Shown here: in pieces, positions 1 through 46,955 of the stretch
Layout of the letters: every line of letters starts with the position of its first letter
Numbering within the stretch: the stretch's first letter is position 1
IMG/VR virus record: IMGVR_UViG_643348547_000013
From: a virus
Lineage: Duplodnaviria > Heunggongvirae > Uroviricota > Caudoviricetes
DNA length: 46,955 nucleotides
Strand: one strand, 5' to 3'
Made by a program: the position numbers and the translations under genes
Notes under the pieces: generated by a model
The model's database searches: none
What the model was told of the DNA's origin: nothing
The model's input: the letters and a program-made list of their open reading frames with translations, nothing else

Positions 1-90
1 TTGCCTCCCCCCCGTTGATGGGTAAAATAGCCGCAATTTTTCGTTTTCAACAAGCGCGGCGCGATGCCGCTTACTCAAGAAGAAAGAATT

Positions 91-165
91 ATGACGTTGT
101 CTCCTTATTTGCAAGAGGTGGCGAAGCGCCGCACTTTTGCCATTATTTCTCACCCCAATAATTAA
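91..165 (+). pseudogene. prfC: prfC (release factor RF3) 5' fragment, interrupted after codon 22 by the prophage
   Basis: ATG at 91 translates [22 protein letters not shown], which I recall as the RF3 N-terminus; after 'caccc' (about 155) the frame reads NN-stop instead of the expected GTPase P-loop, marking a host/phage junction. Confidence 0.65.
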
Positions 166-319
166 GCCTAAATTAAAGCTCTTTTACTCTTTCAAAATCC
201 TTTCAGTTAATTGAGGTTGAGCAATATAACTCATTTAAATACATTTAGTTATGTGGCTTCTTTAATTGAAAATTCTTTCATGTAACTTTAAATCGATCTG
301 CTTGCTTTCATCAAAAATC

Positions 320-379
320 TGTACATATGCTTGTACATAATGTACAAAGCAGCAGAGGTGTTTTGCGATTTGTACAAGG
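320..379. promoter_or_regulatory. cluster of four TGTACA motifs immediately upstream of the integrase start
   Basis: TGTACA at 320, 332, 341 and 371; the same TGTAC(A/C) half-site forms the palindrome between repressor and cro (8068-8086). Confidence 0.3.
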
Positions 380-385
380 TGAGTA

Positions 386-1609
386 ATGGCGCTGTCTGAT
401 GCGTGGTTGCGTTCAGTCGTTGGAAAGGAACGTGATAAGGTTTTGGTTAAATCCGATCGTGATGGTCTGTCTGTCAGAGTATCACCGAAAGGTCGCGTAG
501 TGTTCCAATATCGTTATCAATGGGCAGGGAAAGGTGAGCGTCTTGATATCGGAACTTACCCGGCAACTGGATTAAAAGAGGCCAGAGAAGAAGTTATCCG
601 TCTCCGTGGTGAACTCGAGTCAAACCGTAATCCACGATTGGTCAAGCAGGCTGAAAAACGAAAAGCTACTGAAGCCATGACGGTAGAGTCTGTGATCCGT
701 GCCTGGTATGAAGCATATTGTGTAAAAAATAAAAAAGGCTCTGAACAGATACTCCGCTCGTTTGAGCTGCACCTGTTCTCTAAAATCGGGAATATCCCTC
801 ACGATGCAGCTACATTGCATGATTGGTTAGAAGTCCTGGAGCCTCTTAGCACTAAGACTCCAGCAATAGCAGACCGATTGCTAATTAACGCAAAGCAGGC
901 CCATGTCTGGGCGTATAAGAGAAAGCTCATTGAAACTCGCCCGCTGTCGGATATCACGGGTAAAGATATGGATATCCGTAAAGGTCAGAAGAAACGGTTT
1001 CTGACACATGATGAAATTAAAATCCTTTATGCTGCGATCGATGGTTCTCGAATGGTTCCTAAATACCGGGCCTTCATTAAACTATTGCTGCATTTTGGCT
1101 GCCGTAGTTCAGAGCTAATTACCGCCAGGGTGGACGATTTTGATTTCATTAATAAAGTATGGACTGTACCACCAGAACGACATAAGACTGGGGAGATAAC
1201 GGGCGAACCGCTAAAACGGCCCATTATTGAACCGGTTGAAGAGCTTATAAAGTACGCTATTTCTATGAACAATGGTTCCGATATGCTTTTTACTAAGGAA
1301 GGAAGCAGGGAACCCGTTGGTCGGACATCATTGCAGTCGCTGCCTTACAATTTAATGCAGTATGCATGGCGGCGTTTGGGGTATCAATTCCCTCATTGGT
1401 CTCTGCATGATTTGAGGCGAACAGCACGAACAAACTTTTCTGATCTTACTGCGCCTCATATCGCAGAAATAATGCTCGGTCATAAACTGCCGGGGGTATG
1501 GCAAGTTTATGACAAGAGTGATTATTTAGAAGAACAGCGTAAAGCCTACCAGGCATGGTGGGAGAGAGTTGAATCGATTGTTACTTGTTCTGGTTCAGAC
1601 ACCAACTGA
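386..1609 (+). CDS. tyrosine site-specific integrase, P4/IntS-like
   Basis: 407-aa ORF with C-terminal HDLRRT...Y region typical of P4-family integrases; sits at the prophage/host junction. Confidence 0.9.
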   Translation: MALSDAWLRSVVGKERDKVLVKSDRDGLSVRVSPKGRVVFQYRYQWAGKGERLDIGTYPATGLKEAREEVIRLRGELESNRNPRLVKQAEKRKATEAMTVESVIRAWYEAYCVKNKKGSEQILRSFELHLFSKIGNIPHDAATLHDWLEVLEPLSTKTPAIADRLLINAKQAHVWAYKRKLIETRPLSDITGKDMDIRKGQKKRFLTHDEIKILYAAIDGSRMVPKYRAFIKLLLHFGCRSSELITARVDDFDFINKVWTVPPERHKTGEITGEPLKRPIIEPVEELIKYAISMNNGSDMLFTKEGSREPVGRTSLQSLPYNLMQYAWRRLGYQFPHWSLHDLRRTARTNFSDLTAPHIAEIMLGHKLPGVWQVYDKSDYLEEQRKAYQAWWERVESIVTCSGSDTN

Positions 1610-1781
1610 CAGTTTGCATATTTTGAACGCAATAAAATATGACAGTCCGCTTTGAGCGAGGAGCGGATATATGATGTTTAGAAAACGCGCGATTTGCAGT
1701 TAAGCAATCTAAGTTACTGATGTACTATACTGGAACTGCTGGCCAGTTTGTGTTGAACACCATCATTATCACAATAAGGAA

Positions 1782-3035
1782 ATGAAAGTCGAAATGAATA
1801 CTAAACTTTTGGCCTATTTAAACAATGAGTTACATGGAGTGTGGATAGATAGTGAAAATCGTAATATCCACATAATACTTAAATCAAGCCTTCCTATAAT
1901 TAAATCCGTCTGGTCAGGAGCACCTATCCACTTTTTGGTAGGTTTATCTACTAAAAATATACTAGTGATTGGGATGTTGATTGAAGATAATGTCGATAAT
2001 CCATTTTTACTAGCCTATCCACCAAGAGAGGCAGATGAAATTAAAGGGCTGGATTTGTTATTGTCAGGCGCTTATGATGGTATTCTATTATCATTTTTTG
2101 ACTCGCATACAATGCGTGTTATGGACCTGAAAATAAAAATTTCGGAAAATTTACCGTGTGAATGTTTAAAAAAATTTTGTGCTAATTCATATTCTCTCAA
2201 TTCAGGATTTAGGGAAGGTAATGAAGCAATGGATGAATTCTGCAACAATGCTTTGACTGGTAACGAGAAAATAATTAGTCTGCCACTAAGTGTAATCGAT
2301 AAAAAATCTTACCTAGCAAGTGTTCATGAACCAAACGATACCGTATTAACATATGAATTTAGCGTCAGTGAAAACGGCTCTGAGGGATATGAGCAGGAAG
2401 CTCTTATATACCATGCTTTGCGGCAGGTCTTTTCACCGGAGGAAGTGTTTTTTTCTCCAGATATTATTGAGGGTAATAAAAAAAGAGAACTAGTTGATAT
2501 TCTTATTGTAGAAAATGACTATGTATTATCTATACAGTCTAAAGCATCATCTTTGATTGAAATGGGTTTAAAATCTCATGAAAAGCTTTGTAGCATGTAT
2601 AAGAAAAAAGCATTGCAAGGGATCGATCAGGTTAAAGGCGTTATCCCAATTCTAAATAATGATGTGGTTATTAATTATGACGGGAGGGAATGCTTAATAA
2701 AGCGCAGAAAGGGTATTTATCATTTAGTGATAATCTCAGATCTTGTTTTAGAGAAAGAAGGTGCTGAAAAGATTTATAACGAAATTAGCAACCTTAAAGA
2801 GTCAAAAGGGGCGAAAGTTTTAGTTATGAGCCTTGAAGGTCTTGTAAATTTTATAAGACTATCAAGATTAAATAAAAGAATGTTTTGGGCAATGCTGGAG
2901 ACTAAATACAAGTTCAGCATAAAAAACCGTACAATTTTAATTAGAGATATCGACTCTAGCCAAGAGAATAATCTACCATTACTTGCCACTGATCAATACC
3001 TATCACTTCTTCGAGGTACGGGAAAATTAAAATAA
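1782..3035 (+). CDS. hypothetical protein, AT-rich orphan cargo gene between int and xis
   Basis: Uninterrupted 417-aa ORF, visibly AT-rich against GC-richer flanks, convergent with the downstream early operon; no family recognised; possible D239...E244...QSK254 nuclease-like motif. Confidence 0.6.
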   Translation: MKVEMNTKLLAYLNNELHGVWIDSENRNIHIILKSSLPIIKSVWSGAPIHFLVGLSTKNILVIGMLIEDNVDNPFLLAYPPREADEIKGLDLLLSGAYDGILLSFFDSHTMRVMDLKIKISENLPCECLKKFCANSYSLNSGFREGNEAMDEFCNNALTGNEKIISLPLSVIDKKSYLASVHEPNDTVLTYEFSVSENGSEGYEQEALIYHALRQVFSPEEVFFSPDIIEGNKKRELVDILIVENDYVLSIQSKASSLIEMGLKSHEKLCSMYKKKALQGIDQVKGVIPILNNDVVINYDGRECLIKRRKGIYHLVIISDLVLEKEGAEKIYNEISNLKESKGAKVLVMSLEGLVNFIRLSRLNKRMFWAMLETKYKFSIKNRTILIRDIDSSQENNLPLLATDQYLSLLRGTGKLK

Positions 3036-3320
3036 ATTGTATCAATGATACTGTTGCCACGTATCGAGACTGGCTTATGAACGGAAGGGTTTTCCAGCAG
3101 TTCAGCGACCGGAGCTGCACATCGATGCCGGATTGTGCCTGCAATTATGTACTTGGCTAAGAGGTGCTGCTGGCTCTGGATAGAATAACCCTAACGTCCA
3201 AAGAGCGCGCATTTTCATGTAAAAAAATAAATAGCTTGTCTGCTCTTGATACAGAGCAGACAGTCAGATCTGTTTGGCTTGTGCCATAGATGTGCCAGCT
3301 CACATTTGAGCTAATGTTTG

Positions 3321-3515
3321 TTACTCAATTACTCCTGCAAACCTGTATATCTTACGTGATGCCCATTTATTTGGGCAGGATTTAATATCAGGATCTGGAA
3401 AATCAGGCCGATATTTCTGACCAGTCCTCCGGTTTACACTGTTCCAGCGAAGCACCGTCGATATTGAAACGCCACAGAATTCGGCGACTTGTTTTGTTGT
3501 CATTAAGTTGTTCAT
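3321..3515 (-). CDS. excisionase / AlpA-like HTH DNA-binding protein
   Basis: Start chosen at internal Met (MNNLMTTKQVAEFCGVSISTVLRW) preceded by AGGAGGG; ATGA overlap with upstream gene stop; helix-turn-helix signature. Confidence 0.7.
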   Translation of the reverse strand: MNNLMTTKQVAEFCGVSISTVLRWNSVNRRTGQKYRPDFPDPDIKSCPNKWASRKIYRFAGVIE

Positions 3516-3859
3516 TGTTGACCCTCCTGTGGTTGTGCAGTTGAAAGACTCATGCCCGCGCGTTGTTGCCAGACGACCCAGCCGAGAGCCATATCCCACG
3601 CCATGTACTCGTTATCACCGTTTTTTGCTCTCCGACGATCGACTGTTTTACCGAAACGCTTTTCCATAAATAATTCATAGGCTGCGCGTTCATCTGGCTC
3701 AACTTCCAGAGATGCCAGTGCAATCCGTGCCAGTTCTAAATCATCTTCAAGCTCAGCGCGAATCTCAGCGAATGCACTCTGTGTTAAGGCGAACTCAATG
3801 CTCTGCACTTTATTCCGTGCGCGCTCAAGCAGTGCATGGTAGTTAATTTCGGTTGTCAT
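3512..3859 (-). CDS. hypothetical phage early protein
   Basis: 115-aa ORF with RBS (gaggtagg) and translational coupling to neighbours. Confidence 0.6.
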   Translation of the reverse strand: MTTEINYHALLERARNKVQSIEFALTQSAFAEIRAELEDDLELARIALASLEVEPDERAAYELFMEKRFGKTVDRRRAKNGDNEYMAWDMALGWVVWQQRAGMSLSTAQPQEGQQ

Positions 3860-4734
3860 ACCCCTACCTCTTCGAATTTCAATACCAATTGATCACCCCA
3901 GATTTCACATGACTCTGAACACGAGCCGGTATCGAATCGCCTGGCCTGTACCATCGCCTGATACAAATTTCTGTAGTCGCTGTTGGCAGACATTCTGGCA
4001 ATTCCGTCAAGCGTCAGGTGACCACGGTACATAACGTCTTTACCTGTTCTGCGATGACCATCCCTGACGTGTTTGCCTGTAACCAGCTCATTAAAAACTC
4101 GCATCAGACCAGGTTCGTCTTTACATGCAAGCCCCAGCTTTTGCGTTGACTTTTTGATGCAGAAAACACAGTTCCCGAGATGCTCCGGGATTTGCAAATC
4201 AAAAGGTTGTTTTCGCCACCACCGGATAACATCCGACTTATCAAAATCTGACAGTTCGGCAAGATACCGGACGCCCGATTTCGGTTTCAGCCTACGGGGT
4301 TCGTCTGCACGAATACCCAGCCATGTGATGTAATTACCTCGCCCGAAATGGTTATCGCAGTATTTCGTGAAAGGGATGAGTTTTAGCCTGTCAGTACAGA
4401 ACGCGCCGCCGATGTATGGCGTGCCGTACTTTTTAACCATGTCCATAAACGGTTTAAGTACCGACATTCGCGTCTGAATATCCTTTGGCTCCCATTCTGT
4501 ATAACCATTTGGCTGCCCAAGCTCAGGATTGATATCGACCTGCAACACAGTTAGTGGTATGCCCCAGAACTTCACAACCTCCCGAATAAAGCGGTATGTC
4601 AGCGGATGTTCGCAACCGGTATCCATAAAGATGTAGCAGACGTTATTGACAGCCTTTCTTTGTTCTTCCATCAGGTGAACAAGATATGCAGATGTTCTCC
4701 CGCCGGAAAAACTAACTACATGAGTTATGCACAT
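3856..4734 (-). CDS. PAPS-reductase-like (PP-loop ATP pyrophosphatase family) protein
   Basis: N-terminal SFSGGRTS PP-loop motif; GGAG RBS 9 nt upstream of ATG at 4734. Confidence 0.8.
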   Translation of the reverse strand: MCITHVVSFSGGRTSAYLVHLMEEQRKAVNNVCYIFMDTGCEHPLTYRFIREVVKFWGIPLTVLQVDINPELGQPNGYTEWEPKDIQTRMSVLKPFMDMVKKYGTPYIGGAFCTDRLKLIPFTKYCDNHFGRGNYITWLGIRADEPRRLKPKSGVRYLAELSDFDKSDVIRWWRKQPFDLQIPEHLGNCVFCIKKSTQKLGLACKDEPGLMRVFNELVTGKHVRDGHRRTGKDVMYRGHLTLDGIARMSANSDYRNLYQAMVQARRFDTGSCSESCEIWGDQLVLKFEEVGV

Positions 4735-4755
4735 TTGCGTAACTCCGATAACTCG

Positions 4756-5250
4756 TTAAAACGTTCCATAAACATCCCGTAGGCATGTCCTGGTGCCAGT
4801 GGAATCACTTTGAACATCGATACCTTCCAGTACAGGCCAGAAAGAGCCATCATCAAGCCCGAGATCGCGGCGTTCGGTTGCCAGCATAATGAGATCGGCA
4901 TATTTCACTGGCGTGCTCATAACAGGAGGTAACCCGTATTTCTCACGGATTACGGCGTCTATTTTTTCTTCCATCTGTTTATAGTCAGGAAGAAGGCGTT
5001 TCAGTGGCGCGGGGATGTCCTGACAATACGCTTCTGTTGCATCATGCATTAACGCTTCAAAAGCAAACTCCTCCGGAACCAGTTTGCTGCAAAGCACCGC
5101 ATGTTGGGCGACGCTGTAGAAGTGTGAAAGATGACCGGCAAAGCGACAGATATTTGAAAGGGAAACTGCGATATCGTTAATCACGATGTCGTCTTTATTT
5201 ATCCTGTCATAATAAAAATGCTTCCCGGAAAAAGTTTTAATAAATGACAT
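4756..5250 (-). CDS. yfdR: HD-domain phosphohydrolase (YfdR-like 5'-deoxynucleotidase family)
   Basis: H..H and HD motifs (HFYSVAQHAVL ... MHDATEAY); start set at internal Met (MSFIKTF) preceded by GGAG; the longer annotated start has no RBS. Confidence 0.7.
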   Translation of the reverse strand: MSFIKTFSGKHFYYDRINKDDIVINDIAVSLSNICRFAGHLSHFYSVAQHAVLCSKLVPEEFAFEALMHDATEAYCQDIPAPLKRLLPDYKQMEEKIDAVIREKYGLPPVMSTPVKYADLIMLATERRDLGLDDGSFWPVLEGIDVQSDSTGTRTCLRDVYGTF

Positions 5251-5378
5251 TTTGTTCTCCACTTTATATGCGCTGCACCGCGCTGAATTTTGGTTAAAGA
5301 AAACCCTCGCCATCAGGCGATTATTGAGTTAATTACGTTTCCATAAATGCCCCCGCAGGGGCATTTGCAGTAATGAAA

Positions 5379-6203
5379 TCAGGCGGTGAAAGTACCAATA
5401 AAGGTTTCTACTTTGCTGTCTTTGAATTTTTCAACAAGCAGATCACGAAATTCGTTAGCCATTTCTTCCTGCACTGCTTCCAGCTGAATAATGCGCAGAA
5501 CCAGTACAGGGCGATCACCAGTGATAATGCTGAGGCGTAATTTAAACGGACGTTCTTTCAGGCCTTCAAACGGAACGCATTTAAACTCAAATGCTACTGG
5601 CATAATGTCTTTGGTTTTCGCTTCGACAGACTCCATCAGAGAGCGTTTGCCGCTGAAGTCATTGTCTTCAAAATCAGCGGTCTGGTTTGCTTCAATCGTG
5701 ATTTTACGGACCGCCGCAGCCGCTTTTGTTGCCTGAATGGCGTCACCATTAGCATCAAAGCCCACAAGGTAGTCGGCCCAGTCTTCAATCCATTCTGCCA
5801 GTGACTTCTGGGAGTTACGCTCGCCGTTAACAGACAACAGGGCAGAGAACGGTGCTGTCTTTTTCAGTTTGAGAGTGGCGGTGTTATCTGCGTGACCTGG
5901 TTCATCAATAGTACCCAGGTTAAGCACACTGACGGCTCGCATATTATCAGCATCGATAAAGCAGCGGGTGCCTTCATCTGCAAGATCTTTAGAATAACGG
6001 GTAAAGTCATCGATGCTGGCAGTGGAAAGCGCACCACGGAAACGGAAGCGATTTAAATTAAATTTTTCCAGATCATGAATGCGGAAATTCTCAGGCAATG
6101 CCACAGCATCGGCACCAATCTTACTGATAATTTCATTAACACCCTGAGCAGAAATAAGGGCATGGATTTGATTAATTGCGGTTGCGTCTAAGTTCTGAGA
6201 CAT
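5379..6203 (-). CDS. yfdQ: YfdQ-like protein (DUF2303 family), CPS-53-type early gene
   Basis: 274-aa ORF, length and recalled sequence match the CPS-53 prophage YfdQ. Confidence 0.75.
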
Positions 6204-6268
6204 AATAAGTCCTCACTATATAAAGATATTCAGTGATGAGATAAATAATCAGTTTATTAAAAACGATA

Positions 6269-6631
6269 TTAACGACCTGCTGCGCGGAGTTTTCCGTCAG
6301 GTTCACCGGCAAGAGTCAGTAATTGTCCCTGGTCTTCCTGCAGAATAGTCAGGCGACCACCGCGATTGACATACATCGGCGTTTCGGTGGTGTCTTCTTC
6401 GGAAATTTTCCCGCGGTTAGTCGGGCGAACATATGAGAGTTTGTGTTTGATTTTTACACGGTTCTCATCAAACGGTTCGATTTCCAGGTTGAGCGAGACC
6501 TTACCTTTGGTTTTCGTGTTCATCACACCGGAAGCGACTTCACTGAGAACAGCGCCGATTTTGGTTTCAAATACGCCGCCGTCCAGCTCCCCGATAAATG
6601 CCTGCACATCAGTACTGCGTTCGCTAGCCAT
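6269..6631 (-). CDS. yfdP: YfdP-like protein
   Basis: 120-aa product from Met (MASERSTDV) preceded by GAGGAG; the longer ORF-track version (to 6817) is an unsupported N-terminal extension. Confidence 0.7.
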   Translation of the reverse strand: MASERSTDVQAFIGELDGGVFETKIGAVLSEVASGVMNTKTKGKVSLNLEIEPFDENRVKIKHKLSYVRPTNRGKISEEDTTETPMYVNRGGRLTILQEDQGQLLTLAGEPDGKLRAAGR

Positions 6632-7308
6632 TTTGCTGCTCCTCATCATATCGACCCCGCAAGGTCGGTTGGTTTCTCCACAAAACAGAGAAGAACACCA
6701 GCGGTGGCAGCCGCCCGGATGGATTGGGTTATGAGCCCGTCGTCCGGTGATGCCCTTCTCTGTTTTGTAAAAAGAGCGGTACCAGCCGGAAGCAAGTGTA
6801 CAAACTGGTACCGCCAAAGCAGTGGCTGTTGTGGTGACCGGTGCTGATCTCCGGCTTGCGGTTATTTCAGACTCTCACGGGCGTTTAATTGCCCCGCCGA
6901 ACAGCTCTTTTCCGCAATAGCTGCAATGTCTTTCGCGCATCAGCCTGCGCATTCACCACAACGCTGAGAGCATTGCCGGTGTCCGAATCGAACGGACCTT
7001 TTCCCTGCCCAACCCTCCCATCTGAATGGGACTGTCTGGAATTGAACCAGCACTTATGCCTTGCTCGTCAATGCTCTCATCGTTGCGTCCTGGTCTCTTC
7101 CCAAGCGTCAAACCGAATCGCCACGCTGGTTAGGCGTCTTATCAGCATCCTCATTGACTTGCACATTCCGGCTACCTGGTTTGTTTGCCCGAGCAAGGAG
7201 TGGATTATCCCCTTTAACGTCCCCAGACCGCTAACGACGCATGTGCCATACGCCGTGTTACAACCAAATTTTGTTTGAATCTTGCCTGCCTCATGTTTCT
7301 TTTGGATA

Positions 7309-7337
7309 CATTATGTATCTCAAGGGTACATTGTCAA
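7309..7337 (-). promoter_or_regulatory. candidate leftward early promoter (pL-like)
   Basis: On the minus strand TTGACA (plus 7332-7337), 17-nt spacer, CATAAT (plus 7309-7314); overlaps the 15-bp perfect palindrome GATACATTATGTATC (7304-7318). Confidence 0.4.
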
Positions 7338-7341
7338 GTAT

Positions 7342-7363
7342 AAAAAAACCTGCCGAAGCAGGT
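7342..7363 (-). terminator. rho-independent terminator downstream of the repressor gene
   Basis: Hairpin ACCTGC-CGAA-GCAGGT followed by a U7 run on the minus strand, just past the repressor stop. Confidence 0.5.
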
Positions 7364-7376
7364 TCATAAATATTGA

Positions 7377-8051
7377 TTAGGCCTTTATTGTGTATCTTCT
7401 TGGTTTTCCCGAGAAAATCACTGTACCAATTATAGAGCAATTACCGTTAATCTTAATGTAAGGCTCAGGCCAGTTTGGGTTTAATGCTTTGAGATAACGC
7501 TGTGTTCCATCTTCTATCAACCGCTTGAAGGTGGTTTCGCCTGAATCGTGCATCAATGCAATAACGTCGTCACCGTGGCAGGCAGGGACTTCAGGATCAA
7601 CAAAAATCATGTCTCCCGGGCGGTACTCATCAATCATTGAATCACCAATCACCCGCAAGATATAAGTCATTTCGCCACAGGGTACAGGGCAGGGATAAGT
7701 TTCTGCTGTGCTCAAATCAACCTCAGAATAGCCAACTTCTTTCCATGCTCCGGCCTGTACCCATGATATGACAGGGACTAACGTTATTTGTTTGTTAGTG
7801 ATTGAAACATCAGGTTTTTTTGTGATGTTCGTGGTCTGGTGTTCTTGATCAAGCCATCCGACAGGCAGGTCGAAACATTTTTCGATGTGCCTTGCCATGC
7901 TGTCACCGATATTTTTAGTAGCACCATCTCCCATAAACCTGCTGGTCTGGGTTGGCTCGCGATCAATCATGGTGGCAAAGGAAGAATTCCCGCCAACACC
8001 ATCTCTCAGTTTTCTGGCGTTAGACCGCCGGATGTCATGGACTGTTTTCAT
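7377..8051 (-). CDS. CI-type phage repressor, LexA/S24 peptidase family
   Basis: 224-aa ORF with C-terminal S24 autopeptidase region (ILRVIGDSM...); divergent from cro-like gene. Confidence 0.85.
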   Translation of the reverse strand: MKTVHDIRRSNARKLRDGVGGNSSFATMIDREPTQTSRFMGDGATKNIGDSMARHIEKCFDLPVGWLDQEHQTTNITKKPDVSITNKQITLVPVISWVQAGAWKEVGYSEVDLSTAETYPCPVPCGEMTYILRVIGDSMIDEYRPGDMIFVDPEVPACHGDDVIALMHDSGETTFKRLIEDGTQRYLKALNPNWPEPYIKINGNCSIIGTVIFSGKPRRYTIKA

Positions 8052-8067
8052 AACGAAATTAAAACCT

Positions 8068-8086
8068 TTGTACCGATAGGGTACAA
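8068..8086. promoter_or_regulatory. operator palindrome in the repressor/cro intergenic region
   Basis: TTGTACC-GATAG-GGTACAA inverted repeat; candidate pR (TTGAAG, 16-nt spacer, TAATAT) lies just downstream. Confidence 0.5.
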
Positions 8087-8141
8087 GTATCTTGAAGGTT
8101 CATCTCAATCATGTAATATGTATATCGGAGGTACATATTGT

Positions 8142-8342
8142 ATGAAAGCGTATTGGGACTCTTTAACCAAAGAACAGCAGGGCGAGTTGGCCGGAAAAGT
8201 TGGCTCAACACCAGGCTATTTACGGCTGGTTTTCAATGGTTATAAAAAAGCCAGTTTTGTGCTGGCTAAAAAACTTGAGCAATGCACGTCAGGTGCAATT
8301 ACGAAATCTGACTTAAGACCGGATATCTATCCGAAAGATTAA
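8142..8342 (+). CDS. Cro-like small DNA-binding regulator
   Basis: 67-aa product from ATG at 8142 with GGAG 12 nt upstream; position and size fit cro. Confidence 0.6.
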   Translation: MKAYWDSLTKEQQGELAGKVGSTPGYLRLVFNGYKKASFVLAKKLEQCTSGAITKSDLRPDIYPKD

Positions 8343-8603
8343 CAGAACACCTTCAATTTTTAACCACAGAACGATGAGGCTAACCGTGGGTAAGCATCAC
8401 TGGAAAGTAGAAAAACAGCCTGAGTGGTACGTGAAAGCTGTCAGAAAAACTATCGCGGCGTTGCCGGGGGGGTACGCTGAAGCTGCTGAGTGGCTAGATG
8501 TAACAGAGAACGCTTTATTCAACCGCCTTCGTGCAGATGGCGATCAGATTGAACCGCCCCGGGAATCCTGGAGACTAAACTTCCTGAGAAAGAGGTAAAC
8601 AGG

Positions 8604-8930
8604 ATGACTAAAAATACTCGTTTTTCCCCCGAAGTCCGTCAACGGGCAGTCCGTATGGTTCTGGAAAGTCAGAGCGAATATGACTCACAATGGGCGACAA
8701 TTTGTTCCATTGCTCCAAAGACTGGCTGTACGCCGGAGACTCTGCGTGTCTGGGTTCGCCAGCATGAGCGGGATACCGGGGGCGGTGATGGAGGGCTCAC
8801 CACCGCTGAACGTCAGCGTCTGAAAGAGCTGGAACGTGAAAATCGTGAACTGCGCCGCAGTAACGATATCCTTCGCCAGGCTTCCGCTTATTTTGCGAAG
8901 GCGGAGTTCGACCGCCTCTGGAAAAAATGA
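8604..8930 (+). CDS. IS629 OrfA (transposase N-terminal HTH protein)
   Basis: 108-aa product [22 protein letters not shown]... recalled as IS629 OrfA; A6 slippery run at its 3' end. Confidence 0.9.
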
Positions 8931-17976: not shown

Positions 17977-18495
17977 ATGAGTGTGCCGCAAACAAAAGCT
18001 GAACTGCTTTTAGCTATTGATAAAAATTTTAGTAAATTAATTAGTTACCTCAACACAATCCCACCAGAAATTACTTCAGATAAATCAATGGACGGACACG
18101 CCAAAGGAACGGAGATGAGTGTTCGTGATCTCGTTTCGTATCTGCTTGGATGGAATGCTCTTGTTGTAAAGTGGATCGCTTCTGATGCTAAAGGTCTGCC
18201 TGTCGATTTTCCGGAAACTGGCTATAAATGGAATCAGCTTGGCCTTCTTGCTCAAAAATTTTACTCAGATTACAGTGAGTTAAGTTATGAGTTGTTAGTA
18301 GCTGAACTTCAGACTGTAAAAAATGAGATTGTGAACCTTATTAATGATCGTACCGATGATATTTTGTATGGAAGACCATGGTACACAAAATGGACGATGG
18401 GGAGAATGATCTCATTTAACACATCTTCGCCTTACGCCAACGCTAATGGAAGATTAAGAAAGTGGGCAAAAAATAATAATATCAGTTTAAAGTAA
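17977..18495 (+). CDS. passenger gene inside the ISL3 element; tentatively ClbS/DUF1706-like four-helix-bundle protein
   Basis: 172-aa AT-rich ORF inside the IS boundaries, upstream of the transposase; family assignment is from memory only. Confidence 0.45.
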   Translation: MSVPQTKAELLLAIDKNFSKLISYLNTIPPEITSDKSMDGHAKGTEMSVRDLVSYLLGWNALVVKWIASDAKGLPVDFPETGYKWNQLGLLAQKFYSDYSELSYELLVAELQTVKNEIVNLINDRTDDILYGRPWYTKWTMGRMISFNTSSPYANANGRLRKWAKNNNISLK

Positions 18496-18513
18496 GCTTC
18501 AGAATGAAATTAT

Positions 18514-19734
18514 ATGGACGAAAAATCCCTCTATGCCCATATCCTTAACCTGACTGCACCATGGCAGGTTAAATCCCTTACCCTCGATGAAAATGCAGGT
18601 TCCGTTACTGTTACAGTCGGAATTGCTGAAAATACTCAGTTAACCTGTCCGACCTGCAGGAAATCCTGTTCTGTTCACGATCACCGACATCGTAAATGGC
18701 GCCACCTTGATACCTGCCAGTTCATGACATTAGTAGAAGCCGATGTTCCCCGCGTTATGTGCCCGGAGCATGGCTGCCAGACTCTGCCTGTACCGTGGGC
18801 AGGTTCCGGCAGTCGGTACACTCTGCTGTTCGAATCGTTCGTGCTCTCATGGCTTAAAATCAGCACCGTTGATGCGGTCAGAAAACAACTTAAACTTAGC
18901 TGGAATGCCGTTGACGGCATCATGACCCGCGCGGTTAAGCGAGGCCTGTCGCGGATTAAAAAGCCTTTATCAGTGCGTCATATGAATGTAGACGAAGTCG
19001 CCTTTAAAAAAGGGCATAGGTATATAACCGTGGTATCTGATCGCGACGGGCGGGCACTGGCATTAACCGATGATCGTGGCACAGAGAGTCTTGCCAGCTA
19101 TCTCCGTTCGCTTACTGACAGTCAGTTGTTGGCCATCAAAACACTGTCGATGGACATGAATGCGGGCTATATAAGAGCAGCGCGTATCCATTTACCCAAT
19201 GCGGTCGAGAAAATCGCCTTCGATCGCTTCCATGTGGCGAAGCAACTGGGCGAAGTGGTTGATAAAACCCGCCAGAATGAACATCCGCACCTCCCTGTTG
19301 AAAGTCGTCGTCAGGCCAAAGGTACCCGCTTCCTGTGGCAGTACAGCGACAAATGGATGACTGAGTCCCGGCAGGAAAAGCTGATGTGGTTGCGGGAACA
19401 GATGCAACAGACAAGCCAGTGCTGGACACTGAAAGAGCTGGCAAAAAATATCTGGGATCGCCCCTGGAGCACAGAACGCAGGAATGACTGGTTGCAGTGG
19501 ATATCGCTGGCGTCTGAATGTGATGTGCCGATGATGAAAAACGCAGCGAAAACCATTAAAAAACGGTTATACGGAATACTGAATGCAATGCGTCATCGCG
19601 TCTCGAATGGAAATGCGGAGGCGCTGAACAGCAAGATCAGACTGCTGAGGATAAAGGCCAGGGGATACCGAAACCGGGAACGCTTTAAACTGGGAGTTAT
19701 GTTCCACTATGGGAAACTGAATATGGCGTACTGA
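18514..19734 (+). CDS. ISL3-family transposase
   Basis: 406-aa single-ORF transposase with N-terminal zinc-finger-like CxxC...H region typical of ISL3. Confidence 0.85.
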   Translation: MDEKSLYAHILNLTAPWQVKSLTLDENAGSVTVTVGIAENTQLTCPTCRKSCSVHDHRHRKWRHLDTCQFMTLVEADVPRVMCPEHGCQTLPVPWAGSGSRYTLLFESFVLSWLKISTVDAVRKQLKLSWNAVDGIMTRAVKRGLSRIKKPLSVRHMNVDEVAFKKGHRYITVVSDRDGRALALTDDRGTESLASYLRSLTDSQLLAIKTLSMDMNAGYIRAARIHLPNAVEKIAFDRFHVAKQLGEVVDKTRQNEHPHLPVESRRQAKGTRFLWQYSDKWMTESRQEKLMWLREQMQQTSQCWTLKELAKNIWDRPWSTERRNDWLQWISLASECDVPMMKNAAKTIKKRLYGILNAMRHRVSNGNAEALNSKIRLLRIKARGYRNRERFKLGVMFHYGKLNMAY

Positions 19735-19745
19735 GTCTTCCCACC

Positions 19746-20801
19746 ATGATCGGGGAAGACCCAAAAATAAACAGTGTTGATTTAATCAACGCTGATTGCC
19801 TGCATTTTATTCAGTCCCTGCCTGATGATTCCATTGACCTGATTGTTACCGATCCGCCTTACTTCAAGGTGAAACCCAACGGTTGGGACAATCAGTGGAA
19901 AGGGGATGAAGATTACCTTAAGTGGCTGGACCACTGTCTGGCCCAGTTCTGGCGGGTGTTAAAACCTGCCGGAAGCCTTTACCTGTTCTGTGGGCATCGC
20001 CTGGCATCTGATATTGAGATCATGATGCGTGAACGTTTCAACGTGCTTAACCATATCATCTGGGCGAAGCCGTCCGGACGTTGGAATGGGTGTAATAAAG
20101 AAAGTCTGCGCGCATATTTTCCTGCCACAGAGCGCGTTCTGTTTGCTGAACATTACCAGGGGCCATATCGCGGCAAAAGTGACGGCTATGCGGCAAAAGA
20201 AAGGGCACTCAAACAGCACATAATGGCACCGCTGATATCGTATTTCAGGGATGCTCGTGCCGAACTGGGTATAACGGCAAAACAAATTGCCGAAGCCACA
20301 GGTAAGAAAAATATGGTTTCCCACTGGTTTGGTGCCAGTCAGTGGCAGTTGCCGAATGAGGCTGACTATCGGAAGTTACAGGCACTGTTTTCCCGTATAG
20401 CGGCAGAGAAGTTTCAGGAACAACAACTGGAACAACCACACCACCAGCTGGTGGCATCTTATGATTCACTGAATCGCAAATATTCTGAATTGCTGGATGA
20501 GTTTAAATCTCTCCGGCGCTATTTCTCCGTATCAGTCTCCGTGCCTTATACCGATGTCTGGATGCATAAACCCGTTCAGTTCTACCCGGGTAAACATCCG
20601 TGTGAGAAACCGGCGGATATGCTCAGGCAAATAATCAATGCCAGTAGTCGACCTGGTGATCTGGTTGCTGATTTTTTTATGGGATCCGGTTCCACAATAA
20701 AAGCAGCAATGGCGCTGGGGCGTCTGGCCTTAGGTGTTGAGCTTGAGTCAGAGCGGTTTAACCAGACAGTGAAAGAGATAAACGAGCTGGTGGGGAAATA
20801 A
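19746..20801 (+). CDS. DNA methyltransferase (beta-class N6/N4 type) with IS-derived hybrid N-terminus
   Basis: DPPY motif (TDPPYF) near N-terminus and FxGxG AdoMet motif (FFMGSGST) near C-terminus; first six codons lie in the ISL3 right end; original start ATG at 17856. Confidence 0.8.
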   Translation: MIGEDPKINSVDLINADCLHFIQSLPDDSIDLIVTDPPYFKVKPNGWDNQWKGDEDYLKWLDHCLAQFWRVLKPAGSLYLFCGHRLASDIEIMMRERFNVLNHIIWAKPSGRWNGCNKESLRAYFPATERVLFAEHYQGPYRGKSDGYAAKERALKQHIMAPLISYFRDARAELGITAKQIAEATGKKNMVSHWFGASQWQLPNEADYRKLQALFSRIAAEKFQEQQLEQPHHQLVASYDSLNRKYSELLDEFKSLRRYFSVSVSVPYTDVWMHKPVQFYPGKHPCEKPADMLRQIINASSRPGDLVADFFMGSGSTIKAAMALGRLALGVELESERFNQTVKEINELVGK

Positions 20802-20867
20802 TCTGGTGGCCACGCAGGTGGCCTTTTTATTTCCATTACACAGCACCCGCATCTGCGAGGTGGGGTT

Positions 20868-21083
20868 ATGAAATCCATGGATAAGTTAACAACGGGTGTC
20901 GCCTATGGCACCTCAGCAGGTAGTGCCGGTTACTGGTTTTTACAGCTGCTCGATAAAGTCACGCCCTCACAGTGGGCAGCAATAGGTGTGCTGGGTAGCC
21001 TGGTATTTGGCCTGCTGACGTACCTGACAAACCTTTATTTCAAGATTAAAGAAGATAAGCGCAAGGCTGCGAGAGGTGAATAA
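20868..21083 (+). CDS. class II holin (phage 21 S-type pinholin)
   Basis: 71-aa product with two TM segments, resembling S21. Confidence 0.85.
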
Positions 21084-21580
21084 TGCCTCCATCATTACGA
21101 AAAGCAGTTGCTGCTGCTATTGGTGGCGGAGCAATTGCTATAGCATCAGTGTTAATCACTGGCCCAAGTGGTGACGATGGCCTGGAAGGTGTCAGCTACA
21201 TACCATACAAAGATATCGTTGGCGTATGGACTGTATGTCACGGACACACCGGAAAAGACATCATGCTCGGTAAAACGTATACCGAAGCAGAATGCAAAGC
21301 CCTCCTGAATAAAGACCTTGCCACGGTCGCCAGACAAATTAACCCGTACATCAAAGTCGATATACCGGAAACAACGCGCGGCGCTCTTTACTCGTTCGTC
21401 TACAACGTGGGTGCTGGCAATTTCAGAACATCGACGCTTCTTCGCAAAATAAACCAGGGCGATATCAAAGGCGCATGTGACCAGCTACGTCGCTGGACAT
21501 ACGCTGGCGGTAAGCAATGGAAAGGCCTGATGACTCGTCGTGAGATTGAGCGTGAAGTCTGTTTGTGGGGGCAACAATGA
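21083..21580 (+). CDS. SAR endolysin (lysozyme, phage 21 R-type)
   Basis: N-terminal signal-anchor-release region followed by lysozyme domain. Confidence 0.85.
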
Positions 21581-22044
21581 GCAGAGTAACCGCGATTATC
21601 TCCGCTCTGGTTATCTGCATCATCGTCTGCCTGTCGTGGGCGGTCAATCATTACCGTGATAACGCCATCGCCTACAAAGAACAGCGAGATAAAAAAGTCA
21701 GTGAGCTGAAGCAGGCGACCGCCACCATTACTGACATGCAGCAGCGCCAGCGTTCTGCTGATGCACTCGATGCTAAATACACGAAGGAGTTAGCTGATGC
21801 GAAAGCTGAAAATGATGCTCTTCGGCGCAAGCTTGATAATGGTGGTCGGGTGTTCGTCAAAGGAAAATGCCCTGTGCCATCCTCAGCCGAAACCTCCAGC
21901 GCCTCCGGCATGGGCAATGATGCCACCGTCGAACTCTCTCCAGTTGCTGGACGAAACGTTCTCGGTATCCGGGACGGAATTATCCGCGACCAAACAGCAC
22001 TGAGAACGCTTCAGGAATACATCAGGACGCAATGCCTTCGATGA
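21577..22044 (+). CDS. Rz i-spanin
   Basis: N-terminal TM then coiled-coil; ATGA overlap with endolysin stop. Confidence 0.7.
21797..22003 (+). CDS. Rz1 o-spanin lipoprotein, embedded in Rz in the +1 frame
   Basis: Lipobox (VVGC) and proline-rich segment, entirely inside Rz. Confidence 0.6.
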
Positions 22045-22218
22045 TAGCGATAATTTTACTCATCATCCTTCACATCTGGCTCTGTAGACAGGATGGTGAT
22101 CACTTCTGGAGTGAATCCAGATTAAACATCTCATTGCTGATGCTTGATATTGAGCATCTTGCGCGCGGTAAGGGGCTGCGTTGAGATAAGAGCCAGTCAT
22201 TACAAATACCAGGATTTA

Positions 22219-22242
22219 GCCTCGCATTCGCGGGGCTTTTTA
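22219..22242 (+). terminator. candidate rho-independent terminator after the lysis cassette
   Basis: GCCTCGC-ATTC-GCGGGGC hairpin (one G-U pair) followed by T-run. Confidence 0.35.
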
Positions 22243-22597
22243 TTGCCATTACAAAAGCCACTCCCTACAGAGTGGCTTTGATAATGGCTTATACCCTGCA
22301 CGGGATAACTTAACTGATATCCCTTTTAACGGATAAACGGAGCCAACAATGGCAGAGAATGTCGGCATTATGGCAGTGAAATTTGGATTAATCGGGGATT
22401 AGAAAGATAGAGGCGAGCCGGTCAGGTAGAAATGAATCAGGCTCAAAGTGAAGCGGAAAAGGTCTGTGGCACAAACTGATGCTGCCATAATTACAGCCTG
22501 ATGACTTGTGGAATGAAACATGTTGAACCTCCTTAATTGATGTTATTCGAGTGAGGAAGGCATTCTGTCCTCCTATACTGTCCAGTAAATCAAACAG

Positions 22598-22627
22598 GAG
22601 GCTTGTCTCACGTGTGAGACAAGCCTC
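22598..22627. repeat. perfect 14-bp inverted repeat with 2-bp spacer
   Basis: GAGGCTTGTCTCAC-GT-GTGAGACAAGCCTC. Confidence 0.6.
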
Positions 22628-23075
22628 TCCATTAGCGAGTTGTATTGATCACAACTCTTCAAAGAATTCATTACTGGGTAGATGAAAATAGTTTCACGAT
22701 GAATGGAGGAGGCTATGTTGGTGGCTTCTTCATTGGAGTACATATGCCCCCACGACCCCCAAAAACCTGCCGTGTTCGCGGCTACCGCAATACCACCACA
22801 GATCCGTCAGGCTATTGCAAAAGCCACAAAAGCGAAGGCTGGAAGCAATACAAGCCGGGCCAGTCCTGTCATCAGCGCGGTTATGGTTCGCGGGGTTGTC
22901 CCTCATGCTCGCCAGTCCTGTGCGGGGGTGGAAGAAACAGGACACTCACACAGATTCTTGTGGGTCGATGCTATTCCTTTCTGGATTATCCCGATGCCAT
23001 TCATGCAAGGGCTGTATCAGACGTTCGTTATGGCTGTCAGGCTGACGGGTCCTCCCGGTGGGGTGGCCTGCCACG

Positions 23076-23087
23076 GGGCGGGAGCGT
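23076..23087. other. candidate cosN cohesive-end site
   Basis: GGGCGGGAGCGT followed by CGCGG resembles lambda's GGGCGGCGACCTCGCGG; about 175 bp upstream of the small terminase, as in lambda. Confidence 0.5.
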
Positions 23088-23261
23088 CGCGGAAAAAGGC
23101 TAGTTTTTGAAATTTCATTCGTCATCACCACTGCTGTAATTGATTGATATTACAGTAGTTTTATTTTTGCAGTGTCGATTTTGATTGTTTTTTGTTCATC
23201 ACTAACACCGTTTGCCTAAAGTTGTTCGCAAGATGCATGTTTAAAACATTCTGGAGCGGGT

Positions 23262-23756
23262 ATGGATCGAGAGTTAAAAAATCTGACGCTGAATATCAGT
23301 CAACTGGCGGCACTGTCAGGTGTACATCGCCAGACTGCTGCGGCAAGGCTGCAAAATCTACCCGTTGCAGGGGGGCATGAAAGCAACCTCAAGCTTTATC
23401 GGGTGGTTGATATTGTGTCGGCATTTCTGGCATTGCCACCGCCGGTTGCAGAAGGCGAAATGGACGCGCATGAGCGCAAAGCCTGGTATCAGTCTGAACG
23501 TGAGCGTCTTAAGTTCGAACAGGAAACGGCACAACTCATTCCGGCCAGTGATGTCAGACGGGAGTTTGCCATCTGGGCAAAAGCGGTCGTGCAGGTGCTG
23601 GAGACATTACCGGATATTCTGGAACGTGACTGCGGTCTGCAGCCTGCCGCTGTGAGCCGTGTTCAGTCCATTATTGATGATCTGCGCGATCAGATAGCCC
23701 TGCGGGTGACTGAAGCAGGTGCGGATGATGAGGAGGAATTACAGCAGGAGGAGTAA
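23262..23756 (+). CDS. terminase small subunit (Nu1-like)
   Basis: N-terminal HTH, acidic C-terminus, immediately upstream of large terminase. Confidence 0.8.
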   Translation: MDRELKNLTLNISQLAALSGVHRQTAAARLQNLPVAGGHESNLKLYRVVDIVSAFLALPPPVAEGEMDAHERKAWYQSERERLKFEQETAQLIPASDVRREFAIWAKAVVQVLETLPDILERDCGLQPAAVSRVQSIIDDLRDQIALRVTEAGADDEEELQQEE

Positions 23757-25858
23757 TGCTGAATCAGGAAACCGCAAAGGCAGCACGAACCGATTCAGGT
23801 TATATCCTTCGCGCACCGAGACGAATGCGGGTTGCTGATGCCGTTGCTCAGTATATGCGGGTGCCCATGGGGGCAGGGAACTCAGTCCCGTGGGATCCGC
23901 TGGTGGCACCGTATGTTATTGAGCCGATGAACTGCCTGGCCTCGCGTGAATACGACGCAGTGATATTTGTTGGCCCGGCACGAACCGGCAAGACTATCGG
24001 CCTGATTGACGGCTGGGTGATTTACAACGTGATTTGCGATCCTGCTGATATGCTGATCATTCAGATGACGGAGGAAAAAGCCCGCGAACACTCCAAAAAA
24101 CGACTCGCCAGAACGTTTCGCGTCAGCCCGGAAGTGGTCAGTCGCCTGAGTCCGAACAAAAATGACAACAACGTTTATGACAGAACATTCCTTGCTGGTA
24201 ACTACCTGAAAATCGGCTGGCCGTCAGTCAATATCATGTCCTCATCAGATTATAAATGCGTCGCGCTGACGGATTATGACCGTTTTCCGGAAGATATTGA
24301 TGGCGAGGGGGATGCTTTCTCTCTTGCCTCAAAACGTACCACCACATTTATGTCCAGCGGTATGACGCTGGTGGAGAGTTCCCCCGGCAGGGATGTGAAG
24401 GATGTGAAATGGCGACGGACTTCACCGCATGAGGCTCCACCAACCACGGGGATCCTGTCGCTCTATAACCGTGGTGATCGCCGTCGCTGGTACTGGCCCT
24501 GTCCACACTGTGGTGAGTATTTTCAGCCCTGCGGCGATGTGGTTGCTGGTTTCCGTGATATTGCCGATCCCGTGCTGGCAAGTGAGGCGGCTTATATTCA
24601 GTGCCCTTCCTGTTCAGGACGGATTATGCCTGAACAAAAACGTGAGCTGAACGGACGTGGGGTCTGGTTGCGGGATGGTGAATCCATCAATGCGGATGGC
24701 AGTCGTTATGGTGATCCCCGACGCTCACGTATTGCGTCATTCTGGATGGAGGGTCCGGCAGCTGCTTACCAGACACTCTCGCAACTCGTTTACAAACTGC
24801 TTACTGCAGAACAGGAATACGAGACAACCGGAAGTGAAGAAACACTCAAGACGGTTATCAATACCGACTGGGGATTACCTTATCTTCCCCGCGCCAGCAT
24901 GGAGCAACGAAAAAGTGAACTGCTTGAGCAGCGGGCAGAGCCAGTTCCTTCCCGCAGTGTGCCGGATGGCGTTAATTTCCTTGTGGCGACAGTGGATGTG
25001 CAGGCGGGACGTCATCGCCGTTTTGTGGTTCAGGTAACGGGCTATGGCAGCCGTGGCGAACGCTGGATTATTGATCGTTACAACATCACGCAGTCATTGC
25101 GCGGTGACAGCGACGGGGAGAGCCAGCGAATTGATCCGGCCAGCTATCCGGAAGACTGGGATGTCCTGCTGACGGATGTTTTTCATAAAAGCTGGCCGCT
25201 GGCCTCCGATCCTTCTCAACAAATGCGACTGATGGCAATGGCGGTGGACTCCGGCGGTGAAGACGGGGTCACTGATAATGCCTATAAATTCTGGCGTCGT
25301 TGCCGTCGTGATGGCCTTGGTAAACGTATTTACCTGTTTAAGGGCGACAGCATCCGGCGCGCAAAACTGATCACTCGTACATTCCCTGATAACACCGGAC
25401 GAACGGGCCGACGGGCGCAGGCCGCAGGTGATGTGCCGCTCTGGCTTCTTCAGACGGATGCACTGAAAGACCGGGTGAATAACGCGTTATGGCGTGACTC
25501 GCCAGGTCCCGGCTATGTGCATTTCCCTGACTGGCTGGGGAGCTGGTTTTACGACGAACTGACGTATGAAGAGCGGAGCAGTGACGGGAAATGGAGTAAG
25601 CCTGGTCGCGGTGCCAACGAAGCTTTTGACCTGATGGTGTATGCCGAGGCTCTGGTCATTCTGCATGGATACGAAAAGATCCGCTGGCCGGATGCACCGG
25701 AGTGGGCGAGCCGGGAAACCTGGCTGGAGTGTGTCCAGGACAGTACCGAACCGTCATCCTCACCGGAACCGGTATCCACGCCTGTTAAAAAACAAAAACG
25801 GAAGAAAACAGTAACTGACGATGTTAACCCCTGGCTGACTTCCGGAGGATGGTTATGA
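23756..25858 (+). CDS. terminase large subunit (GpA family)
   Basis: 700-aa ORF with Walker A-like GPARTGKT and CPHCGE zinc motif. Confidence 0.9.
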   Translation: MLNQETAKAARTDSGYILRAPRRMRVADAVAQYMRVPMGAGNSVPWDPLVAPYVIEPMNCLASREYDAVIFVGPARTGKTIGLIDGWVIYNVICDPADMLIIQMTEEKAREHSKKRLARTFRVSPEVVSRLSPNKNDNNVYDRTFLAGNYLKIGWPSVNIMSSSDYKCVALTDYDRFPEDIDGEGDAFSLASKRTTTFMSSGMTLVESSPGRDVKDVKWRRTSPHEAPPTTGILSLYNRGDRRRWYWPCPHCGEYFQPCGDVVAGFRDIADPVLASEAAYIQCPSCSGRIMPEQKRELNGRGVWLRDGESINADGSRYGDPRRSRIASFWMEGPAAAYQTLSQLVYKLLTAEQEYETTGSEETLKTVINTDWGLPYLPRASMEQRKSELLEQRAEPVPSRSVPDGVNFLVATVDVQAGRHRRFVVQVTGYGSRGERWIIDRYNITQSLRGDSDGESQRIDPASYPEDWDVLLTDVFHKSWPLASDPSQQMRLMAMAVDSGGEDGVTDNAYKFWRRCRRDGLGKRIYLFKGDSIRRAKLITRTFPDNTGRTGRRAQAAGDVPLWLLQTDALKDRVNNALWRDSPGPGYVHFPDWLGSWFYDELTYEERSSDGKWSKPGRGANEAFDLMVYAEALVILHGYEKIRWPDAPEWASRETWLECVQDSTEPSSSPEPVSTPVKKQKRKKTVTDDVNPWLTSGGWL

Positions 25859-26067
25859 ACCAGAATGATATCGAAGCCATGATTCAGCGTTATATGGAAG
25901 CTGAAATGGCGGTGCTGGACGGAAAATCCGTCACCTTTAATGGTCAGCAGATGACCATGGAAAACTTATCTGAGATCCGGCAGGGACGGCAGGAGTGGGA
26001 GCGCCGCCTTGCGGCTCTGATTACACGACGACGGGGGCATCCCGGGTACCGGCTGGCGAGGTTCTGA
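25849..26067 (+). CDS. head-tail joining protein (gpW-like)
   Basis: 72-aa ORF between terminase and portal. Confidence 0.55.
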   Translation: MVMNQNDIEAMIQRYMEAEMAVLDGKSVTFNGQQMTMENLSEIRQGRQEWERRLAALITRRRGHPGYRLARF

Positions 26068-27575
26068 TGGCAATTCTTGATGATGTGATTGGCGTTTTTT
26101 CACCTGGATGGAAAGCGGCAAGGCTGCGTTCCCGTGCGGTGATCCAGGCTTATGAAGCCGTAAAAACGACGCGGACACACAAAGCCCGACGGGAGAACCG
26201 AACTGCCGACCAGCTAAGCCAGTACGGGGCCGTGTCGTTACGTGAGCAGGCCCGTTACCTTGATAACAACCACGATCTGGTTATTGGTGTATTTGACAAG
26301 CTGGAAGAACGGGTGGTGGGGAAAAACGGGATTATTGTCGAGCCACATCCGGTATTACGCAATGGGGCCATTGCCCGTGATCTGGCAGCGGAGATTCGCA
26401 CCCGATGGAGTGAATGGTCTGTCAGCCCGGAAGTCACTGGGCAGTTTACCCGTCCGATGCTGGAACGTCTGATGCTGCGTACCTGGCTGCGCGATGGTGA
26501 GGTGTTTGCCCAGATGGTTTCCGGGCGCATAAACAGCCTGACGCCTTCTGCCGGTGTTCATTTCTGGCTGGAGGCGCTCGAGCCGGACTTTATTCCCATG
26601 ACCAGTGATGAGAGCAACAGGCTGAATCAGGGCGTGTTTGTTGATGACTGGGGGCGTCCCGAAAAATATCTGGTGTATAAAAGCCGTCCCGTATCCGGAC
26701 GGCAGATGGAAACCAAAGAAGTGGATGCAGAGCGAATGCTGCATCTTAAATTTGTTCGCCGTCTGCACCAGATGCGCGGGACGTCTTTGTTGTCCGGTGT
26801 GCTGATCCGCCTCAGTGCCCTGAAAGATTATGAAGATTATGAGCTGACTGCAGCAAGGATCGCCGCTGCTCTGGGGATGAACATCCGCAAAGGCGACGGG
26901 CAGAGCTATGAACCGGATGGTAATGGCAGCAAGGATAAGGAACGCGAGCTTACCATTCAGCCAGGCATTATTTACGATGATCTGAAACCCGGCGAAGAAA
27001 TCGGAATGGTGAAGTCGGATCGCCCCAATCCTAACCTTGAAACTTTTCGTAATGGTCAGTTGCGTGCCGTGGCGGCGGGCAGTCGTCTGAGTTTTTCCAG
27101 TACAGCGCGCAACTATAACGGCACTTACAGCGCCCAGCGTCAGGAGCTGGTTGAATCTACTGATGGCTACCTGATCCTGCAGGACTGGTTTATTGGTGCC
27201 GTCACCCGCCCGATGTATCGTGCATGGCTGAAACAGGCTGTGGCATCCGGTGTTATCAGGCTACCCCGCGATCTTGACCGTTCTTCACTGTATACCGCGG
27301 TGTATTCCGGACCAGTGATGCCGTGGATTGACCCTGTTAAGGAGGCTGAGGCCTGGAAAATCCAGATTCGTGGTGGAGCGGCGACAGAATCAGACTGGGT
27401 ACGTGCTGGTGGTCGTAATCCGGATGATGTCAAACGTCGGCGCAAGGCCGAAATTGATGAAAACCGCAAGCTGGATCTGGTATTTGATACCGATCCGGCC
27501 AGTGATAAAGGAGGCAGTAGTGCCGCAACGAAACGACAGGAGCCGCAGCACACCGACGACCAGTCCGAAGATTAA
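26067..27575 (+). CDS. portal protein
   Basis: Start at MAILDDVIG with GAGG RBS, ATG overlapping upstream stop; about 500 aa after terminase. Confidence 0.85.
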   Translation: MAILDDVIGVFSPGWKAARLRSRAVIQAYEAVKTTRTHKARRENRTADQLSQYGAVSLREQARYLDNNHDLVIGVFDKLEERVVGKNGIIVEPHPVLRNGAIARDLAAEIRTRWSEWSVSPEVTGQFTRPMLERLMLRTWLRDGEVFAQMVSGRINSLTPSAGVHFWLEALEPDFIPMTSDESNRLNQGVFVDDWGRPEKYLVYKSRPVSGRQMETKEVDAERMLHLKFVRRLHQMRGTSLLSGVLIRLSALKDYEDYELTAARIAAALGMNIRKGDGQSYEPDGNGSKDKERELTIQPGIIYDDLKPGEEIGMVKSDRPNPNLETFRNGQLRAVAAGSRLSFSSTARNYNGTYSAQRQELVESTDGYLILQDWFIGAVTRPMYRAWLKQAVASGVIRLPRDLDRSSLYTAVYSGPVMPWIDPVKEAEAWKIQIRGGAATESDWVRAGGRNPDDVKRRRKAEIDENRKLDLVFDTDPASDKGGSSAATKRQEPQHTDDQSED

Positions 27576-27588
27576 TTCCTGGTTCAGG

Positions 27589-29547
27589 ATGCAGGCTGGT
27601 CACCAGAGTGACGCGGATATTTATATTTATGACGAGATTGGTTTCTGGGGTGTTACAGCGAAGCAGTTTATCAGTGATCTGAATGCACTGGGCGATATCA
27701 CCCACATTAATCTCCATATCAATTCACCGGGTGGCGATGTCTTTGAAGGCATCGCCATTTTTAATGCGCTGAAAACACATGGTGCGTCCATTACCGTTTA
27801 TGTCGACGGTGTGGCGGCGTCAATGGCGTCGGTCATTGCGATGGTGGGAAACCCGGTCATTATGCCGGAAAACACCTTCATGATGATTCATAAACCATTT
27901 GGCTTTACGGGCGGTGATGCGGAGGACATGCGCACCTATGCCGACCTGCTCGATAAGGTTGAGGCGGTTCTGTTACCCGCTTATGCACAGAAAACCGGGA
28001 AAACCACCGATGAAATTGCTGCCATGCTGGCGGATGAGACCTGGATGTCCGGTGCCGAATGTCTGGCACATGGATTTGCTGATCAGGTGACGCCAGCCGT
28101 TAAGGCAATGGCATGTATTCAGTCAAAACGTACAGAGGAATTTAAAAAGATGCCGGAATCCATTCGAAACATGATTACTCCGCCACGCAACAGTGCTCCA
28201 CGCGTACAGGATGATGAACCTGCAGCCTCCCGGACGCCAGTGCAGGCAGCAGCACCCGTGGTGGATGAAAACAGTATCCGTGCGCAGGTACTGGCAGAGC
28301 AAAAAGCGCGTGTAAACGGTATTAATGATCTGTTTGCCATGTTTGGCGGGCGTTATCAGACGCTGCAGGCTCAGTGTCTTGCCGATCCTGAGTGTTCGCT
28401 GGAGCAGGCCCGCGAAAAGCTGTTGAACGAGATGGGGCGCGAGTCCACGCCATCCAATAAAAATACACCGGCTCATATTTATGCTGGTAACGGTAATTTT
28501 GTGGGGGACGGGATTCGCCAGGCGCTGATGGCGCGTGCCGGATTTGAAAAAACCGAACGTGATAATGTCTACAACGGGATGACCCTGCGTGAATATGCCC
28601 GTATGTCACTGACTGAACGGGGTATTGGGGTTTCCGGTTATAACCCGATGCAGATGGTCGGTGCGGCGTTCACCCACAGTACGTCTGACTTCGGTAATAT
28701 TCTGCTGGATGTTGCGAACAAAGCCATTCTGCAGGGCTGGGAAGATGCTCCTGAAACCTATGAACAATGGACGCGGAAAGGTCAGTTGTCTGATTTTAAA
28801 ATTGCCCATCGTGTGGGTATGGGGGGCTTCAGTGCTCTGCGTCAGGTGCGTGAAGGGGCGGAATATAAATACGTCACCACCGGAGATAAACAGGCCACTA
28901 TTGCACTGGCGACCTATGGCGAGCTGTTCAGTATCACCCGTCAGGCCATTATCAATGATGATCTGAATATGCTGACCGATGTCCCGATGAAACTGGGCCG
29001 TGCGGCGAAATCCACTATTGCCGATCTGGTTTATGCCATTCTGACGTCTAACCCGAAAATCTCCACAGATAATGTAAGTCTGTTCGATAAAGCGAAACAT
29101 GCAAACGTACTGGAGAGCGCTGCAATGGACGTGGCATCGCTGGATAAAGCCCGCCAGTTGATGCGCGTTCAGAAAGAGGGGGAGCGTCATCTGAATATTC
29201 GTCCTGCGTTCGTACTGGTACCGACGGCGATGGAGTCTGTTGCTAACCAGGTCATTCGCTCCTCAAGTGTCAAGGGGGCTGACATTAACGCCGGTATTAT
29301 TAACCCGGTGAAAGATTTTGCGACCGTTATTGCAGAGCCCCGTCTTGATGATAACAGCCAGACCACCTTCTACCTGGCTGCGTCAAAAGGCTCCGATACG
29401 ATTGAAGTGGCTTATCTCAACGGTGTGGATACGCCATATATTGATCAGATGGAGGGCTTCAGTGTGGATGGCGTGACAACGAAAGTGCGTATTGACGCCG
29501 GTGTCGCGCCAGTTGATCACCGCGGTCTGGTGAAATGTACGGCGTAA
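27589..29547 (+). CDS. prohead protease (ClpP-like) fused to major capsid protein
   Basis: N-terminal ClpP-like motifs (INSPGGDVFEG, MASVIAMVG) followed by a large capsid-like region in one ORF; start position uncertain. Confidence 0.65.
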   Translation: MQAGHQSDADIYIYDEIGFWGVTAKQFISDLNALGDITHINLHINSPGGDVFEGIAIFNALKTHGASITVYVDGVAASMASVIAMVGNPVIMPENTFMMIHKPFGFTGGDAEDMRTYADLLDKVEAVLLPAYAQKTGKTTDEIAAMLADETWMSGAECLAHGFADQVTPAVKAMACIQSKRTEEFKKMPESIRNMITPPRNSAPRVQDDEPAASRTPVQAAAPVVDENSIRAQVLAEQKARVNGINDLFAMFGGRYQTLQAQCLADPECSLEQAREKLLNEMGRESTPSNKNTPAHIYAGNGNFVGDGIRQALMARAGFEKTERDNVYNGMTLREYARMSLTERGIGVSGYNPMQMVGAAFTHSTSDFGNILLDVANKAILQGWEDAPETYEQWTRKGQLSDFKIAHRVGMGGFSALRQVREGAEYKYVTTGDKQATIALATYGELFSITRQAIINDDLNMLTDVPMKLGRAAKSTIADLVYAILTSNPKISTDNVSLFDKAKHANVLESAAMDVASLDKARQLMRVQKEGERHLNIRPAFVLVPTAMESVANQVIRSSSVKGADINAGIINPVKDFATVIAEPRLDDNSQTTFYLAASKGSDTIEVAYLNGVDTPYIDQMEGFSVDGVTTKVRIDAGVAPVDHRGLVKCTA

Positions 29548-29633
29548 ACGTCGCAGACAACAACTCTGATGGCCCGTAAGGGCTTTTTTTGTACCTGAAA
29601 TCAGCCCCTGAACGGGGCTGTGCGGAGACAGTT

Positions 29634-29957
29634 ATGGCAAAGAATTTTGTAGAAGAAGGAAAAACGGTGGCGATTGTTGCCAGTGCAGCCATCAGCAGCG
29701 GAGACCTGGTGCAGGTGGGTGATGTTTTTGCGGTGGCGCTGACCGATATTCCACAGGGTGAAACAGGCGACGGCCTGACCGAAGGTGTGTTTATGCTGCC
29801 TAAGCTGAAAACGGATGACATGAAAACGGGTAAGAAGGTTTATCTGAAGTCCGGAAAAGTTCAGCTGACTAACAGCGGCTCTGATCCGCTGGTCGGGGTT
29901 GTCTGGGCAGATGCCGGAACCAGTGCAGAAGAAGTGCCGGTAAAACTCAATGTCTGA
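29634..29957 (+). CDS. putative head decoration / DUF2190-like protein
   Basis: Start at MAKNFVEEGK with GGAG RBS; position after capsid. Confidence 0.45.
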   Translation: MAKNFVEEGKTVAIVASAAISSGDLVQVGDVFAVALTDIPQGETGDGLTEGVFMLPKLKTDDMKTGKKVYLKSGKVQLTNSGSDPLVGVVWADAGTSAEEVPVKLNV

Positions 29958-30225
29958 TCCCTTTTCCCGGCTGGCAGCGCGTATGGATGCGATCACGGTC
30001 AGAAAGATGGGAAAGACAGCCTCGATTAATGATGTCGATATGACTGTGATCCCGGGAGAAACACTGGCAGAGCTGAATGCTCTGTCCGGACCTGCGGTCT
30101 CTCTGGTGGTGTTTTCTTCGGGATACCGCCCACGGCGCGGGGATCGCGTTGTTTATGACGGACAACATTGGACGGTCACACGGCATGAACGCTTTAACGG
30201 TAAGCCAATGATCTTTATTGAGTAA
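29950..30225 (+). CDS. putative head completion / head-tail joining protein
   Basis: 91-aa ORF between head and tail modules. Confidence 0.45.
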   Translation: MSDPFSRLAARMDAITVRKMGKTASINDVDMTVIPGETLAELNALSGPAVSLVVFSSGYRPRRGDRVVYDGQHWTVTRHERFNGKPMIFIE

Positions 30226-30236
30226 AGAGGTGTGGG

Positions 30237-30815
30237 ATGAAGGGGCTTGAGAATGCCATCCGCAATCTGAACAGCCTTGATACCCGTATGGTGCCACAGG
30301 CCAGCGCATGGGCGATAAACCGTGTGGCACAGAAAGCGGTCTCGGTTGCCACCCGGCAGGTTGCCGGGAATACCGTTGCGGGAGATAACCAGGTGAAAGG
30401 GATACCCCTGAAACTGGTACGTCAGCGTGTCCGGGTGTTTAAAGCCAGTCCGTCAGGAAAAATGACGGCCAGGATCCGCGTTAACCGGGGCAATCTGCCT
30501 GCCATTAAGCTGGGGACCGCCCGGGTCAGACTGACCCGGCGTGGTGGAAAACTGCAGTACCGTGGCAGCGTGCTGAAGGTGGGTAAATATCTTTTCCGGG
30601 ATGCGTTTATTCAGCAACTGGCGAATGGTCGCTGGCATGTGATGCGGCGTATTGATGGCAAAAATCGTTACCCCATTGATGTGGTGAAAATCCCTCTGTC
30701 CGGACCGCTGACACAGGCATTTGAAGATGCCCGCGACCGCATCATTGCTGCGGAAATGCCGAAACAGCTGGGGTATGCACTGAAACAACAACTGAGGTTA
30801 TGGCTGACCCGATGA
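30237..30815 (+). CDS. Z: minor tail protein Z
   Basis: 192 aa; position and sequence character match lambda gpZ. Confidence 0.7.
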   Translation: MKGLENAIRNLNSLDTRMVPQASAWAINRVAQKAVSVATRQVAGNTVAGDNQVKGIPLKLVRQRVRVFKASPSGKMTARIRVNRGNLPAIKLGTARVRLTRRGGKLQYRGSVLKVGKYLFRDAFIQQLANGRWHVMRRIDGKNRYPIDVVKIPLSGPLTQAFEDARDRIIAAEMPKQLGYALKQQLRLWLTR

Positions 30816-31213
30816 ACCGACATACACAAATCCGCCAGGTCGTACTGGCACGCCTTCGGGAACAGTGTGGAGACAGCGCCACGTTTTTTGACGGGCTTCC
30901 GGCATTTGTTGATGCGCAGGAACTGCCTGCCGTGGCGGTGTGGCTGAGTGATGCTCAGTACACCGGAAAAATGACGGATGAAGATGACTGGCAGGCTGTT
31001 CTGCATATTGCTGTCTTCATCCGGGCACAGGCACCGGATTCAGAGCTGGATATGTGGATGGAGAGCACCATTTTCCCGGCCCTGAATGATGTACCGGCAC
31101 TTTCCGGACTCATCGACACCCTGATCCCACTCGGTTTTAACTATCAACGTGATAATGAGATGGCCACCTGGGCGATGGCGGAAATCACGTACCAGATCAC
31201 GTACACGAATTAA
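30800..31213 (+). CDS. U: minor tail protein U (tail terminator)
   Basis: 137 aa, lambda gpU-like. Confidence 0.7.
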   Translation: MADPMNRHTQIRQVVLARLREQCGDSATFFDGLPAFVDAQELPAVAVWLSDAQYTGKMTDEDDWQAVLHIAVFIRAQAPDSELDMWMESTIFPALNDVPALSGLIDTLIPLGFNYQRDNEMATWAMAEITYQITYTN

Positions 31214-31223
31214 GGAGGTGGCA

Positions 31224-31967
31224 ATGACCACACCAAATCCACTGGCAAAAACGAAAGGTGCGGGAACGACGTTCTGGATGTACACCGGCAAGGGCGATGC
31301 GTTTGCGAACCCTTTATCGGACACTGACTGGCTGCGTCTTGCGATGGTGAAGGATCTGCAGCCTGGCGAAATGACCGCTGATGCAGAAGATGACACTTAT
31401 CTCGATGATGAAGATGCAGACTGGAAAACGACAACCCAGGGGCAGAAATCCGTCGGTGATACTTCGGCGACGCTGGCCTGGCGTCCGGGTGACAGCGGGC
31501 AGAAAAAACTGGTTCAGTTGTTCGACTCCGGTGAAGTCTGCGCGTTTCGTATCAAATATCCCAACGGTACTGTTGATGTTTTCCGTGGCTGGCTGAGTTC
31601 ACTGGGTAAAACCATTGCCTCAAAAGACGTGATGACCCGCACAGTGAAAATCAGCGGTGTGGGGCGTCCGTATCTGGCAGAAGAAGGCACTGAAACCGTG
31701 GGCGTTACCGGGCTGACGGTGGCACCGGCATCTGCCAGTGTAAAAGTGGGAGCAACCACCACGCTGACCTTTACAGTAAAACCTGACGGAGCCAGTGACA
31801 AAGCGATCAGTGTGCATTCGACAGATCCACAGACTGCCACGGTGACCCTGAACGGGCTTGTGGCCACGGTGAAAGGCGTGAAGCAGGGCAGTGTCAGCAT
31901 TGTGGGCATGACTTCTGACGGCGATTTTGTGGCAGTGGCTACGGTGGCTGTCAGCGCCGCAGGTTAA
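31224..31967 (+). CDS. V: major tail protein V with C-terminal Ig-like domain
   Basis: Start MTTPNPLAKTKGAGTTFWMY with AAGGAGG RBS; C-terminal Big_2-like repeat. Confidence 0.85.
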   Translation: MTTPNPLAKTKGAGTTFWMYTGKGDAFANPLSDTDWLRLAMVKDLQPGEMTADAEDDTYLDDEDADWKTTTQGQKSVGDTSATLAWRPGDSGQKKLVQLFDSGEVCAFRIKYPNGTVDVFRGWLSSLGKTIASKDVMTRTVKISGVGRPYLAEEGTETVGVTGLTVAPASASVKVGATTTLTFTVKPDGASDKAISVHSTDPQTATVTLNGLVATVKGVKQGSVSIVGMTSDGDFVAVATVAVSAAG

Positions 31968-32024
31968 CAGGACGATACTCATCATTTGCCCCGATTATCC
32001 GGGGCTTTTTTGCAGGTGGAGAAC

Positions 32025-32414
32025 ATGATGTTTCTGAAACAGGGCACGTTTAATTATGAAAAGCAGTCCGTGGTGCTCAGTGAGCTGTCCGGGCTGCAGA
32101 GAATTGAATATCTGGCGTTTGTTCAGCAGCGAACGGCAAAGTTTGATGCCGAAGAGGGAGAACTGCCGGAGGCTGAACGACAGATTGCTTTTCTGCGGAT
32201 GGGGATGGATATCAATGCCTGGCTGGTTTCCCGCTCACTGTGGAATGCGGATCAGTCTAAGGATGTAGAGACGCTTTGCGCATCCGTTATTACAACATGG
32301 TCGTATGATGCCCTGGGTGCGGGGGCGGAGATGGTTCTGTCGCTGAGCGGTATGGGGACCATTGATAATGCCGGGGATGATGAGCATGAGGCGCTGATGC
32401 CGGAAAAGTCCTGA
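32025..32414 (+). CDS. G: tail assembly chaperone G
   Basis: Start with GGTGGAG RBS; ends 6 nt after the GGAAAAG slippery site. Confidence 0.7.
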   Translation: MMFLKQGTFNYEKQSVVLSELSGLQRIEYLAFVQQRTAKFDAEEGELPEAERQIAFLRMGMDINAWLVSRSLWNADQSKDVETLCASVITTWSYDALGAGAEMVLSLSGMGTIDNAGDDEHEALMPEKS

Positions 32415-32752
32415 CGCGGGAAATGCAGTTTGTCATGCGGCTTGCCCGGGAGTTCCGGCGGGCAGACTGGCGGCGGATGCTGTCGGAAATGTCGGCCACT
32501 GAGCTTGGTGAGTGGGGCGATTATTTCCGGATGCAGAGCTTCAGTGATGTGTGGATGGATGCGCAGTTTGCCTCGCTGAAGGCATTGATCGTGAGAATGG
32601 TGTCCGGCAGTAGTGATGCTGCGGTGGCTGATTTCAGCCTTTTACCGGAAGAGAACGGGATACCGGAGCGAACGGACGAAGAACTGATGCATCTTGGGGA
32701 AGGTATTTCCGGAGGTGTGCGTTATGGACCAGATAGCCAACCTGGTCATTGA
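32402..32752 (+). CDS. T: T portion of the G-T frameshift fusion (-1 shift at GGAAAAG, 32402-32408)
   Basis: Open -1 frame from the slippery heptamer to 32752; conserved G/GT arrangement. Confidence 0.6.
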   Translation, partial: GKVLTREMQFVMRLAREFRRADWRRMLSEMSATELGEWGDYFRMQSFSDVWMDAQFASLKALIVRMVSGSSDAAVADFSLLPEENGIPERTDEELMHLGEGISGGVRYGPDSQPGH

Positions 32753-35700
32753 TTTGGGGATTGATGCGGCAGAGTTTAAAAATGAAATCCCCCGTATCAA
32801 AAACCTTCTGAATGGTGCAGCCAGCGATGCAGAACGGTCTTCTGCCCGTATGCAGCGTTTTATGGAGCGTCAGACTCAGGCCGCCCGGCAGACAACGCAG
32901 GCGGCTTCTTCGGCTGCAACAGCCGCATCCGTCCATGCGCAGACGGTGGAGAAGAACGCACAGGCTCATGAACGCATGGCCCGCGAGGTGGAGAAAACCC
33001 GCCAGCGCATGGAGGCGCTGAGCCAGAAAATGCGCGAGGAACAGGCGCAGGCCATGGCTCTGGCGGAGGCTCAGGATAAAGCAGCTGCTGCGTTTTATCG
33101 TCAGATTGACAGTGTGAAACAGGCCAGTGCGGGGCTGCAGGAATTACAGCGTATTCAGCAGCAGATCCGACAGGCCAGAAACAGTGGCGGGATTGGTCAG
33201 CAGGATTATCTGGCGCTGATTTCTGAGGTTACGGCGAAAACCCGTGTTCTTACGCAGGCTGAGGAAGAGTCTACCCGACAGAAAGTGGCGTTTATCCGTC
33301 AGCTTAAAGAGCAGGCAACCCGCCAGAATCTTTCTTCTTCTGAGTTGCTTCGTGCCAGGGCTGCCCAGCTGGGGGTAAGCAGTGCTGCAGAAGTGTATAT
33401 CCGCAAAATGGAGCAGGCAGGAAAAGCCACGCATTCGCTGGGTCTGAAAAGTGCAGCAGCCCGCCAGGAGATAGGCGTTCTGATAGGTGAACTGGCCCGT
33501 GGCAATTTAGGAGCGCTGAGGGGATCCGGGATAACGCTGGCTAACCGTGCCGGATGGATAGACACACTGATGTCACCGAAAGGCATGATGCTGGGCGGGG
33601 TTATTGGCGGTATTGCCGCGGCCGTCTATGGTCTGGGTAAAGCCTGGTATGACGGTCAGAAGGAGGGGGAAGAATTTAACCGCCAGCTGTCACTGACGGG
33701 GCATTATGCCGGAGTCACTGCCGGGCAGCTGTGGACGCTCAGTCGTGCTATTTCCGGGAATGGTATCACGCAACATGCTGCAGCCGGTGCGCTGGCTCAG
33801 GTGGTGGGGAGTGGTGCATTTCGTGGAAACGATATCGGTATGGTGGCGAGAGCTGCCGCACAGATGGAGCGATCGGTTGGCCAGTCGGTCAGCGATACCA
33901 TAAATCAGTTTAAGCGGCTGAAGGATGATCCTGTAAATGCCGCGAAGGCTCTGGACAATGAGCTGCATTTTCTTACTGCCACTCAGCTTGAGCAGATACG
34001 CGTCCTTGGGGATCAGGGGCGGTCCAGTGATGCTGCACGGATAGCCATGTCTGCACTGGCAGAGGAAACCGGTCGGCGTACTGCGGATATTGATAATAAC
34101 CTCAATGCGCTGGGCAGTACGCTGAAGTATCTGTCTGATTTATGGAGTCGTTTCTGGGATGCGGCCATGAATATTGGTCGTGAAGACTCGCTGGATGAAC
34201 AGATTGCCGCTTTACAGGAGAAAGTGTCGCGGGCGAAAAGACTCCCCTGGACGGCATCATCTTCTCAGGTTGAATACGATCAGCAGCGTCTTAACGATCT
34301 TCAGGAGAAAAAACGCCAGAAGGATTTGCAGGATGCAAAAGAGCAGGCAGAGCGGAATTATCAGGAGCAACAGAAACGCCGTAATGCTGAAAATGCTGCA
34401 CTGAACCGGATGAATGAAACGGAAGCTGCACGACATCAGCGTGAAATTGCGCGTATTAATGCCATGCAGTACGCCGATCAGGCTGTCAGGGATGCGGCGA
34501 TACAACGTGAAAATGAACGTTACGAGAAAGCCCTGGCATCCGGTAAGAAAAAAACACGCGAAACCCGTAATGATGAGGCCACCCGGTTATTGCTGCAGTA
34601 CAGTCAGCAACAGGCACAGGTGGAAGGACAGATTGCTGCTGCCAGACAGTCAGCAGGCATTGCCACGGAAAGGATGACAGAAGCGCATAAACAGCTTCTG
34701 GCTCTGCAGCAGCGCATCAGCGACCTGGACGGGAAAAAACTGACGGCAGATGAAAAGAGTGTGCTGGCCCGTAAAGATGAACTGATTCAGGCACTGACGC
34801 TGCTGGATGTAAAACAGCAGGAGCTTCAGAAACAGACGGCACTCAACGAGCTGAAGAAAAAAACAATTCAGCTGACCAGTCAACTGGCTGAAGAAGAGCG
34901 CGCTCAGCGTCAGCAACATGACCTGGATATCGCCACGGTGGGTATGGGTGATCAGCAGCGACAGCGATATCAGGTACAACTGAGTCTTCGCCAGAAATAC
35001 CAGCAACAGCTGGAGCAGTTGAGGCGGGATAGTGAGCAGAAAGGGACATATAACACGGATGACTACAGAAAGGCCGAGCAGGCGCTGACGGAGAGCCTGA
35101 ACCGACAACTGAATGAGAATCGCCGTTACTGGCAACAGCTTGAAGTTGTGCAGGGTAACTGGAAAAACGGAGTCCTGCGTGCATTTCAGGATTTTACCGT
35201 GGATGCAGATAATACGGCAGAAACAGCAGAACAGGTGTTCTCGTCAGCCTTCAGCAACATGGGAAATGGCCTGGCAACTTTTGTCACTACCGGCAAACTC
35301 AATTTCAAATCCTTCACCTCTTCTGTGCTGTCAGATATGGCGAAAATCCTGGCGCAGGCAACCATGATGAAATCGATAAAAGGGATTGGCAGTGTACTGG
35401 GATTTGATCTCAGCAGCCTTTCCCTGAATGCCAATGGGGGGATTTATCAGTCTGCTGATTTGAGTCGTTACAGTGGCACGGTGGTTAACCGTCCGACGTT
35501 TTTTGCTTTTGCAAAAGGCGCGGGTGTGATGGGGGAAGCGGGACCTGAAGCCATTCTGCCATTGCGTCGTGGTGCTGACGGTAAGCTGGGGGTTGTGGCG
35601 GATATTGGGGGTTCAGGTATGGCGATGTTTTCCCCGCAGTACAACATCGAGATCAATAACGATGGCACGAACGGGCAGATAGGTCCGGCTGCCCTGAAGG

Positions 35701-35789
35701 CGGTTTATGACCTCGGGAAAAAAGCGGCAGCGGACTTTATGCAACAGCAGGCCCGTGATGGTGGTCGGTTAAGTGGAGCATATCGGTAA
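32724..35789 (+). CDS. H: tail tape measure protein H
   Basis: About 1020 aa, coiled-coil-rich; start MDQIANL with GGAGG RBS. Confidence 0.9.
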   Translation: MDQIANLVIDLGIDAAEFKNEIPRIKNLLNGAASDAERSSARMQRFMERQTQAARQTTQAASSAATAASVHAQTVEKNAQAHERMAREVEKTRQRMEALSQKMREEQAQAMALAEAQDKAAAAFYRQIDSVKQASAGLQELQRIQQQIRQARNSGGIGQQDYLALISEVTAKTRVLTQAEEESTRQKVAFIRQLKEQATRQNLSSSELLRARAAQLGVSSAAEVYIRKMEQAGKATHSLGLKSAAARQEIGVLIGELARGNLGALRGSGITLANRAGWIDTLMSPKGMMLGGVIGGIAAAVYGLGKAWYDGQKEGEEFNRQLSLTGHYAGVTAGQLWTLSRAISGNGITQHAAAGALAQVVGSGAFRGNDIGMVARAAAQMERSVGQSVSDTINQFKRLKDDPVNAAKALDNELHFLTATQLEQIRVLGDQGRSSDAARIAMSALAEETGRRTADIDNNLNALGSTLKYLSDLWSRFWDAAMNIGREDSLDEQIAALQEKVSRAKRLPWTASSSQVEYDQQRLNDLQEKKRQKDLQDAKEQAERNYQEQQKRRNAENAALNRMNETEAARHQREIARINAMQYADQAVRDAAIQRENERYEKALASGKKKTRETRNDEATRLLLQYSQQQAQVEGQIAAARQSAGIATERMTEAHKQLLALQQRISDLDGKKLTADEKSVLARKDELIQALTLLDVKQQELQKQTALNELKKKTIQLTSQLAEEERAQRQQHDLDIATVGMGDQQRQRYQVQLSLRQKYQQQLEQLRRDSEQKGTYNTDDYRKAEQALTESLNRQLNENRRYWQQLEVVQGNWKNGVLRAFQDFTVDADNTAETAEQVFSSAFSNMGNGLATFVTTGKLNFKSFTSSVLSDMAKILAQATMMKSIKGIGSVLGFDLSSLSLNANGGIYQSADLSRYSGTVVNRPTFFAFAKGAGVMGEAGPEAILPLRRGADGKLGVVADIGGSGMAMFSPQYNIEINNDGTNGQIGPAALKAVYDLGKKAAADFMQQQARDGGRLSGAYR

Positions 35790-36118
35790 TGGAGACGTTT
35801 CACTGGAAAGTGCGCCCGGATATGAATGTGGTATCAGAGCCGAAAGTGGTGACAGTGAAGCTGGGCGATGGTTATGAACAGCGTCGTGCGGCGGGACTGA
35901 ATAACCAGTTGTCGACTTACAGCGTGACGATACGTGTTCGTAAATGTGAACACCCATCTTTAAAAGCCTTTCTGGAACGGCACGGTGGCGTCCGTGCATT
36001 TCAGTGGACGCCACCTTATGACTGGAAACCGATCAGGGTGGTTTGTCGTAAATGGTCGGCAAGCGTGGGGGCGCTGTGGGTAACCATAACGGCAGATTTT
36101 GAACAGGTCGTGGCATAG
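35789..36118 (+). CDS. M: minor tail protein M
   Basis: 109 aa, lambda gpM-like. Confidence 0.85.
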   Translation: METFHWKVRPDMNVVSEPKVVTVKLGDGYEQRRAAGLNNQLSTYSVTIRVRKCEHPSLKAFLERHGGVRAFQWTPPYDWKPIRVVCRKWSASVGALWVTITADFEQVVA

Positions 36119-36127
36119 GAGGCTCTG

Positions 36128-36826
36128 ATGCAGGATATTCCACAGGAAACACATCATGAGACGACACGCCTCACTCAGTCAGCCCAGGTGGTGCTCTGGG
36201 AAATCGATCTGACAGAGGTCGGTGGTGAACGTTATTTTTTCTGTAATGAGCAGAACGAAAAAGGTGAGCCGGTTACCTGGCAGGGGCGGCAGTATCAGGC
36301 ATACCCCATTCAGGGGACAGGATTTGAACTGAACGGCAAGGGCAGTGCTGCCCGTCCGACACTGACGGTTTCTAACCTGCACGGTATGGTCACCGGGATG
36401 GCGGAAGATCTGCAGAGTCTGGTCGGCGGAACGGTGGTCCGGCGTAAGGTTTACGCCCGTTTTCTGGATGCGGTGAACTTCGTCAACGGAAACAGTGACG
36501 CCGACCCGGAGCAGGAGGTGATCAGCCGCTGGCGCATCGAGCAGTGCAGCGAACTGAGCGCGGTCAGTGCCTCTTTTGTACTGGCCACGCCGACGGAAAC
36601 GGACGGCGCTGTTTTTCCGGGACGTATCATGCTGGCCAACACCTGCACCTGGACCTATCGCGGCGATGAGTGCGGTTATCACGGTCCGGCGGTCGCGGAT
36701 GAATATGACCAGCCAACGTCCGATATCACGAAGGATAAATGCAGCAAATGCCTGAGCGGTTGTAAGTTCCGCAATAACGTCGGCAACTTTGGCGGCTTCC
36801 TTTCCATTAACAAACTTTCGCAGTAA
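36128..36826 (+). CDS. L: minor tail protein L
   Basis: 232 aa with C-terminal Cys cluster, lambda gpL-like. Confidence 0.85.
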   Translation: MQDIPQETHHETTRLTQSAQVVLWEIDLTEVGGERYFFCNEQNEKGEPVTWQGRQYQAYPIQGTGFELNGKGSAARPTLTVSNLHGMVTGMAEDLQSLVGGTVVRRKVYARFLDAVNFVNGNSDADPEQEVISRWRIEQCSELSAVSASFVLATPTETDGAVFPGRIMLANTCTWTYRGDECGYHGPAVADEYDQPTSDITKDKCSKCLSGCKFRNNVGNFGGFLSINKLSQ

Positions 36827-36831
36827 ATCCC

Positions 36832-37575
36832 ATGACAGAAACAGAATCAGCGATTCTGGCGCACGCCCGGCGATGTGCGCCAGCGGAGTCGTGCGGCTTC
36901 GTGGTGAGAACGCAGGAGGGAGAAAGATATTTTCCCTGCGTGAATATCTCCGGTGAGCCGGAGGAGTATTTCCGGATGTCGCCGGAGGACTGGCTGCGGG
37001 CAGAAATGCAGGGTGAGATTGTGGCGCTGGTCCACAGCCACCCCGGTGGTCTGCCCTGGCTGAGTGAGGCTGACCGGCGGCTGCAGGTGCAGAGTGATTT
37101 GCCGTGGTGGCTGGTCTGCCGGGGTGAGATTCATAAATTCCGCTGTGTGCCGCATCTCACCGGGCGGCGCTTTGAGCACGGGGTGACGGACTGTTACACG
37201 CTGTTCCGGGATGCTTACCATCTGGCGGGGATTGAGATGCCGGATTTTCATCGCGGGGATGACTGGTGGCGTAACGGTCAGAATCTCTATCTGGATAATC
37301 TGGAGGCCACAGGGCTGTATCAGGTGCCGTTGTCAGCGGCGCAGCCGGGCGATGTGCTGCTGTGCTGTTTTGGTTCATCGGTGCCGAATCATGCCGCTAT
37401 TTACTGCGGCGACGGCGAGCTGCTGCACCATATTCCTGAACAACTGAGCAAACGAGAGAGGTATACCGACAAATGGCAGCGACGCACACACTCCCTCTGG
37501 CGTCACCGGGCATGGCACGCATCTGCCTTTACGGGGATTTGCAACGATTTGGCCGCCGCATCGACCTTCGTGTGA
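36832..37575 (+). CDS. K: tail assembly protein K (MPN/JAB + NlpC/P60)
   Basis: N-terminus MTETESAILAHARRCAPAESCGFVV and HSHPGG motif recalled from lambda gpK. Confidence 0.9.
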   Translation: MTETESAILAHARRCAPAESCGFVVRTQEGERYFPCVNISGEPEEYFRMSPEDWLRAEMQGEIVALVHSHPGGLPWLSEADRRLQVQSDLPWWLVCRGEIHKFRCVPHLTGRRFEHGVTDCYTLFRDAYHLAGIEMPDFHRGDDWWRNGQNLYLDNLEATGLYQVPLSAAQPGDVLLCCFGSSVPNHAAIYCGDGELLHHIPEQLSKRERYTDKWQRRTHSLWRHRAWHASAFTGICNDLAAASTFV

Positions 37576-38120
37576 AAACGGGGGCCGAAGCCATCCGGGC
37601 GCTGGCCACACAGCTCCCGGCGTTTCGTCAGAAACTGAATGACGGCTGGTATCAGGTGCGCATTGCCGGGCGTGATGCAGGTGAAACCGAATTATCTGCC
37701 CGTCTTAATGAGCCGCTGGCAAATGGTGCCGTGATCCATATCGTGCCGCGTCTGGCGGGAGCTAAAAGTGGCGGTGTGTTTCAGGTGGTGCTGGGGGCGG
37801 CGTTGATTGCGGTGGCATGGTGGAACCCTGTGGGCTGGCTGGGTGCCGCGGCTGTATCGGGCATGTATGCGGCAGGGGCCAGTATGATCCTGGGCGGTGT
37901 GGCGCAGATGCTGGCACCGAAAGCCAGGACGTCCACGGCAGCCAGTACAGATAACGGCAAACAGAACACCTATTTTTCCTCACTGGATAACATGGTTGCT
38001 CAGGGCAATGTTTTGCCTGTTCTGTACGGTGAAATGCGTGTGGGGTCGCGGGTAGTTTCTCAGGAGATCAGCACGGCAGACGAAGGGGACGGTGGTCAGG
38101 TTGTGGTGATTGGTCGCTGA
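37473..38120 (+). CDS. I: tail assembly protein I
   Basis: MAATHTLPLASPGMARICLYGDLQRFG recalled from lambda gpI; overlaps K 3' end. Confidence 0.85.
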   Translation: MAATHTLPLASPGMARICLYGDLQRFGRRIDLRVKTGAEAIRALATQLPAFRQKLNDGWYQVRIAGRDAGETELSARLNEPLANGAVIHIVPRLAGAKSGGVFQVVLGAALIAVAWWNPVGWLGAAAVSGMYAAGASMILGGVAQMLAPKARTSTAASTDNGKQNTYFSSLDNMVAQGNVLPVLYGEMRVGSRVVSQEISTADEGDGGQVVVIGR

Positions 38121-38180
38121 TGCAAAATGTTTTATGTGAAACCGCCTCCGGGCGGTTTTGTCGTTTATGGAGCATGACGA

Positions 38181-41100
38181 ATGGGTAAAGGCAGCAGTAA
38201 GGGGCATACCCCGCGCGAAGCGAAGGACAACCTGAAATCCACGCAGTTGCTGAGTGTGATTGATGCCATCAGTGAAGGGCCGATTGAAGGTCCGGTGGAT
38301 GGATTAAAAAGCGTGCTGCTGAACAGTACGCCGGTGCTGGACACTGAGGGGAATACCAACATCTCCGGTGTCACGGTGGTGTTCCGGGCAGGTGAGCAGG
38401 AGCAGACTCCGCCGGAGGGATTTGAATCCTCCGGCTCCGAGACGGTGCTGGGTACGGAAGTGAAATATGACACGCCGATCACCCGGGCCATCACGTCGGC
38501 AAACATTGACCGACTGCGTTTTACCTTCGGCGTGCAGGCACTGGTGGAAACCACCTCAAAGGGGGACAGGAATCCGTCGGAAGTCCGCCTGCTGGTTCAG
38601 ATACAACGTAACGGTGGCTGGGTGACGGAAAAAGACATCACCATTAAAGGCAAAACCACCTCACAGTATCTGGCCTCGGTGGTGGTGGGTAACCTGCCGC
38701 CGCGCCCGTTCAATATCCGGATGCGCAGGATGACGCCGGACAGCACCACAGACCAGCTGCAGAACAAAACGCTCTGGTCGTCATACACCGAAATCATCGA
38801 TGTGAAACAGTGCTACCCGAACACGGCACTGGTCGGCGTGCAGGTGGACTCGGAGCAGTTCGGCAGCCAGCAGGTGAGCCGTAATTATCATCTTCGCGGG
38901 CGCATTCTGCAGGTGCCGTCGAACTATAACCCGCAGACGCGGCAATACAGCGGTATCTGGGACGGAACGTTTAAGCCAGCATACAGCAACAACATGGCAT
39001 GGTGTCTGTGGGATATGCTGACCCACCCGCGCTACGGCATGGGGAAACGTCTTGGTGCGGCGGATGTGGACAAATGGGCGCTGTATGTCATCGGCCAGTA
39101 CTGCGACCAGTCAGTGCCGGACGGCTTTGGCGGCACGGAGCCGCGCATCACCTGTAATGCGTACCTGACCACACAGCGCAAGGCGTGGGATGTGCTCAGT
39201 GATTTCTGCTCGGCGATGCGCTGTATGCCGGTATGGAACGGGCAGACGCTGACGTTCGTGCAGGACCGACCGTCGGATAAGGTGTGGACCTATAACCGCA
39301 GTAATGTGGTGATGCCGGATGATGGCGCGCCGTTCCGCTACAGCTTCAGCGCCCTGAAGGACCGCCATAATGCCGTTGAGGTGAACTGGATTGACCCGGA
39401 TAACGGCTGGGAGACGGCGACAGAGCTTGTGGAGGACACGCAGGCCATTGCCCGTTACGGTCGTAACGTCACGAAGATGGATGCCTTTGGCTGTACCAGT
39501 CGGGGGCAGGCACACCGCGCCGGGCTGTGGCTGATTAAAACAGAACTGCTGGAAACGCAGACCGTGGACTTCAGCGTGGGTGCTGAAGGGCTTCGCCATG
39601 TTCCGGGCGATGTCATTGAAATCTGTGATGATGACTATGCCGGTATCAGCACCGGTGGTCGCGTGCTGGCGGTGAACAGCCAGACCCGGACGCTGACGCT
39701 CGACCGTGAAATCACGCTGCCATCCTCCGGTACCACGCTGATAAGCCTGGTTGACGGAAGTGGCAATCCGGTCAGCGTGGAGGTTCAGTCCGTCACCGAC
39801 GGCGTGAAGGTGAAAGTGAGCCGTATTCCTGACGGCGTTGCCGGATACAGCGTGTGGGGGCTGAAGCTGCCGACGCTGCGCCAGCGCCTGTTCCGCTGTG
39901 TGAGTATCCGGGAGAACGATGACGGTGCGTATGCCATCACCGCCGTGCAGCATGTACCGGAAAAAGAGGCCATCGTGGATAACGGAGCGCACTTTGACGG
40001 CGACCAGAGCGGCACGGTGAATGGTGTCACGCCGCCAGCGGTGCAGCACCTGACCGCCGAAGTCACCGCAGACAGCGGGGAATATCAGGTGCTGGCGCGC
40101 TGGGACACGCCGAAGGTGGTGAAGGGCGTGAGCTTCCTGCTCCGTCTGACCGTAACAGCGGATGACGGCAGTGAGCGGCTGGTCAGCACGGCCCGGACGG
40201 CGGAAACCACTTACCGCTTCAGGCAGCTGGCGCTGGGGCGTTACACGCTGACGGTCCGGGCGGTAAATGCCCGGGGACAGCAGGGCGATCCGGCGTCGGT
40301 ATCGTTCCGGATTAACGCACCTGCAAAACCCGCCACCATTGAGCTGACGCCGGGGTATTTTCAGATAACGGCGGTCCCGCGTCTTGCGGTGTATGACCCG
40401 ACGGTACAGTTTGAATTCTGGTTCTCAGAAAAACGCATCACGAACACAGCACAGGTGGAAAAATCTGCCCGTTATCTGGGGACCGGCAGTCAGTGGACTG
40501 TCCAGGGGAGCCGGATTAAGCCGGGGACGGATTTCTGGTTTTACGTGCGCAGCGTCAACCTGGTGGGAAAATCTGCTTTTGTGGAAGCCAGCGGGCAGCC
40601 CAGCAATGATGGTGAAGGGTATCTGGAAATTTTCCGGGGGCTGATAGATGAGACGCTTCTGGGCCAGGCACTGAAAGAGCGCATTGATGCTTCAGCGCTG
40701 CGTACGGAGGTCACGCAACTGGAAGAAGACATCCGTCAGCGGATGGACACGGATATCGCAGAAGTGACCCGGAAAATCGGGGAGGCGGAAAACAGCCTCA
40801 CGCAGCTGGTTGCGAAAAAGAATGAGGACCAGACACTGGCCATCGCGCAGGTGAGCCAGAAAGTGGACCGGGTGAGCAGTGAAATCTCACAGACTGTCAG
40901 CCAGGGGCAGTCAGAAAATGCCCGACAGATAGCACAGGTCCGCCAGTACGTGGATAAAAAAGGGAGTGAAATTACCTCGACCACGGATAAAAAACTGGGT
41001 GACCAGGCCGTGACCATACAGCAAATCCAGCGGGTTCAGTCAGACACGCGCAATGAGCTGAATGCCATGTATATGCTGAAGGTGCAGAAAACAAAAAACG

Positions 41101-41879
41101 GTATTCCCTATGTGGCCGGGATTGGTGCGGGGATTGAGGATGTTGATGGTCAGACGCTGAGCAGTATTCTGCTGCAGGCGGACCGTATCGCGATGATTAC
41201 CCCGGAGAATGGCAACACCACGCCGCTGTTTGTGGCGCAGGGGAATCAGCTGTTCATGAACGACGTGTTCCTGAAGCGACTGTTTGCGGTGAGCATCACG
41301 TCATCCGGCAATCCTCCTACGTTTTCCCTGACGCCGGATGGCAGGCTGACAGCCCGCAATGCGGATATCAGTGGAGCCATCACGGCGAATACCGGCACGC
41401 TCAATAATGTCACCATTAACGAGAACTGTGTCATCAGAGGGAAACTGTCTGCAAACCAGATTGAAGGCGATCTCGTTAAAACAGTGGGTAAGGCTTTCCC
41501 CCGTGACTCCCGTGCACCGAAGCGTTGGCCATCAGGAACCATTACCGTCAGGGTTTATGACGATCAGCCGTTTAACCGGCAGATTGTTATTCCGGCGGTG
41601 GCTTTCAGCGGTGCCAGACATGAGCGGGAGAACAGCGATACTTATTCGTCATGCCGCCTGATAGTGAAGAAAAACGGTGCTGAAATTTATAACCGTACCG
41701 CGATGGATAATACGCTGGTTTACAGTGGTGTTATTGATATGCCTGCTGGTCGCGGCCACATGACGCTGGAGTTTTCTGTATCAGCATGGTGGGTAAATGG
41801 CTGGTATCCCACAGCAAGTATCAGCGATTTGCTGGTTGTTGTGATGAAGAAAGCCACTGCAGGCATCACGATTAGCTGA
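38181..41879 (+). CDS. J: host-specificity / central tail fibre protein J
   Basis: 1232-aa ORF downstream of I, lambda gpJ-like. Confidence 0.9.
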
Positions 41880-41946
41880 ATTTTATAACCCCAATACGGG
41901 CGCCAGAAATGGTGCCTTTTTTATTGCAGAAAAGCGAGAGGTAATT

Positions 41947-42546
41947 ATGCGTAAATTATGTGCTGTTATTCTGTCCGCAGTAGTCTGGCTGGTTGCCGCT
42001 GGTACGCCAGTGAGCGCAGCAGAGCATCAGTCCACACTAAGCGCCGGGTATCTTCAGACCCACACTGATATGCCAGGCAGCGATGATCTGAACGGGATTA
42101 ACGTGAAATACCGTTATGAATTTACGGACACGCTGGGGCTGGTGACGTCATTCAGTTATGCCAATGCCAAAGATGAGCAAAAAACGCATTACAGCGATAC
42201 CCGCTGGCATGAAGATTCCGCGCGTAACCGCTGGTTCAGCGTGATGGCGGGGCCGTCTGTGCGCGTGAATGAATGGTTCAGTGCTTATGCGATGGCAGGT
42301 GTGGCTTACAGCCGTGTGTCGACTTTCTCCGGGGATTATCTCCGCGTAACTGACAACAAGGGGAAAACGCACGACGTGCTGACCGGAAGTGATGACGGTC
42401 GCCACAGCAACACGTCTCTGGCGTGGGGAGCTGGCGTGCAGTTTAACCCGACCGAATCCGTGGCCATTGACCTTGCTTATGAAGGCTCCGGCAGTGGCGA
42501 CTGGCGAACGGATGCATTTATTGTTGGTATCGGATACCGTTTCTGA
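41947..42546 (+). CDS. lom: Lom-like outer-membrane protein (Ail/Lom family)
   Basis: Signal peptide and beta-barrel pattern ending in aromatic residue. Confidence 0.85.
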   Translation: MRKLCAVILSAVVWLVAAGTPVSAAEHQSTLSAGYLQTHTDMPGSDDLNGINVKYRYEFTDTLGLVTSFSYANAKDEQKTHYSDTRWHEDSARNRWFSVMAGPSVRVNEWFSAYAMAGVAYSRVSTFSGDYLRVTDNKGKTHDVLTGSDDGRHSNTSLAWGAGVQFNPTESVAIDLAYEGSGSGDWRTDAFIVGIGYRF

Positions 42547-42697
42547 CAACAGACGCCGATTTATCTTCTGTAAATATTGTTATGATACGCAGGTTCATCC
42601 ACCTTATGGGGTGAACTGCGTTTGAGGAAACGTAAAGTTACACTGTCCTGAAGCCCGTGGCGTCACTGCTGCGGGCTTTTTTTATTGGTGGAAAAGT

Positions 42698-44755
42698 ATG
42701 ACAGTAAAAATTTCTGGCGTGCTTAAAGATGGCACAGGAAAACCAGTACAGAACTGCACCATTGTGCTGAAGGCCAGACGGACCAGCAGCACGGTGGTGG
42801 TGAACACGGTGGCCTCTGAAAATCCGGATGAAGCCGGGCGTTACAGCATGGATGTTGAGTATGGCCAGTACAGCGTCACCCTGCTGGTTGAAGGTTTTCC
42901 GCCTTCACATGCCGGGACCATTACCGTCTATGAAGGTTCCAGACCAGGTACGCTGAATGATTTTCTCGGTGCCATGACGGAGGATGATGTTCGTCCGGAG
43001 GCACTGCGCCGTTTTGAGCTGATGGTGAATGAAGTGGCACGTCATGCCGGAGCATCATCACAGAGCGCAGCGGCAGCAAAGAAATCCGAAACTGCAGCGG
43101 CATCATCGAAGAACGCGGCGAAAACCTCAGAAACGAATGCAGCTAACAGCGCACAGGCGGCAGCGGCCTCGCAGACTGCATCGGCAAACTCCGCGACAGC
43201 AGCCAAAAAATCAGAAACCAGCGCGAAAAATAGCGAGACAGCCACAAAGGCCAGCGAAAAAAACGCAAAATCCAGCCAGACGGCAGCGAAAACCAGTGAG
43301 ACGAATGCCAAAGACAGTGAAGCCAACGCAAAGGTGAGCGAAACAGCGGCGGCGAACTCGGCGAAAGCATCGGCAGCAAGCCAGACGGCAGCAAAAGCAA
43401 GTGAAGATGCTGCCAGAGAATACGCAAACCAGACAGCAGAGCCGTACAGATATGTTTTACAGCCGCTGCCGGATGTGTGGATACCCTTTAATGATTCGCT
43501 GGATATGATTACGGGCTATTCTCCGGGTTATAAAAAAGTGAAGATTGGTGATAATGTGGTTCAGGTTGCCAGTGATAAACAGGTTAATTTCAGTCGCGCA
43601 TCAACGGCAACATATATCAACAAATCTGGCGAACTGAAAACGGCGGAAATTAATGAGCCACGATTTGAAAAAGAAGGTTTATTGATTGAAGGTCAGCGAA
43701 CCAACTACATGTTGAATTCAGCAACTCCAGCTTCTTGGGGTAAATCTGCAAATATGAATGTCGCTGAGGTTGGAACTGATAGTTTTGGTTTTACTTATGG
43801 AAAGTTTGTTTGTAATGAATCATTAATTGGGCAAAGTACAACCCTTAATATGGCAGTAGTTTCAACCTCGGGGGCTGTCGATGTATCAGGCGATAATAAG
43901 TGTGTGACGACATCGTGCAGATTTAAAACGGATTTGGAACTCCTGTTAAGGATCAGGTTTGAAGCCTTCGATGGCAGCGCTTCATCTAATCTTGGATATG
44001 CCATTGTTAATACGCGGTCTTTATTGGTTGAAATCACCGGTGTAGCTGCCGACAGGCTCACCGCACGAGTTAGCAAAGATGAAGCTACGGGCTGGATTTT
44101 TGTAGAGGCAACGATTCAAGCAAGTAAAGAAACTTACATAACCTCTGCAATACAATACGCACCAAAATCTGGTGGCGTCGTTGAATCTGGTGACTATATT
44201 TATCTGGCCACTCCTCAGGTTGAGGATGGTTCGTGTGTATCATCTTTTATTATATCAGGAACGACGGCGGCGACGCGCGCAAGCGATATGGTGACAGTTC
44301 CGATTAAGAATAATCTTTATAATCTTCCTTTTACGGTTCTTTGTGAGGTACATAAGAACTGGTATAAAACGCCAAATGCAGCACCGCGTGTTTTTGACAC
44401 ATACCGGCATCAGGCAGATGCGGGGATCGTAATGGGGTTTGGTTCATCAGGTGGGTACGACGGTTTTCCGTATTGTGATATAGGTGGTTCAAACCGACGA
44501 ATAAATGAAAATGCCGGGCTGGAAAAAATGCTTATTGGTATGCGGGTAAAGTCCGAACGGTCCACATGTGTAGTCAGTAACGGTAAGTTAAGCAGCGAAA
44601 CTAAAACCAAATGGGAATATATCCGGAGTACAGCAACCATTCGCATTGGTGGACAAACTACAGCAGGATTACGCCATTTATTTGGGCATGTGAGGAATTT
44701 TCGTCTCTGGCATAAAGAGCTAACAGATGCGCAGCTTGGGGAGGTTGTGGAGTGA
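42698..44755 (+). CDS. stf: side tail fibre protein with non-lambda C-terminal receptor-binding domain
   Basis: N-terminus MTVKISGVLKDGTGKPVQNCTI recalled from lambda Stf; Ala/Ser/Lys repeat shaft; C-terminal third is lower-GC and ends in a LamG/ConA-lectin-like signature. Confidence 0.8.
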   Translation: MTVKISGVLKDGTGKPVQNCTIVLKARRTSSTVVVNTVASENPDEAGRYSMDVEYGQYSVTLLVEGFPPSHAGTITVYEGSRPGTLNDFLGAMTEDDVRPEALRRFELMVNEVARHAGASSQSAAAAKKSETAAASSKNAAKTSETNAANSAQAAAASQTASANSATAAKKSETSAKNSETATKASEKNAKSSQTAAKTSETNAKDSEANAKVSETAAANSAKASAASQTAAKASEDAAREYANQTAEPYRYVLQPLPDVWIPFNDSLDMITGYSPGYKKVKIGDNVVQVASDKQVNFSRASTATYINKSGELKTAEINEPRFEKEGLLIEGQRTNYMLNSATPASWGKSANMNVAEVGTDSFGFTYGKFVCNESLIGQSTTLNMAVVSTSGAVDVSGDNKCVTTSCRFKTDLELLLRIRFEAFDGSASSNLGYAIVNTRSLLVEITGVAADRLTARVSKDEATGWIFVEATIQASKETYITSAIQYAPKSGGVVESGDYIYLATPQVEDGSCVSSFIISGTTAATRASDMVTVPIKNNLYNLPFTVLCEVHKNWYKTPNAAPRVFDTYRHQADAGIVMGFGSSGGYDGFPYCDIGGSNRRINENAGLEKMLIGMRVKSERSTCVVSNGKLSSETKTKWEYIRSTATIRIGGQTTAGLRHLFGHVRNFRLWHKELTDAQLGEVVE

Positions 44756-45030
44756 GAGATTTCACGTTGCGTTTCAGTGATAAAGCAGATTTCAGGGCAT
44801 TTCTCAGGAAACTTAACTGGGAAGAGGACGAAGAGCTGCAGAATGCCGTTCTGGTTGATGAGATTGGTTTTACGTTCAGGGAGACAGATGTTTCTGATGA
44901 CGGAGAACCAGAATACACGCGAAACGAAGGGTACTTTGTTAATATCCGTCTTCTTGACGATGGATTTGATGATTCCGTGTTCCGTGAGTGGGTGGTTACA
45001 CCAGAGCGCCCGCTCAGGGAGTGGTTTTAA
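44752..45030 (+). CDS. hypothetical acidic protein
   Basis: 92-aa ORF (GTG start overlapping stf stop); no family recognised. Confidence 0.4.
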   Translation: MRDFTLRFSDKADFRAFLRKLNWEEDEELQNAVLVDEIGFTFRETDVSDDGEPEYTRNEGYFVNIRLLDDGFDDSVFREWVVTPERPLREWF

Positions 45031-45039
45031 GGATAGCAG

Positions 45040-45333
45040 ATGGATATCACGTCGATACTTCATGCGCTTTGTGCCGTGGCGGTGCAGGTACTGGCTGGTC
45101 TTTTTACCGGAAACTGGGCTTACGGGGCGATAGCTGGTTGTACGTTCTTCATTGCGCGTGAACACACCCAGGCAGAATATCGCTGGATTGAAATGTTCGG
45201 GCATGGCAAGCGAATGAATATGCCGTGGTGGGGCGGTTTTGATCCGCGCGCGTGGGATGTGGCAAGCCTGATGGATTTTGCTGTGCCGGTGGTGGCGTGT
45301 CTGCTGGTCTGGCTGTTGGTTAATCGTGGGTGA
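45040..45333 (+). CDS. hypothetical small membrane protein (two predicted TM helices)
   Basis: 97-aa ORF with hydrophobic N- and C-terminal segments. Confidence 0.45.
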   Translation: MDITSILHALCAVAVQVLAGLFTGNWAYGAIAGCTFFIAREHTQAEYRWIEMFGHGKRMNMPWWGGFDPRAWDVASLMDFAVPVVACLLVWLLVNRG

Positions 45334-45343
45334 AAAAAGGTGA

Positions 45344-45472
45344 GCTGTATATGCAACGGAGGAAGAAACTCCGTTGCTGGAAGCCTGGAAGAAGTATCGG
45401 GTGTTGCTGAACCGTGTTGATACATCAACTGCACCTGATATTGAGTGGCCTGCGGTCCCTGTTATGGAGTAA
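45344..45472 (+). pseudogene. tfa: 3' remnant of tail fibre assembly gene tfa
   Basis: Frame encodes ...[40 protein letters not shown], matching the conserved Tfa C-terminus; in-frame stop at 45341-45343 and no start codon. Confidence 0.7.
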
Positions 45473-45584
45473 TCGTTTTGTGATATGCCGCAGCAACTTG
45501 TCATGGCAGGATACTGCGGCTGATTTGTGAATTTAAATAGTGTGTTTATTGCTTTATATATAAAGGATTTAATGGATTACATAT

Positions 45585-46955
45585 CTATGATATCCCTGAA
45601 ATGTCCTCTTCAAGCTCTTTTACTGATTTCGCAATTTTAAATTTAAATTTTCTCTCTATTTCACTATTGCTAAGTTTTTTTTCATTCTCTTTCCCTATCC
45701 ACATAGAAACAATTTCTCGTTTCTGAGATATATGTAGATTGTCAAAGTTAGGTATGTATTTAAAAGTCTCCGCTCTACCCCTGCGGAGTTCATAGAAAGT
45801 TTTAATCAAAGACTTTGGTTTTATTTCTGATGAAAGGCCGAATCGGCGGATAAGATTATTGATCGTATGATTAACAGCTCGAAGTTGAGCTGTTGACGTT
45901 ATTTGTGAGAAGTACGATACCCATCCCAATCGTTTACCTTCAAACACACATCCCGTAATTCTAAGATTTAGTTTCCACTGACAATATGCAACAGCTCGTT
46001 CTTTATCGCGCTTATTTTTAGCTTGTAGTAGAGCGTGTCTATATGCAGTAAAAATTTTTGCTAAGGATGACTCAAATCTAAGAATGCTCTCATGTTTTAT
46101 CAATAATTCTCGATTTTTTATGTGGTAGCCCAAAAAGTTGAAACTTTCATCCAAGCTGCCTACTTTGGATTTTGAGTTCTCTTCATTTAATGGATGTGGG
46201 TTTAAATTTAATGATTGAAGCTTATCAATGATATGAGATGCAATTTTTGTTGCTTGATCTTTTTGCGTTAAAATAAGAATGTCATCAACGTATCGCATGT
46301 ACCATATGTCATGCATTTTATTGATTTCATTGTCGAAATCAGATAGTGATATTTCAGCTAAAATGTTTGATATTGCTAACCCCTGAGGTACTCCTCTGGT
46401 ATTATTAGGGACACCTTTGCTTCCTGTACTTCCACTTACAGTAGGCACGATTAATGATGATGTTATTAACTGCCTAATTTCTTTTTTTCTAATCTTATTT
46501 TTTATTGCATTAAATATCAATTTATGTTCAATTGAAGGATAGAAACTTTTGAGATCTATTTTTGCATATTCAGCATATAGATCGCTGTTTAATGCATTTT
46601 TCAATAAGTCAATTACTGTATGTGGTAGTTTTAATCTGGAGTTAGGATATATTTCTGTAAGGCATTCACAGAGAGCCCTAAGGGTAATTCTGTCCCTGGC
46701 AGTTGGTATGGAAATCTGTCTGGGGATAGAGTTAGCCCCTTTAGATATTAATTTTTCTTTATATGCTGTAAATTTATAATTTCCACAATTAACCTTTTCA
46801 AAAATAAAAGTGATCTCATTCTTTATTGTTAAATCAAGTTTTGATGGACGAATCCGATCTATGCCAATCGCTCCTGATTCTTTGATTTTTTCATTGTATA
46901 CTTTTAGAAGGTTTTTTTTCGAGAATGACTTTTTAAAAACTCTGCTTGCATTCAT
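45585..46955 (-). CDS. standalone reverse transcriptase (retron / Abi / DRT-like), family unresolved
   Basis: 456-aa AT-rich ORF with RT motifs in order: PRQISIPTARDRITLRAL, NALNS...KIDLKSFYPSI, PQGLAISNILAEI, YVDD (YMRYVDDILIL), FNFLGYHI, then a roughly 180-aa C-terminal extension; start codon sits at the window edge. Confidence 0.85.
   Translation of the reverse strand: MNASRVFKKSFSKKNLLKVYNEKIKESGAIGIDRIRPSKLDLTIKNEITFIFEKVNCGNYKFTAYKEKLISKGANSIPRQISIPTARDRITLRALCECLTEIYPNSRLKLPHTVIDLLKNALNSDLYAEYAKIDLKSFYPSIEHKLIFNAIKNKIRKKEIRQLITSSLIVPTVSGSTGSKGVPNNTRGVPQGLAISNILAEISLSDFDNEINKMHDIWYMRYVDDILILTQKDQATKIASHIIDKLQSLNLNPHPLNEENSKSKVGSLDESFNFLGYHIKNRELLIKHESILRFESSLAKIFTAYRHALLQAKNKRDKERAVAYCQWKLNLRITGCVFEGKRLGWVSYFSQITSTAQLRAVNHTINNLIRRFGLSSEIKPKSLIKTFYELRRGRAETFKYIPNFDNLHISQKREIVSMWIGKENEKKLSNSEIERKFKFKIAKSVKELEEDISGIS

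Follow-up and report, generated by a model that had tools for sequence, protein, structure and literature searches.

The 46,955-bp stretch of DNA analysed here, referred to as the window, opens with the 5' end of prfC, the gene for RF3, and passes from there into phage DNA, and the question that this locus raises is what such an insertion leaves of the gene. Two outcomes are conceivable, namely that (i) the far end of the prophage supplies a replacement 5' end for prfC; or (ii) RF3 is inactivated. A preliminary description of this DNA had posed the same alternative and had placed the deciding attR end outside the window. In our view, it is very probable that a temperate lambdoid phage of the cdtI type integrated by attP x attB recombination inside prfC, and that a mini-gene carried on its attP rebuilds the prfC open reading frame at attR. 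The coding replacement can be seen directly in related genomes, in which a phage-borne ATG and 21 codons stand in frame with the remainder of prfC.

The left junction and the integration module

In Escherichia coli K-12 MG1655, the unoccupied locus consists of yjjG, a 90-bp spacer and prfC, and the window is 100% identical to it over positions 1 to 155, that is from the base after the yjjG stop codon to prfC codon 21 plus two bases. The native yjjG-prfC intergenic region (1 to 90, plus strand; positions 3325 to 3414 of the MG1655 locus, L003) holds the ribosome-binding region of prfC and a putative promoter, a 9/12 match composed of TTGCCT (1 to 6), a 16-nt spacer and TAAAAT (23 to 28). Base 156 is the first mismatch (C; K-12 has G), and since this change leaves a proline, codon 22 is still Pro. 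After codon 22, K-12 continues with GAC GCC GGT AAG (D-A-G-K, of the P-loop), whereas the window reads AAT AAT TAA. Positions 91 to 156 are consequently translated as the prfC N-terminus ending in ISHP, which is followed by two asparagines and a stop codon at 163 to 165. What remains at attL is a truncated prfC stub of 24 codons (91 to 165, plus strand), made up of 21 native codons and two bases followed by the phage-derived C-AAT-AAT-TAA, which halts 220 bases 5' of int; in other genomes the same stretch is labelled in RefSeq as an incomplete CDS with a missing C-terminus. It had been proposed from the letters alone that the window begins with the first 22 codons of prfC, that it diverges after 'caccc' at about 155, and that the integrase follows right downstream, and all three statements hold: the codons match RF3, their upstream region is the K-12 spacer, the comparison with the unoccupied locus places the break at base 156, and the next open reading frame carries three integrase domains.

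The junction between prfC and int is neither a chance arrangement nor an assembly artefact, as at least 80% of window positions 1 to 1700 could be recovered in 698 of the 5,426 complete E. coli genomes, the criterion by which the attL type was counted. Four matches to the junction region within the E. coli genome collection lie on records labelled plasmid. Many IMG/VR prophage contigs start exactly 385 bp upstream of int, which is also the start point of the window.

The integrase (386 to 1609, plus strand; 407 aa) is a tyrosine recombinase of the prfC-targeting type. Its Pfam domains, Arm-DNA-bind_3 (E 1.9e-16), Phage_int_M (E 1.3e-7) and Phage_integrase (E 1e-17), all score above the cut-offs, and it is identical to the Int protein of phage cdtI at 399 of 405 positions (99%). 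An alignment of 20 integrase sequences shows R240, K267, R344, H366 and Y375 to be invariant and H341 to be conserved in at least 90%. From the standard spacing in lambda Int, we take R240, K267, H341, R344, H366 and Y375 to be the catalytic R-K-H-R-H-Y residues.

Between the junction and int lies the non-coding, AT-rich P' arm of the phage attP (156 to 385, plus strand). It carries TGTACA at positions 320, 332, 341 and 371, including the tandem TGTACATATGcTTGTACATAAT, and these four copies, clustered at 320 to 376 just upstream of int, are more than half of the seven found in the whole 46,955-bp window. The opposite arm, at attR, has four more, and the tandem unit TGTACATATGnTTGTACATAAT is found on both arms. 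Because the integrase has an arm-binding domain, the TGTACA repeats are likely candidates for its arm sites.

A 64-aa excisionase, the recombination directionality factor, is encoded with the early-left genes (3321 to 3515, minus strand); it was assigned through PHROGs (phrog_1553 'excisionase', E 2.3e-35), and in Pfam it gives weak helix-turn-helix matches only. Between int and xis lies an open reading frame for 417 aa (1782 to 3035, plus strand), for which phrog_30399, a family of unknown function, was the sole match, with none in Pfam or PADLOC. A D...E-x-K-like stretch (VDILIVENDYVLSIQSK), picked out by eye, suggests a possible nuclease fold, and the position of the gene suggests accessory cargo.

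The right end, the core and the reconstructed attP

The window stops at the start codon of a minus-strand reverse-transcriptase gene, so that attR does lie beyond it. We read attR from genomes that share the window's ends, namely NZ_CP085074 (strain H1) at the left and FDAARGOS_1288 (NZ_CP070007) at both. The latter matches window positions 1 to 1700 and 44700 to 46955 at 100%. Past the point at which the window stops it continues, in this order, with a SLATT-domain gene, a frameshifted dinI-like gene, a 219-bp spacer and a chimeric prfC. In this chimera, which lies some 1.2 kb past the end of the window, phage DNA contributes the ATG and 21 codons, and these are joined in frame, at a 14-bp core, to prfC from codon 23 onward. 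The remainder of prfC, which had been expected past the right end, is thus present there, and so is the expected repeat of the core, a second ATTATTTCTCACCC lying about 1.26 kb past the window end. RefSeq gives an intact prfC of 528 aa in both NZ_CP085074 and NZ_CP070007, in H1 directly downstream of a divergent dinI-like gene, and its annotation shows an unbroken prfC in each occupied genome of the sample. We dropped H1 as a proxy for the right end, as its cargo, a TIR-domain reverse transcriptase, differs by BLAST; its attR junction is the same as that of FDAARGOS_1288. For the window's own element we would hence predict, past base 46955, the SLATT gene, dinI and then ATGACAAGCCTTTTGGCCGCAGAGGTAGCGAAAAGAAGAACCTTTGCAATTATTTCTCACCC fused to GGACGCCGGTAAG.

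This prediction would fail if the right end of this particular element had been deleted or rearranged, in which case the replacement 5' end of the other strains would not apply. None of the complete E. coli genomes searched is collinear with the whole window, and H1 shows that the right-end cargo can be a different one. Two genomes, however, match the last 2.2 kb at 100%, and one of them, FDAARGOS_1288, then runs through SLATT and dinI into the chimeric prfC; furthermore, the attR type was counted in 686 of the 5,426 genomes (about 13%, as for attL), a number nearly equal to that of the attL type, and strains with other cargo keep the same attR. We therefore regard a deviating right end as highly improbable.

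The attL copy of the core occupies positions 142 to 155, is the single occurrence of ATTATTTCTCACCC within the window and encodes I-I-S-H-P, which in RF3 sits just before the GTPase P-loop. It is the sole stretch common to attL, attR and attB. In a three-way alignment, attB is reproduced exactly when the left part of attL is put before the right part of attR, and the core lengthens from 14 to 20 bp if one mismatch is allowed. As judged from this alignment, strand exchange must fall within the 14 bp. Records of Stx phages annotate the identical 14 bp as a 'duplication due to insertion'. The reverse assignment, with the window copy of the prfC start being phage-borne and the attR copy native, was considered and is excluded, as K-12 has the window version beside yjjG and free phages have the other.

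For the reconstruction of attP, the phage side of attR was joined to the phage side of attL, and phage genomes were searched with the join. It is found as one contiguous match in Escherichia phage 2H10 (98%) and in phage cdtI (97.2%); in phage Ayreon the match is partial, being contiguous from 230 bp left of the core. The int side is matched by many Stx1a, Stx2a and Stx2c prophage records. When read directly, the attP sites of cdtI and Ayreon both carry the prfC mini-gene. One base left of the core, Ayreon has C (L005, position 1718), whereas cdtI (L004, position 2010) and the prophage attR copies have A, and Ayreon attP thus shares 20 bp of unbroken identity with E. coli attB. This could be the trace of past cycles of integration and excision, or the exchange region could reach further to the left.

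Both junctions, with attR taken from genomes that have the same ends, support the view that the prophage is integrated inside the 5' coding region of prfC, and they suggest the following course of events. The P arm of attP carries a mini-gene composed of a ribosome-binding region, an ATG and 21 codons ending in the core, and exchange with the attB in prfC takes place within the 14-bp ATTATTTCTCACCC. At attL, the host promoter and the first 22 codons are then left as a 24-codon stub running into phage DNA, while at attR the mini-gene is joined in frame to prfC codon 23 onward, giving an RF3 of 528 aa. On the circular phage genome, mini-gene, core, P' arm and int follow one another on one strand, so that integration swaps the upstream regions: prfC gains that of the phage, and int falls behind the upstream region of host prfC and the stub. 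After integration, int would presumably lie downstream of the host prfC promoter with no terminator in between; a scan for terminator-like sites over positions 156 to 385, between the stub and int, found none.

Coding capacity and possible promoter of the rebuilt prfC

Around the start codon, the native and phage 5' ends have AATTATGAC in common. They differ in codons 3 to 8, the phage copy being one codon shorter, and then encode the same 14-residue segment. In the chimeric RF3 of 528 aa, only the first eight residues are replaced, by seven, and from RF3 residue 9 the protein is identical, over the 100 residues compared, to the E. coli RF3 of the solved structures. The replaced residues belong to a part of RF3 in which species differ naturally, and a 10-residue segment is invariant in every stub seen. 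Across codons 9 to 17, the nine before the core, 8 of the 27 bases are different in the phage and the native copy, and every one of these changes is synonymous; when eight substitutions were placed at random, not one of 200,000 placements kept the peptide. At the level of sequence, this argues that the coding capacity of the phage-supplied prfC 5' end is maintained. It has to be added that the all-synonymous pattern could predate capture, from a time at which the segment belonged to the prfC of another host, rather than reflect selection within the phage.

Whether the rebuilt gene is expressed is a separate matter. Any promoter for it must sit in the 219-bp spacer between dinI and prfC, because the genes upstream point the other way. 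A scan for sigma-70 consensus sequences upstream of the phage-supplied ATG, in the direction of prfC, gave no match of at least 9/12. A relaxed scan of the spacer in the same direction returned 8/12 candidates only, the nearest of them ending 16 nt before the ATG, and the best would give a leader of about 10 nt. We nevertheless infer that transcription of the chimera would start at a phage promoter within this spacer and that active RF3 would be made.

The opposite outcome would be that RF3 is effectively inactivated, the chimeric open reading frame having lost its promoter and ribosome-binding site and being unexpressed or its product poorly active, which would be tolerated as prfC is dispensable. 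Apart from the result of the consensus scan, this outcome can draw on the literature. Ogura et al. [quoted passage not shown] Bobay et al. count prfC as one of the genes that prophages disrupt. In each of the occupied genomes examined, however, the open reading frame is unbroken and in frame, all eight base differences over the conserved codons are synonymous, and AATTATGAC is kept around the start codon in both the phage and the native copies. In addition, for SXT this design has been reported to bring both a working promoter and an N-terminus, and the same cut point recurs in 19 genomes, as would be expected if the design preserves the gene. Taken together, we consider inactivation improbable and keep to the reading that the phage rebuilds prfC. 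Surveys that score prfC as prophage-disrupted, such as that of Bobay et al., would miss the rebuilt open reading frame.

A more far-reaching proposal would be that integration is a promoter swap with physiological consequences, in which RF3, with its phage-encoded N-terminus, is made from a phage promoter among the arm sites, about 200 bp from the LexA-boxed control sequences of dinI, and its level is tied to the prophage state or to SOS. We would call this unlikely. If it were true, termination fidelity and quality control would be tied to the prophage state or SOS in about one in eight E. coli strains, and int would be placed under the host prfC promoter by the same swap. Two LexA-box-like sequences (CTG-N10-CAG, for instance CTGTATAAATAAACAG) are found upstream of the phage dinI-like gene, in the attR-side spacer outside the window (at about 32990 to 33040 in L001 and about 8262 to 8310 in L087), some 170 to 220 bp from the phage-supplied prfC start codon. 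They presumably control dinI.

Prophage body, spread of the cut point and related systems

The remainder of the window (156 to 46955) is the body of a lambdoid prophage, with an integration module, early genes, lysis genes, head and tail genes, a tail fibre and defence cargo in its map of open reading frames. In the prophage with the same ends in FDAARGOS_1288, RefSeq annotates a repressor, a Q antiterminator, holin and lysozyme, terminase, portal, capsid, tape measure, J and tail fibre. This annotation, the window's own map and the excisionase match together give the layout of a lambdoid temperate phage, with repressor and Q, lysis, head, tail, int and xis, and the window also has large matches to phage structural genes. 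The best 80 matches of an IMG/VR scan were all near-identical E. coli prophage calls. Prophages that share both ends with the window differ from it in length by about 4.8 to 6 kb, and their middle regions are mosaic.

At the right edge of the window (45585 to 46955, minus strand), its last gene encodes a 456-aa reverse transcriptase that matches the PADLOC model RT_UG17 with E 8e-159. Where another genome has the identical right end, a SLATT-domain gene that overlaps the reverse-transcriptase gene stands in front of it (L087, 7234 to 7785) and matches RTasSLATT with E 3e-57. From these matches, RT_UG17 and SLATT form a candidate anti-phage pair of the DRT class, carried as cargo beside attR. 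The sister prophage of NZ_CP085074, integrated at the same site, has in their place an anti-phage reverse transcriptase with a TIR domain, and the position beside attR therefore looks like a swappable slot for defence genes.

One could also suspect a fixed, defective prophage whose junctions are fossils of an old integration and in which int, xis, attL and attR are no longer functional. In FDAARGOS_1288 the dinI-like gene next to attR has a frameshift, genes for tail-fibre assembly close to the right end carry partial annotations, and the length differs by several kb among prophages sharing these ends, all of which would fit with decay. The 407-aa integrase and the excisionase are, on the other hand, intact with the catalytic residues conserved, all lambdoid modules are present, and near-identical attP-int modules occur in phages that were isolated as free particles (cdtI, 2H10 and Ayreon). 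A defective element seems rather unlikely to us for these reasons, and the nature of the prfC junction would be unchanged either way.

Judged by sequence, about 13% of complete E. coli genomes encode this chimeric RF3. Beyond E. coli, integrase relatives were mapped with a single genome standing for each species, which gave 80 loci. At 19 of them, with integrases of 47 to 99% identity, a prfC stub ends exactly in ...ISHP, 196 to 234 bp upstream of int, and runs through 0 to 9 foreign codons before its stop, with one exception. The 19 genomes are those of one E. coli and 18 other species, the genera including Escherichia, Pantoea, Serratia, Pseudomonas, Marinobacterium, Methylomonas, Methylobacter, Kangiella, Rheinheimera, Halomonas, Variovorax and Microbulbifer, with a Burkholderiaceae genome in addition. 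As the stubs share this end, the cut point in prfC can be regarded as a conserved property of the integrase lineage. Most of the remaining relatives (30 to 53% identity; Xenorhabdus, Photorhabdus and Morganella among them) had no such prfC stub and presumably use other sites. The phage employs highly conserved codons before the P-loop of RF3 as a broad-host attachment site and repairs the gene that it cuts. Other types of element at E. coli prfC were sought through partial attR matches, and the two checked proved to be unoccupied loci with sequence variants.

The arrangement itself is already known, from phage cdtI, from Shiga-toxin phages (Ogura et al., 2007) and from the SXT element, and the window is an ordinary instance of it. 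Closest is the lambdoid phage cdtI (NC_009514 / AB285204), for which insertion at prfC has been reported (PMC8138268, citing Asakura et al., 2007). It has the same attP with the same prfC mini-gene and a dinI-like gene alongside, in addition to the integrase that is identical at 399 of 405 positions. The cargo beside attP is cdtABC in cdtI and the UG17 reverse transcriptase with the SLATT protein in the element of the window, and the rest is mosaic. Stx1a and Stx2c converting phages also integrate at prfC (PMC2323221; Nakamura et al., 2023, PMC10132054), which figures in published lists of Stx-phage sites. In the corresponding records (LC727876 and following), attL shows the same duplicated core of 14 bp, and identity over the int region is 95%. 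These phages carry stx, whereas the comparison prophage of FDAARGOS_1288, relative to which the window is about 4.8 kb longer, has no annotated stx.

Smyshlyaev et al. (PMC8138268) placed the integrases of cdtI phage and SXT in one cluster with members inserting at prfC. Of the traits of this IntSXT cluster, a three-domain tyrosine recombinase with its catalytic residues, an attB in the 5' end of prfC, an attP that is contiguous in free phages and a prfC open reading frame restored in genomes with the same junctions are found for this type of element; for a further trait, an element-supplied promoter, the spacer offers the 8/12 candidates. The kinship of its integrase to the cluster would rest on that study and on the 99% identity to cdtI Int; IntSXT itself was sought among homologue clusters, and the four inspected held Pantoea, Pseudomonas and marine-bacterial integrases, one of them being without named members.

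[quoted passage not shown] Insertion into prfC with an element-supplied start was reportedly described for SXT by Hochhut and Waldor in 1999. SXT/R391 elements are, however, conjugative elements of about 100 kb with near-identical IntSXT and a conserved transfer backbone, whereas the element of the window is a tailed-phage genome of about 48 kb. As it is a lambdoid phage genome that, by the annotation of the prophage with the same ends and by the window's own map of open reading frames, lacks transfer genes, it is not a member of that family. [quoted passage not shown]

Follow-up and report, generated by a model that had tools for sequence, protein, structure and literature searches.

The four leftward genes at 3856–6631 of the window (the whole 46 955-nt stretch of viral DNA that was analysed) make up an early gene block that is very common in Escherichia coli lambda-like prophages and has been annotated before. 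The block is composed of a fixed yfdP-yfdQ-yfdR cassette and a relocated copy of the lambda gene ninC, and the adjacency of its PP-loop gene (ninC) and its HD-domain gene (yfdR) is an accident of phage mosaicism. An earlier sequence-only reading had treated these two genes as a pairing, which their distribution does not bear out: ninC was found within 6 kb of yfdQ in none of 80 species-dereplicated yfdQ loci, it occupies the slot after yfdR in 8 of the 67 E. coli phage loci, and yfdR is frameshifted in the window. When 80 ninC loci were taken instead, yfdR lay close by in 13, every one of them from the E. coli lineage and with at least 91% identity. Genes for replication and lysis and genes of the nin region make up the neighbour clusters of these 80. 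As a rule ninC is found in the rightward nin region, where it separates ninB or dam from ninG; in divergent phages the replication genes, NinB or Dam flank it on one side and NinG, NinI or Q on the other. Recombination refills the cargo slot that separates yfdR from xis, so that proximity in lambdoid early operons says little about a shared function.

The flagged block is thus not new, and the useful result is the correction of the suggested enzyme pairing. Databases annotate the block gene for gene, the RefSeq names for identical DNA being yfdP, yfdQ, yfdR and PAPS reductase family protein. Part of it is present in more than half of the complete E. coli genomes (3220 of 5426 gave a partial match to 3300–7400), and the full arrangement including ninC is found in ∼192 of the 5426. 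YfdP, YfdQ and NinC are all extremely common phage proteins.

Layout of the leftward operon and the frameshift in yfdR

All four minus-strand ORFs were present and co-oriented as first described, with gaps of 65, 128 and 21 nt between them. The operon extends beyond ninC into two overlapping genes, the second of which is xis (Table 1). For yfdP, a conserved ATG at 6631 gives a protein of 120 aa, and the 182 aa of the ORF finder is an over-extension. The 115-aa product of the gene after ninC had no Pfam, NCBIfam or PADLOC match; its phrog_660 relatives come after yfdR in 50 of the 67 E. coli phage loci.

Table 1. Features of the leftward early operon and its leader, in window positions
Feature	Position	Strand	Basis and remarks
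cI terminator hairpin	7346–7365		pL-like promoter immediately downstream
pL-like sigma-70 promoter, TTGACA-16-CATAAT	7310..7337	-	consensus scan 11/12; putative function
Multi-branched RNA domain, ∼135 nt	6955..7089	-	closing helix 19–20 bp; T-loop-like hairpins GGUUCAAUUCC, GGUCCGUUCGAUUCGGAC
Intrinsic-terminator-like hairpin GCGGUACCAG...CUGGUACCGC, then U-tract	6769..6814	-	MFE folds; putative function
Long leader hairpin, outer helix ∼21–26 bp (6680–6768)	6668..6768	-	ends in box GUGUGGAGAAAC(C/U)AAC (6668–6683)
Conserved box TGTGGAGAAAC(C/T)AAC	6668–6682 and 10230–10244	- and +	one per early operon
Small hairpin	6652–6667	-	after conserved box
SD GAGGAG	6639–6644	-	after small hairpin
yfdP, 120 aa, PF27127 family	6269..6631	-	first gene of operon; phrog_204; PF27127 carried by homologues
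yfdQ, 274 aa, DUF2303 (PF10065)	5379..6203	-	2e-92, full length
yfdR, HD-domain 5′-deoxynucleotidase/DnaA-binding, frameshifted	4756..5250	-	ORF 4756–5313, real ATG 5250
ninC orthologue, 292 aa, PP-loop, PAPS_reduct superfamily	3856..4734	-	78% to lambda NinC; phrog_424 1.6e-90
phrog_660 protein, 115 aa	3512..3859	-	phrog_660 2.6e-22; same operon; 4-nt overlap with ninC
xis, excisionase	3321..3518	-	final gene of operon; phrog_1553 excisionase 7.7e-35; HTH_17/MerR weak

The resemblance to the K-12 prophage CPS-53 (KpLE1), also recognised from the first, was confirmed by gene order, protein families and RefSeq annotation for yfdP, yfdQ and yfdR. In CPS-53 these genes are followed by yfdS and yfdT, whereas the window has ninC and the phrog_660 gene at those positions and a frameshifted yfdR. 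The leader and immunity region of K-12-type loci are also unlike those of the window (loci L165 and L166 are without the leader motifs). Lambda carries ninC between ninB and ninD, within its rightward nin region. The window copy belongs instead to the leftward pL operon, where it stands between yfdR and xis, and ninC is missing from the nin region of the window, in which dam and rusA are present. The phage is also without exo, bet and gam.

The yfdR product matched phrog_318 (7e-94) and carries an HD motif (H40 and H69-D70), with an alignment of residues 19–175 to the solved homologue Atu1052 (2gz4; E 1.5e-13). A YfbR-like Pfam match (1.4e-5) scored 25.3, below the cut-off of 25.9. Relative to the E. 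coli locus in NZ_CP070007, which is otherwise 100% identical to the block over the alignment and whose intact gene RefSeq names yfdR, the window has an 11-bp deletion at 4818/4819. The 178-aa frame is replaced by 144 native residues followed by 20 out-of-frame residues, and the conserved C-terminal 34 residues, which align with Atu1052, are gone. The intact gene would end at 4725, its stop overlapping the ninC start by 10 nt.

Structured RNAs in the pL leader

The genes had been described as following pL. A pL-like promoter does lie upstream, and promoter and terminator are annotated at the homologous place in phage Ayreon; yfdP does not follow directly, however, as a structured leader of ∼670 nt, including an intrinsic-terminator-like hairpin, intervenes. 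This leader holds two conserved structured RNAs that are absent from Rfam, neither having a family match at the gathering score or at E values up to 10.

The first is the multi-branched domain of ∼135 nt, which occurs in ∼12 genera. It is 84% identical in nucleotide sequence to its counterpart in a Yersinia ruckeri prophage, where the flanking proteins are only 55–60% identical. Fold z-scores ranged from −4.5 to −6.8, and RNAalifold returned 36 pairs, nine of them with compensatory changes. A tRNA or tmRNA origin of the T-loop-like hairpins was considered and dropped, ARAGORN having found none. Further downstream, MFE folding placed a GC-rich hairpin with a T-run at the terminator-like position, both in the window and in the majority of homologous loci.

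The second RNA is the long hairpin, found in ∼58 of 76 distinct loci with differing helix sequences and with fold z-scores of −3.0 to −7.5. In the MAFFT alignment A5, 82.8% of cells were paired compared with 71.9% in shuffles, and double changes were seen at 15 of 21 pairs. The A5 covariation was 0.360 versus 0.191 (0/500), with slid controls at 0.086–0.149. In A4, a gappy alignment less clean than A5, a slid control (+2) was almost level with the real structure, and RNAalifold returned no consensus structure on either gappy alignment, A4 or A5.

The box at the end of this hairpin occurs in both early operons, each copy oriented with transcription, and the same arrangement was found in 22 other loci. 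The element resembles lambda nutL/nutR and HK022 putL/putR in this respect, a hairpin and a GU-rich box occurring once in each early operon and about equally far from pL and pR. The helix of 21–26 bp is of the length class that RNase III cuts, as at the RNase III site of the lambda N leader. Among the differences, the window element is not followed by an N-like gene (from pL to yfdP no ORF resembling N was recognised), and its left copy lies downstream, not upstream, of the terminator-like hairpin. To our knowledge the leader sequences are unrelated to lambda boxA/boxB. Conserved structured leader RNAs may explain the control of early transcription in lambdoid phages that have no N.

Possible functions of NinC and the yfdP-yfdQ-yfdR cassette

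We lean, by a little, towards the view that a mosaic lambdoid prophage has here an ordinary early-left (pL) operon with two independent parts, as opposed to a two-enzyme pathway. The first part would be the conserved yfdP-yfdQ(-yfdR) cassette, for which host takeover at the replication origin is the best-supported activity; the second would be the variable cargo slot between yfdR and xis, filled here by the relocated ninC.

For the cassette, YfdR, which has an HD fold and is weakly active as a dNMP phosphatase, would bind DnaA domain I at Phe46 as a rival of DiaA and DnaB; early in lytic growth, YfdR together with YfdQ would reduce initiation at oriC. The literature behind this concerns CPS-53 genes. 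Purified YfdR binds DnaA domain I via Phe46 in competition with DiaA and DnaB, in pull-downs with the K-12 protein, and is a weak 5′-deoxynucleotidase with nucleotide affinities far below those of YfbR (PMC4776307). YfdR shares the HD fold and motif with the 5′-deoxynucleotidases YfbR and Atu1052, but DnaA binding is reported for YfdR only. Multicopy yfdQ and yfdR with either yfdS or yfdT inhibit initiation at oriC, and yfdP is dispensable for the effect, which appears only on overexpression; deletion gives no initiation phenotype, and the authors allow that the effect could be an artefact (PMC4776307). Against the preferred reading, the effect needed yfdS or yfdT, which in that form are absent from this prophage. 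The statement that none of the four genes has an assigned phage function was nevertheless too strong, since YfdR has been characterised (PMC4776307) and the PP-loop gene is orthologous to lambda NinC.

That orthology is plain from the alignment: 222 of 285 residues (78%) are identical to lambda NinC without gaps, and the two proteins share length, PP-loop and cysteine motifs. Across 33 NinC-family sequences at 50–79% identity, the PP-loop SGGRTS (residues 10–15; S8, S10, G11, G12, R13 and S15), a DTG motif and six cysteines (C113, C126, C189xxC192 and C272xxxC276) are invariant. Since a canonical PP-loop and six cysteines have been kept, the most likely chemistry would be adenylation of a substrate with ATP followed by transfer of sulfur (or another nucleophile) through a cysteine or Fe-S centre, a reaction that DndC and SspD carry out on DNA. 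We infer this from the motifs and from a similarity confined to the N-terminal domain (residues 5–150 with SspD and 4–100 with PAPS reductases). Under the preferred reading NinC would work independently of YfdR.

The substrate of NinC could itself be DNA, and a nucleic-acid-directed role for NinC alone is plausible from its sequence. A fuller version, in which NinC is a DNA-directed enzyme of sulfur or other modification supplied with sulfur by host IscS, or acts as counter-defence against phosphorothioate-based systems (Dnd, Ssp, BREX-4) or restriction, is possible but tentative. Among the PADLOC defence models, NinC matched SspD best (1.2e-15; residues 5–150 on profile positions 2–123 of 277), followed by BrxP (1.5e-4) and DndC (4e-3, with no single stretch passing alone). 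NinC has the N-terminal PP-loop nucleotide-binding domain in common with these proteins, and its PP-loop, CxxC and further invariant cysteines would be compatible with an Fe-S or persulfide centre. In addition, NinC-family proteins of Vibrio phages are fused to a Dam methyltransferase (PF05869), and in several nin regions the gene directly upstream encodes Dam. A 2026 preprint counts phage homologues of DndC/SspD of the PAPS-reductase type among candidate anti-defence genes under Aca regulation (10.64898/2026.07.27.740549), and a phage PAPS reductase aiding Dnd evasion is cited there (its reference 56). On the other side, the similarity covers only the nucleotide-binding half, and DndC and BrxP, with profiles of 468–779 positions, are much bigger than NinC. 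The known systems also have a cysteine desulfurase, a DndD/SspC ATPase and DndE/SspB. The PADLOC models scanned include the partners DndA/D/E and SspA/B/C, and none of them matched among the six window proteins scanned; the five other than NinC (three of the module, 3512–3859 and a 417-aa ORF at 1782–3035) had no PADLOC match. We know of no phosphorothioate or other NinC-dependent mark on lambda DNA. Lambda NinC (Orf290) is non-essential (PMC10695390, PMC3224144), ninC being dispensable for plaque formation, and phage with the nin5 deletion is not known to plate poorly on K-12 (PMC10695390). Separately, JSS1_004 was examined as a case of a phage PAPS reductase acting against Dnd and proved to be an unrelated kinase.

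A YfdQ search of viral contigs returned only near-identical E. coli copies, so the 80 loci were taken from a species-dereplicated genome scan. In these, yfdP and yfdQ form an obligate pair, adjacent in 79 of 80 species-level loci at identities down to 41%, and yfdR follows yfdQ in 59 of 80 (67 of 67 in the E. coli phage loci). As 21 of the 80 keep the pair without yfdR, its core function cannot rest on YfdR or on DnaA binding, a point against the preferred reading. The pair spans phages of Enterobacterales, Vibrionaceae, Marinobacter, Hahella and Xanthomonas, with or without yfdR. YfdQ fits the DUF2303 model throughout (residues 7–272 on profile positions 2–269 of 269), and a deposited 36-chain structure (9O7M assembly) suggests that it is a large oligomer; no structural homologue of YfdP or YfdQ was found.

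These data leave some room for YfdP-YfdQ as an early anti-defence, DNA-protection or recombination-associated complex to which the DnaA effect of YfdR is incidental, a proposal that we regard as rather unlikely. The obligate linkage speaks for it, as does the position of the pair first after pL, probably that of many anti-restriction genes. In Xanthomonas phage CP2 the pair heads an operon with Erf, exonuclease and SSB, an order that a role in DNA transactions or against nucleases would fit as well. A DUF2303 protein was detected in virions of Burkholderia phage JC1 (PMC9144972), and weak sensitivity of a yfdQ deletion to MMS and H2O2 is cited in PMC4776307. The cluster is also common among lambdoid phages without a Rec module (PMC12315714). 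It also accompanies complete Rec modules, however, and the authors of that study therefore thought it improbable that the cluster serves in recombination (PMC12315714); replacement of the recombination module in a phage without exo/bet/gam was dropped as an explanation on the same ground. Nor did PADLOC, Pfam or structural comparison give any similarity to known anti-defence or recombination proteins.

Three bolder proposals are equally doubtful. YfdP-YfdQ, an obligate pair that leads the operon at pL, is conserved between phages of E. coli and Xanthomonas and has a 36-chain assembly, could be a machine of early takeover or anti-defence that has so far gone unrecognised. NinC could act on DNA by itself, as a PP-loop/Fe-S enzyme related to DndC/SspD. 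The two leader RNAs could control the operon; as one of them has a partner in the rightward operon, they would then be nutL/nutR-like sites in a lambdoid group that has no N gene.

The relationship between NinC and YfdR

PP-loop enzymes and HD nucleotidases both occur in phage nucleotide-modification pathways. A joint pathway of nucleotide or DNA modification or counter-defence, for example with the HD enzyme clearing or shaping the dNMP pool and the PP-loop enzyme building a modified base, could draw on the adjacency of the genes, on the 10-nt overlap of the intact yfdR stop with the ninC start, which is compatible with translational coupling, and on the resemblance of the NinC family to DndC/SspD and its fusion to Dam in some phages. 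We consider it very unlikely. The adjacency is specific to one lineage, lambda and most phages have ninC without yfdR, and most yfdPQR phages have no ninC in that operon. In the window yfdR is frameshifted, whereas ninC is intact.

The description of ninC as encoding a PP-loop enzyme was upheld, without making it a true PAPS reductase. A CysH serving as an auxiliary metabolic gene to boost host assimilatory sulfate reduction is scarcely credible in spite of the PF01507 match (5.9e-9; 36.6 bits against a cut-off of 22.5, over residues 5–72 of 292 only), the database names and the PHROGs category ‘moron, auxiliary metabolic gene’, as alignment to CysH and APS reductases is limited to the N-terminal 70–100 residues (PDB PAPS and APS reductases align with residues 4–100 only), the CysH catalytic motif ECGLH (searched as ECG[LIV]H) is absent from the window protein and from all 33 aligned members, and the PP-loop is canonical, in contrast to the degenerate SSSFG of CysH.

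Finally, the 11-bp deletion in yfdR is private to this copy, the allele being absent from 5426 E. coli genomes and 160 viral loci, and the rightward operon is interrupted by an IS3-family element. With the C-terminus of YfdR lost and the rightward operon disrupted, the prophage is decaying.

Layout of the leftward operon

The sequence-only reading had described four co-oriented genes following pL, and its anatomy of the module was right: the ORFs follow one another across 3856–6631 on that strand. The features of the operon, its leader and its surroundings are listed below.

Features of the leftward operon and neighbouring elements, with positions in the window.
Feature	Position	Strand	Details
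xis	3321–3518	−	same operon; overlaps its upstream neighbour
phrog_660 gene	3512–3859	−	115 aa; same operon; overlaps its upstream neighbour
ninC (PAPS_reduct-family gene)	3856–4734	−	292 aa; PF01507 5.9e-9, residues 5–72 only; phrog_424 1.6e-90
yfdR (HD-domain gene)	4756–5313 (ORF)	−	YfbR-like 1.4e-5; phrog_318 'dNMP phosphatase' 7e-94
yfdQ	5379–6203	−	274 aa; DUF2303 2e-92
yfdP	6269–6631	−	120 aa; phrog_204; homologues carry PF27127
Long hairpin	6680–6768	−	21–26 bp outer helix
Terminator-like hairpin and U-tract	6769–6814	−	upstream of the long hairpin
Multi-branched RNA domain	6955–7089	−	~135 nt; ~220 nt downstream of pL; 19–20 bp closing helix, two T-loop-like hairpins
pL-like promoter	7337–7310	−	TTGACA-16-CATAAT, near-consensus; annotated promoter at the homologous place in phage Ayreon
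Terminator hairpin	7346–7365		beside cI
LexA-type cI repressor gene	7377–8051		
IS3-family element	8550–9859		~1.3 kb; 25-nt terminal inverted repeats (8550–8574, 9835–9859); two overlapping transposase ORFs

The module is real, and the yfdPQR and ninC block is known, annotated and very common. RefSeq names the same DNA yfdP, yfdQ, yfdR and 'phosphoadenosine phosphosulfate reductase family protein'. Of 5426 complete E. coli genomes, 3220 share part of the 4.1-kb stretch 3300–7400 and 192 share 80% or more of its length. The yfdP–yfdQ–yfdR core is shared by many Stx-converting phages and by mEp460, Ayreon and 2H10. What remains of interest is the unexplained YfdP–YfdQ pair, the chemistry of NinC and the leader RNAs.

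Two neighbouring features were also noted. The IS3-family element contains an ALIL frameshift pseudoknot (8885–9001) and disrupts a ymfL-like gene to the right of cro; related genomes do not carry the element at that site. Between the integrase gene and xis lies a 417-aa ORF (1782–3035, +) of low G+C (0.32–0.37). It has a match to phrog_30399, of unknown function, and none in Pfam, NCBIfam or PADLOC. In location and composition it resembles a typical moron or defence cargo gene.

The yfdP–yfdQ cassette

In 79 of 80 species-dereplicated yfdQ loci, yfdP lies immediately upstream of yfdQ, the exception being a truncated contig, and the order holds in Marinobacter, Hahella and Photobacterium, at identities as low as 41%. 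The early operon of Xanthomonas phage CP2 (L245) opens with the pair (2639–3892) after a gene-free stretch of ∼1.5 kb, CP2 ORF38 being a YfdP homologue (hhalign 99.3%, E 5e-20); the genes that follow encode Erf, an exonuclease, an endonuclease and SSB. A 'YfdQ Protein' from CP2-like Xanthomonas/Xylella phages, ∼40% identical to the window YfdQ, is present in PDB as 9O7M, with 36 chains in the entry; no publication describing it was found in the literature. AF2 models of YfdQ (pLDDT 77) and YfdP (pLDDT 73) gave no informative structural neighbours in fold libraries that did not include 9O7M.

With moderate confidence, the best-supported mechanism for the cassette is that it would take over replication via DnaA. 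Multicopy yfdQ and yfdR, together with yfdS or yfdT, suppress over-initiation and inhibit initiation at oriC, and purified YfdR binds DnaA via Phe46, in competition with DiaA and DnaB (PMC4776307). In the same study yfdP was dispensable for oriC inhibition, and deletion had no initiation phenotype (PMC4776307). A live rival is an anti-defence or DNA-transaction role for YfdP–YfdQ. One reason for keeping it is that yfdR follows yfdQ in 59 of the 80 loci, leaving 21 that have the pair without yfdR. As further background, virions of Burkholderia phage JC1 have an associated DUF2303 protein (PMC9144972), and the cluster is frequent in lambdoid phages that have no Rec module, though not confined to them (PMC12315714).

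ninC and the cargo slot

Compared directly with lambda NinC, the PP-loop gene product is 78% identical over 285 residues with no gaps; by this comparison the gene is lambda ninC. When the gene neighbours of 80 relatives from viral contigs were clustered, most phages, whose ninC is 40–80% identical to that of the window, proved to carry it in the rightward operon. It follows the replication genes, NinB and in some cases a Dam methyltransferase, and precedes NinG/Rap, the NinI phosphatase, Q and lysis genes. Lambda NinC is dispensable, as lambda tolerates deletion of the entire nin region and, with Q supplied, CRISPRi knock-down is neutral (PMC10695390), and it is counted among the poorly understood lambda proteins (PMC3224144).

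The suggestion that a PP-loop enzyme is paired with the HD enzyme for nucleotide or DNA modification or counter-defence found no support. Not one of the 80 species-dereplicated yfdQ loci has ninC within 6 kb, and among the 80 ninC loci yfdR was nearby in 13, yfdQ in 10 and yfdP in nine, all of these loci belonging to the E. coli lineage (NinC at least 91% identical). Among the 67 E. coli phage loci whose flanks were long enough, the slot after yfdR holds ninC in eight, a phrog_660-type gene in 50, a probable DUF551 gene in 41 and an Rv2179c-like exonuclease in 18. The adjacency arose by mosaic recombination in this cargo slot and reflects no conserved functional link.

Moreover, the yfdR partner is a pseudogene in the window copy. 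All 4101 bases are identical to those of NZ_CP070007, the sole difference being an 11-bp deletion at 4818/4819 (TCTGTTGCCGG on the + strand of that reference), which frameshifts yfdR. From its true start, the ATG at 5250, the gene now reaches a stop at 4756 after 144 native and 20 out-of-frame residues; intact yfdR encodes 178 aa and would end at 4725. The missing stretch is covered by the alignment to Atu1052, a homologue of solved structure (2gz4, E 1.5e-13, alignment to residue 175), and therefore belongs to the fold. The deletion junction was found in none of the 5426 complete E. coli genomes and none of 160 viral loci.

With regard to chemistry, 33 NinC-family members (50–79% identity) have invariant S8, S10-G11-G12-R13, S15 and D38-T39-G40, together with invariant cysteines C113, C126, C189xxC192 and C272xxxC276. 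The SGGRTS of the family is a canonical PP-loop, whereas true PAPS reductases have SSSFG at this position and a catalytic ECGLH motif, which is absent from the window protein and the 33 aligned members. Alignment to PAPS and APS reductases in PDB is confined to the first ∼100 NinC residues. Among defence-system models the best match was SspD (1.2e-15), followed by BrxP and DndC; DndC and SspD act in DNA phosphorothioation as ATP pyrophosphatases (PMC8569181, PMC12707154). A PADLOC scan of six window proteins found no partner genes for a DndC/SspD-type system. Two NinC relatives from Vibrio phages (P0073 and P0077; Vibrio phage 44E38.1) occur as fusions with a PF05869 Dam methyltransferase, and several nin regions have a Dam gene directly upstream of ninC. 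The most reasonable inference from these sequence features is that NinC would catalyse an ATP-dependent, cysteine-mediated reaction on nucleic acid. Phage PAPS-reductase homologues have independently been named candidate anti-defence genes in a 2026 preprint (10.64898/2026.07.27.740549).

Leader RNAs and the rightward operon

The yfdP start lies ∼670 nt after pL, and two segments of this leader are more conserved than the flanking proteins. The multi-branched domain shows 78–94% identity across ∼12 genera, with neighbouring proteins ∼55–60% identical. Its fold z-scores were −4.5 to −6.8 in six genera, and RNAalifold gave 36 pairs, nine with compensatory changes, in a clean 10-sequence alignment. 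There was no Rfam or ARAGORN match.

The second element (6668–6814), directly 5′ of yfdP, occurs in ∼58 of 76 distinct loci, in Enterobacterales, and has no Rfam match. The sequence of the outer helix of its long hairpin varies between genera, the helix always ending at a box, GUGUGGAG(A/U)AA, located 28–54 nt upstream of the yfdP ATG. The 16 diverse copies folded gave z-scores of −3.0 to −7.5. In a sequence-only alignment, where the individual fold of each sequence was used to trim the hairpin ends, a step that somewhat favours the result, helix pairing was 82.8% versus 71.9% in shuffles, 15 of 21 pairs had double changes, and the covariation score was 0.360 versus 0.191 (0/500), with slid controls much lower.

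The box occurs a second time in the rightward early operon, as TGTGGAGAAACTAAC (10230–10244, +). There it is preceded by a covarying GC-rich hairpin, GACGCCCG...CGGGCGTC (10185–10214, +), and stands just upstream of the ATG at 10247 (ORF 10247–11083, +). The same order of hairpin, box and ATG is found in 22 other loci (among the comparison loci L164–L234, opposite strand). Boxes in both operons of the window prophage mirror the arrangement of nutL and nutR. As hypotheses only, the leader element and its rightward copy could be a nut/put-like pair, an RNase III site or a translational operator.

Within the span of ORF 10247–11083 are Rfam matches above gathering score to isrK (10607–10683, +) and C4 antisense RNA (10708–10795, +), which look like a P1/P7-type antisense immunity module. 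The rightward operon also includes the prophage's own phage Dam gene (12585–13271). Three tandem copies of ∼39 nt (GTGCAGGAGATTCACTAGGGGGTAGTGCA...; 11574–11678) inside the replication-protein ORF 11309–12127 are probably origin iterons.

Follow-up and report, generated by a model that had tools for sequence, protein, structure and literature searches.

What does a phage transcribe between its early leftward promoter and the first gene of the leftward operon when no protein gene lies there? The question arises in the 46,955-nucleotide stretch of caudoviricete DNA analysed here (the window), in which the candidate promoter pL, from which the original prediction had started, is the best sigma-70 match of the scanned region 6100-8400 and agrees with 11 of the 12 consensus positions. 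Transcription is inferred to start at about 7303 and the first leftward gene, yfdP, opens with an ATG at 6631-6629 on the minus strand, so that about 670 nt lie between the transcription start and the first gene. The ymfK-like repressor gene occupies 7377-8051, its terminator is annotated as a terminator in phage Ayreon, and in SfIV yfdP is preceded by the same promoter and operator block. In an identical copy of the sequence, RefSeq places no feature between ymfK and yfdP, and lists YfdP, YfdQ, a 5'-deoxynucleotidase and a PAPS-reductase-like protein as products of the operon. We lean slightly towards reading this region as a non-coding RNA locus, placed right after pL, that yields a processed, trans-acting RNA, rather than as a passive leader or nut site.

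A non-coding leader built from RNA modules

The interval 6632-7300 is non-coding on the minus strand. The sole minus-strand open reading frame (ORF) of at least 60 aa that touches it (6817-6269, TTG start) is an in-frame upstream extension of yfdP, which confirms the prediction of a long leader without a protein gene. Conservation of this DNA is not protein conservation, since in phage F1055 this DNA stands before another gene, rdgC. Within the RNA family described below there is no conserved reading frame, each frame being open in at most 26 of 57 members, and indel lengths are evenly spread modulo 3. The leader ORFs match no PHROG of known function, and yfdP itself matches only PHROG families of unknown function. 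Two unknown-function PHROGs that match ORFs laid over the RNA were judged spurious; these two families and several 'hypothetical protein' calls in the region are probably artefacts over RNA genes. No N-like gene was found among the ORFs of the leader, the RefSeq operon products or the PHROG matches, and no N-like ORF is conserved in homologues, which bears out the expectation that the operon lacks one.

The leader as a whole folds more stably than shuffled sequence (z = -3.3) and forms a chain of RNA modules, in the order A, B, C, T and D (Table 1), in a region that is mosaic among phages. An Rfam search also places a C4 RNA in the window, at 10708-10795.

Table 1 Features of the pL leader and its flanks, in window coordinates
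Feature	Position	Strand	Description
Repressor-gene intrinsic terminator	7346-7365	minus	GAACCTGCTTCGGCAGGTTT then T run; just upstream of pL
pL candidate	7310-7337	minus	TTGACA 7337-7332, 16-nt spacer, CATAAT 7315-7310
Module A, conserved RNA core	7088-7256	minus	about 170 nt; six helices including a pseudoknot
P1	7255-7248 with 7242-7235	minus	loop GGCAC
P2'	7232-7226 with 19-mer	minus	CGG of AGCGGUC (7232-7226) with CCG of the 19-mer
P2	7226-7223 with 7179-7176	minus	CUGG with CCAG
P2a and P3	within module A	minus	variable
P4	within 7137-7123	minus	ACGC/GCGU
Pseudoknot	P4 loop with 7114-7111	minus	AACC with GGUU
P6	7105-7089	minus	
Invariant 19-mer	7176-7158	minus	GGUAGCCGGAAUGUGCAAG
Module B	6959-7085	minus	long helix P7 closing a variable insert
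P7 strands	7085-7069 with 6975-6959	minus	CAACGAUGAGAGCAUUG with CAAUGCUCUCAGCGUUG
T-arm mimic 1	7050-7036	minus	CTGG-TTCAATT-CCAG, inside P7 insert
Covarying middle hairpin	7031-7016	minus	inside P7 insert
T-arm mimic 2	6997-6981	minus	GTCCG-TTCGATT-CGGAC, inside P7 insert
Module C, tRNA-like element	6831-6959	minus	cloverleaf-like minimum-free-energy fold
Module C acceptor-like helix	6959-6953 with 6837-6831	minus	GUGGUGA with UCACCAC
Module C D-arm-like hairpin	6950-6935	minus	GCGC-AGGCUGAU-GCGC; central arm follows
Module C T-position hairpin	6854-6838	minus	without T-loop sequence
Module T, intrinsic terminator (predicted)	6767-6814	minus	GCGGUACCAG 6814-6805, loop, CUGGUACCGC 6785-6776, UCUUUUUAC 6775-6767
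Module D, about 90-nt hairpin	6680-6768	minus	ACAAAACAGAGAAGGGCAUCAC 6768-6747 with GUGUUCUUCUCUGUUUUGU 6698-6680; just upstream of yfdP
Leader 3' end and yfdP start	6631-6667	minus	small hairpin 6667-6652; Shine-Dalgarno GAGGAG 6644-6639

Module A is a conserved pseudoknotted core

The covariance model of module A, R1, finds a single copy in the window, at 136 bits (E = 4e-42); the next best match in the 46,955 bases reaches 9.8 bits (E = 0.17), the pR operon holds none, and no second copy of any module was found in the window. Among 60 distinct sequences, 96% of the cells assigned to helices are paired, against 28-46% when the partners are slid, a percentage that is inflated because, for four of the six helices, the covariance model itself guided the alignment (A4). 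Both sides have changed in 15 of 28 pairs, and none of 500 shuffles did as well. The pseudoknot, of type AACC/GGUU in the window, is swapped completely in Klebsiella phage Geezett, from CACC/GGUG to GGUC/GACC. Two G-U pairs, U7-G17 and G4-U20, are fixed on this strand only, many junction nucleotides are invariant, and the module is free of any tRNA-like features. A stable conserved RNA structure, whose absence was to have counted against the original prediction, is thus present, with strong covariation in module A and, as set out below, in P7.

RNAalifold offered a fold in which the 19-mer pairs at long range with the 5' end, which we rejected: a divergent copy (L007) breaks three of its pairs and keeps P1 and P2'. 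Because the pairs of this alternative are all invariant, covariation cannot test them, and it is possibly an alternative conformer. With up to three mismatches allowed, the window contains no antisense match to the invariant 19-mer.

A widespread and unannotated RNA family

Phages of unrelated types carry members of the RNA family, among them lambdoid, P1-like, epsilon15-like and virulent Klebsiella phages; the family forms 43 clusters at 90% identity among viral contigs and spans ten genera of Enterobacterales. It is present in 1828 of 5426 complete E. coli genomes, P1-like plasmids included, and in none of the 25 E. coli records listed does an annotation overlie it. Rfam gave no match, whether for the whole window at gathering thresholds, for 6200-7500 at E <= 10 or for six homologous loci at E <= 0.5. 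The literature on yfdP and on structured RNAs of lambdoid phages yielded no published description of the element, and a catalogue of 10,006 candidate viral structured RNAs could list it anonymously; the Pas sRNAs, which come from the late region, are unrelated. Modules A and B are shown to belong to an RNA family that is widespread, carries no annotation, covaries strongly and matches nothing in Rfam. Rfam 15, RefSeq annotation and the literature searched all point to its being unreported; if that holds, a highly conserved pseudoknotted RNA has been overlooked in some of the best-studied phages and strains.

An S24 repressor gene immediately precedes the RNA, in the same orientation, in 18 of the 43 clusters; a Stenotrophomonas phage shares this arrangement, and in the epsilon15 record a repressor operator stands before the RNA unit, all of which favours early expression. 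Such a pL-proximal position is also expected of a cis-acting antiterminator, which counts against the trans-acting reading. Elsewhere the surroundings differ. The copy of phage P1 lies upstream of ban, and further copies reside in Stx2-converting and epsilon15/phiV10-type phages. At one locus (L070) the core stands directly upstream of the ribosome-binding site of a gene, a position that resembles that of a 5' UTR element and likewise counts against the trans-acting reading. Some members carry a terminator-like hairpin right past the core. In Geezett the RNA is antisense between baseplate genes, with no co-oriented genes downstream; its promoter (TTGACA-17-TAATTA) ends about 7 nt before helix P1, and a GC hairpin followed by eight U's comes about 520 nt later. 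Judged from these signals, the Geezett copy is a stand-alone promoter-to-terminator RNA gene. The sporadic, mosaic distribution of the family would resemble that of an accessory or anti-defence gene.

Among the proposals made originally for the region, a small RNA comes closest, since a conserved structured RNA is indeed present; the size implied by that term does not hold, the molecule being large and modular (about 300 nt for A and B in the window, about 220-300 nt across the family, and about 530 nt from promoter to terminator).

tRNA-like features and true tRNAs adjoin the RNA

The helix that closes module B, P7, is present in 37 distinct family members, with 92% of its cells paired in a register picked by maximising pairs; eight pairs have changed on both sides, 30 further pair types occur, and again none of 500 shuffles was as good. 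The module folds with a z-score of -5.3. Its insert is kept in SPC32N, Kp4866-6, F1055 and EPP-1, where substitutions in the middle hairpin compensate one another, and it might bear some likeness to J11/12 of RNase P (GAGCAAGGC). The two T-arm-like hairpins that had been noticed here are real and conserved: both have a 7-nt loop UUCRAUU, retained in five phages, and among Salmonella, Klebsiella and Edwardsiella phages they are invariant except for the purine at loop position 4.

Module C occupies the slot that holds tRNA-Arg(UCU) in epsilon15-like phages. In SPC32N and phiv142-3 the +1 G of tRNA-Arg falls, in the alignment, on position 6959 of the window, where P7 has its last G, and a tRNA-Arg starts exactly at this G in seven of the 43 clusters; where tRNA-Arg is absent, P7 is otherwise trailed by a tRNA-like 5' half. 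The D-arm-like stem covaries beneath a conserved loop (GCCC/GGGC, GCAC/GUGC, GGCGG/CCGCC), and SfIV retains GUUGUGGUG/CACCACAAC around a different interior. In phage P1 the RNA begins 14 nt past tRNA-Ile2. Searches with tRNA models recovered none of this in the window: ARAGORN at default thresholds called no tRNA gene, its relaxed runs (intron and tmRNA modes included) gave only poor artefacts, such as a 90-nt candidate with a 2-nt anticodon at the 80% threshold, and the Rfam tRNA model had no match in 6200-7500 even at E <= 10. That tRNA models miss module C, and that the 19-mer lacks an antisense match in the window, are points against the trans-acting reading.

Further downstream, a branch of module D shows CGGGCUCAUAACCC (6739-6726), identical to the anticodon stem-loop of the E. 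coli initiator tRNA, whose sequence was verified against annotated tRNA-Met genes. The module folds with a z-score of -6.3 into a near-perfect duplex of about 20 bp and was present in 40 of 163 fetched loci. Its core, GACGGGCUCAU[A/U]A[C/U]CCAAUCCA, is invariant in four other phages while the outer stem covaries.

With tRNA-derived features scattered over modules B, C and D, real tRNAs in the same slots of other phages and a mosaic region, one might regard the T-arm mimics, module C and the tRNA-fMet anticodon arm as pseudogene debris of a decayed phage tRNA cluster, borne by recombination and without present function. Debris of this kind is hard to reconcile with invariant blocks of 19 to 30 nt and compensatory helices that persist in phages of at least five genera at 70-80% overall identity, with a module A that has no tRNA-like features, or with the dedicated promoter and terminator of the Geezett RNA. 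For module A and P7 this explanation is already largely refuted, and overall we consider it very improbable.

The boxA-like string belongs to a conserved terminator

Module T is a predicted intrinsic terminator, with a 10-bp stem followed by UCUUUUU and a folding energy of -22 kcal/mol. Its loop is longer than the 8 nt permitted in a simple terminator scan, which for this reason missed it. The stem is compensatory in Kp4866-6, F1055 and SfIV, and C(C)UUUUUAC always comes next.

This hairpin accounts for the boxA-like element that had been proposed for the leader. The string (CGCTCTTTTTACAA, 6778-6765) is the 3' end of the T stem together with the U-tract, and it matches the rrn or lambda boxA only with an indel. 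For a boxA pattern without gaps and with at most three mismatches, the window had 28 matches against 22 +/- 5 expected, and 6778-6765 was not among them. Homologues carry GCCCTTTTTACAC, GACCTTTTTACAC and CGTCCTTTTTACAA in its place; the boxA letters vary (GCCCUUUUUACAC, GACCUUUUUACAC, CGUCCUUUUUACAA) because they make up the 3' side of a hairpin and covary with its other strand. A lambda-type nutL, in which the boxA-like CGCUCUUUUUACAA would recruit NusB and S10 with or without an analogue of N, draws on the likeness of the string to the rrn boxA UGCUCUUUAACAA and on its place within the pL transcript. Against it stand the indel, the chance-level frequency of such strings, the compensation of letter changes on the opposite strand of the stem and the sequestration of the string in the -22 kcal/mol hairpin. 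The leader has, moreover, no N-like gene and no second site, and no boxB-type hairpin follows the string, since the sequence past 6765 leads straight into the 5' strand of module D. Judged by conservation, the nut-like reading is already refuted, and we give it almost no credence.

Cis-acting alternatives for the RNA

Something must carry transcription past the conserved terminator that separates pL from an early operon without N, an observation that weighs against the trans-acting reading and poses a testable question, namely how N-less lambdoid phages of the yfdP/yfdQ/yfdR type pass this terminator in early leftward transcription. The RNA might itself be a processive, RNA-only antiterminator acting in cis, with the nascent A(+B) binding its own polymerase, carrying it past T and later terminators and replacing N, a put-like function without put homology. 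Its promoter-proximal position, co-oriented with the early operon in the 18 of 43 clusters and the Stenotrophomonas phage, the repressor operator upstream of it in epsilon15, the lack of an N-like gene, the conserved T before yfdP and a further terminator after yfdQ in Ayreon would all fit such a role, and a put-like mechanism has been speculated for N-less lambdoid phages of the yfdP/Q/R type (PMC12315714). A weak lead is the base of helix P1 (A-CGGCG...CGUCG, with a G-U pair), which with the AGCG that follows recalls, in put, the base of stem I and the first part of stem II.

Homology searches, however, found no put: R1 run without filters on the pL-nun and pR regions of HK022 gave at best 5.6 bits, not at putL, and BLASTN at word size 7 found no similarity. 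The nucleotide after helix P1 is U, C or A and never G, so that the A9-G35 platform essential to put (PMC9378689) is absent. The window holds a single copy, with none in the pR operon, and the stand-alone RNA of Geezett ends in a strong terminator with no co-oriented genes beyond it. SfIV and F1055 have T and D before the first early gene and no module A, which means that read-through of T cannot depend on A. We regard a cis-acting antiterminator as unlikely, and the put-like RNA first suggested for the leader fails as a matter of homology on covariance model, BLAST, architecture and copy number alike.

Promoter, conserved pseudoknotted RNA, intrinsic terminator and genes also make up the classic layout of an attenuator. 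A sensing leader of the riboswitch or T-box kind, in which modules A to C bind a ligand or tRNA and decide the formation of T, would gate the early leftward operon; the many invariant junction nucleotides suggest a binding pocket, and the T-loop hairpins could dock tRNA elbows. T lies at least 270 nt from the core, however, with variable modules between, and no pairing with the core that could act as an alternative antiterminator turned up. Some members lack a downstream gene (Geezett) or T (P1, L070), and SfIV and F1055 have T without the core. We consider a sensing leader improbable, and less probable than the antiterminator.

A model for the pL RNA

Polymerase that sets out from pL (at about 7303) transcribes modules A and B first, then C, and next encounters T. 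Under the trans-acting reading, A and B would come free as a stable RNA. RNase P, which may recognise the tRNA-Arg or tRNA-like module that nearly always comes after P7, would make the 3' end (...CGUU) by a cut between 6960 and 6959; in phage P1 the 5' end would be set through maturation of the tRNA-Ile2 directly upstream. The A and B RNA would work in trans at an early stage of infection or induction, and its probable targets are host tRNA, the translation machinery or a tRNA-directed host defence. yfdP and the rest of the leftward operon would be expressed through read-through of T, and the duplex of module D probably serves for processing of the RNase III type or for the control of translation, comparable in this to the lambda N-leader hairpin.

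More tentatively, and with some doubt, we propose that the A and B RNA founds a new class of phage non-coding RNA, matured by host tRNA-processing enzymes through fused tRNAs or tRNA mimics and acting early on a tRNA-related host process. If so, it could be a decoy for tRNA-cleaving defence nucleases, could bind RNase P or the ribosome, or could serve as an RNA-only antiterminator unrelated to put, and it would be the Enterobacterial counterpart of GOLLD and ROOL in genetically tractable phages. It would also offer a tractable Enterobacterial model for the association of phage structured RNAs with tRNA islands that is known from GOLLD, ROOL and the T4 stable RNAs.

Comparison with known systems

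HK022 putL and putR share with the pL RNA a position right after pL in an N-less lambdoid phage. Both also have a five-bp stem CGGCG/CGUCG with the same G-U pair and then AGCG, a likeness that we judge insufficient. The put RNA is about 70 nt long, folds as a V of two stems and needs its A9-G35 pair (PMC9378689), whereas module A has 150-170 nt, six helices and a pseudoknot. In addition, put comes as a left and right pair, never with a terminator of its own; the pL RNA is single-copy, has a conserved terminator behind it and belongs to a family with stand-alone copies in virulent phages.

GOLLD and ROOL are RNAs of phages and prophages that often lie beside tRNA genes, sometimes with tRNAs in a variable linker, and adopt elaborate pseudoknotted folds with a conserved and a variable part (PMC12286853). 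Like them, the pL RNA is phage-borne, is abutted by tRNAs and has tRNA-like inserts inside P7. It differs in hosts (Enterobacterales, as against Firmicutes and rumen or marine organisms) and in size (about 220-300 nt as against about 580 and more than 800 nt), and the window and homologous loci gave no covariance-model match and no homology in sequence or structure.

In phage lambda, the N leader carries nutL and then an RNase III hairpin upstream of N. The pL leader is likewise long and structured between pL and its first gene, and the helix of module D would be of the kind that RNase III cuts; it lacks a conserved boxA, boxB and N, and its module D displays the anticodon arm of the initiator tRNA, which is absent in lambda.

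Excision by tRNA-processing enzymes from longer early transcripts has precedents in the CI RNA of P4, the C4 RNA of P1 and P7 and the stable species 1 and 2 of T4, and some phage RNAs matured by RNase P come from the leader of a leftward operon. CI and C4 are antisense regulators of 70-90 nt with complementary targets in their own operon; they show no homology to the pL RNA, for which the 19-mer, the one segment searched, has no target in the window at up to three mismatches.

A further parallel is MALAT1-mascRNA, in which the 3' end is formed through a downstream tRNA-like structure. That system is eukaryotic and its sequence unrelated, and RNase P processing of the pL RNA is our proposal; the likeness lies in the arrangement, in which RNase P would set the 3' end of a structured RNA through a tRNA or tRNA-like element placed directly after it.

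Organisation of the leader

The window is a lambdoid prophage, and the original prediction of a long untranslated leader before its first leftward gene, yfdP, proves correct, since the promoter lies far ahead of yfdP and RefSeq annotation is void from ymfK to yfdP in a 100% identical copy. Along the transcript from the candidate early leftward promoter (pL), the leader consists of a core (module A), a helix with an insert (B), a tRNA-like element (C), a terminator (T) and a long hairpin (D). Rfam 15 gave zero matches within 6200-7500 even at E <= 10, and the three matches it gave in the whole window, namely the ALIL frameshift pseudoknot, isrK and C4, fall outside this region, at 8885-10795; ARAGORN found zero tRNAs in the window. 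According to BLAST, the 741-nt region is a mosaic whose pieces differ in distribution; some part of it occurs in 173 phage records and, among 5426 complete E. coli genomes, in 3019. Alignments A1 and A2 of the homologues contain long invariant blocks, between which stand hairpins with compensatory changes.

Features of the leader and the adjoining early regions (window positions)
Feature	Position	Strand	Remarks
S24/LexA-type repressor gene (ymfK-like)	7377-8051	minus	
Terminator ending the ymfK-like gene	7365-7346	minus	
Candidate pL	TTGACA 7337-7332; CATAAT 7315-7310	minus	16-nt spacer; top promoter match within 6100-8400
Module A	7256-7088	minus	Match to R1 (covariance model of module A); covariation
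Module B, helix P7	7085-6959	minus	Directly after the core; CAACGAUGAGAGCAUUG pairs with CAAUGCUCUCAGCGUUG
Module C	6959-6831	minus	Cloverleaf-like fold; closing helix GUGGUGA/UCACCAC
Terminator T	6814-6805 with 6785-6776	minus	GCGGUACCAG with CUGGUACCGC, then UCUUUUUAC; fold
Module D, long hairpin	6768-6680	minus	Fold z-score -6.3
yfdP, first leftward gene	ATG at 6631	minus	Next come yfdQ, yfdR and a PAPS-reductase-like gene
IS3-family insertion sequence	~8551-9860	plus	ORFs 8604-8930 and 8927-9817; ALIL pseudoknot 8885-9001
isrK (64 bits) and C4 antisense RNA (82 bits)	10607-10795	plus	Adjoining

Two ORFs overlying the conserved RNA, at 6646-6795 (minus) and 6889-7278 (plus), match the uncharacterised PHROG families phrog_33599 and phrog_36251, and the same ORFs appear as "hypothetical proteins" in the annotation of mEp460, Ayreon and F1055; both families are probably products of ORF mis-calling over RNA genes. 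In the rightward early operon, the insertion sequence, putatively IS629-like judging by its left end, splits a ymfL-like gene that is intact in the otherwise identical prophage of strain FDAARGOS_1288, so the prophage may be defective. The isrK and C4 pair is an anti-repressor control region of the phage P1/P7 immI-like or Gifsy type inside the pR operon.

A conserved core and its covariation

When viral contigs were scanned for exact matches to the invariant 19-mer GGTAGCCGGAATGTGCAAG, 120 loci were obtained, falling into 43 clusters at 90% identity; a second, independent motif scan with one genome per species recovered this RNA from Kosakonia, Phytobacter, Escherichia, Citrobacter, Kluyvera, Klebsiella, Enterobacter, Superficieibacter, Pseudescherichia and Candidatus Erwinia. 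Its structure, derived by hand, comprises helices P1 and P2'/P2, a variable P3, P4 with a loop pseudoknot, and P6. Among 25 representatives, 95% of cells are paired, compared with 28-52% when the partners are slid, and 11 pairs are changed on both sides. For the full structure in 60 distinct sequences, pairing reaches 96% of cells, both-side changes occur in 15 of 28 pairs, and the covariation score is 0.274 against 0.124 +/- 0.006 in shuffles (0 of 500 as good); four of the six helices in alignment A4 were fitted to the covariance model. The most telling structural support comes from divergent copies: the Klebsiella phage Geezett swaps the P4 loop/partner CACC/GGUG for GGUC/GACC, and Kp4866-6 replaces CGG/CCG in P2' with CAG/CUG and flips two pairs of helix P1. 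Fixed G-U pairs assign the structure to this strand, as RNA. Module A has zero conserved reading frames, indel lengths are even across modulo 3, and none of the 25 records listed carries annotation under it.

The sequence GCACAU (7243-7249, minus), which spans part of the P1 loop and the start of the 3' strand of P1, complements AUGUGC in the invariant 19-mer (7161-7166, minus). RNAalifold ranks this long-range pairing above helix P1, and covariation does not decide between them as all positions are invariant; the pairing may represent a tertiary contact or an alternative conformer.

Helix P7 and its tRNA-related boundary

Helix P7, found in 37 distinct members, closes a variable insert of ~15 to 270 nt. 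It has 92% of cells paired, eight pairs changed on both sides and 30 further pair types, with 0 of 500 shuffles as good, the register having been picked by maximising pairs. Because P6 is missing from Geezett and the pseudoknot is joined straight to P7, A and B form one RNA. The two predicted T-arm-like hairpins are indeed present, at 7050-7036 and 6997-6981 (minus), and together with a middle hairpin they make up the P7 insert of the window. That middle hairpin covaries (UCCCA/UGGGA, UCCUG/CAGGA, CCAGGAUAG/CUAUAUCUGG), and inserts of this type recur in SPC32N, Kp4866-6, F1055 and EPP-1, of which F1055 and EPP-1 are without module A. Elsewhere in the family the inserts differ, and some of these also contain perfect T arms (for example, locus L104).

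Homologous pieces of the region directly abut tRNA genes in three unrelated phage settings. The phage P1 piece begins right after tRNA-Ile2 and extends to ban; in the epsilon15-like SPC32N and phiv142-3 the piece stops where tRNA-Arg(UCU) starts; Klebsiella phage GZ7 has tRNA-Arg followed by one piece. The last G of P7 (6959) aligns with +1 of tRNA-Arg in epsilon15-like phages, and in most other members P7 is followed by GUGGUGAAU and a D-arm-like hairpin with a conserved loop, AGGCUGAU, and a covarying stem; in the window, module C begins with this stretch. SfIV retains the closing helix of module C around a different interior. Since neither ARAGORN nor Rfam tRNA models recognise module C, we call it tRNA-like rather than a tRNA.

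The terminator and the long hairpin

In Kp4866-6, F1055 and SfIV, both stem strands of T are altered yet complementary, with the same U tract, and other members also have a comparable terminator at the end of their RNA unit (for example, locus L042). The supposed boxA (6778-6765) dissolves into the end of the T stem and the U tract: its letters vary in homologues, the boxA match requires an indel, and such strings occur across the window at chance frequency.

Module D occurs in four other phages with an invariant inner core, GACGGGCUCAU(A/U)A(C/U)CCAAUCCA, and a covarying outer stem; the core is unchanged in Klebsiella and Salmonella phages. On a branch of D, ~90 nt before the ATG of yfdP, the 14-nt CGGGCUCAUAACCC (6739-6726, minus) equals the anticodon stem-loop of E. 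coli initiator tRNA-fMet, its three G-C pairs included, as checked against annotated tRNA-Met genes. In GZ7, an element bearing this mimic follows tRNA-Arg, and its closing helix ends in ACCA. T and D stand ahead of yfdP in most E. coli copies and ahead of rdgC in F1055, and both SfIV and F1055 have them without module A. We take D to belong to the leader of the first early gene and to be, probably, an RNase III-type site, in which it would resemble the lambda N-leader hairpin.

Genomic contexts

In 18 of the 43 clusters, as in the window, an S24 repressor gene on the same strand immediately precedes the RNA; a Stenotrophomonas phage shares this arrangement, with an HTH repressor. Packaging genes on the other strand flank the epsilon15-like unit (RNA, tRNA-Arg and a small ORF), upstream of which the epsilon15 record marks a repressor operator. 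The phage P1 core (locus L006, 2514-2689), unannotated in its record, belongs to the C1-controlled ban operon, where it sits between trnI and ban. Of 5426 complete E. coli genomes, 1828 carry module A; its 550 plasmid-borne places, on plasmids of ~90-100 kb, are explained by phage P1 and P1-like phage-plasmids carrying the core between trnI and ban. In Geezett, a virulent myophage, the RNA is antisense between baseplate genes, with its own TTGACA-17-TAATTA promoter ending ~7 nt before helix P1, a strong terminator ~520 nt later and zero co-oriented genes after it. Some members end in a terminator-like hairpin straight after the core, and in locus L070 the core leads directly into a ribosome-binding site.

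Locus L027, on one viral contig, has two tandem cores, 3999-4153 and 4806-4958 (minus), ~650 nt apart, the second being divergent (116 bits) and followed by a terminator-like hairpin. The repressor, terminator and pL of SfIV (locus L163, 671-1985) are as in the window, but yfdP is preceded by a 1.3-kb gap. There, a short leader bearing a terminator-like hairpin, plus an insert with opposite-strand ORFs, takes the place of A and B, while C, T and D are kept.

A proposed trans-acting RNA gene and its possible processing

The frequent pL-proximal position, the lack of N in these phages and the terminator ahead of yfdP would all suit a cis-acting antiterminator, and a put-like RNA has already been the subject of speculation for yfdP/Q/R-type lambdoids (PMC12315714). 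This reading keeps some weight, though we regard it as unlikely. Relatives without module A, however, still have T before their early genes, so that A cannot be a general answer to T. R1 detects a single copy in the whole window (136 bits), and no put homology was found with R1 over the HK022 pL/pR regions or with BLAST. Given this single copy and lack of put homology, together with the stand-alone Geezett gene and the conserved terminator behind the RNA, we argue from these sequence comparisons that A and B would constitute an RNA gene acting in trans, rather than a site of the nut or put type that modifies the transcription complex it is made by. Judged by Rfam 15, by RefSeq annotation and by full-text searching of limited extent, the family appears unreported, although it may be listed anonymously among the 10,006 candidate viral structured RNAs of one catalogue.

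Because a tRNA or tRNA-like element starts exactly where P7 ends, RNase P would be expected to cut there and set the 3' end of this RNA, and the tRNA directly upstream in phage P1 suggests that its maturation could define the 5' end. Phage P4 CI RNA, phage P1/P7 C4 RNA and the T4 stable RNAs are precedents for such processing by tRNA enzymes, and MALAT1-mascRNA is a formal analogue of the proposed 3'-end processing. GOLLD and ROOL come nearest in lifestyle: these phage RNAs, whose function is unexplained, lie close to tRNA islands and at times have tRNAs in their linkers (PMC12286853).

Follow-up and report, generated by a model that had tools for sequence, protein, structure and literature searches.

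A mosaic lambdoid stf operon with a horizontally mobile fibre tip and two uncharacterised small gene families

Tail-fibre tips determine host range, and a lambdoid side tail fibre operon in which the tip differs from that of lambda, while tfa survives as a fragment, raises the question of what has been exchanged and what the small genes at the junction contribute. The operon considered here lies in the genome of a caudoviral, lambda-like prophage (IMG/VR record IMGVR_UViG_643348547_000013), of which the whole analysed stretch of 46,955 nucleotides is referred to below as the window. A sequence-only reading of this DNA had proposed a recombinational replacement of the receptor-binding module, accompanied by two inserted small genes that might represent a new chaperone or a pair of morons. 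Our analysis finds an ordinary mosaic fibre locus with two uncharacterised gene families, in a layout that is common in known phages (Table 1). The account that we favour, and regard as probable though hardly secure, is that of an old mosaic lambdoid stf operon composed of four pieces with different histories, having the functions suggested for each piece below.

Table 1. Coordinates of the features of the stf locus in the window
Feature	Position	Strand	Description
stf	42698-44755	+	685 aa
Intrinsic terminator, lom/stf interval	42650..42679	+	Stem of 13 bp, then a T run
Lambda-type part of Stf: N-terminal attachment domain, aa 1-131; shaft of degenerate repeats, aa ~120-254	42698..43459	+	PF08400; identity to lambda orf-401; GC 0.53-0.56
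Swapped tip cassette, Stf aa 255-685	43460..44755	+	Conserved linker, then CBM-like domain, then LamG/ConA-like domain
ORF92 (phrog_1361), tip-cassette companion	44752..45030	+	Acidic 92-aa predicted cytoplasmic alpha/beta protein
ORF97 (phrog_1443)	45040..45333	+	Conserved small predicted inner-membrane protein
tfa 3' remnant	45352..45472	+	Last 40 codons of lambda-type tfa, without start codon
Lambda-homologous DNA 3' of tfa	45473..45520	+	Aligned with lambda and 2G7b; right-hand homology arm of the mosaic

The left part of the locus is of lambda type. The genes J, lom and stf follow one another, and phage 21 has an annotated terminator at the position equivalent to the one between lom and stf in the window; on account of this terminator, the stf operon presumably needs antiterminated late transcription. 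In a Pfam scan, Stf residues 1-131 match PF08400 (E 2e-68, 228.9 bits), and residues 1-158 are 74% identical to lambda orf-401, which, along with the place of the gene after J and lom, identifies the protein as a lambda-type side tail fibre whose N-terminus would attach the fibre to the tail. The shaft that follows (residues ~120-250) is rich in Ala, Ser, Lys, Thr and Glu, and the lambda 'AAKTSETNA' repeats align with it in several registers. TRF recovers no tandem repeat from the shaft DNA, and the repeats are therefore degenerate and visible at the protein level only. The lambda-like N-terminus and repeat shaft of the sequence-only reading are both borne out by these comparisons.

Beyond the shaft the composition changes, with the GC content falling from 0.55 to 0.38-0.47 over 43400-44900. 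Here residues 255-685 of Stf yield no significant alignment with orf-314, the C-terminal half of the lambda fibre; the protein does not carry the lambda-type, Tfa-dependent C-terminal receptor-binding region, in keeping with the earlier proposal of an unrelated C-terminus of lower GC. The same tip is present on lambdoid, P2-like, T1-, T5-, 9g- and rV5-like fibres. By sequence comparison it appears as a horizontally mobile cassette of 430 residues, fused to the lambda-type N-terminus from residue 255. Found in 221 phage records from at least six lineages, as well as in thousands of prophage proteins of E. coli, it is among the most widely exchanged coliphage tips.

The first of the two domains of the cassette belongs to a family with a known relative in a gene transfer agent. 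The NCBIfam model NF048003 matches Stf residues 329-528 (window 43682-44281), which constitute the CBM-like or GTA head-spike-fibre domain, at 50.2 bits against a curated cut-off of 36, and Rcc01080 (PDB 6tb9) matches with an E-value of 1e-6 over Stf aa 298-543 and Rcc01080 aa 45-286. An AF2 model of the tip, computed from an alignment of 26 sequences of 48-94% identity, has an overall pLDDT of 49 and leaves the last 180 residues, the LamG-like end, without a model; its confident part is a carbohydrate-binding-module-like β-sandwich with significant structural matches to CBMs. The second domain, LamG/ConA-like, spans aa ~545-685. The sequence-only reading had recognised a LamG-like ending, and this holds for the family, since Laminin_G_3 (PF13385) is matched by 9 of the 9 members tested. 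It is weak in the window copy, which scores 14.7 bits (E 0.035) against a gathering threshold of 27.6 bits; the homologues range from 16.8 to 34.1 bits, the best of them (E 3.8e-8), from KookSpook, being the only one above threshold. A PDB profile search with the last 175 residues of Stf matched the Rcc01080 boundary alone, and no Peptidase_S74 domain was found in Stf by the Pfam scan.

Within the fibre, the CBM-like and LamG-like domains are the most variable segments. In published work, it is by the head fibre of RcGTA that the particle becomes attached to the capsule (PMC7296036). Although the homologous domain is common to both proteins, Rcc01080 (GhsB) is a single-copy head decoration on a pentameric base, whereas in Stf the domain is placed distally on a tail fibre, with the additional LamG-like domain after it. 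Hence we infer from these relationships that the tip, a CBM-like β-sandwich succeeded by a LamG/ConA-like domain, would bind a surface polysaccharide: most likely the ligand is O-antigen or capsule, not OmpC, and Tfa is not used.

At the right-hand end, from window position 45352 on, the DNA is almost the same as that of the lambda tfa 3' end, and the match runs past the stop codon. A stop codon lies upstream and there is no start codon, nor is there an intact Tfa with a Caudo_TAP domain (PF02413); PGAP likewise calls a pseudogene at 45353-45472, for a tail fiber assembly protein without its N-terminus. This agrees with the earlier description of a roughly 40-codon remnant. Just beyond it, at 45487-45520, a hairpin (GCCGCAG...CTGCGGC) can be read directly from the sequence; its loop is too long for the consensus terminator scan, which passed over it. 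The remnant and the lambda-like DNA after it would represent the non-functional right-hand scar of an ancestral recombination. With lambda-type flanks, an unrelated tip and the tfa scar, the proposed replacement of the receptor-binding module by recombination is upheld. It is, however, no feature of this prophage in particular: phage 21 and 2G7b have the very same ORF97/tfa junction, and at least 80% of window 44700-45600 is found in about 249 complete E. coli genomes, so that the arrangement is old and widely shared.

Both small genes between the tip and the scar are present as described, with an acidic 92-aa product (pI 4.26) and a 97-aa product with two hydrophobic segments, and both families are conserved. 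They do not, though, behave as a pair that was inserted together. ORF92 tracks the tip and its GC content, virulent phages included, whereas ORF97 has a lambda-like GC of 0.55 and occurs in separate contexts. Neither protein has a match in PDB sequences, Pfam, NCBIfam or PADLOC, and the Pfam scan finds PF02413 in neither. Literature searches by protein accessions, PHROG identifiers and phage 21 stf returned nothing on these small genes, and the BASEL, DT57C and Eligo papers contain no discussion of them.

ORF97 belongs to phrog_1443 (E 4e-58), with its hydrophobic segments at residues ~5-39 and ~76-94 and the motif RExxQAEYRWI...NMPWWGGFDPRxW. The family comprises 339 clusters at 50% identity and is under purifying selection (dN/dS 0.05-0.25); ORF97 remains ~94% identical across stf alleles whose ORF92 proteins are only 43-64% identical. 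A lipoprotein assignment was considered and rejected, the IAGC motif at residues 30-33 not being conserved among homologues. The gene lies 3' of stf-ORF92 in every lambdoid locus examined, 3' of the tailspike in the P22-like phages Gally and 611R6, 3' of tfa in phiHAP-1 and 3' of a tip-ORF92-like pair in Comamonas and Pantoea. It is nearly confined to temperate phages, the virulent phage HC6 having only a decayed fragment.

This distribution would fit a classical moron, i.e., a lysogenic-conversion or superinfection-exclusion membrane protein expressed from the prophage independently of the fibre. A GC content and an evolutionary history unlike those of the upstream neighbours, the position in a P22-like conversion locus between the tailspike (or an O-acetylase) and int, and the terminator and weak promoter-like site upstream of the Gally copy all fit such a protein. 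However, the number of promoter-like sites in Gally equals the shuffled expectation, no promoter-like site was detected by scanning upstream of ORF97 in the window, where a spacer of 9 nt separates it from ORF92, and the Comamonas copy shares 4 bp with the gene upstream of it. Further, in LF82 transcriptomes, representing one strain under one condition, no moron was found in Gally, and the Perceval moron list includes the adjacent sit operon but no ORF97 homologue (PMC9928086). The marks of a moron, namely a promoter and terminator of its own and expression while the prophage is repressed, are hence not found for ORF97 in these data, of which the LF82 part concerns that one strain and condition. 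The moron reading is weakened for this gene, and we regard it as rather unlikely.

We favour instead ORF97 as an independent small inner-membrane protein, kept by temperate phages at the 3' end of receptor-binding operons and probably made with the late fibre transcript. Its relatives outside Escherichia offer a hint as to its role: in 19 of 76 non-Escherichia genome loci, about a quarter of these loci in an 80-locus sample and from distant taxa, the gene immediately follows KpsC/S- or KpsD-like genes, those for KpsF, KpsU, GT2 and UDP-glucose dehydrogenase being close by, and in Alphaproteobacteria relatives are found inside kps-type capsule operons. No ORF97-like gene is known from the kps loci of E. 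coli. Small membrane protein or lipoprotein genes beside receptor-binding genes mask receptors or alter glycans in several phages, as do T5 llp, phi80 and N15 cor, the O-polymerase inhibitors of epsilon15 and D3, and the gtr/oac conversion loci of P22. ORF97 resembles these in being small, membrane-embedded and directly 3' of receptor-binding genes, and in lying beside an O-acetylase in the P22-like conversion locus. It differs from all of these in that no sequence relationship is found by Pfam, PADLOC or NCBIfam, in the want of a conserved lipobox and in having relatives in capsule operons. These contexts suggest a late-expressed protein linked to surface polysaccharide, which may act on the assembly or export of such polysaccharides or on the entry of competing phages, for instance by receptor masking or exclusion. 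Were the link to capsule operons true, it would point to a small protein so far unrecognised in capsule assembly, and to a novel means by which temperate phages manipulate the receptor that they use themselves.

ORF92, in contrast, is bound to the fibre gene. Its GTG start overlaps the stf stop by 4 bases, with a GGAGG 8 nt upstream, and its GC is low like that of the tip. It was found in 191 phage records as against 221 for the tip, and lies directly 3' of a tip-type fibre gene in 98 of the 98 loci examined, a count biased by the retrieval of most loci through similarity to ORF92 or ORF97. These loci include virulent T1-, T5-, 9g- and rV5-like phages in addition to P2-like prophages; being kept in strictly virulent phages, ORF92 is not a lysogeny gene. 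Among the copies examined none has an in-frame stop, and conservation of the protein over six phage lineages ranges from 30 to 98% identity. In Comamonas and Pantoea prophages a remote homologue (phrog_18574) occupies the equivalent position. The hhalign comparison of the ORF92 family with the Comamonas 95-aa ORF is weak (E 0.004, probability 9%), and the homology is claimed because of the common match to phrog_18574 and the common position. The translational coupling is preserved in very distant hosts. No fold relative of ORF92 was found among known chaperones. Co-adaptation of ORF92 to a particular tip allele was also considered and rejected, as mirror-tree correlations with any fibre segment are 0.07-0.50.

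The organisation as a whole recalls the Stf-Tfa system of lambda (as well as P2 H-G and T4 gp37-gp38): an operon placed after J and lom, the N-terminal domain and shaft, a C-terminus for receptor binding, after which comes a small accessory gene in translational coupling, and mosaic junctions in the shaft and at the tfa 3' end. Unlike in lambda, the tip is dissimilar, ORF92 is not a Caudo_TAP protein and has half the size of Tfa, and tfa itself is reduced to its scar. On these grounds of context, ORF92 is most likely a tip-specific assembly or folding factor in the position of Tfa, the cassette's own small acidic cytoplasmic partner, translationally coupled to stf; the new chaperone suggested by the sequence-only reading is probably the best interpretation for ORF92 alone.

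Alternatively, ORF92 could be a structural adaptor of branched fibres, that is, a virion protein which docks a second fibre onto the tip-bearing primary fibre and which was kept here though the second fibre gene was lost. We consider this unlikely, even though ORF92 does sit between two fibre genes in many phages. P2-like prophages have tip fibre, ORF92, second fibre and Caudo_TAP in succession, such that an accessory gene of its own stands behind each fibre. A branched arrangement is exemplified by LtfA and LtfB of the T5-like phage DT57C, whose fibres are presumed to recognise O-antigen and which are comparable in that a second fibre gene follows in relatives of the tip module. Both LtfA and LtfB end in autocleaved S74 chaperone domains (PMC4728585), whereas the window tip lacks S74, its small partner being encoded by a separate gene. 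As a tip-specific assembly factor, ORF92 would also matter in practice. Engineered lambda particles already rely on chimeric Stf tips, and if this tip needs its 92-residue partner and not Tfa, fibre engineering must include that partner.

That both small genes are no more than selfish or neutral passengers at sites of frequent recombination, without a role in host recognition and positioned where junctions are tolerated, is very unlikely: the stf 3' region is indeed a known mosaic junction at which the tfa scar, the 2G7b methyltransferase gene and the phage 21 sit operon have accumulated as cargo, but against this stand the strong purifying selection on ORF97, the intact frame of ORF92 and its conservation over six lineages, the coupling kept in very distant hosts and the retention of ORF92 by streamlined virulent genomes.

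A stronger joint reading, which we view as improbable, is that ORF92 founds a new family of assembly factors for CBM-like plus LamG-like tips, and that ORF97 is a phage-captured small inner-membrane component of kps-type capsule pathways, expressed along with glycan-binding fibres so that the receptor polysaccharide is shut down or remodelled. If true, this would be receptor masking or exclusion of a new kind, working through capsule or O-antigen export; otherwise, the locus is an ordinary case of fibre-module shuffling.

A close counterpart of the window operon is that of phage 21 (OL657228, CPT_21_22 to CPT_21_24), in which stf (686 aa) and the genes for a 92-aa protein and a 97-aa membrane protein stand in the same order, with the 4-bp stf/ORF92 overlap and the ORF97/tfa junction described above; mEp460, ev207, ev017, Perceval and ev243 are relatives with this gene order. 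The two differ in their alleles, the phage 21 tip and ORF92 being respectively 62% and 64% identical to those of the window, and in the tfa scar, which is complete to the lambda stop in the window and shortened in phage 21 by the sit operon (sitABCD), carried as cargo in the stf 3' region. In 2G7b a methyltransferase gene is inserted in the stf 3' region, and in the window a UG17 RT defence gene lies 3' of the tfa remnant.

The right end of the window covers the final stretch of a lambdoid prophage's late operon (see table), and all the elements described in the sequence-only reading, namely a lambda-like N-terminus and shaft of the side tail fibre (Stf), a lower-GC tip, small ORFs and a start-less remnant of tfa, the classical fibre chaperone gene, are present in it. 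It is textbook knowledge that unrelated phages exchange fibre tips and that a cognate chaperone gene follows the fibre gene; the gene order seen here has exact, annotated precedents in the lambdoid phage 21 and many other records. In the searchable literature no account was found of what the two small genes, here termed ORF92 and ORF97, are. What appears to be new, judging from sequence, is a tip cassette that would work without Tfa and has another small partner gene, along with a conserved, predicted membrane protein linked to capsule operons. A terminator is also annotated in the lom/stf gap of phage 21, and its position ahead of stf implies that expression of stf-ORF92-ORF97 presumably depends on antiterminated late transcription.

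Features of the right end of the window and of related loci (coordinates of the latter are local to each locus)
Feature	Coordinates	Strand	Remark
J	38181-41879		late operon, before lom
lom	41947-42546		after J
Intrinsic terminator, strong	42650-42679	+	13-bp stem and T run; between lom and stf
stf	42698-44755		685 aa
ORF92	44752-45030		92 codons
ORF97	45040-45333		97 codons
Start-less fragment (tfa remnant)	ends 45472		
Reverse-transcriptase gene	45585-46955	-	456 aa
Second fibre gene, 2G7b	L005 4647-5684		
Second fibre gene, VogelGryff	L003 5556-6722		
Second fibre gene, ESCO3	L004 5587-6642		
Capsule-linked ORF97 locus	L166 2829-4309		
Capsule-linked ORF97 locus	L129 2601-4297		
Capsule-linked ORF97 loci			L127, L130, L131, L136 and others

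Residues 1-131 of Stf match PF08400 (E 2e-68) and residues 1-158 show 74% identity to lambda orf-401. The shaft (residues ~120-250) is rich in Ala, Ser, Lys, Thr and Glu and aligns in several registers with the lambda 'AAKTSETNA' repeats, while TRF detects no tandem repeat in its DNA. From residue 255 on there is no alignment to the lambda tip orf-314, in keeping with the earlier claim of an unrelated C-terminus, and the GC content falls from ~0.55 to 0.38-0.47. The C-terminal 431 residues are 100% identical to a protein of E. coli IAI39. This segment, the tip cassette (Stf 255-685), travels from phage to phage as a single unit. It matches both phrog_1419 (E 0) and phrog_5939, and tblastn recovers it in 221 phage records (204 near full length); its identity to the window is 42-80%. 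It is carried on lambdoid Stf N-termini, on P2-type fibre N-termini (PF12571/PF03406) and on lateral fibres of virulent phages from several lineages, i.e., Drexlerviridae (orkinos, KarlJaspers), T5-like phages (KookSpook, IrisVonRoten), Queuovirinae (VogelGryff, ESCO3), Dhillonvirus and rV5-like phages (CarlMeissner). The coliphage fibre module also occurs, at 46-71% identity, in entries labelled Campylobacter phage C13 (MG065692) and Listeria phages LM 4-11-1 and LM 4-14-1 (OR847733, OR849447); mislabelling or contamination of these entries is probable.

Three parts can be recognised in the cassette. With the NCBIfam model of the GTA head-spike-fibre domain, residues 329-528 score 50.2 bits against a cut-off of 36, and in the PDB sequence set they match Rcc01080, the head fibre of RcGTA (E 1e-6), which attaches the RcGTA particle to the polysaccharide capsule and of which residues 2-10 alone are resolved (PMC7296036). 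The LamG-like ending proposed previously holds at the family level, with the last 175 residues matching Laminin_G_3 in 9/9 members tested (one above the Pfam threshold, 34.1 bits), but is weak in the window copy (14.7 bits). The most variable segments are the carbohydrate-binding-module-like and LamG-like ones, as expected for specificity determinants. Homology and fold, the latter from a weak model of the tip, suggest that the tip may bind glycans.

The GTG start of ORF92 overlaps the stf stop codon (GTGA), with GGAGG 8 nt upstream, and its acidic product (pI 4.26) matches phrog_1361 (E 1e-40). Homologues occur in 191 phage records at 30-98% identity, adjoined by a fibre gene in every case, and a tip-type fibre ORF lies directly 5' of the ORF92-like gene in 98/98 loci collected, a count that is biased by the choice of loci by similarity and takes in seven virulent phages (four lineages) and two P2-like prophages. 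In-frame stops are absent from all 89 loci of the codon analysis; dN/dS is 0.35 in the only close pair that was informative. In a segment-wise comparison no fibre segment was tracked by ORF92 identity, which argues that ORF92 partners the cassette family in general and not one allele. ORF92 most likely serves the tip cassette as Tfa serves classical tips. The main rival is that ORF92 is a structural adaptor for a second fibre, since in many phages a second fibre gene comes after it; this gene (345-390 aa, annotated 'endosialidase chaperone') lies between ORF92 and ORF97 or directly after ORF92 in some relatives, and is absent from the window and phage 21. In P2-like E. coli prophages (L178/L179 4001-8052), the tip cassette is joined to an N-terminus of the P2 H type, and next come ORF92 (92 aa), the gene of a Gp34_trimer fibre and that of a Caudo_TAP chaperone. 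Each fibre gene is thus followed by its own accessory gene, and such tandem pairs suggest a branched fibre.

ORF97 is a real gene: its family comprises 339 clusters at 50% identity, with an invariant core (RExxQAEYRWI...NMPWWGGFDPRxW) between hydrophobic segments, and its dN/dS is 0.05-0.25. It matches no Pfam, NCBIfam or PADLOC model. Its lambda-like GC (0.55), its steady ~94% identity among lambdoids in which ORF92 is at 43-64%, and its absence from the virulent and P2-like cassette carriers among the loci collected indicate a history different from that of ORF92 and the tip.

In phages, whatever the kind of receptor-binding gene, ORF97 is found on its 3' side: it follows stf-ORF92 in lambdoids and the tailspike in the P22-like E. 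coli LF82 prophage Gally, and in Halomonas phiHAP-1 it overlaps the end of tfa. In the P22-like vB_EcoP-611R6 (L095 1905-3788), the order is tailspike, OafA-type O-acetylase, a 37-codon 'tail fiber protein' fragment, the ORF97 homologue and int, which is a classical serotype-conversion locus. Comamonas and Pantoea prophages (L112 2551-4294; L114 2297-4294; L118; L124) carry a phrog_5939 GTA-spike-type tail protein, an ORF92-like gene (phrog_18574, in some cases with an additional domain fused on) and an ORF97-like gene with 4-bp start/stop codon overlaps; homology of the Comamonas 95-aa ORF to ORF92 is based on a common PHROG and position, direct hhalign being weak. The retained order implies that the trio predates the enterobacterial lambdoids. 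The virulent Escherichia phage HC6 has a degenerate, unannotated 51-codon ORF97 fragment (…ANIPWWGGFDWRAWDLPSLLD; L177 2965-3120) just 3' of an 859-aa tailspike/fibre gene, suggesting that its receptor-binding cassette derives from a temperate phage and that the membrane gene decayed afterwards.

The unexpected result is that part of the ORF97 family lies inside kps-type capsule operons. In 19/76 non-Escherichia genome loci (from Erythrobacteraceae, Novosphingobium, Devosia and Aureimonas) the homologue is directly downstream of Capsule_synth (KpsC/S-like) or Poly_export/SLBB (KpsD/Wza-like) genes, with KpsF-like, KpsU-like, GT2, sulfatase-family and UDP-glucose dehydrogenase genes around it. 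In these clusters it is an unannotated, predicted small membrane protein. On gene context, we tentatively propose, with low confidence, that ORF97 is a late-expressed, predicted inner-membrane protein that would act on surface-polysaccharide assembly or on incoming phage. In the window no promoter-like site lies upstream of ORF97, and only 9 nt separate it from ORF92. Published LF82 transcriptomes (one strain, LB) report no moron in Gally, and the list for the prophage Perceval names the neighbouring sit operon and omits the ORF97 homologue (PMC9928086).

The fragment after ORF97, read as a 37-residue stretch (not shown), has a stop codon upstream and lacks a start codon; its DNA matches the lambda tfa 3' end from window 45352, and beyond the stop codon the match extends into the hairpin region that follows tfa in lambda, so that the reduction of tfa to a start-less 3' remnant is borne out. 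The junction between the ORF97 3' flank and this remnant (...GGTGAGCTGTATA/TGCAACGGAGGAAG...) is identical in the window, phage 21 and 2G7b and therefore arose in a single ancestral event. In phage 21 the remnant was shortened further by sitABCD, and in 2G7b a methyltransferase gene is inserted nearby. At least 80% of window 44700-45600 is present in 249 complete E. coli genomes. The FDAARGOS_1288 chromosome, 99.9% identical across this region, is annotated by PGAP as a prophage tail fiber N-terminal domain protein, two hypothetical proteins, a tfa pseudogene ('tail fiber assembly protein, incomplete, missing N-terminus'), RT, SLATT, dinI (frameshifted) and prfC.

The reverse transcriptase belongs to class UG17 (PADLOC RT_UG17, 527 bits), with Drt3a-like matches under the cut-off, and together with the SLATT-domain gene that follows it in FDAARGOS_1288 looks like a candidate RT-SLATT defence system at the right end of the prophage. 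A 364-codon antisense ORF (window 44410-45504, minus strand) runs across ORF92, ORF97 and the tfa remnant. Its low-complexity protein and its overlap with two genes under purifying selection make it almost certainly spurious.

Follow-up and report, generated by a model that had tools for sequence, protein, structure and literature searches.

The right end of the DNA analysed here, a stretch of 46,955 nucleotides called the window below, is occupied by an open reading frame (ORF) for a reverse transcriptase (RT), which raises the question of the family to which this enzyme belongs and of whether it acts alone or together with elements lying past the last nucleotide. The explanation in which we have high confidence is that this ORF encodes the RT of an anti-phage system of the Eco3DRT10 type (DRT10, UG17), and that this system is cargo of a lambdoid prophage integrated in the 5' end of prfC.

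The reverse transcriptase gene and its product

The RT gene extends from 45585 to 46955 on the minus strand and codes for 456 residues from an ATG start; RefSeq annotates the same protein (WP_000994250.1) at the same coordinates. The YVDD motif corresponds to residues 222-225 (codons at window 46281-46292) and the codon of the C-terminal residue, Ser456, is found at 45588-45590. The ORF, the RefSeq entry and the motif positions agree, and the 456-residue minus-strand RT with YVDD reported in the preliminary description of the locus is intact. The loss of YVDD that was envisaged there was not observed, the motif being present and, like R371, Y388 and S456, invariant in 67 aligned homologues. 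The AT-rich composition noted in the same description was also found, the G+C content of the gene being 0.33 for 0.507 in the remainder of the window.

The protein was compared with RT-family profiles, as had been proposed. Its best match was the PADLOC profile RT_UG17, aligned over the full length of both (residues 1-456 on profile positions 1-429 of 429; E = 8.3e-159, 527 bits), and the runner-up, Drt3a, reached 127 bits. The enzyme is a UG17 RT, a family now named DRT10, of the Eco3 type. Of the two defence-associated affinities suggested there, UG/DRT or Abi, the former is borne out by the UG17 profile and the latter was rejected on profile scores and gene neighbourhood.

The search for homologues of the RT returned 1,967 proteins at E < 1e-10. 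The best 120 of them, which span Enterobacterales, Pseudomonas, Stutzerimonas and Aeromonas, measure 452-460 residues, three outliers excepted. K385 is invariant in a 22-sequence alignment and conserved in at least 90% of the 67 homologues. The Pfam domain RVT_1 covers residues 77-279 (E = 8e-21), leaving on its C-terminal side 177 residues that are the best-conserved part of the protein. In the AlphaFold2 model (mean pLDDT 87.4), a long terminal helix (residues 430-453) precedes Ser456, and the model can be aligned with the G2L4, DRT9 and GsI-IIC RTs over 420-518 columns. On the basis of this alignment, the C-terminal region is modelled as a thumb followed by a C-terminal domain bearing the priming serine. 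The statement that the last 180 residues or so have no recognisable fold has thus to be abandoned, since the model of these 177 residues is confident and they align with thumb and C-terminal parts of RTs of known structure. A sequence search of the PDB revealed no DRT10 entry, in a copy that does not hold the coordinates cited in a 2026 preprint.

The operon continues past the end of the window

The window is base-for-base identical (100%) to positions 5051706-5098660 of the E. coli IAI39 chromosome (NC_011750.1), and its end coincides exactly with the RT start codon. In the RefSeq annotation of IAI39, the last 23 nucleotides (46933-46955, minus strand) are also the 3' end of a SLATT_5 effector gene, which overlaps the RT start in another frame; the window therefore cuts the operon. 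The full gene (NC_011750.1 5098638-5099189), of which all but these 23 nucleotides lie outside the window, codes for a protein of 183 residues recognised by Pfam SLATT_5 (E = 2.3e-28) and by the PADLOC profile RTasSLATT, for RT-associated SLATT (E = 2.8e-57). Upstream of it in IAI39 are found about 245 nucleotides of non-coding DNA, a frameshifted dinI-like gene and prfC.

On the minus strand, the module is thus read in the order promoter-like site, 137-nt non-coding RNA (ncRNA), 183-residue SLATT_5 membrane protein and RT. The description of the RT as standalone was wrong: because the first 23 nt of the RT gene are also the last of the SLATT_5 gene, the two genes are translationally overlapped in a three-part operon. 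The same description had correctly anticipated that a partner gene or a non-coding RNA would lie upstream, past the window edge, where IAI39 carries both; inspection of the sequence beyond 46955 highlighted the structured ncRNA and the SLATT gene and no msr/msd. Several IMG/VR prophage contigs (loci L046, L048, L052 and L074) also start their record at the RT start codon, suggesting that the operon is repeatedly split by prophage-boundary calls, with the SLATT gene and the ncRNA left out of sight.

A structured non-coding RNA upstream of the SLATT gene

The predicted ncRNA of IAI39 is 137 nt long and is located outside the window, on the minus strand (locus L001, 11240-11104). Its predicted 5' end (11240) comes 7 nt after the end of a promoter-like site, TTGACT-18-AATAAT, which has an extended -10 TG. 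The predicted fold of the RNA (-54.2 kcal/mol, z = -5.7) comprises a basal stem and four stem-loops, with an unpaired loop at positions 104-124. RefSeq carries no annotation of this ncRNA.

A sequence search detected homologues of the RNA in 15 loci, among them loci of Photorhabdus, Buttiauxella, Pseudomonas and Stutzerimonas, in each case 560-700 nt upstream of the RT gene. After alignment of the 15 RNAs by hand, 96.3% of the cells can pair, versus about 51% when the partners are slid, and 17 of the 35 pairs show changes on both sides; none of 500 shuffles reached these values. No Rfam 15 family matched the upstream RNA, and Rfam searches of the 4 kb around the RT gene detected no intron RNA. 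As the DRT10 RNA is not yet in Rfam, a covariance model of our own was built from the 15-sequence alignment. It found the RNA in 45 of 74 sources, including loci whose RT is just 37-42% identical, and in every locus where its position was compared with that of the RT, the RNA was on the RT strand and upstream (about 550-700 nt). In the larger alignment fitted by the model, 27 of the 35 pairs covary, with changes on both sides, and again none of 500 shuffles attained the observed values. The predicted structure of the ncRNA is therefore supported by covariation. The scan of the window with the same model detected no copy of the RNA inside it.

The module is cargo of a lambdoid prophage

The window corresponds to a lambdoid prophage whose integration site is the 5' end of prfC. 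The original start of prfC, displaced by the insertion, is located near the left end (window 91-159) and contains a 14-nt core, ATTATTTCTCACCC, at 142-155. A second copy of this core lies 1.26 kb beyond the window end, where a substitute 5' end of prfC is provided by the phage (L001 11769-11830), and the DRT10 module is consequently inside the prophage. It lies between the tail-fibre genes and the dinI-like gene beside attR. The similarity to phage lambda (96%) stops at about window 45505, and a tfa remnant devoid of its N-terminus is annotated at 45353-45472, in agreement with the position just past a truncated tfa given in the preliminary description, whose reading of the RT as acquired cargo also fits this AT-rich gene, located in a lambdoid prophage's accessory region.

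A GC-rich hairpin (GCCGCAG...CTGCGGC, window 45487-45520) separates the RT gene from the convergent tail-fibre genes; on the minus strand its folding energy is -17.5 kcal/mol (z = -3.8). It forms the left edge of the DNA common to cassette copies with differing tail-fibre neighbours, and the similarity of IAI39 to two other loci (L044 and L045) begins there. The hairpin may be a terminator; on the minus strand it has no U-run and it was not called by a terminator scan.

The cassette is present in 188 of 5,426 complete E. coli genomes, on chromosomes only. In E. coli 6409 (L043, NZ_CP010371.1), the RT-SLATT-ncRNA-dinI block belongs to a prophage at dusA, with a tyrosine recombinase adjoining dinI; the block is therefore common to lambdoid prophages with other integration modules and other tail-fibre genes. 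The dinI-like gene beside the ncRNA promoter (L001 11330-11549, outside the window) is frameshifted in IAI39 and intact in strains 6409, PK6 and MS20654. IMG/VR holds 29 prophage contigs carrying the RT of the window or its relatives, and PHROGs families exist for both RT and SLATT. Among the INPHARED phage genomes, no close homologue was found by DNA or by protein.

Other genes of the prophage were noted in passing. A gene just after the integrase (window 1794-3035, plus strand), a position typical of cargo, encodes a hypothetical protein of 413 residues; the protein aligned along its full length with phrog_30399, a family of unknown function, and had no match in the PADLOC search. A PAPS-reductase-family gene (3856-4734, minus strand), beside yfdR, yfdQ and yfdP, is matched by PADLOC SspD (E = 1e-15) and weakly by BrxP, and from these profile matches may be DNA-modification or defence-related cargo. 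Two small conserved phage ORFs of unknown function, phrog_1361 and phrog_1443 (44752-45030 and 45040-45333, plus strand), separate the tail-fibre gene from the tfa remnant; by eye, the second has long hydrophobic stretches. An IS3-family element interrupts ymfL and an ISL3 element (ISEc53) has a ClbS/DfsB-family gene on one side and a type II DNA methyltransferase on the other (window 8604-9817, 18514-19734 and 17977-18495); further pseudogenes are yfdR and an HNH fragment. These insertions and pseudogenes suggest that the prophage is defective.

Comparison with Eco3DRT10 and related systems

UG17 was named DRT10 in 2025, and the ncRNA, SLATT and RT were all required for defence (PMC12632851). 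For Eco3DRT10, priming from Ser456, a 137-nt RNA, a 9-nt repeat and an A-B-A' rule were described (PMC12632851). The DRT10 RT makes protein-primed tandem-repeat cDNA (PMC12632851; 10.64898/2026.04.29.721553; 10.64898/2026.06.29.735271), the RT:RNA stoichiometry of the complex is 2:1 (bioRxiv 10.64898/2026.06.29.735271) and activation is controlled by SbcB and an SSB-like phage protein (bioRxiv 10.64898/2026.04.29.721553). Two published studies conflict on the fate of the cDNA upon infection, a rise being found in one and a fall in the other. The key positions named in the literature are G44, G86, G104, U105-U106, C107, G111 and A120-U123 of the RNA and R371, K385 and Y388 of the RT (bioRxiv 10.64898/2026.06.29.735271).

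All published named positions of RNA and RT match the IAI39 locus by number. Like Eco3DRT10 (Tang et al. 2025; Ramirez et al. 2026), it has the order ncRNA-SLATT-RT with overlapping SLATT and RT genes, and a 456-residue RT with YVDD, R371, K385, Y388 and a C-terminal Ser456. Its RNA is likewise of 137 nt and shares the U-tracts 12-17 and 61-64 (around U15 and U62), G44 in loop A, G86, G104, the linker U105-U106, the template boundary C107, G111 and the linker A120-U123, with a 9-nt template followed by a CAAU realignment site. The RT of Eco3DRT10 (OKX54664) counts 456 residues once its start was corrected by two codons by the authors; this correction is consistent with the ATG start of the present ORF, which is preceded at two codons by an in-frame TTG. 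The supplement of Tang et al. contains at least 28 near-identical E. coli entries that end in EEDISGIS. The locus differs from Eco3DRT10 by the RNA substitutions U110C and A112G, with GAACCGTTG as predicted repeat, and by an A/A' match of 3 nt and a wobble instead of 4 nt; its identity to alleles with the Eco3 template is about 95% for the RT and about 89% for the SLATT.

UG17-A of Escherichia sp. E3659 (Sanchez-Nieto et al. 2026) and Eco1DRT10 are members of the same family, with the same three-part architecture, SLATT_5 and tandem-repeat cDNA, but belong to another clade than the locus studied here. Their RTs are shorter (the E3659 RT gene measures 1,338 nt and Eco1 primes from Tyr444), their ncRNAs have six stem-loops (143 nt in E3659) and their repeats are of 7 nt in E3659 and 8 nt in Eco1. 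DRT9 (UG28) and DRT2 (UG2) share the ncRNA-templated repetitive cDNA and the RT fold, and DRT9 is also protein-primed; however, DRT9, which lacks SLATT, copies a poly-U template into poly(dA), DRT2 produces a 120-nt concatemer encoding the Neo protein, and the scores of both profiles on the present RT are far below that of UG17.

The template loop and its two natural alleles

In IAI39, the template loop reads CAACGGUUC followed by CAAU, which gives the A-B-A' arrangement CAAC-GGUUC-CAAU at RNA positions 107-119 (L001 11122-11134). The studied Eco3 template is CAAUGAUUC followed by CAAU and yields the cDNA repeat GAATCATTG. As a consequence of the two base differences, U110C and A112G, the repeat predicted for the IAI39 allele is not GAATCATTG. 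A and A' of IAI39 match over 3 nt with a possible additional G:U wobble, and the expected product is a 9-nt GAACCGTTG repeat, with the wobble at the fourth realignment position. This prediction is founded on the published observations that the 5' boundary is set by the distance to stem-loop 5, that substitution of position 110 is tolerated and that B is flexible. A second, overlapping repeat of period 8, GUUC-AACG-GUUC, is also present in the IAI39 allele; this register, whose product would be CGTTGAAC, might reduce the precision of the repeat.

Patterns of the A-B-A' type with A of at least 4 nt were found in 14 of the 15 template loops, versus 4.1 expected from shuffles, and relatives carry a pattern of like kind at the aligned loop position. 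The exact Eco3 template, CAAUGAUUCCAAU, occurs in the E. coli strain MS20654, in an allele about 95% identical to the one of the window (about 94% for DNA, 95.2% for RT and 89.1% for SLATT). Allele-specific 35-mers split the 188 cassette-bearing complete E. coli genomes cleanly, 154 having the CAACGGUUC template and 34 the CAAUGAUUC template, so that all are accounted for. In the DRT10 literature, no direct test of the IAI39 template allele was found. The different repeat and the second 8-nt register raise the idea that this allele might yield a different or mixed product, and that the allele split might reflect selection on the repeat itself; it is put forward as a speculation more likely to be false than true by a wide margin.

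Alternative explanations

The reading that survives best after the preferred one is that the cassette is a decayed, non-functional copy, part of the debris of a prophage that bears IS3 and ISL3 insertions and several pseudogenes and in which the adjacent dinI-like gene is frameshifted. The module itself does not share this decay: it has intact RT and SLATT reading frames, five intact RNA helices and an intact promoter-like site, all the residues experimentally essential in Eco3DRT10 are present, and the cassette has been retained, with identical or nearly identical sequence, in 188 genomes. Decay of the copy is consequently judged improbable.

Assignment to another class 2 UG system, such as DRT3 (UG3/UG8), DRT2 or DRT9, could be considered because the next profiles are Drt3a (E = 2e-37) and Drt2 (E = 1e-24) and the DRT9 RT is among the top structural matches. 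However, UG17 scores 527 bits against 127 for Drt3a, and the NCBIfam models remain under their cut-offs (Drt3a 112 for 200, Drt2 75 for 390). The second RT gene of DRT3 (Drt3b) is missing, the sole neighbours being SLATT and the dinI-like pseudogene, and the template loop contains a 9-nt A-B-A' unit, not ACACAC or poly-U. We regard this assignment as very improbable.

A retron RT producing msDNA from an upstream msr/msd RNA had been evoked in the preliminary description from the NAxxS and ITG motifs, and some database entries name the homologues 'retron-type reverse transcriptase'. Both motifs exist, as NALNS at residue 120 and ITG at residue 333; among homologues N120 is variable and RITGC invariant. 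The resemblance to retrons did not hold: the RT has neither NAxxH nor VTG, NCBIfam retron_St85_RT gives 63 bits for a cut-off of 235 and the top PADLOC retron-type match is far under UG17. Upstream are found a SLATT gene and a five-stem RNA with an internal template loop, without match in Rfam, and not an msr/msd with flanking inverted repeats. Hardly any weight is left to this reading.

The same negligible weight is given to a group II intron RT/maturase or its remnant, a possibility raised by TIGR04416 (E = 1e-40), by a weak sub-threshold GIIM match (residues 344-372) and by group II intron RTs ranking among the best structural matches, but contradicted by scores under the cut-offs (TIGR04416 139.9 bits for 300, GIIM 15.1 for 23), by the lack of any intron RNA domain in the Rfam search of the 4 kb around the gene, by an RT devoid of endonuclease or DNA-binding domain, and by a gene that is operonic with SLATT and whose product keeps a constant length of 454-457 residues from genus to genus.

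Proposed mechanism and significance

For the DRT10 system retained here, a course of action can be proposed, its steps being transposed by inference to the IAI39 copy from experimental work on close homologues. Two RT molecules would bind the five-stem ncRNA, and one of them would prime DNA synthesis from the hydroxyl of its own Ser456. This RT would copy the 9-nt template in loop B (C107-C115), with a stop boundary presumably set by stem-loop 5, after which the 3' end of the cDNA would re-anneal on the downstream A' repeat (C116-U119). By repeated cycles, kilobase-long single-stranded tandem repeats should be produced, with 5'-GAACCGTTG-3' as predicted unit. Infection would alter the state or amount of this cDNA, leading, as proposed for the homologues, to activation of the SLATT membrane effector and to the arrest of infection.

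A short internal template, a template-boundary stem and an alignment segment that give repeat-addition processivity have been compared with telomerase (PMC12632851). Unlike telomerase (TERT and telomerase RNA), DRT10 is protein-primed and not primed by a chromosome end, has a 2:1 RT:RNA stoichiometry and serves bacterial defence with a membrane effector.

The RT of the window is real and intact but already known, a nearly identical DRT10 homologue having been characterised genetically, biochemically and structurally. What is new here is small in each case: the split operon, the location in the accessory region of a lambdoid prophage and a commonest template unlike the studied one. A record boundary at the RT start codon conceals two thirds of a DRT10 system. 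The locus shows an Eco3-type DRT10 lodged in a lambdoid prophage, with the tail-fibre genes on one side and attR on the other. The commonest natural template of E. coli differs from the one that has been studied (154 versus 34 of the 188 genomes), and if the repeat itself were under selection, this selection could come from the cDNA sensor or from phage counter-measures. DRT10 is of wide interest for its telomerase-like, protein-primed synthesis of repeat DNA; the locus of the window adds no new kind of system to it.
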